Shown: positions 1 to 64,000 of the stretch, one piece after another
Layout of the letters: every line of letters begins with the position of its first letter
How positions within the stretch are numbered: the stretch's first letter is position 1
Assembly (NCBI GenBank): GCA_902500005.1
Contig: GCA_902500005.1_3678.1
Source: Escherichia coli
GTDB taxonomy: Bacteria; Pseudomonadota; Gammaproteobacteria; Enterobacterales; Enterobacteriaceae
Direction: 5' to 3' (one strand)
DNA length: 64,000 bases
The notes under the pieces: generated by a model
Seen by the model: the letters and a program-made list of their open reading frames with translations, nothing else
Told to the model about the DNA's origin: nothing
Database searches by the model: none
Position numbers and translations under genes: made by a program

Positions 1-250
1 GCTGCTGGCTAGGTCTGTGCGGGTATTCAGAGACAATACCTCAAATAGACATTGTTGTAGAAGCCTGTATGAAGCTACTGCAAAAGCACCACTTCATCAA
101 TGGGGATAATGTTTTAAACGGCTGCTGGGCAGTTTCTGATCCGGTGGGCTATCACTCTGGCGAAATCCTTCGCGGTCTGGGCCTTTATGCTCAATACCGT
201 GGATTGTACCTTTAACATAGGGGGCTGTTTGCCCCCTTTCAGGAGAAAGA

Positions 251-3200
251 ATGGCTGATATTAAAGTTGTCAGAATTGAATCTCTTCCTGCCACTACCGC
301 AGTGACAGAGGATGATTACCTGGTTGTTCAACAACCAGACCTGACCCGTCGTGTAAAAATTGGCGATGTTGTCCATGTGGATGGGACTGTTTCTCATGTA
401 ATCTCCTTTAAGGAAGGTGGTAAGTTAAACGGCCCAATGGATTTTGCCTATTTCGAAGAGGAAGATCTCTACCTGCGTTGGAAAGGCGAATTTCCACACA
501 CTGTTCCTGCACTATCTTCACCGTACTCCGATGGTGGGATTACTGACGCTGCATGGATGGTATATACTGACCCGTCCCTAAGGGAGGAGCTGGAATCTAC
601 CATTGGCGCATCTATGATCATGACAGCCGAAGGGCAGTCTGTCCAGGATGTAATGGATGTTACTGTTCAGACAGCTAACGATGCTAAAGCACTTGCACAG
701 CGTGTAGATTTTGGTACGGTGCACACTGTAGGTGATGTTATTCACCTTGATAACTTTGTGGGTCCTGCAGTTATTGAAGAGGGAAGAACCACCAACTACC
801 CTTCTGTAGCAGCTGGTGAAAAATTTCTGAACGGTGTGGTATCTCGTCGTGATACTACAACTGTTGATGGTATTTTCCGTGGCGCTACATCCGGAGCCAT
901 GTATACCATCGCAGTAACCAACGGTGTAGCAACAACAAAAAGAATAGCACTTCGTGATGAATTTAAACGCCTGGAGGCAAACAACCCAACAAGAACAGTT
1001 ATCCGTGCTGGAGATGATTTAAACACGGCAGGGTACTTGCAGCTTGACGCAACAGGCCGTTGGGGCATGTGGAACCAACAAACAGCCTCGTGGCAGCCTC
1101 TTGCTATAGAGCAAGGCGGTACGGGGGCCAGAGATGCCGCAGGTGCACGCATTAACTTAGGGGCTTTCTATAAGCAACGTGCAGCTCTTGAGTCAAATTT
1201 CAATATCAATAACTTGACTGGTAATCAGGATGGTGTATACTACCAGCCGATGACTGCTTATGCAACTGAGGCAAATGGTTACCCTGCAGGTTCTGGTGCT
1301 GGTCACTTGATTGTTTGGCAGAACAATGCTAACGGCGGTACAGGTTGTCGTCAGGAATACTATCCATTCTCTAACGTGGATGTTTGGTATTTGAGAACCT
1401 ATCAGGCCAACACAAACCAGTGGACTGCATGGCAGCCAATGGTCAGACCTCGTAACGATGATACCTTTAGATCGCACATCGGTCTCGGGTCTAGAAACTC
1501 CCCTACCTTCGGGCACCTTTACCTGTCTCAAAGTTCTGCTGATGTTAAGTCAGCATCAGGTATTGTTAACGGGGACAAATACAGCGCTGACGGTGTCCTT
1601 GAGCATGGATATAGGATCTACTCTGAGGTAAGAAACGACAATAAGGCTTGGTTGACAATCCACCTGCACAAAGGTGCAAAAGGATCTGAAACCCATAGAT
1701 ATTTAGGTTTCCGCGAAGACGGCGTGTTAGACTGTCCTAAATACATGCAGGTTGGGGATCTTACTGGTCAGCTGACAAACTGGGGACTTGGAGAGTGGAT
1801 TCGTAGTTCAGGAGCAGAAAGAGGCTTCTGGGGGTCCAAGAAAGCCGCCAAGATGGTTATCTGGGATGGTGGGATGGACGAATCCGGTAACGGCACTCTG
1901 GAATGGGGTGTTTATAACAACCGGAAGGCCAAGTGGGAACCTCTACCTCAAGCCGCAGGTGGCACCGGGGCTACAACTTTAGCAGATGCTCAGAATCTGT
2001 TCAAAGTTCCTATAGCAGCAGGTGTAAAAGACTTCTTAACACTGCCAAGAACTGCAGGAATGGAAGATGGGAAATACTACCCAATCATCGTTAGAACAGA
2101 TCCGTATTACGCCCCTTCGACAGGTACAGATATTACTATAGTCACCAGGTCTTCATCTGGAAATGACCCTATGAACTGTGCCACCCTGCAGTGTCACTAT
2201 AGAACTGGCGGCTGGACGGACAGGGGAGACTCTTTCTACGGGGTAGTAAATTTCTACCAGAATGAAAAAGCACTTCTTGGGATGGTTGCTCCAACAAGGG
2301 GTAAACAAGAGTATGTTGCTTTCTATGTAGAGGCTCGTGCTTTCCCTGTCAGCATATACGCAAGTAGAAATGTTGTCGAAGTGTTTACCAGAGAGCAAGA
2401 TTATCAAGTCGGCTCTGTAACAAACAATCAGGATGGGGTTAAGTTCGTTGCACCTCTTCAATCAGCAGATTTGAATCTTGCTATTCTTGGAGATAACAAC
2501 ACCAATACCAGACCTATTGTTGACTTCAAAGGTACTTCAGGATTCTACACTGGTGGCGGCACACAGTGGCACTATATAGGTTCTGCTGAACGCTATGCTG
2601 TGATGAGCAAAATGAATATGCCAAAAGTCGAGCTATGGGCAGACGGTCTTGACTATTTGTGCTACGGCAGTCCTAGAAAGGCGTTATTCTCTAATGCAGG
2701 ATTCCAGTGTGCATCCGATGGGACAGAGGATCTGACTAACGGTACGTTTACCTCTAAATGCGGTAATGGTGCTGGTCTCAAAGGTCAGGCAGAGTTCAGA
2801 TCTACTCCGGAAGCGGGTCAAGTTATTGTTCGCGATGTTGTAGGCACAGCTCATAGATTCTACAACTTCAACAAGGATGGTACTTTCTCAGCACCAGGTG
2901 GTTTTGTATGCCACACAGGTGCAGACTGGAACAACCAGTTCGGGAATAACAACCCTTCTAAAATAATGGCAGGCAATGTCAACGGACCTGAAGGATCGAT
3001 GGTTGTTGGTGGGTTGTCTGTGGCATTTTCTGGAAACTACGCTTTCCAGATGGCAGGTCGTTTAGATCAGCTGTACACTCGTTCCATAGAGCAGGGAAAC
3101 CACAGAGCGTGGAACAAAGTTATTCAGCACCGTGGTCAAGGGTTGGGAACTAATGACCTTAACGACTACAAGGCAGATCGTGAAGGGATTTACCATCAAG

Positions 3201-4690
3201 AGGCAAATGCCAACGCCACAGCGGAAAGAAATTACCCACCAGGGCAGCAGATGGCTGGTACGCTGATCGTTCTTAGAAACTCCGCTAACGAAGGAACAGG
3301 TTGTATCCAGATATATAAAATGTATCTTGGTGGAACATGGGAAAGGTATTACAATAACCTTGGCAGCGGAATGGCTTGGAGCCCTTGGAAGAGAACAAGC
3401 TTCCCAGAAAACACCACCGCTCCAGTTATGCCTGACTTGTGGTTGCCTTTAACCTCTAACCTAAAACCTGCACTGGGTGAAGGTGAGATGGTCTTCTCCA
3501 GACCTTCTACAGCAACCTATTTCACTAAGCGTGGTGTTATGGCTGTTGCACAAGCAAACCAACCACGTTTTGAAAGAGATGGTCTGCTTATTGAAGGGCA
3601 AAGGACAAACCTAATGCTTAACAGTGAAGACCCTAGTAAATGGGGAGCCAGTCAACAGATTACTGTTGGTGGTACTGTGACAAACACCAACGGCACAAAA
3701 GGTGCAAGATTTACAGTAAACACTGCATCCGGTGTGGAAACAACAGCGTTAAACCTTGCTACAGTTCCAGCCACCAGAGGTGCCGATGTAACAGGTGCTG
3801 AGAAATTCTGTACTGGGTCTATTATTGCAAGGGGAGGTAAAGCGAACCAGAGATTACGTATAAGATTCGACATGTACGACGGATCCACCACAACATTTCA
3901 AGGTGATGCTTATGTTAACCTGTCAACACTTGAAGTTAAAACAACAGGTGTTGCAGCGGGGAGAATTAAAGTAAAAGCTGAGAGATGGCAAACAGCCGGA
4001 CCTGCTTGGATAAGGGTTGTTGCTACGTTTGAGGCAGTGTCCTCTGACAGGAATATCGGTTGCCAGTTCCAGATTGCCCCGCCGGAGAGTTCTCAACATG
4101 CCGTAGGGGATTGGGTTGACGTTGCAATACCTCAGTTTGAGTTGGGATCTTGTGAGTCCTCGTTTATCCCTACAGGGTCTTCACCTGTAACCAGGGCGGC
4201 AGATCTTTGTAAATTCCCAATGACGGATAACCTAGCGCCCAGACCATTCACTATCGCCGCTACGGTTGATGCCAACTGGAGAGGCTGGGGCAAAGCTCCT
4301 AACGCAGCCCCTAGGGTTATTGATACAGAGGGTCATCAATCCGGTGCTGCATTTATCATGGGGTTTGGCTCTGCAACAAATATTGCGGAGGACGGTTATC
4401 CATACTGTGATATTGGAGGGTCAAACAGACGTGTTTACGAGATGGCTAAAGCCCGTAAATTGAAAATTGGGTTCAGGATAAAAGATGACGGTAAAACCTG
4501 CTCTTTTGCTAACGGACTGGTGAGCACGGAAACGCAGTCTTCTTGGGAATTCCTAGCAGGAGGCGCTTTCATCCGCATTGGTGGTCAAACGGCGACAGGT
4601 GAAAGACACTTATTTGGTCATATTAAGGACATAAGAGTTTGGAACTCTGCACTGACAGACACCCAGCTTATGATGGAGAGTGTTGAATAA
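251..4690 (+). CDS. long tail fibre / receptor-binding protein (1479 aa) with internal repeats and C-terminal LamG-like domain
   Basis: ATG 7 nt after AGGAG; Gly/Thr/Asn-rich; two copies of a ~50-aa motif (…ANGGTGCRQEYY… / …ANEGTGCIQIYK…); C-terminal …HLFGHIKDIRVWNSALTDTQL resembles LamG/ConA-like jelly-roll motif. Confidence 0.65.
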   Translation: MADIKVVRIESLPATTAVTEDDYLVVQQPDLTRRVKIGDVVHVDGTVSHVISFKEGGKLNGPMDFAYFEEEDLYLRWKGEFPHTVPALSSPYSDGGITDAAWMVYTDPSLREELESTIGASMIMTAEGQSVQDVMDVTVQTANDAKALAQRVDFGTVHTVGDVIHLDNFVGPAVIEEGRTTNYPSVAAGEKFLNGVVSRRDTTTVDGIFRGATSGAMYTIAVTNGVATTKRIALRDEFKRLEANNPTRTVIRAGDDLNTAGYLQLDATGRWGMWNQQTASWQPLAIEQGGTGARDAAGARINLGAFYKQRAALESNFNINNLTGNQDGVYYQPMTAYATEANGYPAGSGAGHLIVWQNNANGGTGCRQEYYPFSNVDVWYLRTYQANTNQWTAWQPMVRPRNDDTFRSHIGLGSRNSPTFGHLYLSQSSADVKSASGIVNGDKYSADGVLEHGYRIYSEVRNDNKAWLTIHLHKGAKGSETHRYLGFREDGVLDCPKYMQVGDLTGQLTNWGLGEWIRSSGAERGFWGSKKAAKMVIWDGGMDESGNGTLEWGVYNNRKAKWEPLPQAAGGTGATTLADAQNLFKVPIAAGVKDFLTLPRTAGMEDGKYYPIIVRTDPYYAPSTGTDITIVTRSSSGNDPMNCATLQCHYRTGGWTDRGDSFYGVVNFYQNEKALLGMVAPTRGKQEYVAFYVEARAFPVSIYASRNVVEVFTREQDYQVGSVTNNQDGVKFVAPLQSADLNLAILGDNNTNTRPIVDFKGTSGFYTGGGTQWHYIGSAERYAVMSKMNMPKVELWADGLDYLCYGSPRKALFSNAGFQCASDGTEDLTNGTFTSKCGNGAGLKGQAEFRSTPEAGQVIVRDVVGTAHRFYNFNKDGTFSAPGGFVCHTGADWNNQFGNNNPSKIMAGNVNGPEGSMVVGGLSVAFSGNYAFQMAGRLDQLYTRSIEQGNHRAWNKVIQHRGQGLGTNDLNDYKADREGIYHQEANANATAERNYPPGQQMAGTLIVLRNSANEGTGCIQIYKMYLGGTWERYYNNLGSGMAWSPWKRTSFPENTTAPVMPDLWLPLTSNLKPALGEGEMVFSRPSTATYFTKRGVMAVAQANQPRFERDGLLIEGQRTNLMLNSEDPSKWGASQQITVGGTVTNTNGTKGARFTVNTASGVETTALNLATVPATRGADVTGAEKFCTGSIIARGGKANQRLRIRFDMYDGSTTTFQGDAYVNLSTLEVKTTGVAAGRIKVKAERWQTAGPAWIRVVATFEAVSSDRNIGCQFQIAPPESSQHAVGDWVDVAIPQFELGSCESSFIPTGSSPVTRAADLCKFPMTDNLAPRPFTIAATVDANWRGWGKAPNAAPRVIDTEGHQSGAAFIMGFGSATNIAEDGYPYCDIGGSNRRVYEMAKARKLKIGFRIKDDGKTCSFANGLVSTETQSSWEFLAGGAFIRIGGQTATGERHLFGHIKDIRVWNSALTDTQLMMESVE

Positions 4691-5022
4691 TGAATACTTT
4701 TACCCTTGGGTTTACTGACAGGGAGGATTTTAACGGTTTCATGGACGAAATCGGCTTTTACGAGAATGAGGTGTTGCAAAACACCCTTCTTGTAGAGGTT
4801 GTCGGGTTCATTTACACAGAGACTGGAGACACTTATGAGGCCGAAGATGAATTTGGCAACATGGTTGTCTACCCGGTTTGCGAGAAAAGTGAATTGTTTT
4901 ATGTTAACGTTCTGGCTCTGGACGAGGATGCAGAAAACATCGTCTCTAAAAGCGGAAAAGTTGTAGATCCGATAAGGTTGAACATGTTCGACCCATCAGT
5001 ATCCACCTTGGAAGCACTTTAA
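4690..5022 (+). CDS. hypothetical protein (110 aa), translationally coupled to fibre gene
   Basis: ATG overlaps upstream stop (TAATG); followed by terminator hairpin. Confidence 0.45.
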   Translation: MNTFTLGFTDREDFNGFMDEIGFYENEVLQNTLLVEVVGFIYTETGDTYEAEDEFGNMVVYPVCEKSELFYVNVLALDEDAENIVSKSGKVVDPIRLNMFDPSVSTLEAL

Positions 5023-5028
5023 AGTATT

Positions 5029-5056
5029 GCCCTCGCTTCGGCGGGGGCTTTTTGTT
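5029..5056 (+). terminator. rho-independent terminator (GCTTCGGC-loop hairpin + T-run)
   Basis: gccctcgcttcggcgggggc followed by tttttgtttg. Confidence 0.55.
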
Positions 5057-5120
5057 TGTATTGCGTATTAACTTAAAATCTGGTAAAATAACTATCATGA
5101 TTGTTTAACCTGGAGGCACA

Positions 5121-5711
5121 ATGTTTTTATGGGAAAGGCCTAGATACCTTCCGGATATTAGATTGGAGCTGCTGGCAGATATTGTTATGTTTAAAAGTCC
5201 GTTTACAGGTAAAACGCAAAAAGTAACCTATGCCACACCTAATTGGAAAGGCACTTTGACAGTTTCCAATATCAGCGAGTCACAGTTGCTGGAGCTTAAG
5301 AGCTTTGTTGATCAGGTGTATAGAGATGGAAACATCTTTCTTATTAAAACTTACGGTCACTCAGTTACAGCTAATGAGCCAATCGCCCTTGGGCCTACTG
5401 GTAACGACGATTTTTTGAAGACGGTTGGGTGGGAGCCAAACAGAGACATAGCTAGAGCTGGGGATAAAATATCTGTCAATGATGAATTGAAAGTGGTAAC
5501 AGCTCCAGTGCGTAGCGATGGTGTTGGGTCTGCTGTTATAAGCATATCTCCAAGACTTAGAAAACCTATTGCCGCAGGGGACACTATGAAGATAATAACT
5601 CAATCCCCGAAGGGTAGGTTTCATATCAGAGATATTTATAAAATTAAGCAAAAAGTCGATGCTATGCAAAAAGGTGATAATATAGTTATCAACTTCTTTG
5701 AGGATTTCTAA
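5121..5711 (+). CDS. putative tail-tip associated protein (196 aa)
   Basis: ATG with GGAGG RBS; position immediately upstream of gpK-like/gpJ-like genes. Confidence 0.45.
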   Translation: MFLWERPRYLPDIRLELLADIVMFKSPFTGKTQKVTYATPNWKGTLTVSNISESQLLELKSFVDQVYRDGNIFLIKTYGHSVTANEPIALGPTGNDDFLKTVGWEPNRDIARAGDKISVNDELKVVTAPVRSDGVGSAVISISPRLRKPIAAGDTMKIITQSPKGRFHIRDIYKIKQKVDAMQKGDNIVINFFEDF

Positions 5712-5712
5712 G

Positions 5713-6264
5713 ATGATCAGAGCGCCATTAGATAATTTATTTCTTGAAAAGCTGGAGCTTGATGGTGTTGAGATCTTAATTGCTGCAAAGCTGGAGCTAC
5801 CGACAGGAACTGTCAGGGTGTGCTCAGGCACTGGTGTTGTAGTAATTGAGGGGCAACATTTTATAGGGATAGGTGGATCAGCAACGTTAACTGCTGTGTC
5901 TGAGAAAGATGCCACCAACTTCGGATCTGTGGTAGCGACATTGAACGGGTTTGATCCTAAGTATGTGGGTGATCTGCTAAAGACTGAGTATTCTGGTTGT
6001 CGTGCCACGTTGTACATTACCGCTATGGAGAATGGTCTGCCTGTTACAACTAATGGCTTGTTTGACGGCCTTATAACAGATATGGCTATTCAGACAGGTG
6101 AGAATAGCGCTTTGTCCATATCCATCTCTTCCATCTTTAACAGTTGGTTAAGAGGTTTTCCTTATCGGTACACGGAGGAAAGCCACAGCTCAAGAAACGA
6201 TAATGACAGATTTTTTAAATATGTGGATCAGGTGGCGAGCCGCCCGATCATTTGGGAGGTTTAA
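5713..6264 (+). CDS. putative tail-tip assembly protein (184 aa)
   Basis: Track start 5698 is TTG; in-frame ATG at 5713 sits 7 nt after GAGGA and 1 nt after upstream stop. Confidence 0.45.
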   Translation: MIRAPLDNLFLEKLELDGVEILIAAKLELPTGTVRVCSGTGVVVIEGQHFIGIGGSATLTAVSEKDATNFGSVVATLNGFDPKYVGDLLKTEYSGCRATLYITAMENGLPVTTNGLFDGLITDMAIQTGENSALSISISSIFNSWLRGFPYRYTEESHSSRNDNDRFFKYVDQVASRPIIWEV

Positions 6265-6689
6265 TGAGCACACACCCTCGTTTAGTGGATTGGCAAGAAA
6301 GATTGTGGAAAGTGTTTGACGAAGAGGCCACCATACCTTTTGAATGGGGATTCCACGATTGCTGCACCTTTGCAGCTAAGTGTGTTGATGCCCAATACGG
6401 AACAGATTTTCTTTCTAACTTCGAAGGAACGTATAAAACAGAGTTGGAAAGCAAAAGATGGTGCATGCTCCGTTTCAAAACCACACACCTGCCTACTATT
6501 TTTGATCTCTTTATGACTCGACTAGATACTCCTAAACAGGTTCAGCGTGGCGATATTGTTATCTTCGAAGGTCTGAACGGGCTCACCGCTGGTGTGTTCT
6601 GGAACAACCAGATTTGGGCGAAAGGTGATAAAGGGGTCTTTATGTTCGACATGAAAGATTCTATAGTTGTTGATGTCTGGAGGTATTAA
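6264..6689 (+). CDS. NlpC/P60-like tail-tip protein (similar to C-terminal half of lambda gpK)
   Basis: FEWGFHDCCTFAAKCVDAQY…GDIVIF matches lambda gpK FEHGVTDCYTLFRDAYH…GDVLL (recalled from memory); ATG overlaps upstream stop. Confidence 0.55.
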   Translation: MSTHPRLVDWQERLWKVFDEEATIPFEWGFHDCCTFAAKCVDAQYGTDFLSNFEGTYKTELESKRWCMLRFKTTHLPTIFDLFMTRLDTPKQVQRGDIVIFEGLNGLTAGVFWNNQIWAKGDKGVFMFDMKDSIVVDVWRY

Positions 6690-9600
6690 TGCCAATTGCA
6701 ATGATTGATAACATCGTTGCTTCTGCAAGATCTTCAAGTTATGACTGGAACGCATCCAAGGCAGCTCTGGCTGACAGCCTGAACACTGTTACCACCAGAA
6801 CTCTGGATAAGATTTTTGAGGGCAACAAATCTTACAGAAGTCAGCAAGATAGACAAAAGCTTCTCAGATCTTCTGCTGCACCCTGCTCTGTAGTGTATGG
6901 GAAGACACGCACATCCGGATTGCTTGCGTTTTTGGAGCAGGATAGCGACAGAACCCTCCATTGTGCTATTGTTCTTGCCAATCACCCTCTGGAAGGTATA
7001 GAAGATATACTTATCGACGGTAATCCTATTTCCTCGTATGGAGATCTGGTATCGTGGGAGCTACATAACGACAGAAAAACATCTGACCCTTTCATGGGTA
7101 CACACTGCCCATCATGGTCACCCGACATGATAGGTAGAGGGATCAGTTGGCTACGTGCCAGCTTCAGGTTTGACCCTAACAAGTTTCCTTTTGGGTTGCC
7201 AAACGTTACACTTGTCAAGGTTGGTAAAAAATGCTATGATCCTCGTATCAGTAAAGAGGTGTATACCAATAACGCGGCCTTGGTGATCCTAGACTATTTA
7301 AGAACGTACCTTAAATGTCCTGACGAAACCATTAACTGGGAGTCCTTCAAGGAGGCTGCCAACATATGCGACGAGGCGGTAAAAAACGCTGACGGAACCA
7401 GTGAGCGACGTTACACCATTAACGGTGAGTTTGACATGGATGAGGCCCCAGCAAGCATTATGGCAGAAATGCTGAAAGCTTGTGGTGCAGATCTCAGCTA
7501 TGTAGCTGGTAAGTATGGTTTGCTGGTTGGTGCATACTATGGCCCGGCAACAATGACACTGAGTGAGGATTGTGTCTGTGGTGAGGTCAAGATCTATCCG
7601 GAAGCCTCATTTGACAAAAGATCCAACACAATAACTGGCAGATTCACCAGTCCTACCAAAGGGTATTCTGAAACAGATTTTCCATCAGTGTTTGTCCCAG
7701 AGTGGATAGAGAAGGATGGAGAAAGAAAGATAATCGATATAGACTATCGCTTTGTTACCAGTCCTTATCAAGCTCAGCGTGTTTCTGCAATCTTCCTAAG
7801 ACGTGCCAGAGCTGGCAGGATTATTGAAGTCACCTGCAATATGCGAGGTTTCAAATTTAAACCTGGTCGTTACGTTACAATGGACCTCCCAAGTATTGGT
7901 ATAGTGGGCCAAGAAATGAGGGTTCTTGAATGGGAGTTCACCAAAAAGGGCGGTGTCAAGGTAAAACTTCGTCAAGATGCTAAAGAGTGGAATGATGCCA
8001 CAGGGCAACTTCCGGATTCCGGCGATGTAGATATTCCGATATCCCCGTCCGGTGTAGCTCAGCCGCAAAACTTCAGATACTCCGTTCTCCAAGCTGGGGA
8101 AGTAACTCACGGTGTTTTGGCTTGGGACAACGTTGGAACTTACGCTCAAAATATTGTGCAGGTAAGAAAGAACGGAGAGATTGTTTGGACAGCACAGACA
8201 GTTGAGCAGTTTGTCAAAGTAGAAGGCTTGACCAAAGGGTCATACACAGCAACCGTGGTTGCAACATCTTATAAAGGTGGTGTATCTCCGGAAGCATATT
8301 GTGAGTTCAACATTCAGGCACCTGAAGCTCCTGTTTCTGTGGAGGTTAAACAGGGATACTTTGCTATTACCCTGATCCCGCACAGCAGAGACTTGGCTAG
8401 TGTAAGCACCCAGTACGACTTTTGGACATCTGGGATGACAAGATTGCCAGATACCAGTGATGCAACCGTTACTTCAAAAGCCACTCGTATGGGTGTTGGT
8501 TCAACTTGGACATCTGAAGGTCTGCAGAACGATAAGATTTATTACTGGTATATCAGGACAACAAATGCTTTTGGTTCATCTGCTTTTGTGGAGTGTGCAG
8601 CCCACTGTTACACATCCATAGAAGATCTTATGCCACAGATTGATGCTGAGTTCAAAAAGACAGAGACTTATAAAGAGCTTACCGCCAATCTTGATAATGC
8701 AGTCAAGGAAATGGATAAAAATGTTGGTGCAGTCAATGACCGTGTTACTAGCATTTTTGAAGAGCTTGGGGATACAATAGAGGGTGTTGTCAGAGAGACG
8801 ACAGAAAAATTTACAGGGGTTAATGGAGAAATTTCTGCCCTTAACAGTAAGCTGGTAGCAGCTCAGCAATCATTTGACGATAAACTTGCAGCAGAGTCTG
8901 GTAGGCTTGGGTCACTAATCGAGACAACAAATAGATCAACCGTTGATCTTGTTAATCGTAAAACTCAAGCATTGAGTGAGCAAATAACTGCAACTCAAGG
9001 TACTCTGCGGGAAGAGTTGAAGAACACTGAGAGCAAACTTAACTCCTCTATTCAAGAAACCAACAAGGCAACAACAGATCTGCTAAATAAGACAACGGAA
9101 GCTATTAAGCAGGATCTGGTGGCAGCTACAGGGAAGATCACCAAGCTGGAAGATGATGTGCAGAAAGAGGTTGCCAATCTGCAAGCATCTATTCAAGAAA
9201 CTAATAGTACAACAGTCGATCTTGTTAATAATACAGCCACAGCGATCCGTCAAGAACTTACCTCTGCAAAACAAGAAATTGTTGACGAAATGGGTAATAT
9301 TGATGAGCTCAGGGCTACAGTATCTAATACCTCTAAAGCTGTAACAACACTTGATGGTAAAATAAATGCTCAGTGGGGAGCTAAGATTCAGGTAGACTCT
9401 GCAGGGAATAAGTATGTTGCAGGTATCCAGCTGGGCATGGAGGGGTCTGGAGGACAAGTTCAATCCTACTTCATGGTTAGTGCAAACAATTTTGCGGTAT
9501 ACAACCCTGGAAATGGAACAGCAACCCTTGCTTTCGCAATCAAGAACAACCAAGCGTTCTTGAAAGACGCTTTTATAGAGAATGGCACGATCTCCTCTGC

Positions 9601-10288
9601 CAAGATCGCACAAGAAATTTCGTCAAACAACTACGATGGCAACGGGTACCATAAATACGGTTGGTACATTAACAAGAACGGGCACGCCCAATTTATGGAT
9701 GTGTGGGTGAAAGGCAACATCAACGCCAGTTCTGGTAACTTCACAGGGGCAGTTAACGCCACCAGTGGTACCTTCCGTGGTGATGTTTATGCCAATAATG
9801 GTAGCTTTAGAGGCACCATAGATGCAACCGGAGGTACCTTCCGTGGTCGTGTAGAAGCTTCTGTTATCCGTGCTAACCAGTTCGAAGGTGCGATTGTTGC
9901 ACACAGGACTTACGGAGATTGTGCTCCAGTATATAACTCCCAGCAAAGGGTTTGCCGTTGGAGGTGGAGATACGTAGATAACGTTTCAGGTCAGGGTAAG
10001 AACGTAACATTCTTCTTTAAACTGAATGGTACTCTTGCCAGCTCCCAACTGAATGCATGGATAGCTGGTCATCAGATCCTTGCTGGCAAGAAGTATTTTA
10101 ACGACAACAACGGCATGTGTGCGGTAGGGATAACAGGTCTGGGTGAACAAACTATAGACATTGTTATCGAGATTTACACACCGTGGTCAACGTCGAGCGT
10201 GACAGGTGTCACAATCTCCTGTCCCACTGTGATCGTTAGTCGTTCTAACTCAAGCTTCCAGGGACCTTGGAACGAGTCTCACGACTAA
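6689..10288 (+). CDS. central tail fibre / host-specificity protein, lambda gpJ-like (1199 aa)
   Basis: Segments …APEAPVSVEVKQGYFAITLIPH…YYWYIRTTNAFGSSAFVE… and …KYVAGIQLGMEGSGGQ…FMVSANNFAVYNP… closely resemble lambda J FN3/C-terminal regions (from memory); internal coiled-coil repeats. Confidence 0.8.
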   Translation: MPIAMIDNIVASARSSSYDWNASKAALADSLNTVTTRTLDKIFEGNKSYRSQQDRQKLLRSSAAPCSVVYGKTRTSGLLAFLEQDSDRTLHCAIVLANHPLEGIEDILIDGNPISSYGDLVSWELHNDRKTSDPFMGTHCPSWSPDMIGRGISWLRASFRFDPNKFPFGLPNVTLVKVGKKCYDPRISKEVYTNNAALVILDYLRTYLKCPDETINWESFKEAANICDEAVKNADGTSERRYTINGEFDMDEAPASIMAEMLKACGADLSYVAGKYGLLVGAYYGPATMTLSEDCVCGEVKIYPEASFDKRSNTITGRFTSPTKGYSETDFPSVFVPEWIEKDGERKIIDIDYRFVTSPYQAQRVSAIFLRRARAGRIIEVTCNMRGFKFKPGRYVTMDLPSIGIVGQEMRVLEWEFTKKGGVKVKLRQDAKEWNDATGQLPDSGDVDIPISPSGVAQPQNFRYSVLQAGEVTHGVLAWDNVGTYAQNIVQVRKNGEIVWTAQTVEQFVKVEGLTKGSYTATVVATSYKGGVSPEAYCEFNIQAPEAPVSVEVKQGYFAITLIPHSRDLASVSTQYDFWTSGMTRLPDTSDATVTSKATRMGVGSTWTSEGLQNDKIYYWYIRTTNAFGSSAFVECAAHCYTSIEDLMPQIDAEFKKTETYKELTANLDNAVKEMDKNVGAVNDRVTSIFEELGDTIEGVVRETTEKFTGVNGEISALNSKLVAAQQSFDDKLAAESGRLGSLIETTNRSTVDLVNRKTQALSEQITATQGTLREELKNTESKLNSSIQETNKATTDLLNKTTEAIKQDLVAATGKITKLEDDVQKEVANLQASIQETNSTTVDLVNNTATAIRQELTSAKQEIVDEMGNIDELRATVSNTSKAVTTLDGKINAQWGAKIQVDSAGNKYVAGIQLGMEGSGGQVQSYFMVSANNFAVYNPGNGTATLAFAIKNNQAFLKDAFIENGTISSAKIAQEISSNNYDGNGYHKYGWYINKNGHAQFMDVWVKGNINASSGNFTGAVNATSGTFRGDVYANNGSFRGTIDATGGTFRGRVEASVIRANQFEGAIVAHRTYGDCAPVYNSQQRVCRWRWRYVDNVSGQGKNVTFFFKLNGTLASSQLNAWIAGHQILAGKKYFNDNNGMCAVGITGLGEQTIDIVIEIYTPWSTSSVTGVTISCPTVIVSRSNSSFQGPWNESHD

Positions 10289-10296
10289 CCTTTAAA

Positions 10297-10324
10297 GCCC
10301 CGCTTCGGCGGGGTTTATTTTTAT
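10297..10324 (+). terminator. rho-independent terminator
   Basis: gccccgcttcggcgggg hairpin + tttattttt. Confidence 0.55.
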
Positions 10325-10393
10325 GCTCAGATTGACTATTGTTACAAAATTTGGTAAAATACCTTGTAGAGATTTTCATACCGGAGGAGTGAC

Positions 10394-11884
10394 GTGGCTA
10401 AGTATGGATTGACAGAGGCTGGTTTCGTTATACCAACCCTAAATGACCTAATCGTTGAAACTAAGCAAAGCCTGATCCGTGCTTTTGGCGAAAACTTCAA
10501 CGTACAGAGTAACTCCGTTGCAGATAAGCTGACCACTATCTTCAACGAGCGAGAGTATCAACTTATTCTTATGGCAGCATCTGTATACGCATCACAGACG
10601 CTGTATGGGGCAGAAGGTATCTACCTAGATGAGCTTCTTGGAAGACAGGGTATTTACCGAAGAGGCCGTTCTAAATCATCAGGTACCTGCCAGTTGACAA
10701 TCAACACAACTGTGCCGTACAATATGATTTATGATTCCAAAACTTATACGCTGGACAGTGGCAACTTTGTTCTTAGCAACGATGTGCAAGTAGCAGGGAA
10801 TCTTATTGCTCACAGAATAAATGCTCCAGACCTAAGGATTGGGAAATACAACTTCCAAATTACCAACCAGACAGATGGAAGTATCAAAACAAAAAGCCTG
10901 GTTTTAACAGATAAATCTCTGGACTCTTCTGATTTGCCAAGCTTTTACGGAGAGATTAAGCAATTCATTGTCGATAATACAACCCTGTTGAACGACGATT
11001 TGATTCAGATCGATATGTTGACAGGAACGTTGTGGATAGGGTACAATTCGAATCTTGATCAAGTTGGACTTAACAGTAGGGTAGATTTCAGAGTATCCCC
11101 GATTGTAGGGGAAAGAACTATCACACTGGATGTTATCGCTAACGAGGCTGGTGAGCTGTCAAGAGAAGCAGAAACCGTGACAACAATGTCACCTACTCCT
11201 AGTGGATTTATCAAGCTTACCAACCGAGAAAGATTCAATGAGGGCAGGGATGTTGAGAAAGACTCAGAGTATCGCTTAAGAGCTTCCAGCACAAAACAGT
11301 TAACATCTAAGGCTACCCGTCCTGCAATCCTTAGCGCTGTAAGCGAGGTGAAAGGTGTTGAGAAAGTGAGAGTGTTCTCCAACAACACCGATAAAACTGA
11401 TGCTAAAGGTATACCTCCTTACAAGTTCCAAGTGGTTGTGTTTGGTGGTGCAACGGAAGACATTTGCCAAGCACTTTACCAAACTATAGCCTGTACGAAC
11501 AGGACTTATGGTAATATTTTCTACGATGTCACTACATCTGACGGTCAAACTGAAAGAATTTATTACTCCAAGGCAAACACCTACCGCCTAGATGTAAGAA
11601 TTACCTACTCCGGTGCTGCGCTTTCTACAACCGAAAAAGATGCCATTATAGAGGCTCTTTTGCAGGTTGTTAACGGACTGGATGTTGCAGATACGTTGTA
11701 TAATATCCAATTGGTAGGTGCTGCATCTGCTGCTGTGTCAATAGGCAGATTTAATAGGCTGGTAATTCAAGTTAAATCCGTAGGAGCTTCTGATGAAGCT
11801 TACACTACAAACGATATTGTTGCGAACATGACCGAGGTGTTTGACCTCGACGAAAGTAATATAACTTTCCAACAAACTATTTAA
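10394..11884 (+). CDS. tail/baseplate structural protein (496 aa)
   Basis: GTG start 5 nt after GGAGG; N-terminal region resembles baseplate-J-like proteins (weak, from memory). Confidence 0.45.
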   Translation: MAKYGLTEAGFVIPTLNDLIVETKQSLIRAFGENFNVQSNSVADKLTTIFNEREYQLILMAASVYASQTLYGAEGIYLDELLGRQGIYRRGRSKSSGTCQLTINTTVPYNMIYDSKTYTLDSGNFVLSNDVQVAGNLIAHRINAPDLRIGKYNFQITNQTDGSIKTKSLVLTDKSLDSSDLPSFYGEIKQFIVDNTTLLNDDLIQIDMLTGTLWIGYNSNLDQVGLNSRVDFRVSPIVGERTITLDVIANEAGELSREAETVTTMSPTPSGFIKLTNRERFNEGRDVEKDSEYRLRASSTKQLTSKATRPAILSAVSEVKGVEKVRVFSNNTDKTDAKGIPPYKFQVVVFGGATEDICQALYQTIACTNRTYGNIFYDVTTSDGQTERIYYSKANTYRLDVRITYSGAALSTTEKDAIIEALLQVVNGLDVADTLYNIQLVGAASAAVSIGRFNRLVIQVKSVGASDEAYTTNDIVANMTEVFDLDESNITFQQTI

Positions 11885-11895
11885 GGCGGCGAGAT

Positions 11896-12582
11896 ATGGC
11901 AGAGATTAAGTCGGATGTTAACCACATCCACACTCTGCCAGATTTTGTTCAGGGAGGTCTTGACTACCTGCCTGGAGATTTTCTGGCTGAGAAGGTTAAT
12001 TTAGTCACATTCTTAACCGTATACCTTAAAAGGTTGGAGGATGTTGATAAGATGCTGGTAGGTTTGGCTGAAGGAAGATTGCTTAACAATGCCAGCGGAA
12101 GATACCTTGACGAAGTTGGTAATCAACTTGGTATTCTTAGGAATGGACTTTCAGATGCTGATTTTCGTGCCACACTAATTATTCAGCAGGCCGCAGCATC
12201 AAGGGGCGGGACTCGCGAAGATGTCATCTCCACCTTGCGACAATTGTTCGGAAGAGACAATTTCGATACGTGGAAAGGAGACAACTTCAGGTTTGACATA
12301 AATATTAGAAAAACTTGCTTTGACATATTGCAGTCTATCGATCAGATCTTAGATATGCTACCATTGCCTTGTCATTTGCGTCTTACAGAATCGCAAGGGC
12401 AAGCTTTTGGTTTTGAAGGGGACTCTACAGCTCTTGGCTTCGGATCAGTATGGGAAGAAAACCAGTTTGGAGTTGGTGGGCTGGCTACTTTGCTGTATGT
12501 TCCTGACGTAAGACCTGATTGGGACACCACAACCATTTATTGTGAAAGTATTACAGTAAACGCAACTAGACAGGAGGGTTAA
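11896..12582 (+). CDS. tail structural protein (228 aa)
   Basis: ATG start; position between structural genes. Confidence 0.45.
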   Translation: MAEIKSDVNHIHTLPDFVQGGLDYLPGDFLAEKVNLVTFLTVYLKRLEDVDKMLVGLAEGRLLNNASGRYLDEVGNQLGILRNGLSDADFRATLIIQQAAASRGGTREDVISTLRQLFGRDNFDTWKGDNFRFDINIRKTCFDILQSIDQILDMLPLPCHLRLTESQGQAFGFEGDSTALGFGSVWEENQFGVGGLATLLYVPDVRPDWDTTTIYCESITVNATRQEG

Positions 12583-14654
12583 TGGCAACAGCTGTTTTTA
12601 AACCTTACCGTGATTACTCTACAATGGCTGCACGGTTTCATTACCGAACAGTTCAGGATACTGCCGTTCCTGGTAGGGATTATGATCATGTCGAGGGCGA
12701 TGTAACTATCCCAGTTGGGGCAACCAGTATTGAGATCCCCGTGGAAATTGTTGACAAATTACCCAACAGGTTGCCAAGAAGCTTCTTTATGGAGTTTTCA
12801 TCAAAATCTCAAGGGGTGATGATTGGAACACAAAGGGCGAAATGTACAATAGTTTCAGATGAGAATCTTGACAGGATATCTTGGGATACTGTTGAGGAGA
12901 GAATGTTTCACCCAAGATATTGGGTTACAACCACTCAGCAGACTGAAAGTACCTGTATTGTTGCAGATAACAACTGTTGTATTAACCGTTTAGTGTCAAG
13001 AACATATGGAGGTATGGCTGGGTGCATTTGGGAAACAGTTGACAAGTATGACCATTTCGGTATTGGGTTTGATGATCACTATGAGATGAGAAACACCAAG
13101 CTTTGGTTCAGAATGTCAATAACCAACGCCAGCAACTTCTCCACTCCTGAAAAGATGATTATGACTGTAGACCTTGTTGATGGCACAATCATCTATGTTC
13201 CTTTAGCTCAATATGCTGTCAGCATCTCAGAGGATAAGAATGTTGCAGAAATTCATATTGATTTTGAGGACTGCGTCGGGATGGACCAGAACAACAACAT
13301 GATGGGTGTTGATCCTCGGCAGGTGAGAAGGATTTTAATACCGCTTATGCCTAAAGACTGGGTAAGTAATAGCACAGACCCGAGAACGGAAAATGTAGAG
13401 TGTGAGTTGCGCCTAGATCTGCTTCAGCCAGACACAGGCTGGAAAATGATGCAACTTAACAATATCCAGGTGAGAGAGCACGATGTTGGGATCTGCACCG
13501 CATATGACGATATGTGGAACGTGTCTCCTTTAAGGGTGTTGAACAATATCAAGCGTCTGGGCTATACCGGAACCATAAACCATTATGTTGGTATGAGTCA
13601 TTATTATGACTACACATGGTCAGGAACCCAATGGTCTATAAACAGAACAGGAGCGCTAAACGCTGCAGCTTATAAATGGCATGATGATTTTATGTACAAT
13701 GCCAAACGACATAACTTCGACGTTATGCAATCTGTAAGTTTTGAGCTTTTCAGCGATGCCTGCCCGTTGGAATGGACCCAAAGAGACTGGAACGATAACT
13801 ACGCTAAAACAGGGTATACACCTTGTAGCTACCTCCTGTCTCCAACCATTGAAGAGGGTATGAATTTCCTTACTGCAGTATTTAAGAATTTTGCATCAGC
13901 CGCTATGAGAAACAACCTGCCAGTGATTATGCAGGTTGGTGAACCGTGGTGGTGGTACAATACCGATACTCGTAGACCTTGTATTTATGATTACCCTACA
14001 AAACAGGCGTTTTATGATGAGACAGGCGAGTATGCATTAGATATTGGGACTATTGACGATCCTAAAACTGGCGGTGTTTACGATAAGTATGTAGCATTTT
14101 GTCGTGGTAAGCTTGGCGCTCGTATTGCGGCTATTTCAAAGGCAATAAAGGCACACGCTGCATCAGCTCAGATGACAGCTCTGCTGTTTTTCCCAACCAT
14201 TATGGAAACCGAGCTTACGCAAAAGCTTAACCTTGCTGACCAATATAAAAAGGAAGCAGGTGCTCTTGATTTCTTCTGCACCGAGTGCTACGATTGGGTG
14301 ATGCAGGGAGGTATTGAAAAGGCAAAAGAGTCTGTAAACATACCTATCGTTAAGTTAGGTTGGCAACCGTCTGAAATACAATACCTTGCAGGGTTCGTTC
14401 CTAGTAAAGAGCTTGCTCCGGTATATGGTTACGACCCAACCAGGAATTACCAAGAATTTTTATGGAGATGTATTTGCGGAAACATGGCAACTATAGAGTA
14501 TAGATATCCTGAGGTAAAACAGTATGTGTGGGCATACCCGCAAGTAATGTCTGACAGCATCACTGTTACCGCTAGAGATTCTACCGTGCTTCATATGGGG
14601 CAGGTTGCTCTGAAAGGGTATGTAGAAGATGTTGTCCCGCCAGACTTCTCATAA
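12582..14654 (+). CDS. putative tail spike / receptor-binding protein (690 aa), possible carbohydrate-active domain
   Basis: ATG overlapping upstream stop, AGGAGGG RBS; N-terminal Calx-beta/Ig-like motif (GDVTIPVGATSIEIPVEIVD); Trp/Tyr-rich C-terminal region. Confidence 0.45.
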   Translation: MATAVFKPYRDYSTMAARFHYRTVQDTAVPGRDYDHVEGDVTIPVGATSIEIPVEIVDKLPNRLPRSFFMEFSSKSQGVMIGTQRAKCTIVSDENLDRISWDTVEERMFHPRYWVTTTQQTESTCIVADNNCCINRLVSRTYGGMAGCIWETVDKYDHFGIGFDDHYEMRNTKLWFRMSITNASNFSTPEKMIMTVDLVDGTIIYVPLAQYAVSISEDKNVAEIHIDFEDCVGMDQNNNMMGVDPRQVRRILIPLMPKDWVSNSTDPRTENVECELRLDLLQPDTGWKMMQLNNIQVREHDVGICTAYDDMWNVSPLRVLNNIKRLGYTGTINHYVGMSHYYDYTWSGTQWSINRTGALNAAAYKWHDDFMYNAKRHNFDVMQSVSFELFSDACPLEWTQRDWNDNYAKTGYTPCSYLLSPTIEEGMNFLTAVFKNFASAAMRNNLPVIMQVGEPWWWYNTDTRRPCIYDYPTKQAFYDETGEYALDIGTIDDPKTGGVYDKYVAFCRGKLGARIAAISKAIKAHAASAQMTALLFFPTIMETELTQKLNLADQYKKEAGALDFFCTECYDWVMQGGIEKAKESVNIPIVKLGWQPSEIQYLAGFVPSKELAPVYGYDPTRNYQEFLWRCICGNMATIEYRYPEVKQYVWAYPQVMSDSITVTARDSTVLHMGQVALKGYVEDVVPPDFS

Positions 14655-14666
14655 TCAGGAGATAAA

Positions 14667-15707
14667 ATGTCAAAACCTAGTTTTCCATTAGAGATTTGGG
14701 CAGAGGAGGATCAGGTTCTGCCTAACACCCACAGACAGAACAGGCTACGCCCGATTGATGATTTGTGGAGAAAAGGTTGGGATCTTGGTCAAAAGCCCTC
14801 ATGTGAAGAACTTAACTATATTTTCAATATGCTCGGGACTTGGGCAAAATACATTGCTGACGAGCAGATCCCAGCTCAAGAAGGCCGTTATCTGGTACGT
14901 GATAATAACTTGAGCGATCTTTTGAACATTCCTGTTGCCCGTAGAAACCTTGGGATTATCACTAAGGAAGAGGCAGACGCCAGGTATGTAAAAGTTACAG
15001 GTGATACAATGACAGGCCCCTTGGGGTTGCAACGTATCAACTTTAAAGCTGCCGAGACAGATAAGGCTTGGATAGAGACAACTATTGGCCCAGATAAGAC
15101 AACCCTCGACTTTGGGTTAAGTGATAATACCGGGTCGTTTGATGATGGTGGTACATCTACAGTAGATGCGTTTCGTTGGAGATTCCAGCCAACTCAGCCG
15201 GATATTAATCCAGAGTTCACTTTGATGTACCTTAACGCGATCACGGCTAATCGTGCGCTGTTGAAAGTGGTAGGCAATGTTGAAGTTGTCGATAACATGA
15301 GGTGCAATAACCTTACTATCAGCAATACAGCAACATTCACCAACTGTAATGTGGCCAGTCAGTTGACGGCTGGGTCAGTATATGTTAATGGTGGTGCAAG
15401 TTGTGACAGTATGGTTGTAAGAAGCCAGCACTGTGTTGTCGGTAACAGAAATGTGGTGCGCTCCGTGAATGGAGTGACGGCTAACGGTAACGGTGATGTA
15501 ACGATCACTATCCCGCAGACAGGTGTGCAAGACATCAGAATCGGTGCAAGACTTGTGGACGGCGTTTCTGAATCTCCAATCCGCAACGGCTACGTTGTCA
15601 CAGGCTGGCATTTCGGTGACAAAAAAGAGATGCGTGGTTCAACCTACTGGGCAGGACCTTTACAAAAACTTGTAAATGGTCAATGGATCACTGTTAATTA
15701 TGCATAG
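14667..15707 (+). CDS. tail fibre protein, paralog A (346 aa)
   Basis: Paralogous to 16722..17765 along its length; C-terminal …QKLVNGQWITVNYA shared. Confidence 0.6.
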   Translation: MSKPSFPLEIWAEEDQVLPNTHRQNRLRPIDDLWRKGWDLGQKPSCEELNYIFNMLGTWAKYIADEQIPAQEGRYLVRDNNLSDLLNIPVARRNLGIITKEEADARYVKVTGDTMTGPLGLQRINFKAAETDKAWIETTIGPDKTTLDFGLSDNTGSFDDGGTSTVDAFRWRFQPTQPDINPEFTLMYLNAITANRALLKVVGNVEVVDNMRCNNLTISNTATFTNCNVASQLTAGSVYVNGGASCDSMVVRSQHCVVGNRNVVRSVNGVTANGNGDVTITIPQTGVQDIRIGARLVDGVSESPIRNGYVVTGWHFGDKKEMRGSTYWAGPLQKLVNGQWITVNYA

Positions 15708-15721
15708 ATCGGAGGACTAGC

Positions 15722-16306
15722 ATGAAAATACTTCAAGAGTTTAAACTTTACCAACCGGGATCTGGCGAATACCACTCCAACAAGGAAACCAAGGAGCTGA
15801 CCCCTCAAGAGGTCGAGGATTACACCGCATACACTGGGTATTTTTTACGTAATGATGATGGTGATTGGTATGTGCAGTCACGAACATTACGACAAGAAAA
15901 TCCAGGGTGTATCTTCCTACTTGTTGACGAGAAGGGAATTCTTAAGACATCTACAGAAGAACCTGATGCCTTATGGCCTGCTCCAGGTCTTCGTGTGGTT
16001 ATCGCCAAAAAAGAAGAGGTACCAGAAAACATTATGCTTCACCACGACGCTTTGCGTTTAGTTGGTGATGAATTTGTCACAGACAATGAATTCTTTGTTC
16101 AACAGGCAGAGGGTGTCATAGAGACAGAACTTGCTTGGGCTACTGCTAGAATTGGTGCCTATCAAGACATGATTGACCTTGAATATGATCTTACTGATGA
16201 CCAGAAACGTAACATCAGAGATTTGAAAATGTACAGGGTAAAACTTCTTGAAATAGATACATCTAAAGCCCCTGACATTTTCTTCCCGGAGCGACCTACC
16301 CTCTAA
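15722..16306 (+). CDS. hypothetical fibre-associated protein (194 aa)
   Basis: ATG with GGAGG RBS; between the two fibre paralogs. Confidence 0.45.
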   Translation: MKILQEFKLYQPGSGEYHSNKETKELTPQEVEDYTAYTGYFLRNDDGDWYVQSRTLRQENPGCIFLLVDEKGILKTSTEEPDALWPAPGLRVVIAKKEEVPENIMLHHDALRLVGDEFVTDNEFFVQQAEGVIETELAWATARIGAYQDMIDLEYDLTDDQKRNIRDLKMYRVKLLEIDTSKAPDIFFPERPTL

Positions 16307-16317
16307 GAGGAGGTGTT

Positions 16318-16632
16318 GTGGAGTTGGATTTGGCGGCATTGTACGGTATCTGCATGGGTACCGTTGTCCCGATCTGTGTATGGGCTTTCAACCAGTGGCA
16401 CACCAAATGGAAAGGCATTTCCAAGAGGTTGGATGAGCTGGAGAAAGACCTCATCTTAGTGAAAAACAGTATGGTTACAAAAGATAAACTTGATTCCGTT
16501 ATAGAGACCCGGTTAAGCAAGCTAGAGGCCGATATTAACGACCTTAAGCAGGATGTCAGGACAGATGTCTCCGGCATCAGAGCCGATGTACAAAAGATTT
16601 TGCACATGCTCGTAGAGCATAGTAAAAGGTAA
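16318..16632 (+). CDS. small membrane/coiled-coil protein (104 aa)
   Basis: GTG start after GAGGAGG; hydrophobic N-terminus then heptad-like region. Confidence 0.4.
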   Translation: MELDLAALYGICMGTVVPICVWAFNQWHTKWKGISKRLDELEKDLILVKNSMVTKDKLDSVIETRLSKLEADINDLKQDVRTDVSGIRADVQKILHMLVEHSKR

Positions 16633-16721
16633 ACAAAGGTCAGAACGGAAAGGACTCCGTTCTTGCATTTTGTTCCCTAAAGTGTTAAAATAGTCCTAAG
16701 GAATTTTCTCAGGAGAACGTG

Positions 16722-17765
16722 ATGACTAAACCAGTTATCCCTCTTGATATTTGGGCCAATCAGGATGTTGTGCTTGAAAATACGGGAGAGTTGAATAAGT
16801 CTCAACCAAAAAAAGAAGAGAGATTGAAAGGTTGGGATATGACACAAAGAGTGGCATGTGAAGTTGTTAACTTTGAACTTCACATGCTTTCTGCGTGGTT
16901 AAAGCATTTAACAGAAGATGTTGTCCCAGGATGGGATAATAGATTCTTAAGGGTCACTAATAATCTAGCAGACGTTCCAGACAAAGCTGCTGCACGTCAA
17001 GTTCTCAATGTATACTCGCCTGAAGAAATGGACGATCTGTATGTTGACAAGTCTGGAGACATAATGACTCAGACTCAAACTTTAGGCCTTCAAAGAATCG
17101 AGTTTGCATCTGCGTCAACAGACAATGCGGCAATATATACCACCATAACTCCAGACAAGACGACGATGGATTTCTGGATTATGGACAACATCGGTGGTGC
17201 TGACGGCACAGACCTTGATGATCCTTCTCACCAAATAGACGGGTTCCGTTGGAGATTTCAACCTTCTGGTGGGCAGCCTGTGTTTTCGGCTATGAAGCTC
17301 AATGCTATAACTGCCAACCGTGCAAGACTGGCCATCCAAGGAAATCTTGAATGCAACGATGCAAAAAGTTCCTCTGCAAATGCCAATGCGGTCACGATAC
17401 CAAGAGCCACTGTTAACGGACAACAATCCTGCGGAAGCGCTCAAATAGGTGGAAGAGTTGATTGTAACGATGAAACAGTCAGGGGTCAATATGCAACAGT
17501 TGGTGGAAGAAACGTGGTCCGCAGGGTAAATGGTAACGGCGCAGACAGTAGTGGTAACCTTACTATCCCTATGCCCAGCAGAGGGGTTGATGATGTAAGG
17601 ATAGCAAACCGTTTCAAAACCACCTACAGAGAGTCAAGAGTCTACCCTGGACATGTGATGTGCTCTGGTAACTACGCTTATAAACACCCTTATCAAGGTG
17701 ATTACTGGACAGGTGCTATCCAAAAACTTGTAAATGGTCAATGGATCACTATATCTTATGCTTAA
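16722..17765 (+). CDS. tail fibre protein, paralog B (348 aa)
   Basis: ATG 6 nt after AGGAG (track start 16719 is GTG); paralog of 14667..15707. Confidence 0.6.
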   Translation: MTKPVIPLDIWANQDVVLENTGELNKSQPKKEERLKGWDMTQRVACEVVNFELHMLSAWLKHLTEDVVPGWDNRFLRVTNNLADVPDKAAARQVLNVYSPEEMDDLYVDKSGDIMTQTQTLGLQRIEFASASTDNAAIYTTITPDKTTMDFWIMDNIGGADGTDLDDPSHQIDGFRWRFQPSGGQPVFSAMKLNAITANRARLAIQGNLECNDAKSSSANANAVTIPRATVNGQQSCGSAQIGGRVDCNDETVRGQYATVGGRNVVRRVNGNGADSSGNLTIPMPSRGVDDVRIANRFKTTYRESRVYPGHVMCSGNYAYKHPYQGDYWTGAIQKLVNGQWITISYA

Positions 17766-17776
17766 AAAGAGGGTAA

Positions 17777-18043
17777 ATGAAACTAACTCAGTTTTTATGG
17801 GGACTGGTTGCGGCATCTGATGACCCTACGAAAGTGTCCCAAACTAAGCTATGGTCGAACATAGGCATGGCGGTGATGACTGGGGTGTTTATTCATATGG
17901 GGTATAATGATACGCTTCCTGAATGGTATGCGTGGATATACGCGCCTTCAGTAGCTTGCCCCCAGCTTATTAGCAAATTCATCTCGCTCCGGTGGGGTTG
18001 CCAGCACCCTGACCACGTTAAAAACGAAGAGCAAAAAGCTTAA
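17777..18043 (+). CDS. small hydrophobic protein (88 aa)
   Basis: ATG start; three hydrophobic segments. Confidence 0.4.
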   Translation: MKLTQFLWGLVAASDDPTKVSQTKLWSNIGMAVMTGVFIHMGYNDTLPEWYAWIYAPSVACPQLISKFISLRWGCQHPDHVKNEEQKA

Positions 18044-18052
18044 GGAGAAATC

Positions 18053-19798
18053 ATGGCGCAAGACATGACAAGCTTTGAGCAGGCGGTAGATCAAGTAATT
18101 GTTGATTCTGAACGTTTGCACTTGGTTGTCAACGGTAACGCTGTGGATGAAGTTGTCGTAGAGGATGGGACCACCATCCCTACGGTACGAAAAGCCATGC
18201 TTGACAACCTTTATTTTAAAACGCCACCGATCCCTTGGGCGTATGGTGCATCCACAACAGTTTTTAACCAGCTGTACGAGTTTAAAGGGGACACAGGCCC
18301 TCAGTGGTGGTACGCTCCCGCAGCATCAAAATCTAACCCGGTTAGAATGCCAGCAGATCCTTCACAATCTCCAAACTGGAGATTATATACCGACTCTGCA
18401 GTAATGGCAAAATACTACGCAAAACTTAACAGCCCGAGGTTCGAAGGTGACCCACGAGTACCTACACCTCCAATGGACGATAAGTCAGAGTCCATAGCAA
18501 ACACAGAGTTTGTTGTTGACTATGTTGATAGCATATTTAAAGCCATGGAGGGGATGAAAGTTACTGTAGGGTCTTTGGTGGTAAAAGGTCTTACAGAACT
18601 CGCTAACACTATAGTTGGTGGCACCCTTACCTTACATGGACCTGTTAATGGGGCAGATTCTACTGCACGCTTTAGGAATCTAATCCTCACGGCAAATACT
18701 TCTACACTTACTTTTGCGTGGAGCGATCCTAAGCATGCAGACTGGAGAAGTACAGAGCTGCAACCTCATGAAGTGTCCACCCACAGGGTTATAGCTGACA
18801 CTATAACTTCTGGGAAACCAGTGGCTAATAATAACGATGTGCATTTTGATGGTCTGGGTAATAACTTTTTTGACTACGTGTACATTCGTGGTAATGCCAT
18901 GAAGGCAGCAACCGAACCGACATTGCAGGTAGATGGGACCACCAGGGTTAAGAACCTTGAGGTGACAGGTACCGTTACAGGGATAACATACTCTGTCGAT
19001 GGCACCATGATCTACCCTAGCTATATTGAAAGCACTGGTGATGCATTGATAAATGGCGATTTGGAGGTTGGCGGGTCTGTAGTTATTCGAGGTACGGCCT
19101 CTATCCAAAACATAGCTCTGAATACCTTAAGAGTCAATGAGCGTGCAACTTTTGAAGGAGAAGGGCTTACAGCCAACAAAGGTGTAATTACCGAGCTGAC
19201 AACAACCACTTTAACTGCAACAACTGCAAACTCTGAAAACTGCAACGTTACCCGCAACTTGCAGGTAAATGGAGATGTCAGTTTAAACGCAGCAGGGACT
19301 GGCACCACCTCTGTTCACAACCTTGAAATATCCGGCACGGTGACTGGGTGGTTGCCTGACTTCTCTAATGTCAACTTTGTCTGTAATGGCATTAACTCCA
19401 GTGGCAAGATAACCACCTCTCAAGAAATTGAGGCGGGTAAAACCATTACTGCCCCTACTTTCCACGCAGGAAAGGTAGATTTTGATTTAGAGGAGGTTGA
19501 CGCGTCCAGTGGGACATGGACACCTAACGGGCAGGCCAGTATGTATGTTGTTCACGCGAAAGGGGATTTTACAATAGGACAGTGGCCTGGGACATCAGCG
19601 GAAGATAAACCTTATCCATTCACTGCGGTTATCTATGTAATTCAGGATGCTGTAGGTCACAACGTGACTTTGCACGATAAGTATGCTATCCTGTCGGCAA
19701 CACCTGTTATTAACAACAAGGCTAACAGTGTTACCTTGCTGCAATTAACGTATTGTGGTGTTGGTGATATCGTAGACGTAGTAATTGCACAACGTTAA
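18053..19798 (+). CDS. tail fibre/spike protein (581 aa)
   Basis: ATG after AAGGAG; repetitive T/G/N-rich beta-rich composition typical of fibre proteins. Confidence 0.5.
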   Translation: MAQDMTSFEQAVDQVIVDSERLHLVVNGNAVDEVVVEDGTTIPTVRKAMLDNLYFKTPPIPWAYGASTTVFNQLYEFKGDTGPQWWYAPAASKSNPVRMPADPSQSPNWRLYTDSAVMAKYYAKLNSPRFEGDPRVPTPPMDDKSESIANTEFVVDYVDSIFKAMEGMKVTVGSLVVKGLTELANTIVGGTLTLHGPVNGADSTARFRNLILTANTSTLTFAWSDPKHADWRSTELQPHEVSTHRVIADTITSGKPVANNNDVHFDGLGNNFFDYVYIRGNAMKAATEPTLQVDGTTRVKNLEVTGTVTGITYSVDGTMIYPSYIESTGDALINGDLEVGGSVVIRGTASIQNIALNTLRVNERATFEGEGLTANKGVITELTTTTLTATTANSENCNVTRNLQVNGDVSLNAAGTGTTSVHNLEISGTVTGWLPDFSNVNFVCNGINSSGKITTSQEIEAGKTITAPTFHAGKVDFDLEEVDASSGTWTPNGQASMYVVHAKGDFTIGQWPGTSAEDKPYPFTAVIYVIQDAVGHNVTLHDKYAILSATPVINNKANSVTLLQLTYCGVGDIVDVVIAQR

Positions 19799-19806
19799 TA
19801 TATCTA

Positions 19807-19832
19807 ACCGCTCCTGACGGGGCGGTTTTCTT
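19807..19832 (+). terminator. putative terminator/attenuator hairpin
   Basis: ccgctcctgacggggcgg hairpin + ttttctt. Confidence 0.35.
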
Positions 19833-19846
19833 ATCTGGAGAACACA

Positions 19847-22800
19847 ATGCTTCCAATCCCTTTGCTAAAACTTGGTCGTCATTTCCTCGATAAGAGGGGT
19901 GGAATTAAGGAACTTGCTGTTCTGTCATACCCAATAGACAACAGTGATGGTACAAGCAACACAGTATCCTATGTAAATAGCTTAGCTATACTTTTTGATG
20001 ATGGTCAGCTTAATATTACTGGCTATAACAAGTTCGGAGAGTGCCGCACTGGGGATCGTAGCCCTATAAACTATCCGAGCGAAACAGCCTGGAATGTTGA
20101 TCATGTGTGGAGAGCAGACCGCGCGTTTGTGATCCGGACTTTTGATAACCAGTTTTTCTACATCGGCTGCACTGCAGGTCTTATCGGATCCACTGCGGCA
20201 GGCGGTAATGATGTTTGCGTAAACGAGTGGACACCACTCCCAGAGCAGATTGTTAAAGGATTGCACCTTGACACCCACCCAGAACGCCTTATTGAGGTGA
20301 TGGGCGGTATTAACAACACTGTCTGGGTTATTGCAGAGGCAGAAGGTACTGGCATACTTAACCTGTATGGATCTGGTAACAACACCTACGGATCTTTGCA
20401 TGTAGATAAAAATCAGCATGCAACCCCTGTAAAGATTGGTGAGACATCGGAAAATCCTGAAACAGGCCCTTGGAAAAACCCAAGCATCAACTGTGAGGTG
20501 CATGACAACTCTGTTATTTTCGGTGGTCCTAGGGGTTTCTGGATTGCTGGATACGACTTTCTGAGAAATAACAGTAGAAACGACCTTGTTTGGCCTCCTG
20601 TGCAGATTACTCGTAACGATTTGAGGGGCATTCCTGCAGATGAGGAGTGGAAAGGGTTTATGTGTGGTCCTAACGGGGCAGTAATTGCTACACAGAGGAT
20701 GCATAGACCCGATGACCAGCAGCTTGTTAACGTATTTTATGGTCAAAACATTTGGGGAGATGATACATGGCGGGAACTGAATATCACCTACACCCATGAG
20801 GTAATGATGGCTCGTGGGTACGGCACAAGTGGCATTTTCTTCAATAATGGCACTAAGCAGTATCGTGGGTTCTCTCGCAACTTATGTAATGATATTGGTG
20901 CACAATCTGCAAACAATAGTCCTAGGGCCGATTTTATCCACTATCAAGCTCTTGCTACAGCTAAATATGTTGAGCAACGCCTGCCAGTCAGCTGGACAGA
21001 GAGTGTTTATTTCCAAGGCATCCACAGAGAAGGTTTCTTAGGGACCTTTACTGTTGTTAATGGTAAACTTTGGTGGTCAGGTATCCCAAGGGGAAGTTTT
21101 ACAGGCTCTAATAACCTGTTTGGCGGCAGACTTAATAGTCAGGGGTTCACAGAGGTTCCTGAGAATTGGTATAAAAATGTCCCAGTAGACAGTTGGGGCG
21201 TTGATGATATTTTCGACGTTAATGGTGTTAGCAGTGTTAGCAATATCTACATTGGTGACACGGTCAAGATGAAATTGAAGCCTCAGCCAGAGGGAGCTAC
21301 GTTCATCATTGACAAGATTGAACTGGTGAATGCTGCAGGTACGGTTGTTACAGATGCAAATTACCAATTCTCCACCAACTGGAACCACGGCGGGGCCAAC
21401 GAAGTTGTTGTTACCCAGTATAACAGAAATGTTAACAGACGTGGCCTGTACTCTGTAAAAATAACCTATCATGACAAGCATGGCACAGGCAGAACTCACA
21501 CGACAAGGACTTTGAACTGGAACACCATAGTTCCTGCGTATCCGTCCAACGGCAAGTGGCATACCGTTGGTAGAAACAAGCAGTTCCATGTTAACGATAC
21601 TGTATACTTTGGGCTGAATGGGACCCAGCCTGCAGTAGAAGGGGATACATCGTATATGGTCAGACTCCACAGAATGGATGCTGGATCAGTCACTTATGAT
21701 GTGACCCAAGAGATCTACGATCAAAGACGCGCCACGTATGACAATATTGTGAAAACACAAGCCTTGTGGGAGTTCAATCCTAATGGCAAGGGTGGTAAAA
21801 TGTTGCAGGTTAATGAGCAGAACGGAACGTCGTTGACTGTTCACGAACACCCAGACCCTTGGCCTGATCCTGGAAAACCTCACCCGGGAGCTCGTACACT
21901 GAAAATTGTCAGCCATGATGCAGGATATTTCGGAATACGCTGGGAAGCTACAGTAAGATATGTCGACGGGACAACAAACAACATAGGGATTACACTTGGC
22001 GGCACTAGTGAAGATAGCTCGCTGAAAATTGCCTACACGCCCAGAGGTATCTCTATTGATAATATGGATGTTGTTCGCAATGGTTACGGCGATGTGAATG
22101 TCAAAGTTACTCTTGGCGAACATCTTGGTGGGGAAAGGATCATCATGTATGCCTTTGATCATGATCCACGCACCAATGGAACTTATGCAAATCAGGCATG
22201 GAGTTACCTGATAAATGCACCTGAGCCGAATACTAAAGAGTTCTACTATGGTATGAAGCGAGATGTGTGCAAGAAAACAGGAACACATGACTGGATTGCT
22301 ATCTGCGTTAAAGATGAGCGCACAGCTTGGGATGAGCCTGTTAACAGATGGTTCATAGGTATTCCTACCAGAAGTGATAAGTATGTCGCAGAATATATTG
22401 TATGCATGGGCGGTACCAACCTAAACATGTGTTGGAACGAAGATGTAAACAAATACTCTGATTATGACTATATGAGGGATTACTCTTGTAATTTGTGGTT
22501 TAACCAAACTACAGGTTACCCTCCAAGACAGGCGAGAGTAAACCCTGCAATCTTCACAGACACGCAGGTTTTCTTGACAAAACAGGCCAACGAGGTTCAG
22601 ACCTTCAAGAATAAATACGATCCTAACAAGTGGTTCTACAACTGTTACGGCGCATTTTTCTGGGGACCTGGTGAGTTACCTGGTGGGGGATCTTGCTTGA
22701 ATGAGGCAACTTACGCAAGTGACTACATCATGGGGCAGGTCAAGAAGTATAAGATAATCCCCGGTCCTGAGACTTTGGGCAATGCCGTTGACCCTTATAT

Positions 22801-25483
22801 CATCATGACTGCACTGAGATCAAACATGGATGGGACATCCATGTCCATGCAAATTCCGGTAACAAACGGATACAAACGTGTTGTGATGATCATTAAGTGC
22901 GACCTGATAGGTAAACAAGTTCTTGCAGAAAACGGGACATCCACACATCCTTTTGAGATCGCTCTGCACTATCAGTTTGCTGACTCACCTTTTGCAGGGG
23001 ATAAGAGAATATCTGATACAGACGCACAGCGTTGTAAGAAAGTATTGTTGGGTGCAGGTTGGTGGTGGTATGAGTTTGATTTAACAGACAAATTCACCGA
23101 CACGTCTAAAGTTGTAACAGGACTTCGTCTAGACCTTGGCGAGAACATGCACAAAGCTGTTTGTGATGGCACCTATGGTGACCCTACAATATACCTAAAA
23201 TATGTTTCTTTTGAGCATCCGGAAGATGTTGTCTACGGTCCAAAACTGAGATTGTTTGGCAGCTGGATTGCAAAAGATAGGGTAGGCATGGGTAAGAAGG
23301 TAAGAGGGTTCTTGGTTGATGCAGGAACAGAAGACATGCTGGTTAATGCAGTATGGCCTGAATTACCTGGGACTCAGTGGGACAACTCAGCCAAATCTAT
23401 AAACTGGTTTAACATTCATAGGGCCATGTGGACCACTAACTGCTACTTGTGGAGAGAGCTTAACGATCAGGCCTTTGGATTCAGCGATGGTAGAAGGATG
23501 GCGATCATTTGCTGGACAACACTGCAAAGATGTTATGACCATGACTATGAGATTGGGGGCAGGGCATGGAAAAATATCAGGGATAGAATCATAACCAATT
23601 TTGCAGACGACAACGGTGGTGGAGCACATAACTTTGGCACAAGCCGACTCATCCATTTGAACGGATCCTCAGCCTACAAGAAAGAAGGTTACTCTGGGTC
23701 TATGATCGAGTGGGGTCTGGTGAAAGATGCTCGCGTATTGATGGGCCAGCAACTTGCTGCCGCAATAGGTCCCAGCGCAGTGCAGTCGGTTAAACCAGCG
23801 TGGTTCGATATTCCATTGTGGTCACCCGGAACACCGGGAACTGCTGCAATCAACCCTACCACTGGGGATCTAGAAATCTCCTGGGAGGACTTGAAGCAGG
23901 TCGGTGGTTGGGACAAAACAGGGTACCAGGTTCAGTGGTGGAGAGCTGATGGATCTTTAGCTGCTGATGAGTTTGTTAAGGACAATTTCTACACTATGTC
24001 CTCTGCAAAAGCACAGCAATTATTTGGTCAGGCAACTCCGTCAACGATCACCATGTCTATGTGCTGTAAAGACAACAGGACTGGAGCTTTGGGGCCAAGG
24101 GTTGCTAAAGTTTTCTCAGGTATTAAATGGAATCTACCTGTCCAAAGTATTTCATGGAAGCAAATAGGTGATAACAAGCTGCTGGTTACCCCTGCCTGTC
24201 AGTTCAACGCAACTCTTAACGTTGATCCTGCTGTTGCGGCAAACTCAGCTAAAGCTTCTGACTTCTCTGTGTCTAACACTGCTATGGCAGATGTGAGGAA
24301 GATTGACACGCTGAACGCCAGAATTACCTGTAAAAACACTTATGGCACATTCCAAATCATCAACAACTTCACAGATGCTGATTCTAAGGTAGTGAGGACA
24401 GCAAGCCAGACTCTGAGTTTAGGAACTCTGGCCTATGCGGCCCTGATCACCGAACAGTCGGCAACACTCCAAGGAGGTGGTGTAGGCAAGTCCATTACAA
24501 CACCTGTGTGGAAGCCAAATGAGTGGGTTGTGTTTGATTTGACTGTGGACTTCTCCAGCGATAATAACTGGACATGGGTAAGGAATTGCTTGTCACAACT
24601 GATGGGTGGTCCAAGCTCCGTTAGTGATAGCTACGACTCCACTGACCCGAGTGTGTTTCAGGTGGGTAAAACTCACCCGGAGACTGGAGCAACGTTGCCT
24701 GACAGGAAGTATGCTTTGGTTTGCATCTCTTACGGGAAGGCAGATGTCACCTTCTCAGGGACACACACTTATAACGGAACCTACAACTTCTCAAGGAAGT
24801 ATAGTCTCAAAGCAGGGAACATTATAGACGAGGTTGGTGTGCTGTATAATCCGGGCAACGGCATAGGGATTGTGGGTGGTAAACTGCAGATGCAGGAACC
24901 TTCTATTACCCCTTCCAACGTATCCGGGATTAGAAAGACTTGGGAAAGTAGTAATACCAACATTGCAACAGTGGATGCCACCACAGGACTGGTAACATTT
25001 AAAGCTACTGGGAATGTCACCATAAAGTTTGTAGTTACAGATGATGCAGGGCGCAAAACGTCTTCAACATCTTTTACTGTCAAACAGATGGCACCACAGT
25101 GGAGAATGTGGATAGGTACAGCAACAAACGGGGCATACCCTAATCCGGCAGGTACTTCTGGTATGAAGACTTTCTCTACAAGCAAACCGATGGAGTACGG
25201 CAGCGGTCCTAAGGTAGGGCAGATGGTGTACTTTGGTGCGTATATTCCTGAAATTATAGGGCTTCCGAGAAGTCAGCTTCAGTTGCTGTTTGGGGCTGGT
25301 GTTGACGATCTTGCCACTTTCGGGTATAGCGACAACATCGAGGCTGCAAGGAGTTCAGGATGGGTAGGGTTCAGAATGGAGTCTGGAAAGGAAGGCAGGA
25401 TTCTAGGGACAGCCTCTATAGGTGTTATGTTCCCTGGTGACCAGCAGTATCGTCTAGAAGCCTACGCAACCTTTTCTCGTTAA
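19847..25483 (+). CDS. giant tail fibre/adhesin-like protein (1878 aa) with Big_2 Ig-like domain
   Basis: ATG start; Big_2-like segment …SSNTNIATVDATTGLVTFKATGNVTIKFVVTDDAGRKTS… near C-terminus. Confidence 0.6.
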   Translation: MLPIPLLKLGRHFLDKRGGIKELAVLSYPIDNSDGTSNTVSYVNSLAILFDDGQLNITGYNKFGECRTGDRSPINYPSETAWNVDHVWRADRAFVIRTFDNQFFYIGCTAGLIGSTAAGGNDVCVNEWTPLPEQIVKGLHLDTHPERLIEVMGGINNTVWVIAEAEGTGILNLYGSGNNTYGSLHVDKNQHATPVKIGETSENPETGPWKNPSINCEVHDNSVIFGGPRGFWIAGYDFLRNNSRNDLVWPPVQITRNDLRGIPADEEWKGFMCGPNGAVIATQRMHRPDDQQLVNVFYGQNIWGDDTWRELNITYTHEVMMARGYGTSGIFFNNGTKQYRGFSRNLCNDIGAQSANNSPRADFIHYQALATAKYVEQRLPVSWTESVYFQGIHREGFLGTFTVVNGKLWWSGIPRGSFTGSNNLFGGRLNSQGFTEVPENWYKNVPVDSWGVDDIFDVNGVSSVSNIYIGDTVKMKLKPQPEGATFIIDKIELVNAAGTVVTDANYQFSTNWNHGGANEVVVTQYNRNVNRRGLYSVKITYHDKHGTGRTHTTRTLNWNTIVPAYPSNGKWHTVGRNKQFHVNDTVYFGLNGTQPAVEGDTSYMVRLHRMDAGSVTYDVTQEIYDQRRATYDNIVKTQALWEFNPNGKGGKMLQVNEQNGTSLTVHEHPDPWPDPGKPHPGARTLKIVSHDAGYFGIRWEATVRYVDGTTNNIGITLGGTSEDSSLKIAYTPRGISIDNMDVVRNGYGDVNVKVTLGEHLGGERIIMYAFDHDPRTNGTYANQAWSYLINAPEPNTKEFYYGMKRDVCKKTGTHDWIAICVKDERTAWDEPVNRWFIGIPTRSDKYVAEYIVCMGGTNLNMCWNEDVNKYSDYDYMRDYSCNLWFNQTTGYPPRQARVNPAIFTDTQVFLTKQANEVQTFKNKYDPNKWFYNCYGAFFWGPGELPGGGSCLNEATYASDYIMGQVKKYKIIPGPETLGNAVDPYIIMTALRSNMDGTSMSMQIPVTNGYKRVVMIIKCDLIGKQVLAENGTSTHPFEIALHYQFADSPFAGDKRISDTDAQRCKKVLLGAGWWWYEFDLTDKFTDTSKVVTGLRLDLGENMHKAVCDGTYGDPTIYLKYVSFEHPEDVVYGPKLRLFGSWIAKDRVGMGKKVRGFLVDAGTEDMLVNAVWPELPGTQWDNSAKSINWFNIHRAMWTTNCYLWRELNDQAFGFSDGRRMAIICWTTLQRCYDHDYEIGGRAWKNIRDRIITNFADDNGGGAHNFGTSRLIHLNGSSAYKKEGYSGSMIEWGLVKDARVLMGQQLAAAIGPSAVQSVKPAWFDIPLWSPGTPGTAAINPTTGDLEISWEDLKQVGGWDKTGYQVQWWRADGSLAADEFVKDNFYTMSSAKAQQLFGQATPSTITMSMCCKDNRTGALGPRVAKVFSGIKWNLPVQSISWKQIGDNKLLVTPACQFNATLNVDPAVAANSAKASDFSVSNTAMADVRKIDTLNARITCKNTYGTFQIINNFTDADSKVVRTASQTLSLGTLAYAALITEQSATLQGGGVGKSITTPVWKPNEWVVFDLTVDFSSDNNWTWVRNCLSQLMGGPSSVSDSYDSTDPSVFQVGKTHPETGATLPDRKYALVCISYGKADVTFSGTHTYNGTYNFSRKYSLKAGNIIDEVGVLYNPGNGIGIVGGKLQMQEPSITPSNVSGIRKTWESSNTNIATVDATTGLVTFKATGNVTIKFVVTDDAGRKTSSTSFTVKQMAPQWRMWIGTATNGAYPNPAGTSGMKTFSTSKPMEYGSGPKVGQMVYFGAYIPEIIGLPRSQLQLLFGAGVDDLATFGYSDNIEAARSSGWVGFRMESGKEGRILGTASIGVMFPGDQQYRLEAYATFSR

Positions 25484-25495
25484 CAAAGGGGTAAA

Positions 25496-25527
25496 TAAAA
25501 AGGGGCCAAACGGCCCCTTTCTTTTTA
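25496..25527. terminator. bidirectional rho-independent terminator between convergent blocks
   Basis: aaaaa-aggggccaaacggcccct-ttcttttt: hairpin flanked by A-run and T-run. Confidence 0.65.
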
Positions 25528-25530
25528 TAG

Positions 25531-25731
25531 TTAGTAATACTCCCAACATGCCCCATCTTCAGACGGCTTGACGCGCTTACCTTTATGGTCAACATAGGTA
25601 TAGCCACAACCTTCACAAATAACAGGTGCTGCATAGCCTTCCTTCCACTGATCCTCAGTGATCAGACCTTCCAAATCTTTGCAGTCAAAGCCAAACAACT
25701 CTTCAGAGCAATCTTTACAAAAATCAGCCAT
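25531..25731 (-). CDS. small zinc-ribbon protein (66 aa)
   Basis: ATG with GAGGA RBS; CKDC…CEGC cysteine pairs. Confidence 0.4.
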   Translation of the reverse strand: MADFCKDCSEELFGFDCKDLEGLITEDQWKEGYAAPVICEGCGYTYVDHKGKRVKPSEDGACWEYY

Positions 25732-25734
25732 TTC

Positions 25735-26142
25735 TCAGTCCTCGCATTTAACAAATTTTTCTATAGATCCACCAAGCACAGCTTGTTGTTTGATGGCACT
25801 TTCTTCATCATAGTGGATAGACTTATGTTCCGTACCTCCAAACTTACCTGTGTGGAAGGTGTGCACCCAAATCTCTTTAGGAAGGGATTTATTCTCTTCC
25901 TCCACCAACTCCCACATACCCCACAAGTGATCTGTGATATCTCTGATGAAATATCCCTCGCCGAGGTTTGTATTCACACTGTAAGCTGATTCGTGATCTC
26001 CGCAAATATAACGGAAGGCAGTGTACTCTTTACCTGGTGTGAAGTGAGTATCCATTAGTATGGCTGTTAAAGAATAAGGGTCTCGAAAGCCCAAGAACTT
26101 TAGTTTAACAATTTCGACATTTACATCTGCAAGATTATCCAT
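25735..26142 (-). CDS. hypothetical protein (135 aa)
   Basis: Track start 26199 is TTG; in-frame ATG at 26142 preceded by GAGGAG. Confidence 0.4.
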   Translation of the reverse strand: MDNLADVNVEIVKLKFLGFRDPYSLTAILMDTHFTPGKEYTAFRYICGDHESAYSVNTNLGEGYFIRDITDHLWGMWELVEEENKSLPKEIWVHTFHTGKFGGTEHKSIHYDEESAIKQQAVLGGSIEKFVKCED

Positions 26143-26303
26143 GACGATCTCCTCTGTTTGGTTGGTGAGAATTATATATAGATCTGGTGGTGGTGTCAAG
26201 CTTAATTTTAAGAGATCTGAGAGGGTATTTTATTCAGGAAGGCAATCGCACAGGGTGGAGAAATTTATGAAGGCACAGGCCTCGTTTGAGGCCTTAAATT
26301 CTA

Positions 26304-26684
26304 TTATGACACTTTGACATAGCGCTCTGACAAAGCTGGGAAGCCAAAAGTAGTGCCTATACTACCATAGGCTATCCACCATTGGAGTTCATCGTGACAC
26401 CATTTTCCGATCAGGAAGGTGCTGGGATAGCGGGTCAGTATTTTGGCATAAGCTTTAGGATCTGCATCTTCTGGGATAATGATGCTTGGAATATCTTTGT
26501 TATGACCACAGCAGCAGTTTAGCGTTTTCAAACCTGCTGCCCACAAACTCATGATAGGCTTAGCCATACACTTATCAAGGCACACACGTTTTTTGCCGTC
26601 ACGAAGATTTTTAGGCACATCAACGATAACATTTGGATGCTTGGCACCTTTCACTTTCCAATTATAGGATTTACACTTGCACAT
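26304..26684 (-). CDS. Cys-rich hypothetical protein (126 aa)
   Basis: ATG with GGAG RBS; CKCK…CLDKC…CCCGH cysteine clusters. Confidence 0.4.
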   Translation of the reverse strand: MCKCKSYNWKVKGAKHPNVIVDVPKNLRDGKKRVCLDKCMAKPIMSLWAAGLKTLNCCCGHNKDIPSIIIPEDADPKAYAKILTRYPSTFLIGKWCHDELQWWIAYGSIGTTFGFPALSERYVKVS

Positions 26685-26910
26685 TTAATCAGTCTCCGTC
26701 TAGAAAGCCGCACTATACGTTTTTGAGGTATACTTTACTTAAAGTCTTTATCACCTGCCACGATTGCATGAATCCACTCATTGTGATGCTCAATAGCGGT
26801 GAGATGTAACATGATGTAGTGATCGTCATTGCCAAACATGATATGATAGGCTTTGGCAGCATTTTGATATAACTTCCACATCAGGTAATGATATCTTCGC
26901 CTCATGGCTC

Positions 26911-27381
26911 TTACTCCGGTTCAGGATCTGGGTAATCTTCAATAATAAAGGGCCATCCGTTCCGCTTAGCCTCAGACTTATACTCAATCTCCTTCATTGC
27001 AAACTCTAACTGATTCTTAGCCGGAATACATGCCGGAGAATCATCAATCCAGATATCTGGGTAGATATCAAACTGCGCCAGGTAGGCTGCCTTCTGAACA
27101 CCACCTGTGTAGAACACACCAACATCGAGCTCCTTGCGCCAATACTCAATGTCTACATTGTCTTGAGTAATGAATCGGAAAGTCACAAGGTAGACTGTCC
27201 ACCCCTCCTTCTTCAGATCCCTGATCAGGCTGGAGAAGATGAAAGGGCTCGCATTAAACGTTCCATCAAAGTCGATGGCAATGATGTGCGTGCCGTGGCG
27301 AGTCTCATATGGATTGCTCGTGGTAAGATTGCTGTAATTAAAAGGGACTTCTTCCCCGCAGTAGCTGTAGTCCATATTCAC
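26911..27381 (-). CDS. HAD-superfamily phosphatase (possible nucleotidase / 3'-phosphatase)
   Basis: HAD motif I HIIAIDFDGTF near N-terminus; GTG start overlapping upstream stop (alternative ATG at 27375). Confidence 0.55.
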   Translation of the reverse strand: MNMDYSYCGEEVPFNYSNLTTSNPYETRHGTHIIAIDFDGTFNASPFIFSSLIRDLKKEGWTVYLVTFRFITQDNVDIEYWRKELDVGVFYTGGVQKAAYLAQFDIYPDIWIDDSPACIPAKNQLEFAMKEIEYKSEAKRNGWPFIIEDYPDPEPE

Positions 27382-27653
27382 ACCTTCTCGTTGATAAATT
27401 TACGGGCGGTTTGGTGAGTTGTTTCTGCTGTCTTCAGAATGATATTAATTTTATCGTCAAGATCATTCATCTCGGCAGTTAATTCAGGAATCTCTCCGGC
27501 ATGCATGGTGAAATCATACATAGACATGCCCAAGATCTCATTGATGCGGCGGTTGCATTCTGCAGCACGCTGGTTCATTTTCCAAGCTAACACCAAAGCC
27601 TCCTGCGTAGCCTCTAGTGCAAAATCTAATACGTCGGCCTCTTCTTTCGTCAT
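27378..27653 (-). CDS. hypothetical protein (91 aa)
   Basis: ATG with AGGAGAG RBS. Confidence 0.4.
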   Translation of the reverse strand: MTKEEADVLDFALEATQEALVLAWKMNQRAAECNRRINEILGMSMYDFTMHAGEIPELTAEMNDLDDKINIILKTAETTHQTARKFINEKV

Positions 27654-27710
27654 CTTAGTCTCTCCTGTTGTATTGTTGGTAGGTGTATGAATACCTTATA
27701 ACTCACCTTT

Positions 27711-28277
27711 TTATTCAAACTGCAATAGTAAGTCCACCACCGCGCTAGGTCTGTCAACAAATTCCCCAGGTCCACATGCCCACAGAGGGTATCCGTCTAC
27801 ATACCGCCAAATCCAACCTGCAGTGTGGAGTTCGAGCAGGGCAGTACCGTCCTTACTGTCAACCACTCTTTCCCACAGTGTCGGGCAGCGAAGCTTGAGG
27901 ATCGGATCCCCTCCCTTATACCCATCCATGTAGATACCCATTGCAAAGTTCAGCATCATCTTTTTGTGCACTGATCTTTTACTGAGGGTACTCATCACTT
28001 CCTCTTTGTGAATGTTTGTAAGCTTCTCCTTGGCTACCCGCAGATCGTTGCAACCATTGTTCAGCAGATCTTCCAGACACTTGATCCGAAGGTCGTGAAT
28101 GTCTTTGTCGTGTACCGTTGGCACAGGGTCGTAGCGGTATAGCACTGTTGATACAAGGTTGCTCGGGTGTGGGTCTGACAGCAACCCATAACCCCAATAC
28201 TCTTCTGTATCTGAAAGGACAAGACACCCAATGTCTCTGTCAAGCTTTCCTGTGTTGTAAGCCACATTGACCGCCAT
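27711..28277 (-). CDS. hypothetical protein (188 aa)
   Basis: ATG with GGAG RBS. Confidence 0.4.
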   Translation of the reverse strand: MAVNVAYNTGKLDRDIGCLVLSDTEEYWGYGLLSDPHPSNLVSTVLYRYDPVPTVHDKDIHDLRIKCLEDLLNNGCNDLRVAKEKLTNIHKEEVMSTLSKRSVHKKMMLNFAMGIYMDGYKGGDPILKLRCPTLWERVVDSKDGTALLELHTAGWIWRYVDGYPLWACGPGEFVDRPSAVVDLLLQFE

Positions 28278-28279
28278 GA

Positions 28280-28525
28280 CTATAGCTCCACTAGCAAAGT
28301 GCTTTCAAAGTGCCGTTCATGCAAACCGTTGTAAGGGACCACTTCTACAACGCCATCACGGACATATGGGGCCATCATGGTGGTATAATCTCCAAACGGG
28401 TTGGTATTGTCACTAACCACAACCACCTTCTGCCCTTCCTTGGCAGAGTGCCAAATAGATCTGCACTTCATCAGGTGTTCGAGAGCTCCAGGTAAAATTT
28501 TGTTACGTTCTTTACGGGTCTTCAT
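28280..28525 (-). CDS. hypothetical protein (81 aa)
   Basis: ATG overlapping upstream stop (ATGA). Confidence 0.35.
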   Translation of the reverse strand: MKTRKERNKILPGALEHLMKCRSIWHSAKEGQKVVVVSDNTNPFGDYTTMMAPYVRDGVVEVVPYNGLHERHFESTLLVEL

Positions 28526-28971
28526 AACAGATATAGCTCCTTATGAAAGTGGTCTTTTAATTTCTCACTGAGAAACTTCTTGATACCTTCCTCTAAAGTG
28601 TTTTCGATGTAGTCCAGCTTAACTGCTTCGATGGACATATCATAGATTGCCAGCTCTAAGCTGTCAAGTCCCATCATAGCATGAACCATAAGATTTTCAT
28701 CTTCAGATACATTCAGGGGACTTCCTATAACATCTGGAGGCAGAATAGTTTCCCAATTATTCTGGGTGGTAGTTCTCCCGCCATCTACTTTACGGCGCAG
28801 TTCGAATGTGTTCTTAGTGTAGAACACTTCATAAGAAACGATACGACTGTCACTCTCATAATAAACGAAGTTCAGGTAGGAGCCTAGCCGCAGTCGGCAA
28901 ACTTCCACCCCAAACCATTGTTTCTTATAAGAATTCAGGCTAATGCTGTCGCATTCACGTTTGCTCAACAC
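28522..28971 (-). CDS. hypothetical protein (149 aa)
   Basis: GTG start 6 nt after AAGGAG. Confidence 0.4.
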   Translation of the reverse strand: MLSKRECDSISLNSYKKQWFGVEVCRLRLGSYLNFVYYESDSRIVSYEVFYTKNTFELRRKVDGGRTTTQNNWETILPPDVIGSPLNVSEDENLMVHAMMGLDSLELAIYDMSIEAVKLDYIENTLEEGIKKFLSEKLKDHFHKELYLL

Positions 28972-28987
28972 GGCTATCTCCTTTTTG

Positions 28988-29221
28988 TTAATCTTCGTAA
29001 ATCAGGATTTCTGCTTTAGGTTTTCGTGCTTTCAGGTCCAGCTCTATCCAGTGCACCATAGCTGTTTCAAGAAAAACAGCTTGGATGCATCCGTCCTCAG
29101 CGTGCCCCACCAACATAACGAGATCTTCACCTTCGTCATCTGCATCACGAACATAAAGAATCTCTCCAGATTCGAAGTCTTTCACAACCTGATTGCTAGA
29201 TAATTTTCTAATTTTTGCCAT
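28988..29221 (-). CDS. small paralog family member 4 (77 aa)
   Basis: Fourth gene of tandem, translationally coupled array; shares G(E/T)(I/V)… and acidic patches with the other three. Confidence 0.45.
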   Translation of the reverse strand: MAKIRKLSSNQVVKDFESGEILYVRDADDEGEDLVMLVGHAEDGCIQAVFLETAMVHWIELDLKARKPKAEILIYED

Positions 29222-29222
29222 A

Positions 29223-29486
29223 TCAGAAACCCTCTAAAAAGCTCTTGTAGAAAACAATCTCAGTATCCACACCAGTCACAATCTTGTCGTTCCTGATTTC
29301 ATCGGTAAGATAGGTGTCAAAACGCAGAACCTGTGTGGTGTTGTCACACATCCACTCAGCTGTGACCATTGCGAAAATCTTAGCATCTTCATTATCTGGT
29401 GTGAATGTTACCACCTCACCGCACTTAAACTTTTCGATAGGCTGAGTGTTAGCTTTCGGTTCTGCGATAGTGATTTTTGTGGTCAT
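29223..29486 (-). CDS. small paralog family member 3 (87 aa)
   Basis: …KCGEVVTF… / …VTGVDTEIVF… align with members 1 and 2. Confidence 0.5.
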   Translation of the reverse strand: MTTKITIAEPKANTQPIEKFKCGEVVTFTPDNEDAKIFAMVTAEWMCDNTTQVLRFDTYLTDEIRNDKIVTGVDTEIVFYKSFLEGF

Positions 29487-29749
29487 TATTCTCCTCCTTC
29501 TTTTGAATAGCTTGTCTCTCCAAGGATGGTAATTTTGGTGTCAAGCTCTGTAACTTTCATGTTTGGCGGCAGATCGTACAACTCATTATTTTCTAAATCG
29601 AACCCCCACACACAATGTTCTCCTGTTTTGACAATCATAACTATGTTTTGAATGCCGTCTCCGTCGCAACTTACCACGGTCCCACACGGAAAACTGTCTG
29701 CACGCTTTTTGTTCTTCACCTTAGAATTGAATACAATGCTGGTAGCCAT
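29486..29749 (-). CDS. small paralog family member 2 (87 aa)
   Basis: MAT…K.KK…GTVV…IVK…FDL…LP…VTELD..ITILGE shared with member 1. Confidence 0.5.
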   Translation of the reverse strand: MATSIVFNSKVKNKKRADSFPCGTVVSCDGDGIQNIVMIVKTGEHCVWGFDLENNELYDLPPNMKVTELDTKITILGETSYSKEGGE

Positions 29750-30012
29750 TATTGTTCCTCCACCATAACTTCGCCAAGAATTTCTATGCAGGCATCCATT
29801 TCTGTAACAACCAAACTGTGAGGTAGTTCTACAAACACCTTTCTGAACAGATCAAATACCCCAACATATATGTTTGCAGGATGTGATTTTACAACAAGTG
29901 CTGTATTCACATCCCCAAGTTCATCAACAAACATCACCACAGTGCCTGGAGCTACTGAGGACAGATACTTCTTAGTTTTACGGTTTGATGCAAATTTTAA
30001 CTCTGTTGCCAT
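29749..30012 (-). CDS. small paralog family member 1 (87 aa)
   Basis: ATG after GAGGAGG; same length and motifs as member 2. Confidence 0.5.
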   Translation of the reverse strand: MATELKFASNRKTKKYLSSVAPGTVVMFVDELGDVNTALVVKSHPANIYVGVFDLFRKVFVELPHSLVVTEMDACIEILGEVMVEEQ

Positions 30013-30027
30013 AAATAACCTCCTCTC

Positions 30028-31488
30028 TTACTTAGCGTACTCGATTAATTCCACAGTTTTCCCAAAGCTCGGGATATAATTTTTATTATACCCCTCAGTG
30101 AGGACCCATAGAGTATCGTACTTTTTCCACTTGTTGTCAACAACCTTTTGTTCAAAGTTATGCTCAAAGTATAGGTCGGTCAGGACGATGACATCTTTTG
30201 CATTAGGTATGTTGGCATCCAGATACTCGAACACGCAAGCAGCTGTTGTGCCCCATGTTGAGTGGACCTCATAGTTGATCATCTCATCTATGTTACCGCG
30301 AGTGTATACTTTAACCTCTCCAACCTCAGTTGACCAACAGAACATTGTAACCTTAAACTCTTTATACAGATTGCACAATCCGGTGATTTCATTGAACATT
30401 TTCTTTAAAGTTCTTTGAGAGATCGAGCCAGAAACGTCTAAAGCTACAACAATATCTATGGTGTTTTCCGGATTACGACCAGGAACAATAACGTGCTGGT
30501 TCTTGTTTATAGCCCCAACTTTTCGCATTGTGCTGGTCAAAGACCCAGATCGGCGACCAGGTTTTCTGTAGGTCAGTTCAGCCTTTCGTTTAGACAACAT
30601 GCGTTGCTTAATGATGTCTATATAGTTGATTACAGGCTTACCCCTGTTCTTGACAAACTCACGCACCGCCTCAGGGCAACGACCTCCGGAAGCTTGCATT
30701 GCTGCCTCCAGCATATCACCAGAGTCCTGCATGGCCTGATCTTTATCAGATTGACTGATTACAGGTTGTGGCTGATCATACCCCATAGCCTTTCCAAGAT
30801 TATCACTGGTGCCACCGTTCCCACTCATGTGATCATCGGTTTGTCGCTTATCACTTTGAGAGTTCTCACCTTTACCGTTCTTACTTTTACCGTTATTCTG
30901 ATCTCTTTGCTTATCAAGAACTGCATAAACGTTCTCAGCAATCCATCCATGAAACTTCATGTCGCAGTAGCAGCTGGCTAAGAAGCCAAAAGGCTTACCT
31001 TTCATGAACGTAGTGCTTTTCCCCTTCGGGAAGAAAACACAAGGAGGTTTGCTAAAGTCAACCACAAGGCCTGTGTTGATAACGTGATCACAAGCAATAT
31101 TGAACAGTTCCGGCTCAAAGCTTTTACCACGGACTAGGTGATCACAGATAATATGCCCCACCTCATGTGACAGAAGGAAGGCCACCTCTTTCACAGATTT
31201 TGGGGAATAGAAAACTTCAGCCATCTCAAACTGCTCGTCAGTTAGAGAAGCCTTAAGAATAGCCTTGCGCTCATCAGCCAATCCCATAATGAACTCAGGA
31301 CTGTAATAGATGCGTTTATGGTCGGTTGCCATGGTGGAGCACCATGTGTGGTTTTCTACGAACTGCAACCCTGACAGTAGTGTGCCATAAAACGGCAGCT
31401 TTTCAAGGAGATACATACGTGCAGCCTGCAACATTCTCAGGGCATCATCTTTTTGTGAGGCAATGATTTCTGAACTTCTGCTATCCAT
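30028..31488 (-). CDS. metallopeptidase-domain + von Willebrand A domain protein (DUF2201-like)
   Basis: HExxH motif (SHEVGHIICDH) in N-terminal half; vWA MIDAS motif (VVALDVSGS) in C-terminal half; ATG at 31488 after GGAG (track start is TTG). Confidence 0.65.
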   Translation of the reverse strand: MDSRSSEIIASQKDDALRMLQAARMYLLEKLPFYGTLLSGLQFVENHTWCSTMATDHKRIYYSPEFIMGLADERKAILKASLTDEQFEMAEVFYSPKSVKEVAFLLSHEVGHIICDHLVRGKSFEPELFNIACDHVINTGLVVDFSKPPCVFFPKGKSTTFMKGKPFGFLASCYCDMKFHGWIAENVYAVLDKQRDQNNGKSKNGKGENSQSDKRQTDDHMSGNGGTSDNLGKAMGYDQPQPVISQSDKDQAMQDSGDMLEAAMQASGGRCPEAVREFVKNRGKPVINYIDIIKQRMLSKRKAELTYRKPGRRSGSLTSTMRKVGAINKNQHVIVPGRNPENTIDIVVALDVSGSISQRTLKKMFNEITGLCNLYKEFKVTMFCWSTEVGEVKVYTRGNIDEMINYEVHSTWGTTAACVFEYLDANIPNAKDVIVLTDLYFEHNFEQKVVDNKWKKYDTLWVLTEGYNKNYIPSFGKTVELIEYAK

Positions 31489-31521
31489 TAAAACTCCAGA
31501 AGGGGCCAATGGCCCCTGTCA

Positions 31522-32562
31522 TTATTTAACGTGTTTGAAAATACCTGCCAACTCGGTCATTGTCATGCGGGTGGTCTTCATAAGATCTGTCATAGCTTTC
31601 TCCATAATTGGAGATACTACCATAAAGTTTCCTTTAGTGAAACCTTTATTCCAGTCGGTCACCAACAGGGGTTTAAGTCCAGCTCCAAGACGTTCACCAG
31701 TTAAAGCACAGCATTTGCGAATATACGAACTCTTAAATTGGCTGAACGACAGATCAACTTTCATACCTACATCGTAGAACGTTTGGCAATAGAAAGTGTA
31801 AGCTTTGGCAATCTCAACATCATCAGGTAGTGCAGGAACCTCTTCTGTAAGCTCCTCTTCGACCCCTTGAGTCTCTTTTTCCTCTTCATGCACCTGTTGC
31901 GTCATTTCTTCAATCTCTTCTGTGATAGGCTCGTTTACAATGTCGGAAATGTGCTTCTTGGGTGCACGATAAGTAACTTTAGACATCGGTAGCATATCTT
32001 CCTCCTCTTCTTCGTCAAAGAGTGCTAGTTTATCCTCTTCCGTTCCATATTGCAAGATGAAATCTTCAAAAGTATAATCACCTTTCAATTTCTCCATACG
32101 CTCTTCGCTCAGGTGGAGCATCATCTGCTGGACAATTTTTCGATCAGTTTCGTCTTTAATCAAGACTGCAGTCTTTTTATCTACCAGACAGTCCTTTAGA
32201 GAGTTGCATCTCAATCCCACCACACAACAGTTATCAACCGCATAAGGACCTTCATCATCTATCCGCTCCAGAGATGGGTAGAAAGGATTCCCCAGCCCGT
32301 TTTCATCTGTGTGCATGTCAAAAGGTATAAGGGTATAGTCGCATACTCCATCTCCTAAAAGTTTTTTACCAAATAGGAGGTATTCTTCCCATGACAGGTC
32401 GAACTCTATATCTCGTTTCCGTGCGTTATTCTGTTTGCGTCTATATTTTTTGAGCAAGCGCTCTAACTCTTCTGGTGTATAATATTTTTCAAGATTCATG
32501 AGTCGTCTCTCGTGCTCTGTAAGTGAAGAAATCGTATCAATTGTCTCAACAGATGTCAACAT
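31522..32562 (-). CDS. HNH-like (His-Me finger) domain protein with acidic linker (347 aa)
   Basis: …PSLERIDDEGPYAVDNCCVVGLRCNSLK resembles HNH endonuclease signature (from memory); poly-Glu linker; internal Met preceded by GAGGAGG. Confidence 0.45.
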   Translation of the reverse strand: MLTSVETIDTISSLTEHERRLMNLEKYYTPEELERLLKKYRRKQNNARKRDIEFDLSWEEYLLFGKKLLGDGVCDYTLIPFDMHTDENGLGNPFYPSLERIDDEGPYAVDNCCVVGLRCNSLKDCLVDKKTAVLIKDETDRKIVQQMMLHLSEERMEKLKGDYTFEDFILQYGTEEDKLALFDEEEEEDMLPMSKVTYRAPKKHISDIVNEPITEEIEEMTQQVHEEEKETQGVEEELTEEVPALPDDVEIAKAYTFYCQTFYDVGMKVDLSFSQFKSSYIRKCCALTGERLGAGLKPLLVTDWNKGFTKGNFMVVSPIMEKAMTDLMKTTRMTMTELAGIFKHVK

Positions 32563-32572
32563 CAAAAACGTG

Positions 32573-32601
32573 TTGACTTTACTCTAACTCCACAATATAG
32601 T
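32573..32601 (+). promoter_or_regulatory. sigma70-like promoter in divergent intergenic region
   Basis: TTGACT-17 nt-TATAGT, about 40 nt upstream of 32642 gene. Confidence 0.45.
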
Positions 32602-32641
32602 GCACCCATTCGAAAGAAAACTAACATAGGAGCACTTACTT

Positions 32642-33541
32642 ATGGCAAATCTTAACAGTTTTAGTACGCGGTGGAAACAGGACATAACAACCAATCTTTC
32701 AGCTGGGGACATCCTTTCTGCAATTTACGAGGCTTTAGATGATAAAGCTACTTCAAAAGCGGTTTGTACCAACCCATTAATTCCTATAGTGATGAAGGTT
32801 ATTGAGCGTAGATTGGTATCTGGGTCTGATAAGTGGACATATTTAGATAATGAAGGACACACCTATTCCAATGGGTATGTCGATATAAAAGTAGAATACG
32901 CGGTATCATACCGCCGGAGCGGTTCTGTAACTTTCAACTTCTCTGGAGGTTTTCGATCTCTGGCTACCTCACCTTTTGTTTCCTCAGAGGAGAAGTATGA
33001 GCTGCCATTTCTTTGGATGATGGCTAACGCGACAGGAAAAACCCCCGTTAGCATCCGAGTAAAATACAACTACAACGGATCTAGTAAGATCTATGCCGAA
33101 AGTGTCTCAGCAAGTTTTTATTTTGTGATGGGGGATGGAATCCTTAAACATATAAAGATGTGCGATATGCATGATGTTATAAATGAAGTGACTGATAAGA
33201 ATGTTCTAGTGAAAGACCTCAACAATTTTTATACACCCGGAGACTATTACGTCAGCCGTCCACTGTGCATCTTTAATGCCGCACACCCTCTAGGTGAGTA
33301 TTTGATCGCCAATAGCGATATTGCCAATAACCGCTTCGAGGTAGCAAGAGTTCAGAATGAGGTATTGACATCTTGCAAGAGCGGTGATAAGTTTACCGAA
33401 GAAGAGATGGGTGTTTTAGAAATGATGGGATATAAGTGTAGCCTTTGGGTAGATGAGGTGTTTAATGATTGCATCTATGGACAGGATATTTACCCATTAA
33501 AGAAGTATACTGATACAAGTTTAATTTATGCGAGGGTTTGA
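32642..33541 (+). CDS. hypothetical protein (299 aa)
   Basis: ATG with TAGGAG RBS; first gene of rightward block. Confidence 0.5.
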   Translation: MANLNSFSTRWKQDITTNLSAGDILSAIYEALDDKATSKAVCTNPLIPIVMKVIERRLVSGSDKWTYLDNEGHTYSNGYVDIKVEYAVSYRRSGSVTFNFSGGFRSLATSPFVSSEEKYELPFLWMMANATGKTPVSIRVKYNYNGSSKIYAESVSASFYFVMGDGILKHIKMCDMHDVINEVTDKNVLVKDLNNFYTPGDYYVSRPLCIFNAAHPLGEYLIANSDIANNRFEVARVQNEVLTSCKSGDKFTEEEMGVLEMMGYKCSLWVDEVFNDCIYGQDIYPLKKYTDTSLIYARV

Positions 33542-33543
33542 CT

Positions 33544-33816
33544 ATGATGAAGGCATGTGGTAATGTATATTACGTCGGTGAACATGTTCAGGCAGACAGT
33601 GTGTGGAAATCTATTAAGTCCACCACTGACGATGCCTTTCTGAGTGGACTATGTTTCCCCAATCCGGGAGACATCCTCCCTCATCCTGGAGATTTTGTTG
33701 TCAACAAGATGGACGGTTATACCGTGTGCCTGATGGTTGAAAAAATCTTTTTAGACACTAGACACAATCACCGTCTTGTGTTAAAATTTCAAGAATGTAA
33801 AATGACAATTGCCTAA
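33544..33816 (+). CDS. hypothetical protein (90 aa)
   Basis: ATG 7 nt after GAGGG (track start 33538 is TTG). Confidence 0.4.
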   Translation: MMKACGNVYYVGEHVQADSVWKSIKSTTDDAFLSGLCFPNPGDILPHPGDFVVNKMDGYTVCLMVEKIFLDTRHNHRLVLKFQECKMTIA

Positions 33817-33829
33817 GGAGACCTTACCG

Positions 33830-34186
33830 ATGTCTAAAGTTACTTATCGTGCAGCTATTTACTGCAATGAACACCCAATCAATAATGATGGTCACTGCCT
33901 TTTTAAAGAAAATCAATTGGGCTGTATTGTCCTCCCTGATGAAGGGGAAGGTTATCTTATTGCATTGACAGGGTTTGAACCTGAGGCTCTGGAAGCCAAT
34001 CTGGACTACCTGGTAGAAGAGGGTGCTGCAGACCTGGTTGCCAATGGCCTCTCCATAAGCCTTGACGAAGTAGAGCGCTTCATGGGCAATTACCGTGTAG
34101 TGCGTGAGTTTACTATCGAGGTGGAAACTCCGGAGTGGGGTAGCCATGAAACTAATGCCGAAGAAAAAGAAGAGGAGGTAGAATAA
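33830..34186 (+). CDS. acidic hypothetical protein (118 aa)
   Basis: ATG 8 nt after AAGGAG (track start 33809 is TTG); acidic C-terminus. Confidence 0.45.
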   Translation: MSKVTYRAAIYCNEHPINNDGHCLFKENQLGCIVLPDEGEGYLIALTGFEPEALEANLDYLVEEGAADLVANGLSISLDEVERFMGNYRVVREFTIEVETPEWGSHETNAEEKEEEVE

Positions 34187-34443
34187 TGAAAGTGCAGATC
34201 TTGACTAATGCCGAGAAGATGTTTATTGAAGATACACCTTTTGAAGCTGGTGAGCTACAGTTCATTTATTTTGTTGACTTAGATAAGGTGTTCCCTGCAC
34301 TGAATCTTGGTCTGGATGAAGTTCCTCATAAGGTTTTGTGCCAAGTTGTTCGTGCATTAGCGGCAGATGGGGAGTTCCACACCCTTGAAGATGTCCAGAC
34401 CTACGGGTATCTTGAACTACAACGAGAAGAAGAGGTGGACTGA
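34186..34443 (+). CDS. acidic hypothetical protein (85 aa)
   Basis: ATG overlapping upstream stop. Confidence 0.4.
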   Translation: MKVQILTNAEKMFIEDTPFEAGELQFIYFVDLDKVFPALNLGLDEVPHKVLCQVVRALAADGEFHTLEDVQTYGYLELQREEEVD

Positions 34444-34445
34444 TA

Positions 34446-34826
34446 ATGGCCCAGTGGAAGACAACAGTTGACCTTCATGATCAGTGGTTAGGACGCATCG
34501 CTGAAGACGGGAAGCTAGTGGAGTGGGACAATAAGCATGTTAGCGAGTTGGCAAGTATTGTAGCTGGCAAGTTACGCTCCAAGTTCCCTGAACAACTGGA
34601 TCCTGATAGTTCAAAGTTCGATCCTGAGTTAGAGGATGTTGTATACTACTTCGACACCGTTGATGACTACGACGCGTGGTTTGCAGCACGGGAGCTTTAC
34701 CCACAAGGCTCTGCTATGCGCCAGATGGAAGAAGATTATCCTCCGTGTGAGCAATTCAATAGTGCAATGACTTGCCTCTATGATTGGGCAGATAAGAACC
34801 TTGTCTGGATTCGGACTGCATTTTAG
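34446..34826 (+). CDS. hypothetical protein (126 aa)
   Basis: ATG start immediately after upstream stop. Confidence 0.45.
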   Translation: MAQWKTTVDLHDQWLGRIAEDGKLVEWDNKHVSELASIVAGKLRSKFPEQLDPDSSKFDPELEDVVYYFDTVDDYDAWFAARELYPQGSAMRQMEEDYPPCEQFNSAMTCLYDWADKNLVWIRTAF

Positions 34827-34870
34827 TGGGCAGGAATGGCGGCAAGGATGCTGCTTAAGGAGTAGTAGAG

Positions 34871-35140
34871 ATGTTATACCAGCAATATGAACTTCGTGCA
34901 GAAAAAGAGTTAAATTTTGACAAAGATATTCACAGATATTATTATGGGAAAGTTAGAGGGCAAGCAAGAAAGTGTACTCCAACACTCTTTTATGCCAGCA
35001 GACGACTAGCGCCAGAAGAGGCAACAGCAGAAAGGGTTGCGTACAACTGGAGAGTCACGTATGATATTGACAGATTCGATGTGATATCTGTTTTGGAAAA
35101 CTTTGAAAACACTTACACACAAGTAGAGGACTTTTACTAA
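34871..35140 (+). CDS. hypothetical protein (89 aa)
   Basis: ATG with GGAG RBS. Confidence 0.4.
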   Translation: MLYQQYELRAEKELNFDKDIHRYYYGKVRGQARKCTPTLFYASRRLAPEEATAERVAYNWRVTYDIDRFDVISVLENFENTYTQVEDFY

Positions 35141-36324
35141 TGTCAAGAAACGTATTCGAAAGTGGTCAAATCACTGTCCGTGAGTTGCCAGCTATTATTC
35201 AGTTTGCCCAACGTCATAGCCGATCTGTCCTAATTTTGGGACCAATGGGTGTGGGTAAAAGCCAGGTGATGAAGCAGATCGCTGATAATATGTTCGGTGA
35301 GCGAGATGACAACCTTGTTGACGTGCGACTGTCAGATAAAGATCCTGCCGACTTATCTGGGCTACCTATCCCTGTAGAAGCGGATGGAACTACACGTACA
35401 GTGTTTGCAATTCCAGAATTTTGGCCTGCGGATCCTGACTGGAGCGGAATTATCTTTCTGGATGAGCTCACTCATGCAGATAACTACCTGCAAAAGGTTG
35501 CAATGCAAATTATGCTTGACCACAAGTGCGGCACCTATGCATTCCCTAAGGGTTCTGTTTTTGTGGCTGCGGGTAACCGTTCTACAGATGGTGCGGTTCT
35601 TTCGGCGCTCGAAGCCCCTCTGGCTAACCGTTTTATCATTGTAGAGGTTACAAGCAATGCAGAGGTGTTTATTGAGGACTACGCATTCCTTAATGGGGTG
35701 CATTCCTCTGTAATTGGATATTTGAAAAGAGTTCCATCAGCTATTGATAATTATGAGGCTATGGCTGAGATTAATTGTCCATCTTTTGCCACACCACGAT
35801 CTTGGGTTGCTGCATCTGACATCTTGCACGATTTTGACAGCGGTATTATTTCTGACGCTATGGCCCGTGTTCTTCTGCAAGGTGCTATTGGTCACACTGC
35901 AGCGGTAGAGATCTGGACATACCACACCAAGAAACGCAATTTACCGGAAATCGGTCGGATTATGGCAGGTGGCTGCAAAGAATACGTAGGTCCTAAGCAG
36001 CCAGACATTTTGTGGATTCTTGGATCTGAAGGTTGTATCGCTATTCGTAATATGATGGAAAATGCAAGTATCTCAGACGAAGATCTTGTCAGCTGCGTGG
36101 CAAACTTCCTCGATTTCCTTTGGGAAAACTTCAAGGACGAGAACCGAGATTTTGTATTCTCAGTCTTTATGGCGATGATGAAACCTAATGCCTTAGGAAA
36201 TGCCTTGCTTATCGGTAAAGGGCGTGACAAGATTGTTGCTCAGCTGATCAAAGCATACCCAAACCTGATGAAGATTGTAAAAGAGTTTGGTGAAGAGTTT
36301 AGCGCCATTTTGGCTAAAGCTTAA
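35140..36324 (+). CDS. AAA+ ATPase, MoxR/CbbQ (AAA_5) type
   Basis: Walker A ILGPMGVGKSQ; Walker B IIFLDELTHA; sensor-1 VFVAAGNRS. Confidence 0.75.
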   Translation: MSRNVFESGQITVRELPAIIQFAQRHSRSVLILGPMGVGKSQVMKQIADNMFGERDDNLVDVRLSDKDPADLSGLPIPVEADGTTRTVFAIPEFWPADPDWSGIIFLDELTHADNYLQKVAMQIMLDHKCGTYAFPKGSVFVAAGNRSTDGAVLSALEAPLANRFIIVEVTSNAEVFIEDYAFLNGVHSSVIGYLKRVPSAIDNYEAMAEINCPSFATPRSWVAASDILHDFDSGIISDAMARVLLQGAIGHTAAVEIWTYHTKKRNLPEIGRIMAGGCKEYVGPKQPDILWILGSEGCIAIRNMMENASISDEDLVSCVANFLDFLWENFKDENRDFVFSVFMAMMKPNALGNALLIGKGRDKIVAQLIKAYPNLMKIVKEFGEEFSAILAKA

Positions 36325-36334
36325 GGGGGGTTGT

Positions 36335-36715
36335 ATGGCTAAAGTAGGTAAGCGGGGAAACTACCTGGTGGTATTGACCGAGGAGCCGGAGAAGGAGTAC
36401 GAATGCAGCTCCACTTGCGTGATCGATATCCGAGAAAAAGATGTAGATGAAATCTGGTTTAAAATATTGGACGCTTGCGATAGCAGTGATTATTTCTTCA
36501 TTTATGTCAACGATAAGGCTGGATTCTTCCATGACGACGGAGAGTTGCCGTATGAAATCTATGAACTTGTAGAGGCTTGCCATCGTGGAGATGCGGAGTT
36601 GTTTGGCCTACGGCTGAAAAGCGGTAAATTCTTCTATCAAGATGAGTGCATGAATCTTCATAACTTTGTAGAGGGAACTTGCAACGATGGAGAGATTTTG
36701 GCACACTACGATTAA
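36335..36715 (+). CDS. hypothetical protein (126 aa)
   Basis: ATG after AAGGGGGG (track start 36287 is TTG). Confidence 0.4.
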   Translation: MAKVGKRGNYLVVLTEEPEKEYECSSTCVIDIREKDVDEIWFKILDACDSSDYFFIYVNDKAGFFHDDGELPYEIYELVEACHRGDAELFGLRLKSGKFFYQDECMNLHNFVEGTCNDGEILAHYD

Positions 36716-36725
36716 TTTCTAAGAC

Positions 36726-36754
36726 CTCCCCCGCTTCGGCGGGGATTTTCTATT
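36726..36754 (+). terminator. rho-independent terminator
   Basis: cccccgcttcggcgggg hairpin + attttctattt. Confidence 0.5.
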
Positions 36755-36764
36755 TGGAGTCATT

Positions 36765-37265
36765 GTGAAAATTAAGATCTTTGCTATTATTTTGAGCGCA
36801 CTTTTATCGCTGCCTGTTGTTGCAGCACCAAAACAAAAAGTATATCATACTTGCAAGCCCTCAGATACTAAGGAAAACATTCTGGCATGCAATATCTACA
36901 GGGAGGCTAGAGGGGATGGCACGATGGGTATGCTGGCATCAGGGTTTGCCACACTAAACAGGAAATCTCACCCCAAATACCCAGACACTATAAGAAAGAT
37001 TGTCTACCAACCTAATCAGTTTTCGTGGACAAACCACGGCAAAACTTTTAAGGTGACAGAAAAAGATTCATGGGATCACGCTAAAAGTCTTGCAAAGATG
37101 CTTCTAAAGGTCTATAATAACAACCATGTTGCATACATGGCTATGGACATAACAGGTGGAGCAACACACTACCATACAACCAAAGTACGACCGAAATGGG
37201 CAAAAAAGATGCAGAGGACAGCTCAATTCGGGAGTCATATCTACTACAAGGAGCGCAATAAATGA
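36765..37265 (+). CDS. secreted SleB-like cell-wall hydrolase (166 aa)
   Basis: GTG start after GGAG; signal peptide MKIKIFAIILSALLSLPVVAAP; SleB-family motifs (IYREARGDG, ATLNRKSHP, VYQPNQFSWT). Confidence 0.55.
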   Translation: MKIKIFAIILSALLSLPVVAAPKQKVYHTCKPSDTKENILACNIYREARGDGTMGMLASGFATLNRKSHPKYPDTIRKIVYQPNQFSWTNHGKTFKVTEKDSWDHAKSLAKMLLKVYNNNHVAYMAMDITGGATHYHTTKVRPKWAKKMQRTAQFGSHIYYKERNK

Positions 37266-39244
37266 TTGTAAACAGTAATGAAACTAAAGCAGTACTAACC
37301 GGAAATATGGAGGTCACCAGGGGCTCAATTTCTCTGAACAAAGAGACTTTTGGGCTAATCATTAAAGGGATTTACGAAGATAAGGTGCTGGCAAGCTGCC
37401 GTGAACCAATCTTCAATGCTGTGGACTCTCATGTTGAGTCTGGACGGGGTGATGTACCGATCATCATTCACTCCCCTACAGACCTTGAACCATACTTCTT
37501 TGTGCAGGACGTTGGATTGGGCATGTCAGAAGAGATGGTCCGCAACACTTTCATGAACCTCGGGGAGTCAACCAAGCGCAACAGCAACGCTCTGGTAGGT
37601 AATAAAGGTGTTGGTTCAAAGGCTCCGTTCAGCATGGTGGACACTTTCGATGTTATCAGTGTGCACAATGGTGTTGAAAGCACATATCTATTGTTCTTGG
37701 ATCAGGGTATCCCAAACGTTACCAAGATCCGCGAGCGGAAGACTGAAGAGCACAACGGGGTAAAAGTTCAGTTCCATGTTAAGAAAGAGCATGTCCTGAA
37801 ATATCGCACTGCTATTGCGTCATGCCTACGCTATGCAAAGTTTCCGTTTACCGTTACCGACCCTATGACCAGTAAGATGCTGGAAGGTGACAAGGTTGAG
37901 GCGCAGTATCACTACGAGAAGGATGGTTGGAAAATGACCATCCTGAAAGGTTATACCAGCTCTGATGAGAGCCGTGTGGTGATGGGACACCAACCTTACC
38001 GCTCTAAGTTTCTGGAAACATTGACAGACTACCCTGCAATCTGTGTAGAGATCCCTATCGGGGATTGCAATATTAACCCTGGGCGCGAATGGACCATAGA
38101 GGGGCACGACGATGGTGGATTCCAAGAGCGTCTGGAGGCTTTTGTCAAAGAGGGTATCCGTCTTCGTGGGGCAGAAGTTGTTGCGGAATTGGAGACAGCA
38201 AAAACATCCTCAGAAGCACGTGAGATGATGAAGAACAGTGGAGTGTTCGGGCACATCTTCGGTAAGAATTTTATGTGGGACAGATGGGAAGAAACAGGGC
38301 TTGGCGACTTAGGCGATTGTGAAATTTTCGCTGGAGGCTTAAATAAAGGCCGCATAGGCTATGCTCGTTACGGAAAGTCGGAGTTCTTACGAGGTGTATA
38401 CCTTGTATTTAACGACGGAGATGGCAAATATAACCGAAATAAGTGTAACTATTTAAGCGAAATCACCGGACGCAACGTTTTCTATTGCCGGAACACGGAC
38501 CTAGTGAAAGAGTTTAAAGAGGCGGCACACCATCCGTTCTTTGCAGATACTGTCAAATTGTTATCAGAGCTCCCTCGCCGACCTGCGAAGAAAGGTGAAA
38601 CAAAAACTCATTACGAGCCAGGTTATTGGGTTAAAAAGCTTGAGAAGGATGGTTACTTCCGTCGTGAACGTATTACTAAGGCAGAGTTCAAGAAGATTAA
38701 GCACTGCATTCCTTATGAGGGTGATATCCAACGTGGAAGTTGTTGGCTGGGACAGCTGAGTAACATCTACCAGCAAAATTATGACCGTGTGCGTGCGGCA
38801 CTCCAGATTCCTGAAGGGGAAGACCTGTACCTGGTATCAGAATCCCGTCTGCTTTGGACTGATCCTGATTGCCAGTATGTTACAGAGAAAAATGTGGAAC
38901 ATTTGTTGAAAGAGGACGCCTGGAAATTCTTACTGACTCGCGCAGCAAATGAAACTTCATATGACAGCCTGTATAGACAATTAGGGAAAATTATCCCCAT
39001 GCAGGATTTTGGAAATTATCGGCCACATTTCCACAAGTGGGAAGGTAACACCGCGTGGAAGCACAGTGAGCTAAATCATCGTGCCAAAATCTTAATCGCC
39101 AACCGGGTTAAGTGCGGGAAGGCCTATATTGCAAGATTGGAAAAGAAATATCCACTTTTGAAGCATGTGGGCTTGAAATATTGGGACACTCCTGCTATGA
39201 TTGAATACCGTGAACTGATTGATACAAAGAATAACATCAAATAA
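37262..39244 (+). CDS. GHKL-superfamily ATPase (Hsp90/MORC-like), 660 aa
   Basis: Bergerat-fold motifs in order: N-box REPIFNAVDS, G1 VQDVGLGMS, G2 GNKGVGSKAPF; C-terminal two thirds unassigned. Confidence 0.6.
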   Translation: MIVNSNETKAVLTGNMEVTRGSISLNKETFGLIIKGIYEDKVLASCREPIFNAVDSHVESGRGDVPIIIHSPTDLEPYFFVQDVGLGMSEEMVRNTFMNLGESTKRNSNALVGNKGVGSKAPFSMVDTFDVISVHNGVESTYLLFLDQGIPNVTKIRERKTEEHNGVKVQFHVKKEHVLKYRTAIASCLRYAKFPFTVTDPMTSKMLEGDKVEAQYHYEKDGWKMTILKGYTSSDESRVVMGHQPYRSKFLETLTDYPAICVEIPIGDCNINPGREWTIEGHDDGGFQERLEAFVKEGIRLRGAEVVAELETAKTSSEAREMMKNSGVFGHIFGKNFMWDRWEETGLGDLGDCEIFAGGLNKGRIGYARYGKSEFLRGVYLVFNDGDGKYNRNKCNYLSEITGRNVFYCRNTDLVKEFKEAAHHPFFADTVKLLSELPRRPAKKGETKTHYEPGYWVKKLEKDGYFRRERITKAEFKKIKHCIPYEGDIQRGSCWLGQLSNIYQQNYDRVRAALQIPEGEDLYLVSESRLLWTDPDCQYVTEKNVEHLLKEDAWKFLLTRAANETSYDSLYRQLGKIIPMQDFGNYRPHFHKWEGNTAWKHSELNHRAKILIANRVKCGKAYIARLEKKYPLLKHVGLKYWDTPAMIEYRELIDTKNNIK

Positions 39245-39254
39245 GGAGACCAAG

Positions 39255-40460
39255 ATGATTTTCATCTACGAACATTTCAAAACCCGTAAAGAAGCACGAG
39301 ACCGCCGTGCAGAACTTGAGAAGAAGGGTTTCACATGTGCCATTGAGAAAGGCGACACAACCTGGACACTGGCAGTTGGTGCCCCAGAGTTGTTCGATCC
39401 TGACCGTGACAGCGTCTGCTACACCCGTGAGGATTTTGAAACCCGCGAAGAGGCCCGTTTATTTCGATACGGTCTGGAAGATAACGGTAAGTACGCTATG
39501 ATCTTAGATTTAGGCGAAGGTTCCGTTAAACGTTGGGGCGTGGTATACCCACTGTGTGTTGTTCACGGTGTGGGGTTCACTGGGGTAGCAATCAAGTCAG
39601 AAGAACCTTTAGTAGAAGTCAAAGATCCGGTGCTGGAGGTGGTGAGCAGTGTGTCTCAGCAACAGACTCGAAGCATCGAGCCTTTGGTAGTTATTTGTGG
39701 GGAACTCCTCCAGATCACCTGCAACGAAGGCATTTTTGAAATTCGCCGCAGCGAAAGTGAGGAAGTTTACCAGAAAGTCTTCGACCATATCTCTGTTCAG
39801 GAATATGACGAGGCAATTGGTGAAATCCTTGTCTGGTTGGAACGCAAGAATGAGTTCACCACACTTGCAGACAACCTGATCATGAAGGATGGTAAGCTCT
39901 ACTACTACGGTGTAGAGATGCGATCCACCATTGCAAAGAAAATTGAGAAAGATTATGCAGACGGAACACTGGATGACCGCTATGTGAAATTCCTAGTTCG
40001 CCTGCTACGCAATCCTTCTGCAAAATCTGTAAACATGCTCTACGATTTTATGCAGGCCAACGATATCCAGATTGCAGAAGATGGTCGAATCATTTGCTAC
40101 AAAGGGGTTCAGTTTAACGGCAGCAAGTGGGTGGATTGGCACAGTGGTAAAGTTCCACAATACCAGGGTGCTTTTGTATCCATGCCTCGTAACTTTGTAG
40201 AGGATGATCCGGAAGCTGCGTGCTCCTATGGCTTACACTGCGCCAGCAAAGAGTATGCAAAGAGCTACGGCACTGTAATGACTGTTATGGTTGATCCTGC
40301 AGATGTGGTTAGTGTGCCATACCAACACAATAGCGCTAAGTGCCGTGCATGCCGCTATGAGATTGTGGTAGCTCCGGAAGCACGCAAAGATGGAGACCCT
40401 ATTGAATATGTAGTTGATCGTGACGGTAACACTATCGACATTCTTTACGAGGAGGCGTAA
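39255..40460 (+). CDS. hypothetical protein with two N-terminal repeated small domains (401 aa)
   Basis: ATG after AAGGAGACC; residues 1-40 and ~55-95 are internal repeats (…TRKEARDRRAELEKKGFT… / …TREEARLFRYGLEDNGKY…). Confidence 0.5.
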   Translation: MIFIYEHFKTRKEARDRRAELEKKGFTCAIEKGDTTWTLAVGAPELFDPDRDSVCYTREDFETREEARLFRYGLEDNGKYAMILDLGEGSVKRWGVVYPLCVVHGVGFTGVAIKSEEPLVEVKDPVLEVVSSVSQQQTRSIEPLVVICGELLQITCNEGIFEIRRSESEEVYQKVFDHISVQEYDEAIGEILVWLERKNEFTTLADNLIMKDGKLYYYGVEMRSTIAKKIEKDYADGTLDDRYVKFLVRLLRNPSAKSVNMLYDFMQANDIQIAEDGRIICYKGVQFNGSKWVDWHSGKVPQYQGAFVSMPRNFVEDDPEAACSYGLHCASKEYAKSYGTVMTVMVDPADVVSVPYQHNSAKCRACRYEIVVAPEARKDGDPIEYVVDRDGNTIDILYEEA

Positions 40461-41830
40461 TGGAAAAAGGGCAGTATGATGTAGGCACAGATGCTGCCCT
40501 CGTTGCAATCATGAGCGGTGAGAATGTCTTCGTTTCAGGACCCGCAGGTTGTGGGAAGACGTACCTCATCAACATGATCCAGTCAATGTATGGAGACTCT
40601 TGCATAACGGTTGCCCCGACAGGGGTTGCCGCTTTAAACGTTAATGGAGCAACAGCACACCGAACCTTCGATCTTGCAGCAGGTGTGAGCATGGAGTCAG
40701 ACTGGACTGCAATAAGGGCAAAAACAGCAAAGCCTTTGAAAAGCAAGGCATTTACCATCCTAATTATCGATGAAATCTCTATGATCCGTGCTGATAAGTT
40801 TATAGAGATGGATAGGAAACTCCGCTTCCTTCGAAAAAATGACAAACCTTTCGGAGGCATACAGGTCATATTGTTTGGCGATTTTTACCAGGCACCTCCT
40901 GTTGTCTCTTCTATGGAGAAGGAAGCCTACTTCAACTTCTACCATACGGATCTGTGTTGCTATACCGAATCTTGGAAAGAGCTTGACCTCCACAACATAG
41001 CCCTAATAGATCAGTTCCGACAGGAGTCTATTCGATTTGCCACAATGCTCAACTGTGTTCGTGAAGGTCGCCGCATAAAAGAGGTTGTAGCAGAACTTAA
41101 TGCTCGCTGTTACAAAGGTGGTGTACCAACAGATGCTCTCACAATTTGCGCCACCAACAAACAAGCAGAGGAGGTGAACAGAAGGTTCTATGATGCCATC
41201 AACGCCCCAGAGAAGGTATACACTGGTGAAATGAAGGGTAAGTTTCCCTCCACCCTGCCAGTTGAGCAGGAGATGAAGTTGAAAATTGGCATGAAAGTTA
41301 TGATAACCGCCAACGATGTTGACCCGACGCACAAAGTACCTTATTATGTTAACGGAACACGTGCCACAATTGTTAAATTTAAGAACAAGGCAGTGGTGGT
41401 AGAGCTTGAAGATGGAACTCAGGTTGACATAGAGCAGAGGTTGTGGGAGAATAACGAGTATAAGCCATCTCAGAGATACAACATTGCAGAAAGGAAGATG
41501 GAGAAGTTTATAGAGAGGGTAGTGATTGGGTCATACAAGCAACTTCCTCTGAAATCTGGGTATGCCGTAACATCTCATAAAAGTCAAGGACTTACGCTAG
41601 ATTGTTACAACCTAGACCTTGGAAAGAACGGAGCTTTCTCTCCTGGGATGACGTATGTTGCTTTGAGTCGAGTTAAGACAATACAAGGAATAAACTTGTT
41701 GCGTCCACTAAGAGAAGTTGACATTATTGTTGACCCGCGAGTCGTAGAGTTTTACAATACAACATTCCCTGACTTAGACAAAATTGTCAGGAAAGATTTT
41801 GAAACCAGAGCAGAAGAGGGGGACGTATGA
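40460..41830 (+). CDS. SF1B DNA helicase, Dda/RecD/Pif1-like
   Basis: Walker A GPAGCGKTY; motif II IIDEISMI; motif V VTSHKSQGLTLD. Confidence 0.8.
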   Translation: MEKGQYDVGTDAALVAIMSGENVFVSGPAGCGKTYLINMIQSMYGDSCITVAPTGVAALNVNGATAHRTFDLAAGVSMESDWTAIRAKTAKPLKSKAFTILIIDEISMIRADKFIEMDRKLRFLRKNDKPFGGIQVILFGDFYQAPPVVSSMEKEAYFNFYHTDLCCYTESWKELDLHNIALIDQFRQESIRFATMLNCVREGRRIKEVVAELNARCYKGGVPTDALTICATNKQAEEVNRRFYDAINAPEKVYTGEMKGKFPSTLPVEQEMKLKIGMKVMITANDVDPTHKVPYYVNGTRATIVKFKNKAVVVELEDGTQVDIEQRLWENNEYKPSQRYNIAERKMEKFIERVVIGSYKQLPLKSGYAVTSHKSQGLTLDCYNLDLGKNGAFSPGMTYVALSRVKTIQGINLLRPLREVDIIVDPRVVEFYNTTFPDLDKIVRKDFETRAEEGDV

Positions 41831-42168
41831 GTTTGTGGAGAAATATAGTTAACTACGTGTGTGGCAATCCAACTCCTGAAGAGAAGGATGTTGTGATTCA
41901 CGATTTTACTAAAAGATCTCGTGAAAAAGATCTACTGCTGACAAAGGTGACTGATAAAGATCCTGCAGTAGGTGACTGGGCGGGTTTTGCATTTACATCG
42001 GACAAATACACCTTTAACAAAGGTGACTACCTTGTTGTGGATTTTAACGAAGACATCGAGGGTGCTGAACCTTACTATCAGACCCTTATTGTTGCAGGGT
42101 GTGTTGATCTCTCTGCAGGCATGCACAGTTTGATTCTTTTTGAGCTTGACTCTGAAGACCTTGAGTAG
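41827..42168 (+). CDS. hypothetical protein (113 aa)
   Basis: ATG overlapping upstream stop. Confidence 0.4.
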   Translation: MSLWRNIVNYVCGNPTPEEKDVVIHDFTKRSREKDLLLTKVTDKDPAVGDWAGFAFTSDKYTFNKGDYLVVDFNEDIEGAEPYYQTLIVAGCVDLSAGMHSLILFELDSEDLE

Positions 42169-42228
42169 TAAGATGTGAGTCTAAAGGGGAGGCACTCCTC
42201 CCCACAAAAACTAAGGAAGCACTAAACG

Positions 42229-42531
42229 ATGAAACGTTATAAACCATACACTTTTGAAATCGATTTCGAACTTGACGATATGTTTACTGTGGAAGCTCAG
42301 GCAGTTGTCCAGTTGCCAGACCCGGAGTGCCGTGATTCTGATGTTGACTATTACGGATTTAGACAAATTACCGATGTGCATGTTTACCGCAACGGTGAAG
42401 AGGTGGACTTCCACCAACTGCCAAACGATATGCGCCACTCAATTTACAAACGTGCAGCCCGTGAACTAGAGTCCTATCTGGATGCAGCGACGACAGCAGC
42501 TGCATTTGCCGAAGAAGTGGGAGGTTTCTGA
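42229..42531 (+). CDS. hypothetical protein (100 aa)
   Basis: ATG with AAGGAAG RBS. Confidence 0.4.
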   Translation: MKRYKPYTFEIDFELDDMFTVEAQAVVQLPDPECRDSDVDYYGFRQITDVHVYRNGEEVDFHQLPNDMRHSIYKRAARELESYLDAATTAAAFAEEVGGF

Positions 42532-42929
42532 TGATTACAGGTGTGAAGATTCTCCAATACCACTTAACCAAATTGGAAGATGCTGAAAAAGAGCTTGCAG
42601 AAGTTCTGAATAGTGGATATACTTTGCTATCATGCGCCTGCTCAGACACCTACGTTGTGTGGACACTTATCCGGAAGGAAGAGCCTGCAGGGATCTTGGT
42701 GCCAAACCCTAAGATTATTAGTGAGGTGGATGACTATTCCCAGGACGGCCTGCCAGAAGGCTGGGAAGTATGGGAAGGTGGTGAAAACCCTGCACCAGGT
42801 AAGTGGGTAAAATATAAACTACGTAGTGGTGCACAGTACGCTGACTACTCTGATGACCTAGACTGGAGTCATTCTTCACCAGGATCGTCTGCAAGTTCAT
42901 ATGATATCGTTGCTTTTCAGGAAGAATAA
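42531..42929 (+). CDS. hypothetical protein (132 aa)
   Basis: ATG overlapping upstream stop (TGATG). Confidence 0.4.
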   Translation: MITGVKILQYHLTKLEDAEKELAEVLNSGYTLLSCACSDTYVVWTLIRKEEPAGILVPNPKIISEVDDYSQDGLPEGWEVWEGGENPAPGKWVKYKLRSGAQYADYSDDLDWSHSSPGSSASSYDIVAFQEE

Positions 42930-42941
42930 GGAGATAGTGTT

Positions 42942-43424
42942 ATGTCAGATTTTATGTGGAAAGTAGGTTACGCAGCTCCTGAAATGTGTGAGGCTTGCTT
43001 TGTGAAAATAGGCCGCGAGGATATCGACAAAGTGATCCTTAAGTTTCGTGATGTGGCTGTGATCGGCAACCGAGTGCTTAAGCACTTAAAGAATCTGAAG
43101 CTCACCAAAAAGAAATTCTTCGGGCTTTTCGAAGAGAAAGTTGATGCTTGGACCCATTGCATTCAGGAAGCTAAATCTCACTACAGTGCTATCGTTACCC
43201 CAGAACGGGTAGCCAAGATGGAAGGACTCATCAACAGCACAGAGTTTGAGTGTCTGAAAGCTGCACTCGATAGTTATCCGAAATGCCTCAAGCACTTGGA
43301 CAAGTATGTAGAAAAGGATGGGGAAATGTATCTCACCCTGGACGCATATTATGAGATGCAAGAAATTTTAAATTTAGATTTGACATTGGTATCCACCGAG
43401 TATACAATAGGTATCCGGGTTTAA
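42942..43424 (+). CDS. hypothetical protein (160 aa)
   Basis: ATG with AAGGAG RBS. Confidence 0.45.
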   Translation: MSDFMWKVGYAAPEMCEACFVKIGREDIDKVILKFRDVAVIGNRVLKHLKNLKLTKKKFFGLFEEKVDAWTHCIQEAKSHYSAIVTPERVAKMEGLINSTEFECLKAALDSYPKCLKHLDKYVEKDGEMYLTLDAYYEMQEILNLDLTLVSTEYTIGIRV

Positions 43425-43430
43425 CACTAG

Positions 43431-43457
43431 GCCCTGCCCGAAAGGGTGGGGCTTTTT
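43431..43457 (+). terminator. rho-independent terminator (GAAA tetraloop hairpin), copy 1 of 2
   Basis: gccctgcccgaaagggtggggc + tttttg; identical hairpin at 55048. Confidence 0.55.
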
Positions 43458-43475
43458 GCATTAGGAGACAGCAAA

Positions 43476-44240
43476 TTGAAATTTATCTACAAAGAACACT
43501 ACCACAAAGGTGTTGTGTGGAGCCTATTTGACGGATCTGGTGGTGCAGTCATTGACTGGGCAAAAGCTGGGTATCTGTGCCTGTGCTTTAATGCAGAAGG
43601 TGCTGATCACGGCAGTTATGCAGAGGTGATAACCGATCATCCCAACATTCACTATGTGGATTATTGGATTGACCCATGGTTCCCTCAGGAAACTTTTTGC
43701 ATGTACCCAGCTCCAGACTTTATTCTTGCATTTCCTCCGTGCACGCATTTAGCGGTATCAGGTGCTGCACATTTTAAGAAAAAGCTGGCTAAGGACCCCA
43801 TGATCCAAATTAATGCTGTAAGGGATGCTCGGGTTGCGGAAGAGCTGGGAGAGATTTACGATTGCCCGTGGCATGTAGAGAATCCTGTAGGTGTTATGTC
43901 CACACTGTGGCGCAAACCTGATTACCGTTTTCATCCTTCTGACTATGGCGGGTATTTACCGGAAGATGATGTAAACCCATGGTTTCCTGAATTTATAGCT
44001 CCACGTGATGCCTATCCAAAAATAACTTGCGGCTGGATAGGTAATGGATTTATAATCCCGGCCACAAAACCTGTCCCGCAAATAGTTGACGTGGTTAGCG
44101 GGTATTCCATGCAACACGCCAAGCTGGGTGGAAAGAGTGCAAGAACGAAGATGATTCGAAGCCTCACACCACGTGGCTGGGCAAAAGCCGTATTCTTAGC
44201 AAACGAGCCTGTAGTAAGGAGCAGAATTAATGGGAAGTAA
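43476..44240 (+). CDS. compact DNA cytosine-C5 methyltransferase-like protein (~254 aa)
   Basis: Motif I LFDGSGGA (FxGxGG), motif IV FPPCTHLAVSGA (PC catalytic Cys), motif VI HVENPVG (ENV); only in-frame start after the terminator is TTG 43476, 8 nt after AGGAG. Confidence 0.55.
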   Translation: MKFIYKEHYHKGVVWSLFDGSGGAVIDWAKAGYLCLCFNAEGADHGSYAEVITDHPNIHYVDYWIDPWFPQETFCMYPAPDFILAFPPCTHLAVSGAAHFKKKLAKDPMIQINAVRDARVAEELGEIYDCPWHVENPVGVMSTLWRKPDYRFHPSDYGGYLPEDDVNPWFPEFIAPRDAYPKITCGWIGNGFIIPATKPVPQIVDVVSGYSMQHAKLGGKSARTKMIRSLTPRGWAKAVFLANEPVVRSRINGK

Positions 44241-46308
44241 ATTTATGGCATCTGCATACAACCGTTTCGGTGAGCCAAACCCGAAAGCAACTAAGTATAA
44301 AAGTGGGGGAAGTGTGAAACGAGACTATCGTGATGAAAAAGAAGTTGAAACTGTAGAGACTGTTTTAGAAAATACTAAAATTGTCCCTGTCCCACAACAA
44401 AATATCGGTCTGATGGCTGCACAATATTTTGGTGTGCGATCAGCATTATCCCAAGAAGATGGTGTGACAGTCACTGCAACATATTTCCCATATTACGACC
44501 GCTACGGAAATCTGTCCGGTTTCAAAAAGCGTGACTGGACGATTCCTAAAGAGCAAAGAGGCCATTTCTCCGTTGTTGGCATAGTAAAGGCTAACTCTCA
44601 GATGTTTGGTCAAAAGCTGTGTGCATCTTCCAACAACCGTAAGCAGATTAACGTTTGTGAGGGAGAAGGTGATGTTATTGCAGCATGGCAGGCTGCATAT
44701 CAGATACAAGTAAAAGGGATTCTCACCAACGCTAAAGCCCCGGCAAAGGTGAAACAGTGGGCTAAAGAGGTCCAGGACGGGATCGATGCAGTTATCAACG
44801 GTGGTGATCTGGCAGGAAAACCATGCCTGCCTTTTGTTGGAATTAACTGTGGATGTGCAAACGCAGTAGATACTTTTGCAAACAATGAGAAGTTTATCCG
44901 TAGCTATGGAACAGTTGTGCTGGCAATGGATAACGATGCAGCTAACGAGGTAGAGAAGCAAAAACACGTCATTAAAGGTGTTGAGGCCACGCACAATATC
45001 GCAGCATTTTTGATGGCTGATAACGTTTACCACGTAGAATACCCCGGTGAGGTAAACGATCCTGACGGTGTAAAAGATATCCGTGACATGCTAAAGGCTA
45101 AAAAGCTGGAAGATATTGTAAACATGTTCCGGCATCCTGTTAAGTATGTGCCTGATGCTGTGTCGGATTTAGAAGACTTCTCTATCGAATCTTTGCGGAA
45201 AAAGACTTCCAACGGGGTAGATATCAGCGCAGAGTTTCCAAAACTGCAAAAAATGCTAAAAGGCTTGCACAAAGGGACACTCGTAATGCTTACAGGGCCA
45301 TCAGGGGGCGGTAAAACAACTGTAGCTAAAAAACTGGAACATTGTATTGCAAGATACTTGATGGACCCGACATGCCCGAAGGCCGATGACTATGAAGAGG
45401 ATGATCGTCTATGCATGATCCATCTTGAGGAGGACCCAGAGGAAGCAATTAACTCCTTGTATGCAAACCAGCTAGGGTTTGATGTTAAAGAGTTTGTTGA
45501 AGATCCTAGCCAGTTTTTAACTGATCAAGAACACGCAGAGATTCACCAATCATGGGCAAAAGCTGGAAAAATCAAAGTGTTCAAACATTTCGGGTCTATT
45601 CCGGTGGACGAGTTGATTACCAAGCTTAAGCAAATGGTTTGCCTGTACCATTGCCGTTATATTGTGCTGGATCACCTGTCCATGGTAATTTCGGGGCTTA
45701 ATGTTAAGGATGAGCGAAAAGAACTGGACATGGCTATGACCCAGCTGGCTGCGTTTTGTAAGCAGTTCAATGTGTTTATCTTGGTGATCGCTCACCTCAA
45801 ACGTACAGAGATTGTGCCTCCTAAGGACAAGGATGGTAACCCGTTACCTTTCTGGTATCCTGTGCGAAAAGAGAATTTGCGAGGATCGGCTGGGCTTGAA
45901 CAGTTGAGTTGGGTAGTCATAGGTGTCGAGGCCGAAGAAATGGTGGATCGTTCTCGTGGGCGTGTCCGACTGGTAGGTCTTAAAAACCGTCCAGCAAAAA
46001 CTTTAGGTATTGCAGACACTTTGGTTATGGACCCACATACAGGTAAGTTCCATGATGCCAGTAATTGGTACTGGGACAAAGAAATGCAAATGTTTACAGA
46101 TGGAGAAGGTGGGGAGGTTGTTTGGAGACCTCAGGCTATGTTTGAGGATCAGGAGCATGCAGTTGTAGAAACACCTATGGGTAAGGTTGTGGCTGATAAG
46201 GTTGTAACACCCACTGTCAAGCCTATTGACACGCAGGAAGACCTCCAATACGATGATCCATCCTCTGATCCGGTCCCTGGTTTTGAGGATGATGAAACAC
46301 CTTTTTAA
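44230..46308 (+). CDS. DNA primase-helicase (Toprim + DnaB-like helicase, T7 gp4-like organisation)
   Basis: Toprim EGEGD and MDNDAAN motifs in N-terminal half; Walker A GPSGGGKTT and Walker B IVLDHLS in C-terminal half. Confidence 0.8.
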   Translation: MGSKFMASAYNRFGEPNPKATKYKSGGSVKRDYRDEKEVETVETVLENTKIVPVPQQNIGLMAAQYFGVRSALSQEDGVTVTATYFPYYDRYGNLSGFKKRDWTIPKEQRGHFSVVGIVKANSQMFGQKLCASSNNRKQINVCEGEGDVIAAWQAAYQIQVKGILTNAKAPAKVKQWAKEVQDGIDAVINGGDLAGKPCLPFVGINCGCANAVDTFANNEKFIRSYGTVVLAMDNDAANEVEKQKHVIKGVEATHNIAAFLMADNVYHVEYPGEVNDPDGVKDIRDMLKAKKLEDIVNMFRHPVKYVPDAVSDLEDFSIESLRKKTSNGVDISAEFPKLQKMLKGLHKGTLVMLTGPSGGGKTTVAKKLEHCIARYLMDPTCPKADDYEEDDRLCMIHLEEDPEEAINSLYANQLGFDVKEFVEDPSQFLTDQEHAEIHQSWAKAGKIKVFKHFGSIPVDELITKLKQMVCLYHCRYIVLDHLSMVISGLNVKDERKELDMAMTQLAAFCKQFNVFILVIAHLKRTEIVPPKDKDGNPLPFWYPVRKENLRGSAGLEQLSWVVIGVEAEEMVDRSRGRVRLVGLKNRPAKTLGIADTLVMDPHTGKFHDASNWYWDKEMQMFTDGEGGEVVWRPQAMFEDQEHAVVETPMGKVVADKVVTPTVKPIDTQEDLQYDDPSSDPVPGFEDDETPF

Positions 46309-46366
46309 TGTTTAACAAAGAGTGGGAGGGGTAGTACAACCGCCTCCCCTTTAAGGAGAACTGTAT

Positions 46367-48790
46367 ATGAGCATGTGGTCGTTCGATTTTGAGTCATCCG
46401 GTTTGCTGGAAGACCCAGATCTTTATTATCATTGCGGCCTGTTTAAAGAGCTGAATAAGAACCGTTTTATGCTGTTCCTTCCTCTAAATGACCGCACACA
46501 CTACTCCGAGGAGGATATAGAGAAGGCTAAGAACTTTATTCTGGCAAAGAAAACTCTTTATAAAGATTTTGAAGTTCGCATAGCAGATTTTTCGGAGTTG
46601 GAAGGTTGGCTTACAGGAAATTCCGACTGGTCACCAACAGCTTTGAACTGCCATAACTGCTACAGTTATGACTTTATGCTGATGGAGAGATTATCTGGTA
46701 TTCATTTTGATATGTTCCGTGATCCTAAATGTATGGGGACTATCAACGACCACCAGGTTAACCTGTTCGATACGTTGGCGATGAGCCGAATCTTGTGGCC
46801 TGATCGCCCTTTACCAAAAGGTTGTCCGGACTCTGTATTCAACCCGGTTACTAAGAAAATGCAGCCTGTTGGTCCTCACGGCCTTATGGCATGGGGCTAC
46901 GCTCTTGGTAACCAGAAAGTTCAAATTGATGACTGGCGCGATCTTCCGCTGTGGAAGTATGTGGATCGTGTATTCGAGGACGTTATCATCCAGGAGTTGC
47001 TCTGGAAAGAGCTGGTAGCGGAATCAAAAGGTGTATTCTACGGCAAATCTGACATGCAGAACTTTATGTACGATCCTGCCAAAGAGAAGCCAAAAGGGTT
47101 CAAGAAGATCACCTGGAAGAACGCATTACGCCGAGGCATGCTGCAGCACTTCCTGATGGAGCTGCAGGCCCGTCAGGGTGTGTATTTCGACATAGACGGG
47201 GCTATTGCTTTACGTGACCGTTGCGATGCGTGGATGAAAGAAATAGCTGATCGTGTTGAACCACAACTACCTTTAAAAGAGCTGTCAATGTCTCAGCGGC
47301 CCAAGTTCCCTGAAAAGCCGTTTAACCAAGATGGGACAATCTCCAATAATGGTTGGAAATGGTTAAAAGATAAGCTTGGCTATCCTGTAGACATGAGCGC
47401 TTTAGAGTTCAAAGCCCCACCTAAGCGAGCATTTACCTCCACAGGAGATGTCAGTAAAATGGGGATAAAATGGTGTGAAGAGATGGGCTGCAAAGACCCA
47501 GACAAGATGGCTGATTTCTTGAGAGGTTATATTAAGGGCACCTCCACACCACAACCTTTACCTAAAGAGCTGATGGATCAGGCAATAAGCGATCTGCAGC
47601 AGAAGCGAATGCCTGACTGCAAGATACCTATGAAAATCAGCAATCAGGACGATATTAAGCGATACCTGATCAGTGCTGGTTGGCTTCCGACAATGTGGAG
47701 AACTAAGGATGTAACTAAAGACAGCAAGAAGAAAGCTCTACCTGATGCAGATGTTGATGCACGAGTATATGCATATATGGACGAGCTTTTAGAGTCAGAG
47801 TATTGTGACCTGATTATCAACTTCTGGAACAAAACTGATGCTAAGTTCCAGACAACCGTGCACAAGTTCCGAAGCTTTCCTAACTCCGAAAGGATTAAAA
47901 AGGAAGTATTCGGGAAAATACGTAGAAAAGCCAGGGCACTTATTACTTCTCCGCAACTGAAAGATACGTTTGGACACCTATGTCCGAATCTTGAAAAATT
48001 GAACGGAGAGATGGCTAAAGATATCGTCTTGTGGTTATCATTGCGAAACCGCAGATCGGTCCTTGATCCAATTAAGGAGGATAAGGTTGATACTGGTCTT
48101 CTTAATCACCCACGTTTGAAGATTGACCATAAGCTTCCTGCTAAAAGCTCTGGATTAACAAACACTTCCAGACAGAAACACAGTATTTGTGCAAACATGC
48201 CTAAACCATCTCCTAAAGTGGTTATGGGTAAAGAGATGCGTAGTCTGTGGGGTGTTCCTCCAGGATACTTTGAGATCGGTATTGACGGGTCCAACTTAGA
48301 GCAGCTTATCGGGGCTTGGGGTGCCTTTGAGTTCGACAACGGCTTGTATTATGATGTTGTAAGTAACGGGGACGCACACCAAAACAATGCTGAGGCATAT
48401 ACAAAAGTAGCAGGCAGAGAGGTGTCTCGTAACGACGGTAAACCTATCACGTATGGGGTTATGTACGGGGCACAAAAAGATAAAGTTGCAGATATGCTGG
48501 ACATCTCTCCAGAGTTGGGACAAAGGGTGATCGATGCACTTTGGGATGCCAACCCTGGTCTTAAGGGGCGTAAAGAGGATCTGGAGAAATTCTGGGAAGC
48601 AACGGGTAAGAAGTTTATCTACTCTTTTGATGGTCATGCCATCTGGACCCGATCTAAACACTCTTTACTTAATGCATACCAACAGAATGGTGGTGCATCG
48701 CTGTGTGACTTAGTTGGGATACTTATGCACCACCAAATGGTGAAGCGTGGGTGGTACGATGAAGGTGTTCGTCGTATTATCTATTACCAT
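46367..48790 (+). CDS. DNA polymerase, family A, exon 1 (808 codons; 3'-5' exonuclease + polymerase motifs A and B)
   Basis: Exo I FDFESSG; motif A DGSNLEQ; motif B RNDGKPITYGVMYG; ORF stops 2 codons after …IIYYH, just before the expected motif C. Confidence 0.85.
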
Positions 48791-49633
48791 AAATAACATT
48801 GTGGCTTCATAGAGTGATCTATGTCGAATAACCTCTTTAATCGACGGGAAAGCTAAGTTGACTTTTACACCTGAGTATGGTAAAAGCTCAATATGCTAAT
48901 CCGCAGCGAAGACTAAAGGGGTGTAGTTAAAATGGCTAGAACAGCTGATTATCACGGGTATACCGTGTTTGATGATGGAACAATACCTTTATCGAAACGT
49001 GATCATACAACAATGTTTTGTTTTGATAATGGTAGAGGTTACCTTTGCGTAACCATGCTAATCGAGGGGAAGCAGTGCACAAAAGGTGTCCACCACCTGG
49101 TTGCTGAATGCTTTGTATCAAACCCAGATCCTGAAAGGCTCACATGGGTGAACCATAAGGATGGGAATAAGTACAACAATGCATACTGGAACCTGGAATG
49201 GACCACCCCTGGTGGAAATATCAAGCACGCCTATGATAATGACCTCAGAGTAAGGCCAGTTGGTGAGTATAATGCCAACGCTGTGCTGACAGAAGATGAG
49301 GTAATAGAGATTTGCGAACTGTTGCAGAGTGGTCTACGACAATGCGAGATTAGGGATCTTGGATATCCTTATGAGACCGTCAGGGCTATAAAGCAAAGAA
49401 GACAGTGGAAACATATCTCTAAAAACTACACCTGGTAGTAACGTTCAGAGACTATCGAAAGCATAGCGCCAACATAAATTGGTGCGAAGAAGCGAGTAGA
49501 GTAGGCCAGCAAGTGCGGTCGAAATGGGAGGTGCCTTGGTAACAAGGTAGTGAGATAGTCCGATCCATACAGGAAACTGTATGGCTGTGCACGTAATGGT
49601 GCGGGGTAGCTTAACGACCTACCTGAACTATTG
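48791..49633 (+). mobile_element. group I self-splicing intron interrupting the DNA polymerase gene, carrying an HNH homing endonuclease ORF
   Basis: Conserved elements P-like gacgggaaag (48842), Q aatccgcagc (48898), R gttcagagacta (49443), S agatagtcc (49553; P7 gacta/tagtc pairing); 5' exon ends in U, intron ends in G; IGS gtgg (48801) pairs with exon end ccaT; splicing joins …IIYYH to DEYQLQV… restoring motif C. Confidence 0.75.
48932..49438 (+). CDS. HNH homing endonuclease (HNH_3-type), intron-encoded
   Basis: …VHHLVAECFVSNPDPERLTWVNHKDGNKYNNAYWNLEWTT… classic HNH motif; ORF sits between intron Q and R elements. Confidence 0.8.
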   Translation: MARTADYHGYTVFDDGTIPLSKRDHTTMFCFDNGRGYLCVTMLIEGKQCTKGVHHLVAECFVSNPDPERLTWVNHKDGNKYNNAYWNLEWTTPGGNIKHAYDNDLRVRPVGEYNANAVLTEDEVIEICELLQSGLRQCEIRDLGYPYETVRAIKQRRQWKHISKNYTW

Positions 49634-49987
49634 GATGAGTACCAACTTCAAGTCCCTGACACGCCTAAGTATAAGACTGTGTACACCTTCGACACAATTG
49701 AAGAACTGGAAGCATTTAAGGCAGAGCAGGAAGCCAAACTTCATGTGTTCGACGGTCATAAGTACAAAAAGGCACGCAAGGATGAGGACGGAAACGAAGT
49801 GGTTGACAGAGACGGAAACACGGTGTACGATCCTATCCTGAACGATGACGGAAAGCTTGAACTTATCTGGAGCCCTGTGGGTGAAATGGTGGTGCATTGC
49901 TTCTGGCAAGCTTCTAAAATGATGGGAGTCCCGTTCCAGATCACAGGTGAATACTTGTGTGGTCGTAACTGGGGTGATTGTCACTAA
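49634..49987 (+). CDS. DNA polymerase, family A, exon 2 (117 codons; motif C to C-terminus)
   Basis: Begins DEYQLQV (HDE motif completed by exon-1 His); ends …GRNWGDCH, matching T7 DNAP C-terminus …GPNWAICH (from memory). Confidence 0.75.
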   Translation, partial: DEYQLQVPDTPKYKTVYTFDTIEELEAFKAEQEAKLHVFDGHKYKKARKDEDGNEVVDRDGNTVYDPILNDDGKLELIWSPVGEMVVHCFWQASKMMGVPFQITGEYLCGRNWGDCH

Positions 49988-50036
49988 TGTAAACTATCAG
50001 CACAGGGAGGTGCTGTTGAGCAAAGAGGAGACTTTT

Positions 50037-50321
50037 ATGGTAGTAGAGCCAACAAAAACATTTACATCCATGACCATTCCTGTTATTATGCAGGTGGAGT
50101 GTGTTCAGGTATCTCAAGTGTGGCCTGGCACCAAAATCCCAACAGGGCCTGATTTCTTTCAGGTTGGGAAAGTGTACAATGTCTGGAAGGCACCAGATTG
50201 TTACCCTTTCATTAAAGATGACCGTGGGATGCTGTGGTATCTTGGAAATGACTTGACACTGCACCTTGGGAATGCTATTATTGCAGTATTCAGACTTAAC
50301 AAGAAGGAGACCGATCAATGA
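50037..50321 (+). CDS. hypothetical protein (94 aa)
   Basis: ATG 6 nt after GAGGAG; track start 49947 is GTG inside polymerase exon 2. Confidence 0.35.
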   Translation: MVVEPTKTFTSMTIPVIMQVECVQVSQVWPGTKIPTGPDFFQVGKVYNVWKAPDCYPFIKDDRGMLWYLGNDLTLHLGNAIIAVFRLNKKETDQ

Positions 50322-50545
50322 CGACTTTGGTTAAAGCTACCTTTGTAGAAGAAAAGATGACAGACCTGTCATTCTTTAAAGAAGGAAAGACCTACGAGGT
50401 TTATTACGATAAAGCTCGTGCAAACAAAATGATTAAAGACGAGGAAGGGGTTGCCTGGTATATCTCTCACCTGGCAAACGGTGAGTATCATATCTACGGA
50501 ACCACTTTGCTTGCCAAGTTTGTAGTTGTTGAAGAGGACCTATGA
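50318..50545 (+). CDS. hypothetical protein (75 aa)
   Basis: ATG after AAGGAG, overlapping upstream stop. Confidence 0.4.
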   Translation: MTTLVKATFVEEKMTDLSFFKEGKTYEVYYDKARANKMIKDEEGVAWYISHLANGEYHIYGTTLLAKFVVVEEDL

Positions 50546-50736
50546 AAGTAAAGTATCTTGCTGAAGGTATGAATAGGTATTTTACCCTTGGGGAAGAATA
50601 TTGGCCCTTTACAAGCAACGGCGATGTCTACGTGAAAGATAATTTCGGCACGCCGTGGTTTCTGCACTCTAATGGGCTGGGATACTCCATTTACTGTGGT
50701 GCAGTGAACAACACAACCCTTGCAGAGTTCGTTTAG
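50542..50736 (+). CDS. hypothetical protein (64 aa)
   Basis: ATG overlapping upstream stop. Confidence 0.4.
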   Translation: MKVKYLAEGMNRYFTLGEEYWPFTSNGDVYVKDNFGTPWFLHSNGLGYSIYCGAVNNTTLAEFV

Positions 50737-50746
50737 AGGAGGTAGG

Positions 50747-51118
50747 ATGTTAGTAAAAGGTACCCACACAGTCAAACAACGTATTGAAGTTGAGATTGAT
50801 GATTGTGAGCTGAAGCATATTTTACGGTCATGCTCCAACGTTTTGCTCCTTAGTATTCTTCAGGAGCGAGCGGAGAATGAGTTCTTAAATGCATTGGCAG
50901 GCCGTCCCGGTGACTTCTGTGTGCGTAAGCGTGGTGACAACAAGTCATGGTTGTGGGAAATCGATGCCGACTGGGATTACCACAAAAATGAGGGTATAGA
51001 TGAGCCTATTCGTGAACTGACTGAAAACGAAGTTCAGATGTACGAAGATGTTTGCCAGTGGGCAAAAAGTCAACAAACCTACCTTGATCCTTGGTGGATG
51101 ATTGAAAATAGTCGTTGA
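50747..51118 (+). CDS. hypothetical protein (123 aa)
   Basis: ATG after AGAGGAGG (track start 50720 is TTG). Confidence 0.4.
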   Translation: MLVKGTHTVKQRIEVEIDDCELKHILRSCSNVLLLSILQERAENEFLNALAGRPGDFCVRKRGDNKSWLWEIDADWDYHKNEGIDEPIRELTENEVQMYEDVCQWAKSQQTYLDPWWMIENSR

Positions 51119-51143
51119 CAAGAAGTAAGGTTAGATGTAAGAT
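51115..51143 (+). promoter_or_regulatory. sigma70-like promoter
   Basis: TTGACA-17 nt-TAAGAT upstream of 51195 gene. Confidence 0.5.
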
Positions 51144-51194
51144 ACTCCTCACAAACAGAGTATTGATTGTTAAATAATTAAGGAGACCTCTAAG

Positions 51195-51449
51195 ATGAAA
51201 ATCATGTTGAAACCAGAATGCGTTGCAAACGACCGAGCTTTTAAAGATTGCACACTTGGCGCTACTTATGAAGCAGAGTTTTGTGAGAACCCTTTGGTAA
51301 AAGCCCTTTTGGAAGAAGGGGCCCCTCTATCACAAGAAGAGCTTGATGAGCTGGAAAACTCAGCACAGTGCCTTACCTTTAAAGATGATGAAGGAGACTC
51401 TGTCTGGTGCACTGTTAACGAAGTAGTTTTTGTAAAAACTGAACATTAA
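51195..51449 (+). CDS. hypothetical protein (84 aa)
   Basis: ATG after AAGGAGACC. Confidence 0.45.
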   Translation: MKIMLKPECVANDRAFKDCTLGATYEAEFCENPLVKALLEEGAPLSQEELDELENSAQCLTFKDDEGDSVWCTVNEVVFVKTEH

Positions 51450-51452
51450 TAC

Positions 51453-51481
51453 TTGACAACAGCGATAGGACCTAATACAAT
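51453..51481 (+). promoter_or_regulatory. sigma70-like promoter
   Basis: TTGACA-17 nt-TACAAT. Confidence 0.5.
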
Positions 51482-51512
51482 GGTCCTATCAAAACGAAAG
51501 GGGACCACAGCA

Positions 51513-51773
51513 ATGACCAAACAATATCAACGAATTAAAGCCAAGGTTAAGCCAGACTATCTAGAGAAGGACTCTGCTTTTCGGGACTGCACAGCCGACA
51601 AAGTTTACACAGGGGCTGTCCTGTTGAACGATAAACTTGAAGTAGATGTGCTGGGTAAAGAGGCCGTTATCGAGGATGACAACGGTGACTGTGTTTTCTG
51701 CACCACACGAGAGCTAGAAGTCTTAGAATATTTCGGTGAAATCTTCAACTCCTTAGACGACGAGGAAGCGTGA
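51513..51773 (+). CDS. hypothetical protein (86 aa)
   Basis: ATG downstream of promoter; track start 51453 is TTG inside the -35 element. Confidence 0.4.
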   Translation: MTKQYQRIKAKVKPDYLEKDSAFRDCTADKVYTGAVLLNDKLEVDVLGKEAVIEDDNGDCVFCTTRELEVLEYFGEIFNSLDDEEA

Positions 51774-52162
51774 TGAAAAATATTTGGGATATCGATATCT
51801 TTGAAGCCTCTAAGCTTGACGGTGCTGATGGAGTGATTATGGTGTCTGATGGCAAGGCAACACTAACTTCCGGAGATATCATCTATGCCTTGGACGAGCT
51901 GGCGCTTCTGAAATCTACCGGTAACACTTTGGAGGAGCGTCTTCAAGGATTCGCTTTCAAAGAAGGTACAAATACAGCCATGATGTGCACCACACGGACA
52001 GTTCAGGTTGGTAACGGTGTCTATATGATTATTGCTGTGTGTCCTAAATTCAGCAACGTCAACAAAGATGATGCTGACGCGGTCAACGATGTGGTTGTTC
52101 TCTTCGTGGGTGACGCTATGGCAGATCTGATGAATGCAGGAGAAGCAGCAAATGAAGACTGA
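51770..52162 (+). CDS. hypothetical protein (130 aa)
   Basis: ATG overlapping upstream stop (GTGATGA). Confidence 0.45.
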   Translation: MMKNIWDIDIFEASKLDGADGVIMVSDGKATLTSGDIIYALDELALLKSTGNTLEERLQGFAFKEGTNTAMMCTTRTVQVGNGVYMIIAVCPKFSNVNKDDADAVNDVVVLFVGDAMADLMNAGEAANED

Positions 52163-52454
52163 AAACATCACCCCAGCAGGGTTCTTAAAAGTATACCGTG
52201 AACTGCTATATACTACAGAGGACAGTGTTCTAGAGTATCCAGAATATCTTTTGCTGTATAAGTATCTGCAGGAGGCTGGTGAAAATCTGCCAGTTAGTGC
52301 AGAAGGTGGTCCAAACTGGATATACAGCGCATGGAGAAAGGTTGACATTCTCCCAGACCCAGGTAAAGATATGGTAGTTTGGCAGCTTATCAACAACATC
52401 GGGATTCCAATCTTTGATGAAGCTGTTAAAATCTATTTTGAACTTGACGATTAA
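52152..52454 (+). CDS. hypothetical protein (100 aa)
   Basis: ATG after AGGAG; overlaps upstream gene by 11 nt. Confidence 0.4.
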   Translation: MKTENITPAGFLKVYRELLYTTEDSVLEYPEYLLLYKYLQEAGENLPVSAEGGPNWIYSAWRKVDILPDPGKDMVVWQLINNIGIPIFDEAVKIYFELDD

Positions 52455-52471
52455 TATCAGGAGACCTTAAG

Positions 52472-52717
52472 ATGACTGAAGCAGTTGCTCGCGCAGGACA
52501 GAAAGTACGTTGTGTTGAAGTAGGTTTTGGTGGCAAAGGGTGTCAAAACTTGACTCAAGGCAAGGAATATGCTGTTATCTCTGGGGGTGGCGACGAAAGT
52601 ATTGTGTTCGAGGGCCACATCCTGGATGCTGAAAACTTTGAAATCTTTGACGACGATGGGGATCCGATCACCTGCCTGCTGGACGGGAATTGGGGAACTT
52701 TCGAAGTGATTGGCTAA
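52472..52717 (+). CDS. hypothetical protein (81 aa)
   Basis: ATG after CAGGAGACC. Confidence 0.45.
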   Translation: MTEAVARAGQKVRCVEVGFGGKGCQNLTQGKEYAVISGGGDESIVFEGHILDAENFEIFDDDGDPITCLLDGNWGTFEVIG

Positions 52718-52800
52718 CAAATACCTATTGTAATTTACAGAAGGGGATGCTAAAATAGTGTCTCCTTCTATGTTGTTCAAATAAAATCGGAGATTCCATA

Positions 52801-53166
52801 ATGGAACAAATGAACGATCAAGCGTCGGTTGCGATGAACGAGCAAGAACAACCTCAAGAATTTTTCTTAGGGTTAAGTAAAGATCAAGTGTCTCTTCTGC
52901 TAGTGCTTTCTTCTTTCATGGGAAGACTTCAGGAGCTTACACAACAGCCAGAGGCTGAACAATTATTCCAGGCTCTGCGTGAAGAAGAAAAATATCGTCG
53001 TTTGGACTATGCCTTAGGTTGGGTAGCTCAACAACGAGATATGCTGATGGCCCTCTCTGGGACCACAAGTTTTGCAATGGGCCTGTTGGCTCAAGTTCAG
53101 GACAAATTAATTCAAGCAGGGTTTGCACACACGGCAAACACTAACGAAGAACAAGGAGATAAATAA
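52801..53166 (+). CDS. hypothetical protein (121 aa)
   Basis: ATG after GGAG. Confidence 0.45.
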   Translation: MEQMNDQASVAMNEQEQPQEFFLGLSKDQVSLLLVLSSFMGRLQELTQQPEAEQLFQALREEEKYRRLDYALGWVAQQRDMLMALSGTTSFAMGLLAQVQDKLIQAGFAHTANTNEEQGDK

Positions 53167-54437
53167 TGAGCGTTATTCAACAATTCGCTAACCCGATGAA
53201 TCCGCGTGAAACTGTTTTACTAGCTCACGGCATGATTAAACGTGTCAGCATCAAGCCTATCAAAGGTGCTGATCCTACAACAGGTATTAAAACCACTGTG
53301 TGGCAAGGTAAGAAAATTGAATCCAGCCACACCATCTCTTTACTGATTTCTGAACTGGATTCCTCTGATAACCTACTTCAAGGTGGTGAAGAAGTTTGGA
53401 TCAGTATGGGCGATAAGCTGCTTAAACCGGGTCATCAAGACTCTGTCTCTGTTAAAATTGATGACAAGTGGGAAACCGTAACGCCAGGATGGATCGTAAA
53501 TATCCCTTTGAAGGCAAACGAGCATAACGGTAAGACCTACTACAAAGGCTCACTGGCTAAGATGGTTAAGCTGGGTGCAGGAGAGGCTCCAGCAGCGACT
53601 CAGCAGCAAAAACAGCAACAAGGTGCACAATCACAAGGCCAGAAGCAGAAACCTCAGCAGAATGCCAATCAGGACGTTTTACGCATCTATGGTGATGTGA
53701 CTCAGATTGTTGGCAACGTGGTTACTGTTAATGACCACAAGATTGGTGAAGGTGCTATGGTTGTAACTGATGAGCAGCTTAAAGACCTGGTGGTAGGTGG
53801 TCGTGTTGCAGCCATTGTTGACAAAGACACCGGAAACATTATCAGTGGTTTCAAAGCCTATCCTCCTAAGGCAGAGAACGGTACTCAAGGCTCCGGTGGC
53901 AAGCGTAAATCCTCTTACGACCCTATCGGTGTGGAAACGGGGCATAGCATCAATGCGTTGCAGATCATCCTGGATCGCGGGTTTAAGGTAGACGACCCAC
54001 TGGGCGTGGCTAAAACACTGCACGTAGTCACCATTGAGCTTAAGAAAGAGTATGCTCAAGCCACCAACCGAACTGAAGATGAAGTAGGTGCCAGTGTCGG
54101 TAATGCGGTGTTGAACGCTTGTCGCCGTATTGACAAGAAAACGAAAGTTGATGATTTTGCAGTGGCAATTACTGCAGAAGCAAAAGATGTCTTGACTAAT
54201 CTAGCTGAGCCGTTGTACGATTGGATCAAGAACGGTGCTGAGTCCACTGACCATCAAGAACCTCAGGCTGCCAAACAGGAAGCAGCTCCACAGCAAAACA
54301 CTGTAGACGCTCCTCCTGTAAATGATGCGGAAGATGACCCAATGGATCAGAATCCAGCACAGTATGACTTCTGTGATGACATACCTTTCGCTCCGGTGGG
54401 TTTGCAATATGGCAAAAGTAGAATCCACGCATTGTAA
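53166..54437 (+). CDS. putative single-stranded DNA-binding protein (SSB-like acidic tail)
   Basis: Gln-rich low-complexity linker; …DFCDDIPF near C-terminus resembles the bacterial SSB tail DDDIPF but is followed by 15 extra residues. Confidence 0.4.
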
Positions 54438-55032
54438 GAGGTGCATCAAGTGCGGAGAGGTGAAAAACCTCTCCGAGTTCTACAAACACCCAAAGATGTC
54501 TGACGGTCATCTTAATAAGTGCAAAGAGTGTTGTAAGAAGGCCAGCAGGGAGGCTGACCAATTTTCCCACGACTCTTCAGAAAAAGGTGTGATCCGCGTG
54601 TTGTACAAGACTCAAAAGTGCAACAGTAAGAAGAGAGGTCACCCGCCTCCGACTTACACCAAAAAGGAGTTTAAGGAGTGGCTATACCTGAACGGTTACA
54701 AAGAGTTGTATGATCAGTGGGTAGCCAGCGGATACGACAAAAGGAAAAAGCCTTCTTGTGATAGGATAGATGATTTCAAAGGGTACTCTTTTGATAATAT
54801 CCGTTTAACGACCTGGGGAGAAAATAAAGACAAGCAGACGGAGGATATTCTGTTGCATAGAAGCACCAGCGGTAGACGGTGTAAAAATGTAAGGAGGCTG
54901 GACATGAATGGTAACGTTCTTAAAGAATGGGTATCCCACAATTCTTGTAGAAGAGAAACCGGAATATGTGTTGATTACTACATTCATGAAAAAATTCCAG
55001 CTCCCGATGGATACCTCTATGAATACTTTTAG
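54409..55032 (+). CDS. zinc-ribbon nuclease-like protein (possible HNH/EndoVII-type homing endonuclease)
   Basis: CKRCIKCG…H…DGH…CKECC zinc-binding cluster; C-terminal …[14 protein letters not shown]-like tail; ATG 54409 overlaps SSB-like gene 3' end. Confidence 0.35.
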
Positions 55033-55047
55033 CACCTAACTGACATA

Positions 55048-55076
55048 GCCCTGCCCGAAAGGGTGGGGCATTTTTG
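55048..55076 (+). terminator. rho-independent terminator, copy 2 of identical hairpin
   Basis: gccctgcccgaaagggtggggc + atttttg. Confidence 0.55.
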
Positions 55077-55094
55077 TATAAGGAGATCTGAAAA

Positions 55095-55511
55095 ATGACA
55101 TTAGAAGATATCATTGTTAAACCTGAGAACTATGACCAATACAACCTGTCAACTCAATCTGTAGACCTCGGATGCGCCACAGTCAGTGCATGGCTGGTTA
55201 ACGGAAAAGAGCTTGACGAGTGCCTGGAAGCACACATGTCGGTGAATAAATTTCTTGATGAAAATACCCACTGGCTAGAGGGTGCAGGAGTATATGCTTC
55301 ATGGTTGGAGAGTATGGGATTCGACTACCAATCTGAAGAGGGGTGGTGGAGCTATCTGGCTATCTGTCCAGAAACACTACAATGCTTCATGAAATACTCT
55401 GAAGATCTTGAGTACCGGGCGGTGGTTGATAGTGCTATTGCCCGTTATAGCCGTAAACCTTTTTCCCACGACATTAAAACTGTGGAAGAGTTTGTTGAAG
55501 TTTTCTGTTGA
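55095..55511 (+). CDS. hypothetical protein (138 aa)
   Basis: ATG after AAGGAG. Confidence 0.45.
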   Translation: MTLEDIIVKPENYDQYNLSTQSVDLGCATVSAWLVNGKELDECLEAHMSVNKFLDENTHWLEGAGVYASWLESMGFDYQSEEGWWSYLAICPETLQCFMKYSEDLEYRAVVDSAIARYSRKPFSHDIKTVEEFVEVFC

Positions 55512-55537
55512 CACAGGTTGAAAGGTGTGCAATTATA
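55508..55537 (+). promoter_or_regulatory. sigma70-like promoter
   Basis: TTGACA-17/18 nt-AATTAT/ATTATA. Confidence 0.4.
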
Positions 55538-55607
55538 ACTTCATATGACTGGAGGACGTGATGAACGAAGAAAACTGGGATGTATAACTAACAGGAGGCC
55601 ACTGCCC

Positions 55608-55805
55608 ATGATTTATCGAATCCGTGTAAGAGAAGATGCACCAGGCTGTTACTTTGACTGGCGTGGGTGGTGGTTTCTCCACCCAATGGATGGACTCACA
55701 GATAGAATGCTGGATGCTGCCCTTTATACAGATACCGACATAGAGTATAATCTCTATCTGAAGGACGGTATAGATAACGGCCTGTTTGAAGCAATTCCTG
55801 TGTAA
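55608..55805 (+). CDS. hypothetical protein (65 aa)
   Basis: ATG 9 nt after AGGAGG; the track's upstream ATG lies at the predicted transcript start. Confidence 0.35.
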   Translation: MIYRIRVREDAPGCYFDWRGWWFLHPMDGLTDRMLDAALYTDTDIEYNLYLKDGIDNGLFEAIPV

Positions 55806-55873
55806 GAGACTGTGATAGCTATGTTTTATGATCTTCCTGTAGCACCACCACCTGTTGAACCCGGAGAACTAAG

Positions 55874-56299
55874 ATGATCTATGAAATGCCAAAACTGATT
55901 CGTGACGATGCCCAAAACGCTCACACCATTATTATGGGCAAACGCATGGATATTATTTGTCATAAAGATTTCTGGGAAGGAAGTTACTTCACAGAGTATT
56001 TTGGTAAACTGGACAATGGTCTGCTGATCCAGTTCTACACCGATGCGGAAAACAACATTCACTGGGAGTTCGAAACTGAAGATATCCATAAACTTTTCAC
56101 CTTCCTCGGTATTAAGGTTGAGGCCAAGTTTGAAGAAGGTGAGTGCGACGATTGTGGATTCTATGAGGTAACAGATTTCTATCTCCCGAGTGGTGAGAAC
56201 CTTTACTATGAAAGCCACTTCGGTAACTCCAATATGCCACAGTGCTGGACTGAGTTTTTTGAAATTGCGGAAGAGGAGCTGGCATACCGTGATTATTGA
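55874..56299 (+). CDS. hypothetical protein (141 aa)
   Basis: ATG after GGAG. Confidence 0.45.
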   Translation: MIYEMPKLIRDDAQNAHTIIMGKRMDIICHKDFWEGSYFTEYFGKLDNGLLIQFYTDAENNIHWEFETEDIHKLFTFLGIKVEAKFEEGECDDCGFYEVTDFYLPSGENLYYESHFGNSNMPQCWTEFFEIAEEELAYRDY

Positions 56300-56747
56300 T
56301 ACTGTAGAGGGAGATTTAATCTCCCTTTTTAAGAGCGGTGCTGGTCACCTGATCCACGGTTGTAACTGCTTTCACACAATGGGTGCAGGTATAGCGAAAG
56401 ATATTGCCCGTGAGTTCCCTCAAGCACTGGCAGCCGACAAAGAGACTGCTTATGGTAATCTAGACAAGCTGGGTATGTTTTCTTGTTGGGAGCATTTTGC
56501 CAAGAACAGGGTCGTATATGGAATCAACCTGTATACCCAGTTCTACCCAGGGCCCAATGCTGAATACTTCTCAATCATGAAAGGTTTTGAGCGAGTCAAC
56601 GAGGTATTCAAAGGTGTGTCATTGCCGTTCTACATTCCTAAAATCGGATGCGGTATTGGCGGTCTAAAGTGGGAACATGTGGAAGATGTAATTAATCTTG
56701 CAACCACAGATATTGATGTGGTTGTAGTAGAGTACAAAAAGTGTTGA
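56289..56747 (+). CDS. macro-domain protein (ADP-ribose binding/processing)
   Basis: …HLIHGCNCFHTMGAGIAKDIAREFP… and …IGCGIGGL… resemble macro-domain signature motifs; GTG start overlapping upstream stop (track ATG at 56190 lies inside upstream gene). Confidence 0.6.
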   Translation: MIIDTVEGDLISLFKSGAGHLIHGCNCFHTMGAGIAKDIAREFPQALAADKETAYGNLDKLGMFSCWEHFAKNRVVYGINLYTQFYPGPNAEYFSIMKGFERVNEVFKGVSLPFYIPKIGCGIGGLKWEHVEDVINLATTDIDVVVVEYKKC

Positions 56748-56772
56748 CGACCATCTTCTGAGGTGATATAGT
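56744..56772 (+). promoter_or_regulatory. sigma70-like promoter
   Basis: TTGACG-17 nt-TATAGT. Confidence 0.5.
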
Positions 56773-56801
56773 TTCCACAACAACTAAGAGAGGAGAGCAC
56801 T

Positions 56802-57002
56802 GTGGAGACTAAAATCTTAATTCTTGCTGTGGTAGATACAACCGAAGGAGCTATATTCGAATCTGCAGGAGGGTATTTCTACCTACCATACGGAAAAAGA
56901 ACTTCCGAGCCAAGTAAAGATTCAATCCTCAAAGTGTTCCCGTGTGCTTTCTGGCTGGAGATTCTGGTAGAAGATTGCAGAGGATTAGGGAGAAAATTAT
57001 GA
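56802..57002 (+). CDS. hypothetical protein (66 aa)
   Basis: GTG after AGAGGAGAG. Confidence 0.35.
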   Translation: METKILILAVVDTTEGAIFESAGGYFYLPYGKRTSEPSKDSILKVFPCAFWLEILVEDCRGLGRKL

Positions 57003-57193
57003 GAAACAAGAAAGAACTTTACTCCGGTGAGTGGATCAACGATCAACAGGTGGGAGAGGTAACCTGCTTCCGATGTTTTACCAGGTACAATCTTAAAACT
57101 GCACCAAAAAGTGTTCCAAAGACTGACGGTTATTACATAAAAGAACCTCATTGCCCAAAATGTAAATGCCGATTGTACTGGAGCAATCTATAA
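56999..57193 (+). CDS. zinc-ribbon protein (64 aa)
   Basis: ATG after AGGGAG; CFRC…CPKCKC cysteine pairs. Confidence 0.4.
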   Translation: MRNKKELYSGEWINDQQVGEVTCFRCFTRYNLKTAPKSVPKTDGYYIKEPHCPKCKCRLYWSNL

Positions 57194-57197
57194 GAGG

Positions 57198-57225
57198 TTG
57201 ACATCTGAAAACTGCAGTGTATAGT
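57198..57225 (+). promoter_or_regulatory. sigma70-like promoter
   Basis: TTGACA-16 nt-TATAGT. Confidence 0.5.
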
Positions 57226-57256
57226 ATACGCATAAACTAACAGAGAGCGATGTATT

Positions 57257-57448
57257 ATGGTAATTTTTAACCGGGATGGTATCATAGTTAGACAGCACCC
57301 GTTCCTTGAATACTATCAAATTGAGCAATGGTGCTACGGGGATTGCAGTCACTCCTATGGGCAAAGTTGGGGATATCGTACAGTTTTTGAATCCACAGAC
57401 CTTGACAAAGTAAAACAGAAAGTTTTAGAACTTCTTAACAACAAGTGA
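57257..57448 (+). CDS. hypothetical protein (63 aa)
   Basis: ATG start downstream of promoter. Confidence 0.4.
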   Translation: MVIFNRDGIIVRQHPFLEYYQIEQWCYGDCSHSYGQSWGYRTVFESTDLDKVKQKVLELLNNK

Positions 57449-57458
57449 GTATCGTGCC

Positions 57459-57791
57459 ATGGTAACATTGGAAAGACGTAAAGCTATTGCCGCCACACTG
57501 GCAGACATCTTTTGGGATTGTAATTTAAAATCTACCCGAAATTGTGGTGCATCTGTAGATGTATTATTCCCACGGCCTACTATTGTTGCAATGGGCAACC
57601 TGCTCGATGTGGTATATGGAGCATGGGACAAGGAAGGTGGATTCTATATCTGGCAACCTGACTACGGGACTTGGAAAGAGGTTAGTGGTTCTTCGGACTT
57701 CACTCCTGCAGTGGCTAAAATGGATGGCTGGAAAATCTATGTCGGTAACGACATGGAACTGAAAGGCGAAATTGTTTACTGGTTACCTTAA
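57459..57791 (+). CDS. hypothetical protein (110 aa)
   Basis: ATG start. Confidence 0.45.
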   Translation: MVTLERRKAIAATLADIFWDCNLKSTRNCGASVDVLFPRPTIVAMGNLLDVVYGAWDKEGGFYIWQPDYGTWKEVSGSSDFTPAVAKMDGWKIYVGNDMELKGEIVYWLP

Positions 57792-57812
57792 GAAAGTCCA
57801 GGAGATAAAGTT

Positions 57813-58058
57813 ATGAACAAAGGGTGGACATTTGTAGACGGCGTTAAAAACATGCCTCTAGGAAAGTATATTGTAGCCATGGCAGATGAGAATGGCAAGG
57901 TTGATTTCGGAGTTTGCGAGGTTGTTCTTGCAGGATCTGGTGACTATGCTCACAAAACTGGGATAATTAACGGTCATTTCTACTTTGATTACAACCCTGT
58001 TGTGGCGTATATGGCTATGCCAGAGTTCGAGCTCCCAAAGGAAGGTGCAGATGTTTAA
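57813..58058 (+). CDS. hypothetical protein (81 aa)
   Basis: ATG after AGGAG. Confidence 0.4.
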   Translation: MNKGWTFVDGVKNMPLGKYIVAMADENGKVDFGVCEVVLAGSGDYAHKTGIINGHFYFDYNPVVAYMAMPEFELPKEGADV

Positions 58059-58248
58059 GCTTAAATCTGCATGGAACATCGCTGTGGGGGACGAGATCCG
58101 TATCCCAGGTGGAAAGACCATTATGAAAATATCTCGTATCGAGTACGAAGGTGATCGTGTATTTCATATCTTTGCAGAAGATGGTCGAGAAATTTATATA
58201 CAGGCAGGCTCTCACATCTATATTCGTAAGAAAGGGGAGGACAAATGA
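58051..58248 (+). CDS. hypothetical protein (65 aa)
   Basis: ATG after AAGGAAGG; overlaps upstream stop. Confidence 0.35.
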   Translation: MFKLKSAWNIAVGDEIRIPGGKTIMKISRIEYEGDRVFHIFAEDGREIYIQAGSHIYIRKKGEDK

Positions 58249-58574
58249 CAGAGATCATCATTTCAACTGCAGGGTATGTATTCCTGACAATCATTGCGCT
58301 GGCTATTCTGGTGGCGGTGTATGGATTTGTTATCCTTCCTATTCTTGAGACATTTAGTTTGTGTCGGTGTTGGAGAAAAGCTTACGGTCCACAACCATGG
58401 AAGGACTGGCCCCACCTGGTGCGCTTAGCGTTCTCTTATGCTTACGATCACTCCAGTAGTGCATGCATAACCGGATACCACGCCCACAACTGGAGCTGGG
58501 AAGGGTTGAGGAAATGGAATGTTACAAAGACCATACCTCTGCGCATGTACAAACCTAAAAACAAAGACAACTGA
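58245..58574 (+). CDS. small membrane protein (109 aa)
   Basis: ATG after AGGGGAGG; hydrophobic segment YVFLTIIALAILVAVYGFVILPIL. Confidence 0.4.
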   Translation: MTEIIISTAGYVFLTIIALAILVAVYGFVILPILETFSLCRCWRKAYGPQPWKDWPHLVRLAFSYAYDHSSSACITGYHAHNWSWEGLRKWNVTKTIPLRMYKPKNKDN

Positions 58575-58599
58575 TACTTGAAAATTCCTGGCATATCAA

Positions 58600-59110
58600 G
58601 TATAAGGGGGATTTCTAAAATGGATTTCCTCCTTTTGATATTTCACCGGGCTGGATATTTTAAAATTCTTAGAAAATCAGAAAATGGATCGAAAACTAAA
58701 ATGGATTTTTCAGAGTAGGCGCGACAAGCTGAATAACTCATCCTATCGTTTGCACCATATTCCAGACCACCATTATAGATTTCCCACACATGCTAACCTC
58801 CCTCTACTAGAACTTCCTCCACTTACCCTTGACCTTCTATGGTAACAATCTAACCACTATCTTGAAGTTGCGGTGCAGCTTTCCAGGTACTCGATCTACT
58901 TTTCATTTCAGGGCTTGGATTTTCTGAAAATTTTTCTCGATAAATTTCTCAGTACTCGATCTGTTTTTCGTTTTCTGAATCGGATTTTCTGGAAATCGTT
59001 CCGGATCTCGACCTGAAATTTTTGGGGACGAAATCTATTTTTCGTTTTCAGAAATGGATTTTTAAAATTTCTATATGGGAATATTTTATGGGGCACTGTT
59101 TTATAGGAAA
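58600..59110. repeat. ORF-poor AT-rich region with iteron-like direct repeats
   Basis: ~22-nt unit tactcgatct(a/g)ttttc(a/g)ttt at 58888 and 58953 (related copy 59030); 15-nt unit ggattttctg(a/g)aaat at 58917 and 58982; (a)aaatggat variants at 58617, 58681, 58697, 59052. Confidence 0.55.
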
Positions 59111-59206
59111 TTGTTACGGAGGGTAATTAGCATGCTAATTAAATTTATTAAATGCGAGGGATTCTTATTTAGAATTTTGAATGATAATTATTCTCGTTTG
59201 CAGAAT

Positions 59207-59386
59207 AACGGGCAGGCCCGGTGATTGTCTCCCGGCCCCTGCTGCCCCGGCTTGTTATTATAGTATCACACAGGACAAAGAAGGCAAGGATTTTTTGCAT
59301 AAATTTTTAAATGATAATGATAACCGTTCTCATTTTATGAAGCGCCCATCCCCGGTGGTTGTCTCCCCCGTCACCGGTGCCTGCCG
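59207..59386. repeat. GC-rich repeat elements (two direct copies); inverted copy at 63888-63931
   Basis: ggcaggcccggtgattgtctccc (59207) and ccggtggttgtctcccccgtcaccggtgcctgcc (59350); reverse complement at 63890-63931. Confidence 0.5.
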
Positions 59387-59539
59387 TCCTTTCGATAGGT
59401 ATATTATGCCGCCTGGCGGGGCCGCTGTCAACACTTTTCAAAAAATTTTTCTAACCTGATGCGCTAACCGTTGCAACCTGGCGGGGCCAGCCTGGCAGGT
59501 CCGCACTATAAAGTAAACAGCTACAGAAGAGGTACAAAA

Positions 59540-59713
59540 ATGAAAGGTAATGCTACTCGCCTGGGAAATGTAGTGATTAATGATACGGAAGCTATCGCCC
59601 TGGTTGAAAAGGTTATGGCGGGAGCGTTGGAACATAAAGAAGAGTACGAAAAAATGGTGGTTAACCTGGCGGGGGCGGCAGGTGGATTCTATCATAAAAA
59701 TAATTTAAAATAG
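59540..59713 (+). CDS. hypothetical protein (57 aa)
   Basis: ATG after AGAAGAGG; track start 59471 lies in repeat region. Confidence 0.35.
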   Translation: MKGNATRLGNVVINDTEAIALVEKVMAGALEHKEEYEKMVVNLAGAAGGFYHKNNLK

Positions 59714-59716
59714 TCG

Positions 59717-59744
59717 TTGACAACAAGGTTAATCATGGTATTAT
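59717..59744 (+). promoter_or_regulatory. sigma70-like promoter
   Basis: TTGACA-16 nt-TATTAT. Confidence 0.5.
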
Positions 59745-59794
59745 TACCCTACAAGGTGAACAACACCGCACTAACCAGTAAAGAGGATAAATTT

Positions 59795-59992
59795 ATGAAC
59801 GCATACGGGATCAAAGTACGTCGCAACACTCGCCAGGTGGTCACCAATCAAGTGATTTGCCGGGTGGATGTAACCATCAACAACGGGCAAGGCCTTTATA
59901 AATTTCGTCGCGGTCATAGCTATACCCTGCAACAGCTTAATCGTTGCGCCCTGACAAAAGGTCAGATCAACCACTGGTTTAATAAAAAATAA
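59795..59992 (+). CDS. hypothetical protein (65 aa)
   Basis: ATG after AAGAGGA; track start 59717 is TTG of the -35 element. Confidence 0.4.
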   Translation: MNAYGIKVRRNTRQVVTNQVICRVDVTINNGQGLYKFRRGHSYTLQQLNRCALTKGQINHWFNKK

Positions 59993-59995
59993 GTA

Positions 59996-60024
59996 TTGAC
60001 ATACAGTCCGACACCAAATACACT
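59996..60024 (+). promoter_or_regulatory. sigma70-like promoter
   Basis: TTGACA-17 nt-TACACT. Confidence 0.5.
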
Positions 60025-60056
60025 AAAAGCACAAAAGACACTAAGAGGATAAAATC

Positions 60057-60455
60057 ATGAAAACCACTACCTTTAATTTTGATAATGCAGACTTTTCTTT
60101 TTCTGATGTCAAGAACTGCCGCCGTGATCGTGGATTTTACAAGGCTTATAATCTGGTGGGCCTGGACGATGACAATAATTTGCACGAAGTAGCTGAGATC
60201 CGGTATTATGCCGCCGCCAGCGGGAACACTCACTACTGCGTGTTTTGGATTCACGACAACAAGAACAATAAGTACGGTTATACTGGCGGCAAGGCGAGCG
60301 GTCACGGTTACGATAAAGCTAACGCAGCACTTGAGAGCGCATTAAATGCTATGGGGATCACTGCCGACGGCTGGATCTACGAAGAAGAGTTTTTGTCGGC
60401 ACTTGCTGACCACCTGGGCTATAAAAAACACATTGTAACATGCGCCCACGAATAA
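60057..60455 (+). CDS. hypothetical protein (132 aa)
   Basis: ATG after AAGAGGA. Confidence 0.45.
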   Translation: MKTTTFNFDNADFSFSDVKNCRRDRGFYKAYNLVGLDDDNNLHEVAEIRYYAAASGNTHYCVFWIHDNKNNKYGYTGGKASGHGYDKANAALESALNAMGITADGWIYEEEFLSALADHLGYKKHIVTCAHE

Positions 60456-60461
60456 AAATCA

Positions 60462-60489
60462 TTGACACGCTGCAAAATTTAAGTAAACT
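60462..60489 (+). promoter_or_regulatory. sigma70-like promoter
   Basis: TTGACA-16 nt-TAAACT; followed by leader hairpin ggcgggaatgtttcccgcc. Confidence 0.5.
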
Positions 60490-60537
60490 AGACACAAAAG
60501 GCGGGAATGTTTCCCGCCAGCACAAAGGAAAAAGATC

Positions 60538-60933
60538 ATGAATAAGAACGTACGCCGCATCATGAACGAACTGGCAAACGATGAAAAAATTATTGATATG
60601 CATTTGGTCAACATTTGCCGCCGTTGTGTAACATATAACAACCGCGCCGCAAAAGCGCGTGAGATGAACGCAAAAGGCACCTTAAAGCCCTTTCAGGTGG
60701 TTGTAAAATCTATAACTAGCGCAGCAGGCCAGGCGCAGGACCACAACAACGAGAGCGCTAATATTGATCCGTCTTACGTAATGAAACGGATCCGGACTTG
60801 CAAGAATAAAGAGCAGGTATATAACGTCATAGATTGGCTGGACTCCCTGGGCGATGTGGTTTACAATAGGTTTTCTGCAGCTATCGAGATCCAGCTTGAC
60901 AGATTGGACGGGAAAGTACTAAAAACTTATTGA
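60538..60933 (+). CDS. hypothetical protein (131 aa)
   Basis: ATG after AAGGAAAAAG. Confidence 0.45.
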   Translation: MNKNVRRIMNELANDEKIIDMHLVNICRRCVTYNNRAAKAREMNAKGTLKPFQVVVKSITSAAGQAQDHNNESANIDPSYVMKRIRTCKNKEQVYNVIDWLDSLGDVVYNRFSAAIEIQLDRLDGKVLKTY

Positions 60934-60951
60934 GTTTATTTTTAGATGGCC

Positions 60952-60981
60952 TTGACACCAGGGCCATCAATAAAGTAAACT
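60952..60981 (+). promoter_or_regulatory. sigma70-like promoter inside a palindrome (copy 1 of a 45-bp direct repeat)
   Basis: ATGGCC-TTGACACCAG-GGCCAT; -10 TAAACT; 45-bp repeat 60936-60980 = 61557-61601. Confidence 0.5.
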
Positions 60982-61013
60982 AACCACAGTTGAGCGGAAA
61001 AGGAGGCTTAAAG

Positions 61014-61133
61014 ATGAGCACTACACGCCAGCACACAAAGGTAACCATCATCGTTTGCATCATTGGGTACATCCTGGCGCAAATGTTGATGGGTAGCGCC
61101 AACGGTGTCGCAAAATTTTTCTTAAACTTTTAA
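61014..61133 (+). CDS. small hydrophobic protein (39 aa)
   Basis: ATG 7 nt after AAGGAGG; not in ORF track (below its size cutoff); predicted TM segment. Confidence 0.3.
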   Translation: MSTTRQHTKVTIIVCIIGYILAQMLMGSANGVAKFFLNF

Positions 61134-61161
61134 TTGACAAGCTAACTTAAATCGATATAAT
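61134..61161 (+). promoter_or_regulatory. sigma70-like promoter (consensus)
   Basis: TTGACA-16 nt-TATAAT. Confidence 0.55.
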
Positions 61162-61212
61162 AAGCACATAAACGGGAAAACTTCCCAGAACACACAAAAG
61201 GAGAAAAACACC

Positions 61213-61554
61213 ATGACTACTATGACCGCCTCAGAAAAAGCTATGCAGATCGCTGAACTGAAAAAACAGATCGCAGACCTTGAGAATAAGATCGATAACT
61301 TTGAAATCGACGAGGACAAGTACGACGAAAACTATGATGAATGGTTAGACGAGATCTACGGCGAAATTATGATCGGAAACATTTCTTTTCTTCCGTCGCG
61401 TATCCTCAAGGAGCTAGATCCTATCGCTTACCGCTGCGGATTTAGCGACTACATCGACAGCCTGGATATTGAGGACGATGAAGAATACCAGGAATTACAG
61501 ACAGAGTTAGAAGAAGCAAAAGAAGAGCTTGCGGAGCTGGAAGAAAACGAGTAA
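61213..61554 (+). CDS. highly acidic coiled-coil protein (113 aa)
   Basis: ATG after AAGGAG; Asp/Glu-rich (…DEDKYDENYDEWLDEIYGE…DIEDDEEYQELQTELEEAKEELAELEENE). Confidence 0.45.
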   Translation: MTTMTASEKAMQIAELKKQIADLENKIDNFEIDEDKYDENYDEWLDEIYGEIMIGNISFLPSRILKELDPIAYRCGFSDYIDSLDIEDDEEYQELQTELEEAKEELAELEENE

Positions 61555-61572
61555 GCTTATTTTTAGATGGCC

Positions 61573-61602
61573 TTGACACCAGGGCCATCAATAAAGTAAA
61601 CT
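61573..61602 (+). promoter_or_regulatory. sigma70-like promoter inside a palindrome (copy 2 of the 45-bp direct repeat)
   Basis: Identical to 60936-60980 element. Confidence 0.5.
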
Positions 61603-61643
61603 TTATACTGTTAACACTGAACTAATGCATAGGAGTTAAAACC

Positions 61644-61889
61644 ATGGCAGCACTAATCACCAAATATTATGCCCCTACCAACACCAAAAGCGCCCGTATC
61701 ATGGTAAAAGGCTTCGGACGTAAAAAGGTGTACACCTGGGATTATGCCTTAGACACGGAAGACAACTACACCAACGCAATGACCGATTTTATTAATGAAC
61801 TAAATAAGCAGATCTTGACAAGTTATAAAGTGACCGATATTGCTTATATAGGTGAAGGCGGGATCTGTTTTGTAGGCATTGTGAAATAG
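61644..61889 (+). CDS. hypothetical protein (81 aa)
   Basis: ATG after TAGGAG. Confidence 0.45.
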   Translation: MAALITKYYAPTNTKSARIMVKGFGRKKVYTWDYALDTEDNYTNAMTDFINELNKQILTSYKVTDIAYIGEGGICFVGIVK

Positions 61890-61963
61890 TTATTTTTTCG
61901 GTGGTCCTGGTTGCAGGGCCATCTATAAAGATAATTTATTAACACCATGAAAGGAGAAAGTAC

Positions 61964-62317
61964 ATGATCAGCGGGGCAAGTTTTATTATTGGCGCTATTG
62001 CTACGGCTTTAATTGTAAATAAGATCCAGGATAAAAAGGAAAGAGGAAGTACCGCCCTTGCAGAATATCCATTTTGGGCATTCAACGATAACGAAGATTA
62101 TATTATAAAGTATAAAAATAAAGAAGGTGACCAAGTAACACCGCGACCGATCCCGGCTTACAAAATGCAGGAAACACTATACCGCCTGGAGGCGGGGGGC
62201 GCAAAAATTGTAGACTTTTGGGGATACGACCACACAGATCAGGAAGTTATAAAGCGCCGTATCCGGGCTATTCAGGCCAATATTGAAGTTAGCAAGGGGG
62301 GAATATATGAAAATTAA
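61964..62317 (+). CDS. hypothetical protein with N-terminal TM segment (117 aa)
   Basis: ATG after AAAGGAGAAAG. Confidence 0.45.
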   Translation: MISGASFIIGAIATALIVNKIQDKKERGSTALAEYPFWAFNDNEDYIIKYKNKEGDQVTPRPIPAYKMQETLYRLEAGGAKIVDFWGYDHTDQEVIKRRIRAIQANIEVSKGGIYEN

Positions 62318-62504
62318 TTTCGAGAAAATTGTAAAGCGCCCTCATGATTCCGAAGAGCTGCCAGAACGCCGCCAGCGTAACAATAAACTGAATAAGCCAA
62401 AAAGGTTTGGGAAGATCTGGCGTAATCATTATGATCGTAAATTGCCCGGCCTACTTTTGGAACGTGAACGACAGGCAGAACGATACCGCCATAAAGACAA
62501 ATAA
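62307..62504 (+). CDS. basic hypothetical protein (65 aa)
   Basis: ATG after AAGGGGGG (track start 62283 is further upstream). Confidence 0.35.
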   Translation: MKINFEKIVKRPHDSEELPERRQRNNKLNKPKRFGKIWRNHYDRKLPGLLLERERQAERYRHKDK

Positions 62505-62510
62505 CAACCA

Positions 62511-62540
62511 ACGCCCCGCCATTGTGCGGGGCTTTTTATT
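62511..62540 (+). terminator. rho-independent terminator
   Basis: gccccgccattgtgcggggc + tttttatttc. Confidence 0.6.
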
Positions 62541-62661
62541 TCTATCCTACGAATAGCGCCCCTGGTTGGCCCTGTAAGCGCCAAAAAGGCCCCCACCTAT
62601 GCAATCGCCCCTTTAACCTGAAAACATCGCCCAGGGCCGTTTCATGGCGTTAAAAATATCA

Positions 62662-62689
62662 TTGACATCGTCAACAGGTTAGCTATACT
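62662..62689 (+). promoter_or_regulatory. sigma70-like promoter
   Basis: TTGACA-16 nt-TATACT. Confidence 0.5.
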
Positions 62690-62721
62690 AACCACATCAA
62701 AGAGAGAAAGGAGTAAACGCC

Positions 62722-62982
62722 ATGCGTAAATTAAAAAATTTTGATAAAGTTGATGTTATCCTGAATAATTTTTACTACTGCAACAACAAGGCTATTTGGT
62801 GGCGTGATAGTTCCACCGATAAAGTCAGGGCGCGCTTTCTTCAGGGGCACTGGCAAGGCCGCCCAGTGATTAAAATCATGGGGCAATTGGTAGCGTTTAA
62901 AAATTGCCGCCGTGTTGATGACGTTGAGGAGATTTTAAACATTTTGCGCCACAATAATTTAAAAAATAGTGTTGACAAGTAA
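62722..62982 (+). CDS. hypothetical protein (86 aa)
   Basis: ATG after AAAGGAG. Confidence 0.45.
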   Translation: MRKLKNFDKVDVILNNFYYCNNKAIWWRDSSTDKVRARFLQGHWQGRPVIKIMGQLVAFKNCRRVDDVEEILNILRHNNLKNSVDK

Positions 62983-62999
62983 GCCTCAATAAGTATACT
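62972..62999 (+). promoter_or_regulatory. sigma70-like promoter
   Basis: TTGACA-16 nt-TATACT; followed by leader hairpin ggcgggaaaacttcccgcc. Confidence 0.5.
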
Positions 63000-63056
63000 T
63001 AAACACACAGGCGGGAAAACTTCCCGCCACTAACAAAGAAAATAGGAGAAAATATC

Positions 63057-63194
63057 ATGACCACCGTTAACATTACCGCAGGTTACAATTTATCTTTCGA
63101 CGTGCTGACCGACGAACAAAAAGAAAAAGCCGTTGAAATGGTCCGCGAAAGAGAAGAACACAGCGGGGATAACTTTTTTGCAGAAAGAGGATAG
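63057..63194 (+). CDS. small acidic protein (45 aa)
   Basis: ATG after TAGGAG; not in ORF track (below its size cutoff). Confidence 0.3.
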   Translation: MTTVNITAGYNLSFDVLTDEQKEKAVEMVREREEHSGDNFFAERG

Positions 63195-63199
63195 ACACA

Positions 63200-63484
63200 A
63201 TGAAAAAGATGATCGCAGTAGTTGCCCTGGTTGTTGGACTTAATGCGCCTGTAATGGCTAAAGAGCTGGCAAAAGAGGTTGATCTAACGGATATCCATGC
63301 CGTCAATCAAATCGGGGTTACTTATCGCTTATGCCTTGCCGCTAAAACTTTTAATGACGGTACAACAGAGTACTACGGATTCGAGGGTATCCGGTGCGGT
63401 GAGCTTGCTCGCGACCTTAAGGAAGATCCAGACCTGGAGGATCTACCCATAACCGTGAACGGTAAAGCTTACGTTAACCGTTAA
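63200..63484 (+). CDS. secreted small protein with signal peptide (94 aa)
   Basis: MKKMIAVVALVVGLNAPVMA-KE: Sec-type signal with AxA-like site. Confidence 0.45.
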   Translation: MKKMIAVVALVVGLNAPVMAKELAKEVDLTDIHAVNQIGVTYRLCLAAKTFNDGTTEYYGFEGIRCGELARDLKEDPDLEDLPITVNGKAYVNR

Positions 63485-63633
63485 CCGTGAAAAAGATAAT
63501 CATTACCTTGGGGATTGTGGCGGGATCGCTGGCGCTCTTTCCCCTTATGGTTAGATATGTGCTGATCAGTATTGTCCTGGTGGTCAGTGATCTACTAGAA
63601 ACGGTTGGCACCTTGTTTTAAAGAGCGATAAAA

Positions 63634-63825
63634 ATGAATGTTGAACAAGTTAGAAAGGTATTGGCGGTACTGCGTTATCATAATCATAGAAAGGTCATAG
63701 ACGATCCTGATTATGTTGATTCAAGTCTGGAAGAGGATACACTACAAGCCATAAGTAACATGCAAGAATTGCTAAAGCGCATGACAGAGAAAAACCGACC
63801 GGACTACATAGGCGAAAAAATATAA
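63634..63825 (+). CDS. hypothetical protein (63 aa)
   Basis: ATG start. Confidence 0.4.
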   Translation: MNVEQVRKVLAVLRYHNHRKVIDDPDYVDSSLEEDTLQAISNMQELLKRMTEKNRPDYIGEKI

Positions 63826-63841
63826 TCCTTATTAACTAGAA

Positions 63842-63872
63842 AACAGGGCTTGCAATGGTCCTGTTTTTTGTT
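63842..63872 (+). terminator. rho-independent terminator
   Basis: acagggcttgcaatggtcctgt + tttttg. Confidence 0.5.
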
Positions 63873-63887
63873 ATACTTATTACACGG

Positions 63888-63931
63888 CAGGCACCTGGCG
63901 ACGGGGGGGGGGGAGACAATCACCGGGCCTG
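63888..63931. repeat. inverted copy of the 59.2-59.4 kb GC-rich element, containing a G11 homopolymer tract
   Basis: cggcaggcacctggcgacg-G11-agacaatcaccgggcctgcc is the reverse complement of the 59350/59207 elements; G-run 63903-63913. Confidence 0.5.
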
Positions 63932-63958
63932 CCTGTCATATAAGAACTATAAAAACCG

Positions 63959-63987
63959 TTGACATCTGCCAGGTGGTGGGGTAACAT
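63959..63987 (+). promoter_or_regulatory. sigma70-like promoter
   Basis: TTGACA-17 nt-TAACAT. Confidence 0.4.
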
Positions 63988-64000
63988 TTATCTTGAAGGG

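Follow-up and report, generated by a model that had tools for sequence, protein, structure and literature searches.

Which task in the phage life cycle falls to a putatively exported cell wall hydrolase whose gene lies apart from any lysis genes? This question is raised by an open reading frame at positions 36765-37265 (plus strand) of the 64,000-nt stretch of DNA analyzed here, which we refer to as the window. The preliminary description of the locus had left it between an exported endolysin and a periplasmic remodeller of peptidoglycan. The reading that we favor, and to which we give about an even chance, is that the product is an accessory periplasmic lytic transglycosylase and not the main endolysin.

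The window derives from a Vequintavirus (rV5-like) with 99% identity to Escherichia phage MaxTheCat, and positions 35000-40500 share 97-99% nucleotide identity with Vequintavirus genomes. The reading frame encodes 166 aa from a GTG start codon, which follows a GGAG Shine-Dalgarno sequence (36756-36759, plus strand) by five nucleotides. Sequence comparison identifies it as a Vequintavirus orthologue of rV5 gene 2, given in rV5 Table S3 as a "cell wall hydrolase" of 166 aa with a pI of 10.0 and a PF07486 domain. rV5 gene 2 and its Vequintavirus orthologues, including MaxTheCat bas57_0064, are also 166 aa long and show 98-99% protein identity; the MaxTheCat orthologue shares the GTG start, and rV5 has the same upstream hairpin (t003) and the same 4-nt overlap with rIIA as the window. 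We see no substantive difference among them and regard them as one gene from separate isolates. A hydrolase at least 95% identical to the window protein is encoded in 116 phage records (identities of 95-99%), in many of which its label is cell wall hydrolase or SleB. The gene is already known, having been annotated since the rV5 genome, with its signal peptide and subfamily conservation noted in 2020, and as a sequence feature 36765-37265 adds no novelty.

The Pfam family Hydrolase_2 (PF07486, SleB/CwlJ) was the sole domain matched in a Pfam search of the protein, at residues 51-161 and over profile positions 2-100 of 100 (70.4 bits against a gathering cut-off of 27; E 2.1e-19), and PHROG 938 matched with an E value of 1.6e-27. 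The SleB entries 4f55 and 4fet of the PDB were matched by sequence (E 2e-6), and these same chains were the only ones below E 1e-3 when an AF2 model of the hydrolase (pLDDT 88.8) was compared with the PDB by Foldseek (target-normalised TM 0.72-0.79, rmsd 2.7-3.0). Alignment with the YGESRGE stretch of 4f55/4fet places the catalytic Glu of SleB, in the motif Y-x-E-x-R-G, at Glu47 (codon GAG, 36903-36905, plus strand). Among family representatives gathered by an exhaustive phmmer search, Glu47 is present in all 150 aligned, R66 and H158 are each found in 151 of 151 aligned sequences, and conservation is 90% or higher at each of Q85, F86, S87, W88, and W145; the window protein keeps all of these residues.

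The likeness to the catalytic domain of Bacillus SleB, a germination-specific lytic transglycosylase, extends to the fold, the catalytic Glu motif, and the Pfam family, whereas sequence identity is 19-24% and the N-terminal PG_binding_1 domain of SleB was not found ahead of the window protein's catalytic domain, where residues 1-50 consist of the signal peptide and a short Cys-containing linker. The spore_SleB equivalog of NCBIfam (TIGR02869) was not reached (48.3 bits, with the cut-off at 236.5), its profile being matched only in the C-terminal catalytic part (positions 82-201). SleB requires the muramic-delta-lactam of the spore cortex; E. coli peptidoglycan lacks this feature, and E. coli forms no spores. 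Since the host makes no spores, the role of the hydrolase must differ from that of SleB in germination, and because muramic-delta-lactam is missing from E. coli, activity on its normal peptidoglycan is assumed here.

Residues 1-20 (MKIKIFAIILSALLSLPVVA; 36765-36824, plus strand) form a predicted signal peptide according to an n/h/c heuristic, and this segment has an AF2 pLDDT of about 54. The N-terminus, MKIK-IFAIILSALLSL-PVVA|AP, combines an n-region of charge +2 with an uncharged stretch at residues 5-22 (mean Kyte-Doolittle hydropathy 2.35), an h-region of about 16-17 residues rich in I, L, F, and V (33% G/A/S/T), and a c-region that can be read heuristically as V-x-A at -3/-1 preceded by Pro at -4. 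On these features, signal peptidase I most likely cuts at A20|A21 (VVA|AP); a cut after A21 is disfavored because Pro would then fall at +1. The protein thus carries a predicted export signal, which the cytoplasmic canonical endolysins are without, and by the same heuristic it does not have the uncleaved, weakly hydrophobic, G/A/S/T-rich transmembrane domain of a SAR endolysin. A hydrophobic N-terminal stretch is present in 129 of the 150 nearest family representatives, cleavable-looking signal peptides occur in the homologues of T5, PVP-SE1, Certrevirus, and Stephanstirmvirinae, and an 81%-identical homologue, P0002, has the signal peptidase I site S-F-A|A. The predicted mature protein of 146 aa (36825-37262, plus strand; 16.9 kDa, pI about 10) would comprise Cys30/Cys42 and the Hydrolase_2 domain (nt 36915-37247). 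In 120 of 151 aligned sequences the mature part has two or four Cys residues, and C30 is always accompanied by C42 (27 of the 27 aligned sequences that carry C30); this co-occurrence and the even Cys counts fit periplasmic disulfides. Both features on which the preliminary description had relied therefore hold up, the Sec-type signal peptide as a prediction from the heuristic and the family-wide hydrophobic N-termini, and the SleB-family motifs through the Pfam, PHROG, and PDB sequence matches and the AF2 fold.

The preliminary description had also placed the gene away from any recognisable lysis cassette and had reported no holin or canonical endolysin in the window. Our searches agree: the endolysin, spanins, and putative holin of a relative gave no tblastn match within the window, and a hydropathy scan of the window revealed no convincing holin. 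In Vequintavirus relatives that are 97-99% identical over the region, a lambda-R-type endolysin (62% identity to lambda lysozyme; E 3.5e-56 against 1am7 for the MaxTheCat protein) is encoded about 64 kb off on the opposite strand, and an i-/o-spanin (Rz/Rz1-type) pair adjoins the terminase gene; both map outside the window. The hint that the hydrolase is the endolysin of the phage arose because the window limits hide the endolysin found in these relatives. The endolysin of these relatives belongs to the LysECP26 family, which has been shown to be lytic and to lyse Gram-negative cells in vitro. Enzymes of the lambda R/LysECP26 type are also expected to cut the glycan strand as transglycosylases, but their fold is unrelated to that of the hydrolase and they have no signal peptide.

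For rV5-like phages, no holin is securely known. Neither PHROG nor Pfam supports a function for the "putative holin" bas57_0112 of the BASEL collection, whose region is absent from the window. A two-TMD holin candidate adjoining or overlapping the hydrolase gene, as in Certrevirus, is likewise absent, the next gene being rIIA. The tail-module "cell wall hydrolase protein" at 6264-6686 was rejected as a lysin, as it is a DUF6950 protein with no recognisable muralytic domain. The hydrolase gene does not lie with a holin or spanin gene, nor apparently in a late unit; its neighbors are a 126-aa open reading frame and rIIA, and the predicted promoters are of the sigma-70 type. Of the canonical endolysin-holin cassette elsewhere that the preliminary description had named as evidence against its own reading, the relatives supply the endolysin but no holin cassette. 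What stands of that reading is the class of periplasmic remodeller or exported lysin; the suggestion that it might be the phage's endolysin is not supported, the relatives having the lambda-R-type enzyme.

The surroundings of the gene are those of the rV5 "genes 10-1" transcription unit, with rIIA overlapping and rIIB next, and this replaces the earlier placement inside a replication gene cluster. A MoxR-like ATPase gene (35140-36324, plus strand; PHROG 1297 "ATPase," E 2e-110), named MoxR ATPase in MaxTheCat and rV5, has matches to AAA_5 and other AAA-type Pfam families that all remain under their cut-offs. It is followed by the counterpart of rV5 gene 3 (36335-36715, plus strand; phrog_12370, E 1e-88), which encodes a 126-aa acidic protein with no Pfam or NCBIfam match and is the immediate upstream neighbor of the hydrolase gene, so that the ATPase gene is one gene farther upstream. 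The hydrolase had been said to lie between AAA_5 and GHKL ATPase genes; this is accurate on the downstream side, where the GHKL ATPase is rIIA, but upstream the 126-aa frame intervenes. Table S3 of the rV5 paper pairs gene 3 with T5.083, which we attribute to a row shift, as T5.083 matches gene 2 (E 6e-25) and gives E 0.3 with gene 3. Downstream are rIIA (37262-39244, plus strand; E 1e-124 to phrog_612 "RIIA lysis inhibitor" and E 2e-8 to Pfam HATPase_c_3), rIIB (39255-40460, plus strand, the start being the one annotated in MaxTheCat; E 1e-61 to phrog_609 "RIIB lysis inhibitor"), and a PIF1/RecD-like helicase gene.

The rIIA start codon (ATG, 37262-37264) overlaps the hydrolase stop codon (TGA, 37263-37265) in an ATGA at 37262-37265 (plus strand). 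This 4-nt overlap is also found in MaxTheCat and rV5, and the arrangement suggests translational coupling of hydrolase and rIIA. In PVP-SE1 the SleB-like gene has stayed near rIIA, with a 54-aa open reading frame between them. The SleB-like loci examined in Stephanstirmvirinae, T5, and Pakpunavirus have no adjacent rII genes, and Certrevirus is without rII genes according to the CB7 paper. As the rII linkage is confined to two related genera, it may be simple inherited synteny.

In the rightward unit with the hydrolase gene, the promoter predicted first is a sigma-70-type sequence (TTGACT-N17-TATAGT; 32573-32601, plus strand), read in the sequence against rV5 Table S4 as the equivalent of rV5 P010. 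A pattern search for rV5 P010 that allowed 3 mismatches gave no match, since the spacer differs at more positions. Comparison with rV5 also places a divergent P011-like promoter at about 32530-32558 on the opposite strand, and a candidate sigma-70-like promoter (TTGACA-17-TATTAT, 11/12) lies inside the unit, upstream of the ATPase gene (34917-34945, plus strand). Individual promoter matches carry little weight, because the 12 promoter-like sites in the region equal the 11.8 expected from shuffles.

Between the 126-aa frame and the hydrolase gene is a G+C-rich, intrinsic-terminator-like hairpin with a T-run (CCCCGC-TTCG-GCGGGG; 36729-36755, plus strand). Its sequence matches rV5 t003 exactly, and the value listed for t003 is -16 kcal/mol. 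Folded in context, it reaches -15.5 kcal/mol with an unexceptional z of -1.1. It sits 10-20 nt upstream of the hydrolase gene, and a promoter between hairpin and start was ruled out, as merely some 10-20 nt are available. We also rejected the idea that RNA structure upstream sequesters the ribosome-binding site; the GGAG is weakly paired in the minimum-free-energy fold, but z is -1.1. In rV5, the unit "genes 10-1-238-164" contains gene 2 and has consensus sigma-70 promoters. The T5 homologue is located among early promoters, and the PAK_P3 homologue belongs to a nucleic-acid-metabolism region, a type for which transcription at the middle time point has been described. With a terminator hairpin and a promoter of the sigma-70 type upstream, the hydrolase gene is, to judge by gene layout and predicted promoters, probably expressed early or middle.

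Homologues in other phages place the gene in a wider setting. The CB7 paper of 2020 describes Certrevirus CB7_83 as having a signal peptide and as conserved in all genera of Vequintavirinae, and states that it was toxic when expressed in E. coli ("data not shown"). CB7_83 and its counterpart in Enterobacter phage F4M1E share with the window protein the signal peptide, the Hydrolase_2 domain, and an equivalent Cys pair at about 49% identity, whereas the next gene in Certrevirus, in place of rIIA/rIIB, overlaps the hydrolase gene and encodes a holin candidate of 65 aa with two TMDs. The canonical lysin varies within Vequintavirinae, being lambda-R-like in Vequintavirus, an M15 peptidase in CB7 and W70, and a modular endolysin (gp146) in PVP-SE1, while the SleB-like gene is present in all genera. 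Our literature search found no published enzymatic activity, export, cleavage, or phenotype for a Vequintavirinae member.

Beyond the subfamily, T5.083 (T5p081, "cell wall hydrolase homolog") is 40% identical over the domain (E 6e-25), has an N-terminal signal peptide (…SSQA|SH), and lies far from the T5 lysis genes; it differs from the window protein in its length of 149 aa, its Cys pair C28/C66, and the lack of rII genes nearby. T5-like phages have a lysozyme and a holin besides the SleB-like gene. The T5 st0 deletion was considered as a test of dispensability, but it ends two genes short and retains T5p081, which makes it uninformative. PAK_P3 gp151 and PaoP5_032 are also Hydrolase_2 proteins, at about 35% identity, whose genes belong to a nucleic-acid-metabolism cluster, next to those for DNA ligase and dCMP deaminase. 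The N-terminus of PaoP5_032, with its acidic n-region, resembles an uncleaved anchor, the protein has four Cys residues, and PaoP5 encodes an endolysin-holin-spanin cassette (genes 079-081) separate from gene 032. The authors of the PAK_P3 study proposed an AMG-like role for gp151, which would account for the build-up of cell wall precursors during infection. An N-terminally hydrophobic SleB-like enzyme encoded apart from the lysis genes is thus found in T5, Pakpunavirus (PaoP5), and Phapecoctavirus, and Nankokuvirus PAK_P3 joins them by cluster position. A search of plasmids for a homologue of the secretion-system type returned distant "cell wall hydrolase" genes only (alphaproteobacterial, Acinetobacter, and other replicons). 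It also returned a single phage genome that had been entered among the plasmids.

A precedent is the Tgl protein of Kayvirus (Staphylococcus K-like phages), a lytic-transglycosylase-like extra endolysin that works in a similar manner without being homologous. Sec exports it, and its expression in E. coli leads to lysis if the signal peptide is present, its toxicity and lysis having been reported to depend on that peptide. Its early-type promoter is used by the RNA polymerase of the host, and the phage also has a major endolysin that is late. Unlike the window protein, it has IsaA/SceD-like transglycosylase motifs, serves a phage of a Gram-positive host, and is encoded near lysK.

In the accessory role that we favor, a 166-aa precursor would be exported by the host Sec system and cut by signal peptidase I after Ala20 to give a basic, soluble, 16.9-kDa periplasmic enzyme with a single Hydrolase_2 domain, in which Cys30 and Cys42 probably form one disulfide. 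Its homology with SleB suggests a lytic transglycosylase in which Glu47 alone would supply the catalytic acid/base; MurNAc-GlcNAc bonds in the sacculus would be cut, leaving 1,6-anhydro-MurNAc ends. InterPro text still speaks of an amidase. The gene would be co-transcribed with rIIA, rIIB, and replication genes from sigma-70 promoters through read-through of the terminator hairpin; these promoters, the read-through, and the GTG start together suggest that synthesis of the hydrolase is probably early or middle and at a low level. The principal endolysin would be the cytoplasmic lambda-R-type enzyme encoded elsewhere, working with the spanins, and the hydrolase would thin or nick the sacculus independently of a holin, making final lysis faster or more robust. 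What we infer here is export, the cleavage site, lytic-transglycosylase action on the peptidoglycan of E. coli, when and how strongly the gene is expressed, and the physiological role. An early, soluble periplasmic lytic transglycosylase could carry a risk of premature lysis, which counts against this model. We take premature lysis to be avoided because expression is assumed to be low, given the GTG start and the terminator, and because E. coli has been reported to tolerate the overproduction of periplasmic lytic transglycosylases in part.

Nowhere does the available evidence separate a lysis helper from other periplasmic roles, and a remodeller without a lysis purpose is possible, although we hold it to be on the improbable side. 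Such an enzyme might, as an auxiliary metabolic function, release or recycle muropeptides or wall precursors, open the wall locally for phage complexes that span the envelope, such as spanins, or alter it against superinfection, perhaps together with the membrane-associated rIIA/rIIB proteins. It would account for SleB-like genes lying in early/middle nucleic-acid-metabolism regions, apart from lysis genes, in five phage lineages, for their retention in Vequintavirinae while the canonical lysin changes type, and for the ATGA overlap conserved in Vequintavirus and the adjacency in PVP-SE1, and it is close to the AMG-like role put forward for gp151. The possibly inherited rII synteny of two related genera weakens the link to rIIA/rIIB, and the toxicity of CB7_83 fits a lytic enzyme just as well. 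The opposite possibility, that the hydrolase is the real endolysin, exported by Sec without a holin and restrained until membrane depolarisation in the manner of Lys44 of Oenococcus phage fOg44, with the lambda-R-like enzyme secondary, seems unlikely to us. It would combine a signal peptide and an intact muralytic domain with the want of a known secure holin in rV5-like phages, and PHROG 938 as well as several records give homologues the name "endolysin." Those labels are automatic annotations, however; every close relative examined has a lambda-R-type endolysin and spanins, the full cassette of PaoP5 and the lysozyme and holin of T5-like phages coexist with SleB-like genes, and an early/middle unit behind a terminator and a GTG start speak against a main lysin.

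Tethering would explain how an early wall enzyme avoids premature lysis, and the N-terminal segment might stay uncleaved as a SAR or signal-anchor sequence that keeps the enzyme at the membrane, inactive until release, like P1 Lyz and R21. Some homologues are indeed rich in Ala, Ser, and Thr (65% G/A/S/T in the stretch of Certrevirus F4M1E), and PaoP5_032 looks anchored behind its acidic n-region. For the window protein we nevertheless think this quite improbable, as its h-region of about 16-17 residues is strongly hydrophobic with 33% G/A/S/T, and Pro at -4 followed by V-V-A|A makes a standard signal peptidase I site, as S-F-A|A does in P0002. Known SAR endolysins are of the T4-lysozyme/R21 type and are not known to include a Hydrolase_2 protein, which also argues against it. 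That the domain is catalytically dead, a vestigial peptidoglycan-binding module, or that the gene has no function in E. coli is very improbable; the missing muramic-delta-lactam would agree with it, but all strongly conserved positions (E47, R66, Q85-F86-S87-W88, W145, and H158) are kept, the protein is conserved across the 116 phage records and the whole subfamily, and the CB7 homologue is toxic on expression.

The accessory transglycosylase thus keeps its place as our preferred reading for this phage. A broader idea, which we regard as doubtful, is that across large virulent Gram-negative phages the exported SleB-like enzyme is an early/middle "envelope-conditioning" factor and not a lysis protein, a periplasmic lytic transglycosylase that would remodel the sacculus during infection independently of a holin, and that in rV5-like phages it is translationally coupled to rIIA/rIIB as one module of wall remodelling and membrane protection. 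The phage groups that this idea takes in are Vequintavirinae, T5-like phages, Pakpunavirus/Nankokuvirus, Phapecoctavirus, and some jumbo phages. If it were true, the payoffs would be the release of muropeptides or wall precursors, room for envelope-spanning complexes, or superinfection exclusion.

Many unrelated large lytic phages of Gram-negative hosts keep a secreted SleB-type enzyme in their early/middle blocks despite a conventional endolysin. The role of this exported enzyme may have a bearing on lysis timing, and possibly on enzybiotic design, because such a lysin would reach the wall through Sec.

The hydrolase gene (36765-37265, plus strand) encodes 166 aa between a GTG start and a TGA stop, exactly the frame listed in the preliminary description, with GGAG five bases upstream of the start codon. 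The N terminus reads MKIK-IFAIILSALLSL-PVVA|APKQK, with two lysines in the n-region of the signal peptide, an uncharged stretch at residues 5 to 22 whose composition (mean Kyte-Doolittle 2.35, Gly, Ala, Ser, and Thr just 33%) marks a strongly hydrophobic core, and a c-region with a helix-breaking Pro at -4 and V-x-A at -3/-1. Signal peptidase I rejects Pro at +1, and since a cut after Ala21 would leave Pro there, cleavage is likely to fall at Ala20|Ala21. An 81%-identical metagenomic homologue has S-F-A|A at the matching position. The predicted mature protein has 146 aa, 16.9 kDa, and a pI of about 10.

Pfam Hydrolase_2 (PF07486, "Cell Wall Hydrolase") covers residues 51 to 161, scoring 70.4 bits (threshold 27), and PHROG 938 is matched at E 1.6e-27. 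Among solved structures, the sequence matches SleB catalytic domains 4f55 and 4fet alone; the Glu of their YGESRGE aligns with Glu47 (YREARGD). An AlphaFold2 model, with a mean pLDDT of 88.8 and low values confined to residues 1 to 20, retrieved SleB catalytic domains alone below E 1e-3 from the PDB (target-normalised TM 0.72 to 0.79) and 46 predicted viral structures from BFVD, many named SleB or cell wall hydrolase. The signal-peptide-like N terminus, the Hydrolase_2 match, and the modeled SleB fold thus support the proposed exported SleB-type enzyme. The protein shares the catalytic-domain fold and the aligned Glu with SleB but lacks the N-terminal peptidoglycan-binding domain, which profile searches did not find; on this ground, and with a spore_SleB equivalog score of 48 bits against a cut-off of 236.5, orthology to SleB was rejected.

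When 1.84 billion cluster representatives were searched exhaustively with phmmer, 11,355 matched at E <= 1e-3, 2,961 of them at <= 1e-10. When the hydrolase was aligned with the best 150 of these matches (151 sequences), Glu47 was found in 150/150 and R66 and H158 each in 151/151, while Q85-F86-S87-W88 and W145 each reached 90% conservation or more. All of these residues are kept in the window protein. A hydrophobic signal-like stretch begins 129 of the 150 best family representatives, exactly 2 or 4 cysteines follow the signal region in 120 of the 151 aligned sequences, and Cys30, never alone, is accompanied by Cys42 in 27/27. These patterns fit exported periplasmic enzymes with disulfide bonds, and they make a signal peptide followed by Hydrolase_2 the normal layout of a large family rather than a peculiarity of this gene.

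From 35000 to 40500 the window shares 97 to 99% identity with over 100 Vequintavirus (rV5-like) genomes, the best match being Escherichia phage MaxTheCat (BASEL Bas57; 99.2%), and the whole window aligns to MaxTheCat 21990-88850. A protein at least 95% identical to the hydrolase occurs in 116 phage records, many labeled "cell wall hydrolase" or "SleB." The hydrolase corresponds to gene 2 of rV5, listed in the rV5 paper as a "cell wall hydrolase" (166 aa, 19,052 Da, pI 10.0, PF07486). The Pectobacterium phage CB7 paper reports SleB-like homologues in all Vequintavirinae genera and a signal peptide on that of CB7; its authors met toxicity when expressing the CB7 protein in E. coli (data not shown) and described the homologue in CR3 as previously "implicated in host lysis." A 2024 Septuagintavirus paper repeats the annotation. 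With these papers and labeled records, the finding is already known at the annotation level: the gene is widely conserved and well annotated, and the literature already covers its domain, signal peptide, and odd location.

In Additional file 3 (Table S3) of the rV5 paper, T5.083 appears as a homologue in the gene 3 row (126 aa) but belongs with gene 2 (BLASTP E 6e-25 to gene 2, 0.3 to gene 3). Our search of a plasmid collection found distant homologues only, plus one rV5-like genome: GenBank CP057073.1 (PLSDB "Escherichia coli plasmid," 137,565 bp, an rV5-like size) carries a 99.4%-identical copy beside an "ATP-binding protein," and there is little doubt that this is a Vequintavirus genome mislabeled as a plasmid. 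Sixteen "Campylobacter phage" records (including MG065659, MG065635, MG065646, and MG065656; C5, C12, D1, and C3 among the names) with C. jejuni as stated host share 97% identity with E. coli Vequintavirus DNA across the hydrolase region, and it looks as if the host labels are wrong or the preparations were mixed.

Inside the split DNA polymerase gene, whose MaxTheCat CDS is a two-piece join, the window is about 575 bp longer than MaxTheCat (alignment gap 48850-49500). A 168-aa ORF there (48932-49438, plus strand) has a weak HNH_3 match below cut-off (17.7 bits) and probably encodes an intron-borne homing endonuclease. A second insertion relative to MaxTheCat, of about 640 bp, holds a Cys-rich 236-aa ORF (54322-55032, plus strand; CKRCIKCG…CKECCKK), which has no Pfam match and may be another mobile endonuclease-type gene.

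Directly upstream of the hydrolase gene lies a gene for an acidic 126-aa protein with no assigned function (36335-36715, plus strand), preceded by an ATPase gene (35140-36324, plus strand) that matches AAA models below threshold only and is called a MoxR ATPase in relatives. Directly downstream on the same strand is rIIA (phrog_612, E 1e-124; HATPase_c_3); beyond it come rIIB and a PIF1/RecD-like helicase gene, with primase/helicase and DNA polymerase genes further along. Of the flanking AAA_5 and GHKL ATPase genes first described, the GHKL gene therefore adjoins the hydrolase as rIIA, while the AAA-type gene is one gene further up.

The rV5 authors placed the genes of this region in one transcription unit, "genes 10-1-238-164," with predicted promoters near the sigma-70 consensus; the counterpart of their P010 is at 32573-32601 (plus strand, TTGACT-N17-TATAGT). 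A terminator-like hairpin identical in sequence to rV5 t003 (CCCCGCTTCGGCGGGG plus a T-run; 36729-36755, plus strand; -16 kcal/mol in rV5) ends only about 10 nt ahead of the hydrolase start codon. Because a promoter cannot fit between them, read-through presumably supplies the hydrolase and rIIA/rIIB; this and the GTG start suggest low-level expression of the early or middle class. The hydrolase stop codon overlaps the rIIA start as ATGA (37262-37265, plus strand), so that expression of rIIA/rIIB seems to depend on both hairpin read-through and hydrolase translation, a coupling that appears to have drawn no earlier comment in the literature. Folding of RNA around the hydrolase ribosome-binding site was not significant, and promoter-like sites in the region were at chance level.

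The preliminary description found no holin or canonical endolysin in the window, and this stands: tblastn with the MaxTheCat endolysin, spanins, and BASEL "putative holin" was negative there, and a hydropathy scan of all small ORFs gave single-TMD early proteins only. The implication that the hydrolase could be the sole lysin, an endolysin inside the replication cluster, does not survive. At the start of its record, MaxTheCat has i- and o-spanin genes adjoining the one for the large terminase (confirmed by PHROG Rz-like families) and, at 124.5-125.0 kb on the opposite strand, the 156-aa endolysin bas57_0207 (E 3.5e-56 to lambda lysozyme 1am7). This belongs to the LysECP26/rV5 Gp89 family, with 62% identity to lambda R, and purified LysECP26 lysed 29/29 Gram-negative strains tested. 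The "putative holin" bas57_0112, a label without Pfam or functional PHROG support, lies in the roughly 4.7 kb (MaxTheCat 83,044-87,724) missing from the window phage (junction about 63180-63190). Small plus-strand ORFs at 63200-63484, 63487-63621, 58245-58574, 60990-61133, and 61964-62317 carry a signal peptide (94 aa, MKKMIAVVALVVGLNAPVMA|KE) or one strong TMD, predicted features of uncharacterized envelope-targeted early proteins. In the tail module, the gene at 6264-6686 (plus strand) is 100% identical to a MaxTheCat "cell wall hydrolase protein"; its product matches DUF6950 (PF22262) only, with no recognizable muralytic domain, and the label may be unfounded.

A similar separation recurs elsewhere. 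T5 encodes a 149-aa homologue (T5.083/T5p081; 40% identical, with a signal peptide) amid early promoters, and T5-like phages have their lysozyme and holin genes apart from it; the deletion in T5 st0 ends just before this gene and is uninformative on dispensability. In Pseudomonas phage PaoP5 (Pakpunavirus), an endolysin-holin-spanin cassette follows the tail fibre genes, and the SleB-like gene stands apart, beside DNA ligase. Phapecoctavirus genomes combine a PF00959 lysozyme with a PF07486 protein, and PA5oct gp368, a further SleB-like example, is absent from virions. In Enterobacter phage F4M1E (Certrevirus), a 65-aa protein hydrophobic at both ends (L007:3926-4123) overlaps the SleB-like gene by 4 nt directly downstream, the place taken by rIIA in Vequintavirus; the CB7 paper names the protein at this position a class II holin candidate.

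We see about an even chance that the hydrolase is an accessory periplasmic lytic transglycosylase that weakens the sacculus in advance and is not the main endolysin. The precursor would be exported by Sec and cut after Ala20, and the mature enzyme would fold in the periplasm, probably with a Cys30-Cys42 disulfide, and cleave glycan strands via Glu47. Since no holin is needed, it could act during infection, and damage would stay sublethal through low expression and the documented partial tolerance of E. coli to extra periplasmic lytic-transglycosylase activity. Once holin, endolysin, and spanins fire, lysis of the weakened sacculus would be faster or more reliable. As a precedent, Kayvirus Tgl comes closest in function: this secreted transglycosylase-like "additional endolysin" has an early-type promoter and exists alongside the late LysK.

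Remodeling unrelated to lysis, or an AMG-type role, is possible though unlikely; PAK_P3 gp151, with the same domain, lies within a nucleic-acid-metabolism cluster, and its authors thought that it might account for wall-precursor accumulation in infection. A true holin-independent endolysin is improbable: a lambda-R-like endolysin with spanins is encoded in MaxTheCat. Slightly less probable again is a signal-arrest-release or anchored form, which would retain the hydrophobic stretch; here that stretch ends in a predicted cleavage site. PaoP5_032 (L010:3324-3884), the Hydrolase_2 homologue of Pakpunavirus, begins METLEALVLSILLAFIGMFLDMEYSR, with an acidic n-region and no obvious signal peptidase site, which suggests an anchor in the membrane and not a cleavable signal. 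The protein also has four Cys, and its topology may differ from that of the enterobacterial-phage enzymes. That the protein is inactive we regard as very improbable, with Glu47 and its conserved partners all in place.

Vequintavirinae genera differ in their conventional lysin: Vequintavirus has a lambda-R-like enzyme, CB7 and W70 have an M15 peptidase, and PVP-SE1 has a modular endolysin. The SleB-like gene persists while the lysin type changes, which argues for a conserved role apart from that of the terminal endolysin.

Follow-up and report, generated by a model that had tools for sequence, protein, structure and literature searches.

A compact, probable cytosine-C5 DNA methyltransferase of phage family PHROG 757, encoded upstream of a primase-helicase gene in Vequintavirus-like DNA

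How far can a cytosine-C5 DNA methyltransferase (C5-MTase) be trimmed, and does a short gene beside the replication genes of a phage encode such an enzyme? The question is raised by positions 43476..44240 (+ strand) of the window, the stretch of 64,000 nucleotides analysed here as a whole, in which a compact gene for a 254-aa protein runs from a TTG start to a TAA stop. An earlier note, made from the letters alone, saw either a minimal or orphan methyltransferase or an enzyme of methyltransferase fold that performs a different C5 modification. The first interpretation is favoured by our analysis and the second is disfavoured, since a tested relative, the Dcm-like protein of phage K42, makes 5-methylcytosine (5mC). 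We regard the gene product as a member of the compact phage family PHROG 757 and as likely to be a single-domain DNA cytosine-C5 methyltransferase that depends on SAM and is encoded as an orphan.

At 98-100% identity, the DNA around the gene matches rV5-like coliphages of the genus Vequintavirus, among them JES2013, O157 typing phage 4, isim and rV5. A methyltransferase reading is already public: identical sequences are annotated, the family is abundant and one member has been tested. Labels in public records range from hypothetical, through "DNA methyltransferase", "DNA cytosine methyltransferase" and "putative site specific DNA methylase", to "Dcm-like C5 cytosine methyltransferase". Apart from its target sequence the gene is ordinary, and with annotation and the activity of a family member both published, confirmation would add little. 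Sixteen 'Campylobacter phage' records with Campylobacter jejuni as host (e.g. MG065644, MG065690) are also 98-99% identical to positions 43400-44300 of the window, and further records of the MG0656xx series match Drexlerviridae-like genes. The host labels of that series appear doubtful.

Gene boundaries, leader signals and neighbours

Called mechanically, the open reading frame begins at GTG 43446 and ends with the TAA at 44238-44240 on the + strand. This GTG, the start given in the RefSeq JES2013 record, was rejected, as it lies inside a terminator stem and lacks a properly spaced ribosome-binding site (RBS). The earlier note had held that no in-frame ATG occurs between the upstream terminator and motif I, and that translation starts at TTG 43476 behind AGGAG. 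Both points are borne out. The first in-frame ATG is Met76, 3′ of motif I, and the Shine-Dalgarno sequence AGGAG (43463..43467, + strand) lies 8 nt 5′ of the TTG. The curated GenBank records of BASEL phage Bas55 JeffSchatz and CPT phage LL12 annotate the same TTG, the LL12 record also assigning this AGGAG to the gene as its RBS, and the 141 nt surrounding the start, AGGAG included, are invariant across three Vequintaviruses. The metagenome relative L010 (79% identity) has GTG at the homologous start codon, preceded by AGGAGG. In a second relative, L009, the start is an ATG ten codons farther in, and the first ten residues therefore appear dispensable. That the TTG-started gene is real, beyond chance, is evident from dN/dS values of 0.04-0.12 among Vequintavirus orthologs (0.10 between two relatives at 79% identity) and from its match to PHROG 757 at E = 8.6e-87.

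Between the upstream ORF of 160 aa and the methyltransferase gene lies an intrinsic-terminator-like hairpin with a T-run (43429..43459, + strand), which overlaps the alternative GTG. The terminator scan delimits the hairpin at 43429-43454, with an 11-bp stem (7 GC) followed by TTTTT, and the RNA fold of 43415-43480 returns a structure of -22.8 kcal/mol with an 11-bp stem. The hairpin is kept in L009 with two base differences. It may be a leaky terminator, an insulator or a 5′ stabiliser of the transcript that carries the methyltransferase, primase-helicase and polymerase genes. Within the 3′ end of the upstream ORF, a promoter scan detects a sigma-70-like sequence, TTGACA-17-TACAAT (11/12; 43380..43408, + strand), the counterpart of which in L009 (79% identity) is TTGACA-17-TATGAT. 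It is possible that the candidate promoter drives the same three-gene unit. It stands about 20 nt before the hairpin, which its transcripts would enter directly.

The gene is flanked upstream by the 160-aa hypothetical protein and downstream by the primase-helicase gene (44230..46308, + strand; from ORFs and annotations). As the earlier note had observed, it lies directly upstream of the latter: it ends 11 nt into the primase-helicase ORF, whose ATG at 44230 opens the overlap with the methyltransferase stop region (ATGGGAAGTAA, 44230-44240). With such an 11-nt overlap, translation of the methyltransferase is likely to be coupled to that of the replisome genes. A comparable overlap (about 8-11 nt by called gene coordinates) recurs with the same synteny in L009 and L010, and the wider order of PIF1-like helicase, small ORFs, methyltransferase, primase-helicase and DNA polymerase is kept in the 137-kb L009 and partly in L010. 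Elsewhere in the family, the gene occupies early or replication regions: it adjoins an SNF2-type helicase and an HNH gene in SECphi18, lies between the primase-helicase and polymerase genes in CR8, and is found among small early genes in RB49.

The flanks of the gene consist of small hypothetical proteins and replication genes, with no restriction endonuclease gene beside it as a type II restriction-modification (R-M) system would have. Nor is a cognate endonuclease partner adjoining or recurrent in the contexts inspected (JES2013, JeffSchatz, LL12, L009, KarlJaspers, SECphi18, CR8 and RB49). The gene is an orphan methyltransferase gene.

Two junctions near the gene differ between phages. At 42168-42229, the window is without the gene of about 1.3 kb for an N6-adenine (BamHI-methylase-like) methyltransferase carried by JES2013, isim, MaxBurger and others. 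At 46308-46367, it is without the 735-bp HNH endonuclease gene found between the primase-helicase and DNA polymerase genes of JES2013. Phage phiWec189 is collinear with the window. The absent genes resemble mobile or indel genes, and in this region of the window the compact C5-MTase is the sole methyltransferase remaining.

Family membership and motif map

The match to PHROG 757 ("DNA methyltransferase") is full-length, pairing residues 2-251 with positions 5-226 of the 247 in the profile. Placement in a non-methyltransferase Rossmann family, which would have spoken against the earlier note, did not occur. Pfam and NCBIfam scans of the query gave no match, and PF00145 was not found even at E <= 10. 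Three family members 55-56% identical to the query (P0054, P0069 and P0070) do pass PF00145, at 24.7-28.5 bits against a cutoff of 22, with matches confined to profile positions 4-94 (motifs I-IV). Hits to PF14026, a nickel-responsive protein family (E 0.11), and to the sperm-tail protein 8otz (E 0.097) were set aside as noise.

Like the query, members of the family are orphan single-domain phage proteins of about 210-260 aa. A word-indexed search recovers more than 3,500 clusters at 90% identity, and an exhaustive profile search recovers 2,019 clusters at 50% identity (E <= 1e-3), mostly of 210-260 aa. By tblastn, a family gene is present in 1,505 of 50,697 phage records, including Drexlerviridae, Dhillonvirus, Krischvirus (RB49), Phapecoctavirus, Certrevirus, Klebsiella siphoviruses and Vibrio, Roseobacter and Pelagibacter phages. 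With about 3% of sequenced phages carrying a member, the family is very common; what is known of its recognition sequence is indirect.

Motif conservation was counted over 115 family representatives. The profile of these 115 sequences was also aligned by hhalign with DNMT3A, in a sequence identical to PDB chain 5yx2_A (E 5e-5; the C-terminal part of the alignment is unreliable). The three motifs that the earlier note had named are all in place: LFDGSGGA at residues 17-24, FPPCTHLAVSGA at 86-97 and HVENPVG at 133-139. Motif I, the SAM-binding loop (LFDGSGG, residues 17-23; 43524..43544, + strand), aligns with SLFDGIATG of DNMT3B/3A and SLFSGAGG of HaeIII, and the FxGxG pattern is present as F18-D-G20-S-G22 within S-L-F-D-G-S-G (16-22). 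G22 is found in 84 of the 115 representatives; G20 is not conserved in the wider family, where Tyr, His or Arg usually takes its place. In P0002 / L010 and P0004 / L009, the nearest relatives outside Vequintavirus (79% identity), the second motif I glycine gives way to Glu (FDGSE) or Asp (FNGSD), an uncommon change in a SAM-binding loop. The cofactor loop of PHROG 757 enzymes is unusually tolerant of change, and their cofactor binding may be atypical.

Motif II falls at the end of strand 34-39, where Asn39 is common to the query and the ortholog in phage KarlJaspers and most of the family has Asp; motif III contributes Asp66. Motif IV (FPPCT, residues 86-90; 43731..43745, + strand) supplies the catalytic Pro-Cys pair, with Cys89 aligned to C710 of DNMT3A, C81 of HhaI and C82 of K42 Dcm. 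This cysteine is kept in 107 of the 115 representatives. The threonine after it, pointed out earlier as a substitute for the canonical Gln, is indeed present but is no peculiarity of this protein, being the family norm (99/115); DNMT3A and DNMT3B, for their part, have PCN. Motif VI (VENP, residues 134-137; 43875..43886, + strand) aligns with ENV of DNMT3A, and its catalytic Glu135, equivalent to E128 of K42 Dcm, is conserved in 112 of the 115 sequences, Asn136 in 106 and Pro137 in 113.

The remainder of the protein is less orthodox. The strand equivalent to motif VIII (DAYPKITCGW, residues 178-187; 44007..44036, + strand) has Y180-P-K182-I-T184 in place of QxRxR, with K182 and T184 at the two canonical arginine positions. 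The hhalign alignment to DNMT3A equates K182 with R790, T184 with R792 and W187 with W795, and K182 also corresponds to K175 of K42 Dcm. D178, Y180, K182, T184 and W187 each occur in at least 104 of the 115 representatives, K182 and T184 being near-invariant.

The earlier note had remarked that about 250 residues leave little room for a target-recognition domain (TRD), and this is so: no separate TRD was found. At the TRD position of the 254-aa protein sits a short variable loop (residues 196-223; 44061..44144, + strand), which across the family spans 24-28 aa between the GNGFxxP strand and the LGGKS motif. Its classes include GYSxQH with a clade-specific 4-aa insertion (the query), NPGW (K42/KarlJaspers) and CFWGW (CR8).

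Beyond the loop, a conserved motif (RSLTPRGWAKAVF, residues 228-240; 44157..44195, + strand), which begins R228-S-L-T-P-R233, runs into the last helix, predicted as the 19 residues 233-251, and would be equivalent to motif IX or X. It has a weak, non-significant local likeness both to motif IX of E. coli Dcm and HhaI and to motif X of DNMT3A, and local alignment of the last 40 residues with DNMT3A, HhaI and HaeIII gives three conflicting, non-significant registrations. Profile comparison over motifs VIII-X, proposed earlier as a check, placed the motif VIII equivalent (by hhalign with DNMT3A) and, at the level of sequence, gave no single correspondence for motifs IX and X. The stretch RSLTPRGWAKAV (residues 228-240) shares 6 of 12 residues with motif IX of E. 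coli Dcm (RRLTPRECARLM), but occupies the place where the motif X helix should start. An ancestral deletion may thus have joined motifs IX and X into one. The true departures from textbook C5-MTases are the absence of the motif VIII arginine pair, the missing TRD and the apparent merging of motifs IX and X.

Activity, substrate and biological role

Activity in the family is documented for one member. Escape mutants of phage K42 selected by retron Ec86 (Eco1) all hit a 711-bp "Dcm-like" gene, in a genome 95% identical to that of BASEL phage KarlJaspers, and expression of K42 Dcm raised 5mC on the retron msDNA as measured by LC-MS (bioRxiv 10.1101/2023.08.16.553469). The quadruple mutant C82A/E128A/K175A/K176A, in which the four residues were changed only together, gave no such rise; the residues had been chosen by superposing an AlphaFold model on DNMT3A (bioRxiv 10.1101/2023.08.16.553469). 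The query is 54% identical over 235 aa (E 3e-86) to the KarlJaspers ortholog Bas06_0055, also of 711 bp, whose C82, E128, K175 and K176 align with C89, E135, K182 and I183: the first three are conserved and the last is replaced. The family therefore includes an active 5mC-forming enzyme that has the query's odd features (PCT, ENP, K-x-T and the motif II Asn).

These comparisons bear on whether the protein might be catalytically dead in Vequintaviruses, a DNA-binding or regulatory remnant of a methyltransferase. The absent motif VIII arginines, Ile183 in place of K176, the acidic residues at the second motif I glycine in close relatives and the lack of R-M protection in Vequintaviruses would all suit such a remnant. 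However, strong purifying selection has preserved Cys89 and Glu135 as well as the residues of motifs I, III and VI, and K-x-T at motif VIII and the motif II Asn are common to the KarlJaspers ortholog of the tested K42 enzyme. We consider loss of activity very improbable.

C5-MTase chemistry could also deliver a group other than methyl, either carboxymethyl from Cx-SAM supplied by E. coli CmoA, as in phage CmoX, or some other C5 adduct. CmoX takes Cx-SAM as its donor, and its gene has cmoA and ligase genes linked to it in the phage (PMC12783734). When the query was checked for the CmoX signature, Arg233 possibly fell at the position equivalent to N304 of HhaI, in an ambiguous alignment, and the catalytic motif read FPPC rather than SPPC. 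Motif X of DNMT3A also has an arginine (R891), and DNMT3A nevertheless uses SAM. The annotations of JES2013, JeffSchatz and LL12 show no linked cmoA or amide-ligase (cmoY) gene over about 4 kb. Further, K42 Dcm gave 5mC in cmoA-positive E. coli MG1655, and the ready restriction of Vequintavirinae DNA argues against a bulky global modification. Transfer of a non-methyl group is thus hard to credit, and methylation remains the preferred reading.

The substrate might be something other than duplex phage DNA, either RNA, such as a tRNA of phage or host in the manner of DNMT2, or DNA in single-stranded or hairpin form at the replication fork. The protein has the class I methyltransferase fold specific to C5-MTases, and its closest structural matches (DNMT3B/3A, the prophage methyltransferase 3g7u and HhaI) are DNA enzymes that all score above DNMT2. 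The family occurs in many small phages, and the KarlJaspers record is without tRNA features in the first 50 kb of its 51.5 kb. The region of msDNA targeted in the K42 study is a double-stranded stem (bioRxiv 10.1101/2023.08.16.553469). A non-duplex or RNA substrate appears very improbable: both it and an inactive remnant are at odds with the ranking of the fold matches and with the purifying selection that keeps the catalytic residues.

If the protein is a DNA cytosine methyltransferase, as we favour, its gene would share a transcript with the primase-helicase and DNA polymerase genes, probably with coupled translation, so that the enzyme is made during phage DNA replication. By analogy with all C5-MTases, Cys89 of FPPC would attack C6 of a flipped-out cytosine and Glu135 of ENP would protonate N3. 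SAM, held by motifs I-III and the C-terminal helix, would donate its methyl group to C5, and beta-elimination would release 5mC. Lys182 probably stands in for the canonical motif VIII arginine. For want of a separate TRD, sequence recognition would fall to the 24-28 aa loop together with the catalytic loop. In this the protein would resemble the DNMT3 enzymes, and action as a dimer is likewise conceivable.

The likely role would be methylation of phage DNA at a short motif, blunting some 5mC-sensitive restriction enzymes, with the side effect of exposing such enzymes to detection by retron Eco1 (Ec86). A putative anti-restriction role of the Vequintavirus enzyme, as the earlier note had surmised, is plausible. 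Any protection must be narrow, since Vequintavirinae proved "exceptionally susceptible" to the R-M systems tested in the BASEL study (PMC8594841). Literature searches found no methylome or nanopore data on Vequintavirus DNA, and the rV5 genome paper reports XbaI digestion only. To our knowledge, none of the BASEL-tested R-M systems is blocked by CCWGG methylation. Vequintaviruses presumably plate on mcrBC-positive K-12, which makes it unlikely that the sites they modify are frequent R-5mC contexts.

CCWGG is the specificity attributed to K42 Dcm. It was assumed from E. coli Dcm rather than mapped, mutation of CCTGG in the msDNA abolished defence, and the work used dcm-positive MG1655, in which msDNA methylation was low without the phage enzyme (bioRxiv 10.1101/2023.08.16.553469). 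Given that assumption, the dcm-positive host and the query's lack of significant similarity to Dcm, CCWGG specificity of the K42 phage enzyme is putative. It is in any case not transferable to the query, because the putative recognition loops are of different classes. CCWGG sites in the window (114, against 115.8 +/- 10.4 expected) are neither depleted nor enriched, a count that says nothing on specificity. With its own loop variant (GYSMQH plus the 4-aa insertion) and Ile183, the Vequintavirus clade may target another motif.

We offer, as a tentative and rather doubtful extension, that PHROG 757 enzymes form a distinct TRD-less lineage of C5-MTases, the smallest active ones known and structurally nearer to DNMT3 than to bacterial R-M methylases. 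They would read DNA through the 24-28 aa loop, perhaps as dimers or on fork or hairpin DNA, with a Vequintavirus target that is perhaps not CCWGG and a role possibly beyond classical anti-restriction. The family shows how far a C5-MTase can be trimmed: it dispenses with a TRD and with the motif VIII arginines, and it apparently merges motifs IX and X. This reduction commends it as a minimal scaffold for engineering. Such enzymes serve in counter-defence and also trigger retron Eco1, so that knowing which phages carry active copies helps to predict the outcome of defence.

Comparison with known methyltransferases

Sequence searches relate the query to the classical C5-MTases only distantly. Phmmer and profile searches of PDB sequences returned C5-MTase matches that were all sub-significant (E 0.16-1), and a 24-sequence alignment compared by hhalign with HhaI or E. 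coli Dcm matched no further than motifs I-IV, with poor statistics. The catalytic domains of DNMT3A and DNMT3B are 14-15% identical to the query and share its lack of a Gln after the PC pair. Unlike the query, DNMT3 enzymes keep both R790 and R792 of motif VIII, have a TRD of about 50 aa and have separate motifs IX and X. They also act on CpG as DNMT3L-assisted tetramers.

M.HhaI and M.HaeIII, members of PF00145, differ from the query in size (327-330 aa), in a TRD or small domain of about 80-100 aa, and in their PCQ, ENV and QxRxR motifs and distinct motifs IX and X; the query has no PF00145 match at all. E. coli Dcm (CCWGG, 472 aa) is the namesake of several annotations, and it has a short RxLTPR motif in common with the query and presumably a like chemistry. 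The query is about half its size, has no adjacent vsr gene and shows no significant similarity to it (best BLASTP E 1.2; hhalign E 0.19), so that orthology is not supported. CmoX (PDB 8yf3) is likewise larger, at 333 aa in the crystal chain, and has the SPPC motif in place of FPPC.

The closest parallel is the K42/KarlJaspers enzyme. Both proteins have the FDGSG form of motif I, CFN at motif II, FPPCT, ENP, K-x-T-C-x-W and RSLTPRG; they belong to the same size class (254 versus 236 aa) and are encoded by orphan genes of an early or replication region. They differ in the loop at the TRD position, which contains GYSMQH and the 4-aa insertion in the query and DKDNPGW in K42/KarlJaspers, in His91 for Asp after PCT, in Ile183 for K176, and in an N-terminus that is 10 aa longer in the query. 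Their carriers also differ, the query belonging to a 137-kb myovirus and its counterpart to KarlJaspers, a 51-kb siphovirus of the Drexlerviridae.

Follow-up and report, generated by a model that had tools for sequence, protein, structure and literature searches.

A probable mobile IA2-type group I intron with an HNH endonuclease gene in motif C of the T7-type DNA polymerase gene of an rV5-like coliphage

The window, meaning the whole 64,000-nt stretch of DNA that was analysed, comes from an rV5-like (Vequintavirus) coliphage, and the gene considered here (46367-49987) encodes a T7-type family A DNA polymerase that is interrupted by an insert (Table 1). The first open reading frame of the gene runs from 46367 to 48796 and specifies 809 aa, ending in ...RRIIYYHK and a stop codon. 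Downstream of the insert the polymerase sequence resumes with DEYQLQV..., and the last residue of its C-terminal ...GRNWGDCH ends at 49984, immediately ahead of the stop codon (49985-49987). The early stop, the resumption and the C-terminus had all been proposed from the sequence of the window alone, and each of them was found at the position given in that original prediction. Membership in family A is indicated by the presence of both the motif A carboxylate (the D of GIDGS) and the motif C carboxylates (HDE). Motif A (GIDGSNLE) lies within exon 1 and aligns with T7 gp5, as does the motif C His, and the first residues of exon 2 are the catalytic Asp-Glu of motif C, aligned to D654-E655 of gp5. 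In the spliced polymerase GIDGSNLE corresponds to GIDASGLE of gp5 and YYHDEYQL to WVHDEIQV, and the C-terminal 304 aa match gp5 with an E-value of 1.6e-13. Exon 1 alone scores 27.9 bits with Pfam DNA_pol_A, which is below the threshold of 34.3.

The borders of the insert are fixed by alignment with the intron-less nomine allele, which places exactly 843 nt (48791-49633) after CAT and before GAT, precisely the extent and the CAT/GAT junction that had been predicted. In intron-less alleles the two exons are contiguous, the junction reads CAT/GAC with nothing else altered, and the insert is missing as a single exact block. Once the 843 nt are removed, the predicted ligated junction reads ...TATTACCAT/GATGAGTAC... 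and the predicted polymerase is 925 aa long, in line with the ~925 aa expected beforehand, and has 100% identity to polymerases that several sister phages encode without interruption. The insertion point separates the His codon of motif C from the Asp codon that follows, equivalent to H653/D654 of T7 gp5 (RIIYYH/DEYQL aligned with MAWVH653-D654-E655-IQV). At its 5' end the insert starts with AAATAA, which brings an in-frame TAA (48794-48796) two codons past the splice site, and at its 3' end it terminates with a G (49633), a final base that is found in 16/16 introns compared.

Table 1. Features of the interrupted polymerase gene in window coordinates
Feature	Position	Strand	Remarks
Polymerase exon 1	46367..48790	+	codons 1-808, ends ...RRIIYYH; boundary by alignment with the intron-less nomine allele
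Group I intron, subgroup IA2 type (assigned by sequence)	48791..49633	+	843 nt; exact block missing in intron-less alleles, RF00028, covariation
P1	48787..48804	+	exon CCAT 48787-48790 and intron AA 48791-48792 pair with guide TTGTGG 48799-48804
P2 hairpin CATAGA-GTGA-TCTATG	48808..48823	+	two-sided changes in 6/6 pairs among relatives; 100% of cells paired
P3 5' strand (48832-48837) and P4 5' strand, the P element (48843-48848)	within 48832..48911	+	
P5/P5a/P5b extension	48852-48895	+	poorly aligned across genera
Q, the P4 3' strand, AATCCGCAGCGAAG	48898-48911	+	located by sequence
HNH homing endonuclease gene, I-HmuI-like	48932..49438	+	168 aa, 507 nt, terminal loop of P6a
R and P7 5' strand, GTTCAGAGACTA	49443-49454	+	R located by sequence
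P7.1 and P7.2 with GUA linkers, P3 3' strand GGGAGG (49526-49531)	within 49443..49531	+	
P8	49532-49549	+	compensatory pairs 6/7
S and P7 3' strand TAGTC	49556-49560	+	P7 100% paired
P9	49567-49582	+	compensatory pairs 4/6
P9.1	49589-49602	+	compensatory pairs 2/4
P9.2	49605-49623	+	compensatory pairs 3/5
Intron 3' tail	after P9.2, to terminal G at 49633	+	
Polymerase exon 2	49634..49987	+	117 aa, starts DEYQLQV..., ends ...GRNWGDCH and stop (translation)

The RNA elements of a group I intron are present in the insert, and those that had been named beforehand, including the P, Q, R and S elements, the U at the 5' splice site, the terminal G and the guide, all lie where they were expected. The guide GTGG (48801-48804) is part of P1, in which all 6 pairs are kept in 14/14 introns and the U.G wobble at the 5' splice site is invariant across the same 14. 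By sequence, CATT at 48797-48800 may form P10 with the first bases of exon 2 (GATG, 49634-49637). The P-like element lies near 48838-48852, the Q element AATCCGCAGC begins at 48898 and the S element AGATAGTCC at 49553. In subgroup IA2 the stretch from P7 to the P3 3' strand holds two additional helices, P7.1 and P7.2, with G-U-A linkers (PMC3428280). The window intron reads ...CGA-GUA-GA-GUA-GGCC... at this place and the CR9 intron GCC-GAGA-GGC-GUA-GGCG, and the insert is accordingly assigned, from its sequence and by the P7.1/P7.2 criterion, to the group I introns of IA2 type.

An Rfam group I scan had been suggested as a check, and its outcome depends on whether the intron carries an ORF. 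At the gathering threshold Rfam has no match in the whole window, and in sensitive mode it finds solely this intron, which scores 28.5 bits with RF00028 (E-value 5e-5 locally and 0.0028 over the whole window). The gathering threshold of this model is 50 bits, a curation device and not a defining property of group I RNA. The score is this low because the 507-nt ORF in the P6a loop disrupts the model, and the printed RF00028 alignment of the window copy is likewise broken by the insert of ~0.5 kb. Since the window copy is below the threshold, support was sought from ORF-less homologues and from covariation instead. Natural ORF-less introns at the same site all exceed the cut-off of 50 bits, with 64.7 in RudolfGeigy, 73.7 in JEP1, 77.3 in K470 and 91.2 in 19-1-2. 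The JEP1 intron is 93% identical to the window intron where the two align, and a hairpin of 14 nt stands where the window copy has the ORF.

Covariation was counted on an explicit IA2-type structure (P1-P9.2) in 14 introns from at least 6 phage genera. Paired cells make up 92.6% of the structure versus 35-42% when the partners are slid, pairs that change on both sides number 38/81 versus 9-17 in the slid controls, and the covariation score is 0.378 versus at most 0.098 in controls, a value reached by 0/500 shuffles. Besides the helices listed in Table 1, compensatory pairs are found in P3 (3/6, with 97.6% of cells paired), in the outer part of P7.2 (3/4, 96.4% paired) and in P7 (1/5, where a U-A to C-G double change occurs in 3 introns), and pairing reaches 98.4% in P4 and 82.4% in P7.1. 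The catalytic core of a group I intron, made up of P3-P4-P6 and P7-P3-P8 with the P7 pseudoknot, is conserved here through compensatory change. The weakest part of the structure model is P5a/P5b, paired in 61-69% of cells across genera, and P5a/P5b together with P7.1a show pairing in just 61-75%.

Between Q and R, as had been predicted, the intron carries an ORF for an HNH protein, which is preceded by a Shine-Dalgarno-like AAGGGG (48916-48921). Its product belongs to PHROG 59 'HNH endonuclease' (E 1.5e-36), the main family of intron ORFs in the polymerase introns of Bastillevirinae (PMC11878797). The best, and the sole meaningful, match among solved structures is I-HmuI (1U3E, E 3e-5), to which the catalytic His and the conserved Asn residues of the HNH motif align (H75, N87 and N96). 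The residue aligned to D74 of I-HmuI is Asn, so full nuclease activity of the window protein is not assured. Pfam HNH_3 gives 17.7 bits, below the cut-off of 24.8, and no family was found for the ORF in an NCBIfam search. A dN/dS of ~0.05 relative to the HeinrichReichert copy, and a pN of 0.19 at a saturated pS of 0.92 relative to the Av-05 copy, show that the ORF is under purifying selection; Asn stands at position 74 in the Av-05 protein too, which is conserved nonetheless. Elsewhere in the window there is neither a paralogue of the HNH gene nor a second copy of the intron core. A promoter/terminator scan of 46200-50200 returned 10 promoter-like sites versus 6.4 +/- 2.2 in shuffled sequence, and since the region is no richer than shuffled sequence, no promoter inside the intron is claimed.

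An intron in this polymerase gene was already known, and nothing about its presence here is new. The original prediction was right that intron and HNH insertions are known from phage polymerase genes, and the window intron itself is already annotated in near-identical Vequintavirus GenBank records as a joined CDS. The insertion site is identical to that of the window in HeinrichReichert (Bas58, MZ501073), AlexBoehm, WalterGehring and RudolfGeigy (Bas52). The HeinrichReichert intron is 95.3% identical to the window intron over its full length, with point differences only, and its 168-aa HNH ORF differs at 4 residues; in MZ501073 the polymerase CDS is joined from two pieces, with a 'putative homing endonuclease' nested inside, and a joined CDS is also given for RudolfGeigy. 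RudolfGeigy-type alleles differ from the window in having no ORF, a length of 276 nt and other P5/P6/P7.1 peripheries. According to the BASEL paper, comparative genomics was used to define where the introns begin and end (PMC8594841), and no splicing experiment on HeinrichReichert- or RudolfGeigy-type phages was found in the literature.

HNH-containing polymerase introns also occur in phages of the same subfamily, the Pectobacterium phages CB7 and phiTE (Certrevirus, Vequintavirinae). The phiTE intron occupies the same YYH/DE site and is homologous to the window intron at its 5' and 3' ends, a match to the 3' portion of the window intron lies within the CB7 polymerase gene, and splicing of the HNH-containing polymerase introns of CB7 was shown by RT-PCR and sequencing (PMC7344957). 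Introns of the CB7/phiTE type differ from the window intron in their HNH ORF (127 aa, HNH_3 32.9 bits) and in the P5-P6 region. Furthermore, these two phages have a second, upstream polymerase intron that is missing from the window, and two polymerase introns have been reported for CB7 (PMC7344957).

The same position is also used in T7-like phages, which bears on the suggestion that an insertion exactly at HDE is special: the position is upheld by the alignment with T7 gp5, but the distinction is not. In K1F the family A polymerase intron was read directly at the same H/DE site (...MAWVH/DELQ). We take His881 of E. coli Pol I to be the H of HDE. The polymerase introns of phiI and W31 have been assigned to 'site 881' (E. 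coli Pol I numbering); these are group I introns of T7-like phages that were used as structural models for an IA2 intron, and their HNH ORFs were placed in P6a (PMC3428280). By eye, the K1F intron has a layout of R, P7.1(GAAA), GUA and P7.2 similar to that of the window, but its 5' part is too short for a P2 hairpin like that of the window intron. The hosts of the T7-like introns (K1F, phiI and W31) are podoviruses, whereas the window phage is an rV5-like myovirus. The K1F HNH protein has no detectable similarity to that of the window beyond the HNH_3 domain (blastp E 1.6; Pfam), hence the two elements have their site and class of intron in common but differ in the endonuclease. Among the 60 of 118 matching records that were listed, none shows DNA similarity of the window intron to T7-like phages. 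The I-HmuI system resembles the window in that a phage gene for a family A polymerase holds a group I intron encoding an HNH enzyme whose catalytic domain is N-terminal. However, its intron site in the polymerase is different, being listed apart from site 881 of phiI and W31 (PMC3428280), the hosts are Gram-positive, and D74 of I-HmuI is replaced by Asn in the window protein. The nick made by I-HmuI falls in the template strand, 3 nt downstream of the point of intron insertion, and intron-plus DNA is cut by this enzyme as well (PMC3428280).

In one genus and around it, the site occurs in three states, namely intron-less (~50 records), with an ORF-less intron (276, 317 or 328 nt) and with an ORF-containing intron (~33 records), and such a mixture, judged from the sequences, is the pattern expected of a mobile element. 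The copies in the ~33 records are near-identical (94-99%) and lie scattered among relatives that have no intron, suggesting that the spread was recent. For intron-plus alleles, a private tract of co-conversion in exon 2 (GAT GAG TAC CAA versus GAC GAA TAT CAG) was considered and set aside. It holds for most alleles and not for all, with FFH2 being mixed and the intron-less rV5_ev147/156, Murica and JeffSchatz having the intron-type codons, and as the association is not absolute it is not used as evidence for homing. Scans of IMG/VR gave 8 matches to the intron-less junction pattern, 4 of them being the rV5-like polymerase junction and the other 4 looking like chance, and 7 intron-bearing ones, which are too few for frequencies to be drawn.

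We hold with high confidence that a mobile IA2-type group I intron interrupts the T7-type polymerase gene at motif C, between its His and Asp codons. The polymerase gene would be transcribed as a single pre-mRNA, in which the intron RNA would fold into a P1-P10 core, with P1 formed by CCAU at the end of exon 1 and the guide GUGG. An external guanosine would attack at the U.G pair, the freed end of exon 1 would attack after the terminal G, with P10 (GAUG with CAUU) helping to align exon 2, and the exons would be ligated as CAU/GAU to give an mRNA for the 925-aa polymerase. Unspliced RNA would give a truncated product only, because TAA occurs two codons into the intron. In a mixed infection, polymerase alleles that have no intron would be the expected target of the HNH product, which would nick or cut them near the insertion site, and repair from intron-bearing genomes would then copy the intron in, i.e. 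homing.

If the insert did not splice, the polymerase would consist of polypeptides of 809 aa and 118 aa, the latter from a TTG start at 49631, that assemble after translation. Phage precedents for non-splicing HNH insertions exist in CB7_245 and in NrdA of Aeh1, which is split by mobE and has been described as assembling from separate polypeptides (PMC7344957). Moreover, the last three bases of the intron are in frame with exon 2 (TTG in the window, ATG in FFH2), and exon 2 has a gene annotation of its own in several GenBank records. Such an arrangement is nevertheless very improbable here. No Shine-Dalgarno sequence is visible before 49631, the split would part the His from the Asp-Glu inside a catalytic motif, and a complete group I core supported by covariation has been kept across at least 6 genera, which would be unnecessary for a non-splicing insert. 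In addition, the ORF-less versions of 254-328 nt at the same site are explicable only as intron RNA, and the related CB7 polymerase introns do splice (PMC7344957). The sole point in favour of an intein or another in-frame protein-level element is that the insert lies in a conserved catalytic motif, a location that inteins favour too; this reading is ruled out by the reading frames, as an in-frame stop lies two codons past the junction and the HNH ORF is in another frame than the polymerase. In addition, an RNA model matches the insert, and covariation is seen at the RNA level.

It is also conceivable, but unlikely, that the intron splices and is inherited only vertically, its HNH protein being no longer an active homing enzyme but decaying or domesticated, for example as a splicing helper or a DNA-binding protein. 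The Asn at the D74 position and the sub-threshold HNH_3 score are in keeping with this, as is the repeated loss of the ORF documented by the ORF-less JEP1, RudolfGeigy and 19-1-2 introns, and the intron-type exon codons of some intron-less alleles are compatible with intron loss. Against these stand the strong purifying selection seen in both comparisons, the conservation of H75, N87 and N96, the conserved Av-05 copy that has the same Asn, and the 94-99% identical copies among intron-less relatives with the recent spread that they suggest.

Whether the site has a wider role is a question on which we are evenly balanced. The junction between the His and the Asp-Glu of motif C may be a shared landing site, at which one IA2 lineage circulates among unrelated phages and different endonucleases have independently invaded different loops, with Vequintavirus holding all stages of the homing cycle. 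The phage groups that come under this reading are rV5-like phages, Certrevirus, Seunavirus, Avunavirus, Aeromonas Plateaulakevirus, Pseudomonas Pakpunavirus and a Vibrio phage, and the T7-like phages use the same site. The endonucleases concerned are the I-HmuI-like HNH protein in P6a, a short HNH_3 protein in phiTE and a LAGLIDADG protein in the P7.1/P7.2 region of PVP-SE1, and the stages seen in Vequintavirus are the empty site, the intron with the ORF and the intron without it.

To conclude, the window intron leaves current understanding unchanged and represents a further case of a homing element that targets an essential gene at its most conserved codons. It is of use above all for annotation, where recognition of the intron gives the correct 925-aa product. 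Gene callers and GenBank records (FFH2, Av-05 and apparently the rV5 reference) split the polymerase in two, as a 'DNA polymerase' and either a small 'hypothetical protein' or a second 'DNA polymerase', and the default Rfam threshold misses the intron whenever the ORF is present. The occurrence of empty, ORF-less and ORF-bearing alleles in close coliphages offers a convenient setting for studying the homing cycle, and if the shared landing site is real, Vequintavirus would be a natural and tractable coliphage system for measuring the gain, decay and loss of homing elements.

On the evidence of its sequence, the insert that splits the T7-type polymerase gene represents a typical mobile group I intron, of IA2 type, that carries an I-HmuI-like HNH gene. 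BLAST searches against GenBank phages place the window among the rV5-like coliphages of the genus Vequintavirus, and about 30 records match the 1.6-kb region at 94-98.5% identity. The polymerase frame stops after IIYYH and resumes downstream as originally predicted, and joining ...IIYYH to DEYQL... gives a 925-aa protein, the approximate length foreseen for the spliced product, which is 100% identical to the uninterrupted polymerases of nomine, DrSchubert and ECO111 5-P. At the junction the nomine allele reads TATTACCAT followed directly by GACGAA, and alignment with this intron-less allele fixes the insert precisely: it spans 48791-49633 (843 nt), follows a U and has G as its final base, the boundaries that had been proposed. 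The C-terminal part of the predicted spliced product has a match in T7 gp5 (E 1.6e-13), with motif A (GIDGSNLE) aligned to GIDASGLE and motif C (RIIYYH/DEYQL, the slash marking the intron site) to MAWVH653-D654-E655-IQV; therefore, the intron separates the His of the HDE motif from its catalytic Asp, as claimed. The last three intron bases (49631-49633 in the window; 4232-4234 in L003, the FFH2 locus) are in frame with exon 2 and read TTG in the window and ATG in FFH2; for this reason exon 2 appears as a gene of its own (118 aa) in the output of ORF finders and in several GenBank records.

Features of the interrupted polymerase gene and of introns in related phages (window coordinates unless a relative locus is named)
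Feature	Position	Details
Polymerase ORF upstream of insert	46367-48796	809 aa, ends ...RRIIYYHK, stop
Guide GTGG	48801-48804	located in sequence
P-like element	near 48838-48852	located in sequence
Q element	48898	located in sequence
HNH ORF	48932-49438	168 aa
R element	49443	located in sequence
S element	49553	located in sequence
Polymerase frame restart	49634	DEYQLQV...; ends ...GRNWGDCH at 49984; stop 49985-49987
RudolfGeigy intron		276 nt; Rfam 64.7 bits (cut-off 50)
JEP1 intron		328 nt; 93% identical to window intron over aligned parts; Rfam 73.7 bits (cut-off 50)
Vibrio phage K470 intron		254 nt; Rfam 77.3 bits (cut-off 50)
19-1-2 intron		317 nt; Rfam 91.2 bits (cut-off 50)
Second polymerase intron in relatives (Av-05, 19-1-2, phiTE, SSE121)	L004 614-817, L007 614-817, L012 195-865, L013 133-774	

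The P, Q, R and S elements and the internal guide are all present where they had been placed. At gathering thresholds Rfam has no match anywhere in the window, and in sensitive mode RF00028 reaches 28.5 bits against a cut-off of 50 (48781-49583; E 5e-5 locally, 0.0028 over the whole window), in an alignment broken up by the ~0.5-kb ORF insert. The ORF-less introns of several relatives at the identical site provide a natural control, and they score 64.7-91.2 bits; the suggested covariance-model check thus left the window copy below the cut-off, but holds for its ORF-less same-site relatives. JEP1 closely resembles the window intron with a 14-nt hairpin instead of the ORF, between GCGAAG and AACGTTCAGAG, a comparison that locates the window ORF in P6a, within its terminal loop.

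Introns at the same junction, YYH/DE (or SYH, DYH or AYH/DE), were gathered from Vequintavirus, Avunavirus (Av-05, 19-1-2), Certrevirus (CR9, phiTE), Seunavirus (SSE121, PVP-SE1), LTH01, Vibrio phage K470, Aeromonas phage phiA019 and Pseudomonas phage SPA01, and 14 cores were aligned with their ORFs taken out and phiTE excluded. An explicit structure was drawn on the window sequence (P1, P2, P3, P4, P5/5a/5b, P6, the P7 pseudoknot, P7.1, P7.2, P8, P9, P9.1 and P9.2). Standard pairs fill 92.6% of cells versus 35-42% in slid controls, both sides change in 38 of 81 pairs (9-17 in the controls) and the covariation score is 0.378 as compared to at most 0.098, values equalled by none of 500 shuffles. 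Compensatory pairs make up 6/6 of P2 and 6/7 of P8, covariation also occurs in P3, P7, P7.2, P9, P9.1 and P9.2, and P1 is invariant, including the splice-site U.G pair; the peripheral P5a/b and P7.1a align badly across genera and are 61-75% paired. Subgroup IA2 is marked by two helices, P7.1 and P7.2, that are linked through G-U-A and stand between P7 and the P3 3' strand (PMC3428280), and the window intron has this arrangement. CAUU immediately 5' of the guide could form P10 with GAUG, the first four bases of exon 2.

A split polymerase made without splicing of the insert is unlikely given this conserved and covarying ribozyme core, and it also sits poorly with the existence of ORF-less versions, with an exon 2 that no ribosome-binding site precedes and with a break that falls within a catalytic motif. 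An intein is ruled out by the reading frames. The original observation stands, and its reading is supported. The ORF lies between Q and R as described, belongs to PHROG 59 ('HNH endonuclease', E 1.5e-36) and has one meaningful solved-structure match, I-HmuI (1U3E, E 3e-5), a nicking endonuclease from the polymerase intron of SPO1; it scores 17.7 bits against Pfam HNH_3, below the threshold of 24.8, and an NCBIfam search returned no family.

H75, N87 and N96 of I-HmuI are aligned in the ORF, but Asn replaces D74, a change that makes an inactive or domesticated endonuclease possible. Against this, near-identical copies are patchily distributed and the ORF is under purifying selection, with 18 synonymous and 4 non-synonymous differences from the HeinrichReichert copy (dN/dS about 0.05) and pS 0.92 and pN 0.19 relative to the Av-05 copy. 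Codon 74 (49151-49153), whose residue adjoins the catalytic His75 and corresponds to I-HmuI D74, encodes Asn in the window and Av-05 copies and Asp in those of CR9, LTH01 and SSE121. A putative ribosome-binding site, AAGGGG, precedes the ATG at a distance of 10 nt. By eye, ACUA right after Q could pair with either of two UAGU copies (all within 48911-48928 and 49436-49439): pairing upstream of the start codon would put AAGGGG inside a hairpin loop, and pairing at the stop codon would close P6a. Such a switch may couple endonuclease translation to intron folding.

Annotations of sister genomes already include this intron, and both the site and the phage subfamily have precedents in the literature. 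The HeinrichReichert (MZ501073) and RudolfGeigy (MZ501102) records give the polymerase as a two-piece joined CDS, with a 'putative homing endonuclease' nested within it in the former, and comparative genomics was used to set intron boundaries in the BASEL paper (PMC8594841). In the same subfamily, HNH-containing polymerase introns of CB7 splice, as demonstrated by RT-PCR and sequencing (PMC7344957). The insertion at HDE is exact, but the position is not new, since the T7-like phage K1F shares it (...MAWVH/DELQ..., joined gene 5 CDS, group I match 35.6 bits). Beyond the domain, the HNH proteins of K1F and the window are unrelated. His881 of E. coli Pol I is the H of HDE. The phiI and W31 introns lie at position 881 in Pol I numbering, with an HNH ORF in P6a (PMC3428280).

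In the rV5 genome paper the terminase gene is the only one reported to have introns, and the polymerase is given as 775 aa (PMC3606486). In the rV5 reference (NC_011041 / DQ832317) the two exon flanks match separately, so that the junction appears interrupted; an ORF-less polymerase intron of rV5 itself was therefore probably overlooked. That record annotates a 'DNA polymerase' and a 'hypothetical protein'. The GenBank MG0656xx 'Campylobacter phage' records (for example A147, A135 and C12; listed host Campylobacter jejuni) are ~98% identical to rV5-like coliphages across the region, and their host labels look doubtful.

In the GenBank phage collection, the junction is uninterrupted in about 50 records; among the matches listed, at least about 33 carry the full-length ORF-containing intron and at least roughly 27 more an ORF-less one, the latter figure being an estimate based on matches of 80-90% identity together with JEP1 and HMD-6. 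Within the first 12 nt of exon 2, most intron-plus alleles can be told from most intron-less ones by four synonymous positions, but exceptions run in both directions and these differences carry no weight here as evidence of co-conversion. The intron-less rV5_ev147, rV5_ev156, Murica, JeffSchatz and phiWec191 have the intron-type codons GAT GAG TAC CAA (window 49634-49645), which would fit either exact intron loss or pre-existing target-site variation.

A second, upstream polymerase group I intron is found in Av-05, 19-1-2, phiTE and SSE121 (Rfam 47.5-63.8 bits), in most cases with an endonuclease ORF of its own; it is absent from the window, whose exon 1 runs as a single uninterrupted ORF. In FFH2 a free-standing HNH gene separates primase/helicase from polymerase (L003 237-971), and in HeinrichReichert a putative homing endonuclease lies between a Dcm-like methyltransferase and primase/helicase (43632-44303 in its locus, L017). 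Neither is present in the window, where a methyltransferase-like ORF (43446-44240) leads straight into primase/helicase (44230-46308). The same-site intron of phiTE carries a short HNH_3 protein instead. Furthermore, the PVP-SE1 intron at this site (963-1881 in its locus, L014) encodes an endonuclease of the LAGLIDADG_2 family (Pfam 61.4 bits), whose ORF follows the P7 5' strand and sits within the P7.1/P7.2 region and not in P6a, and this different location and family point to one intron having been invaded independently by another endonuclease family.
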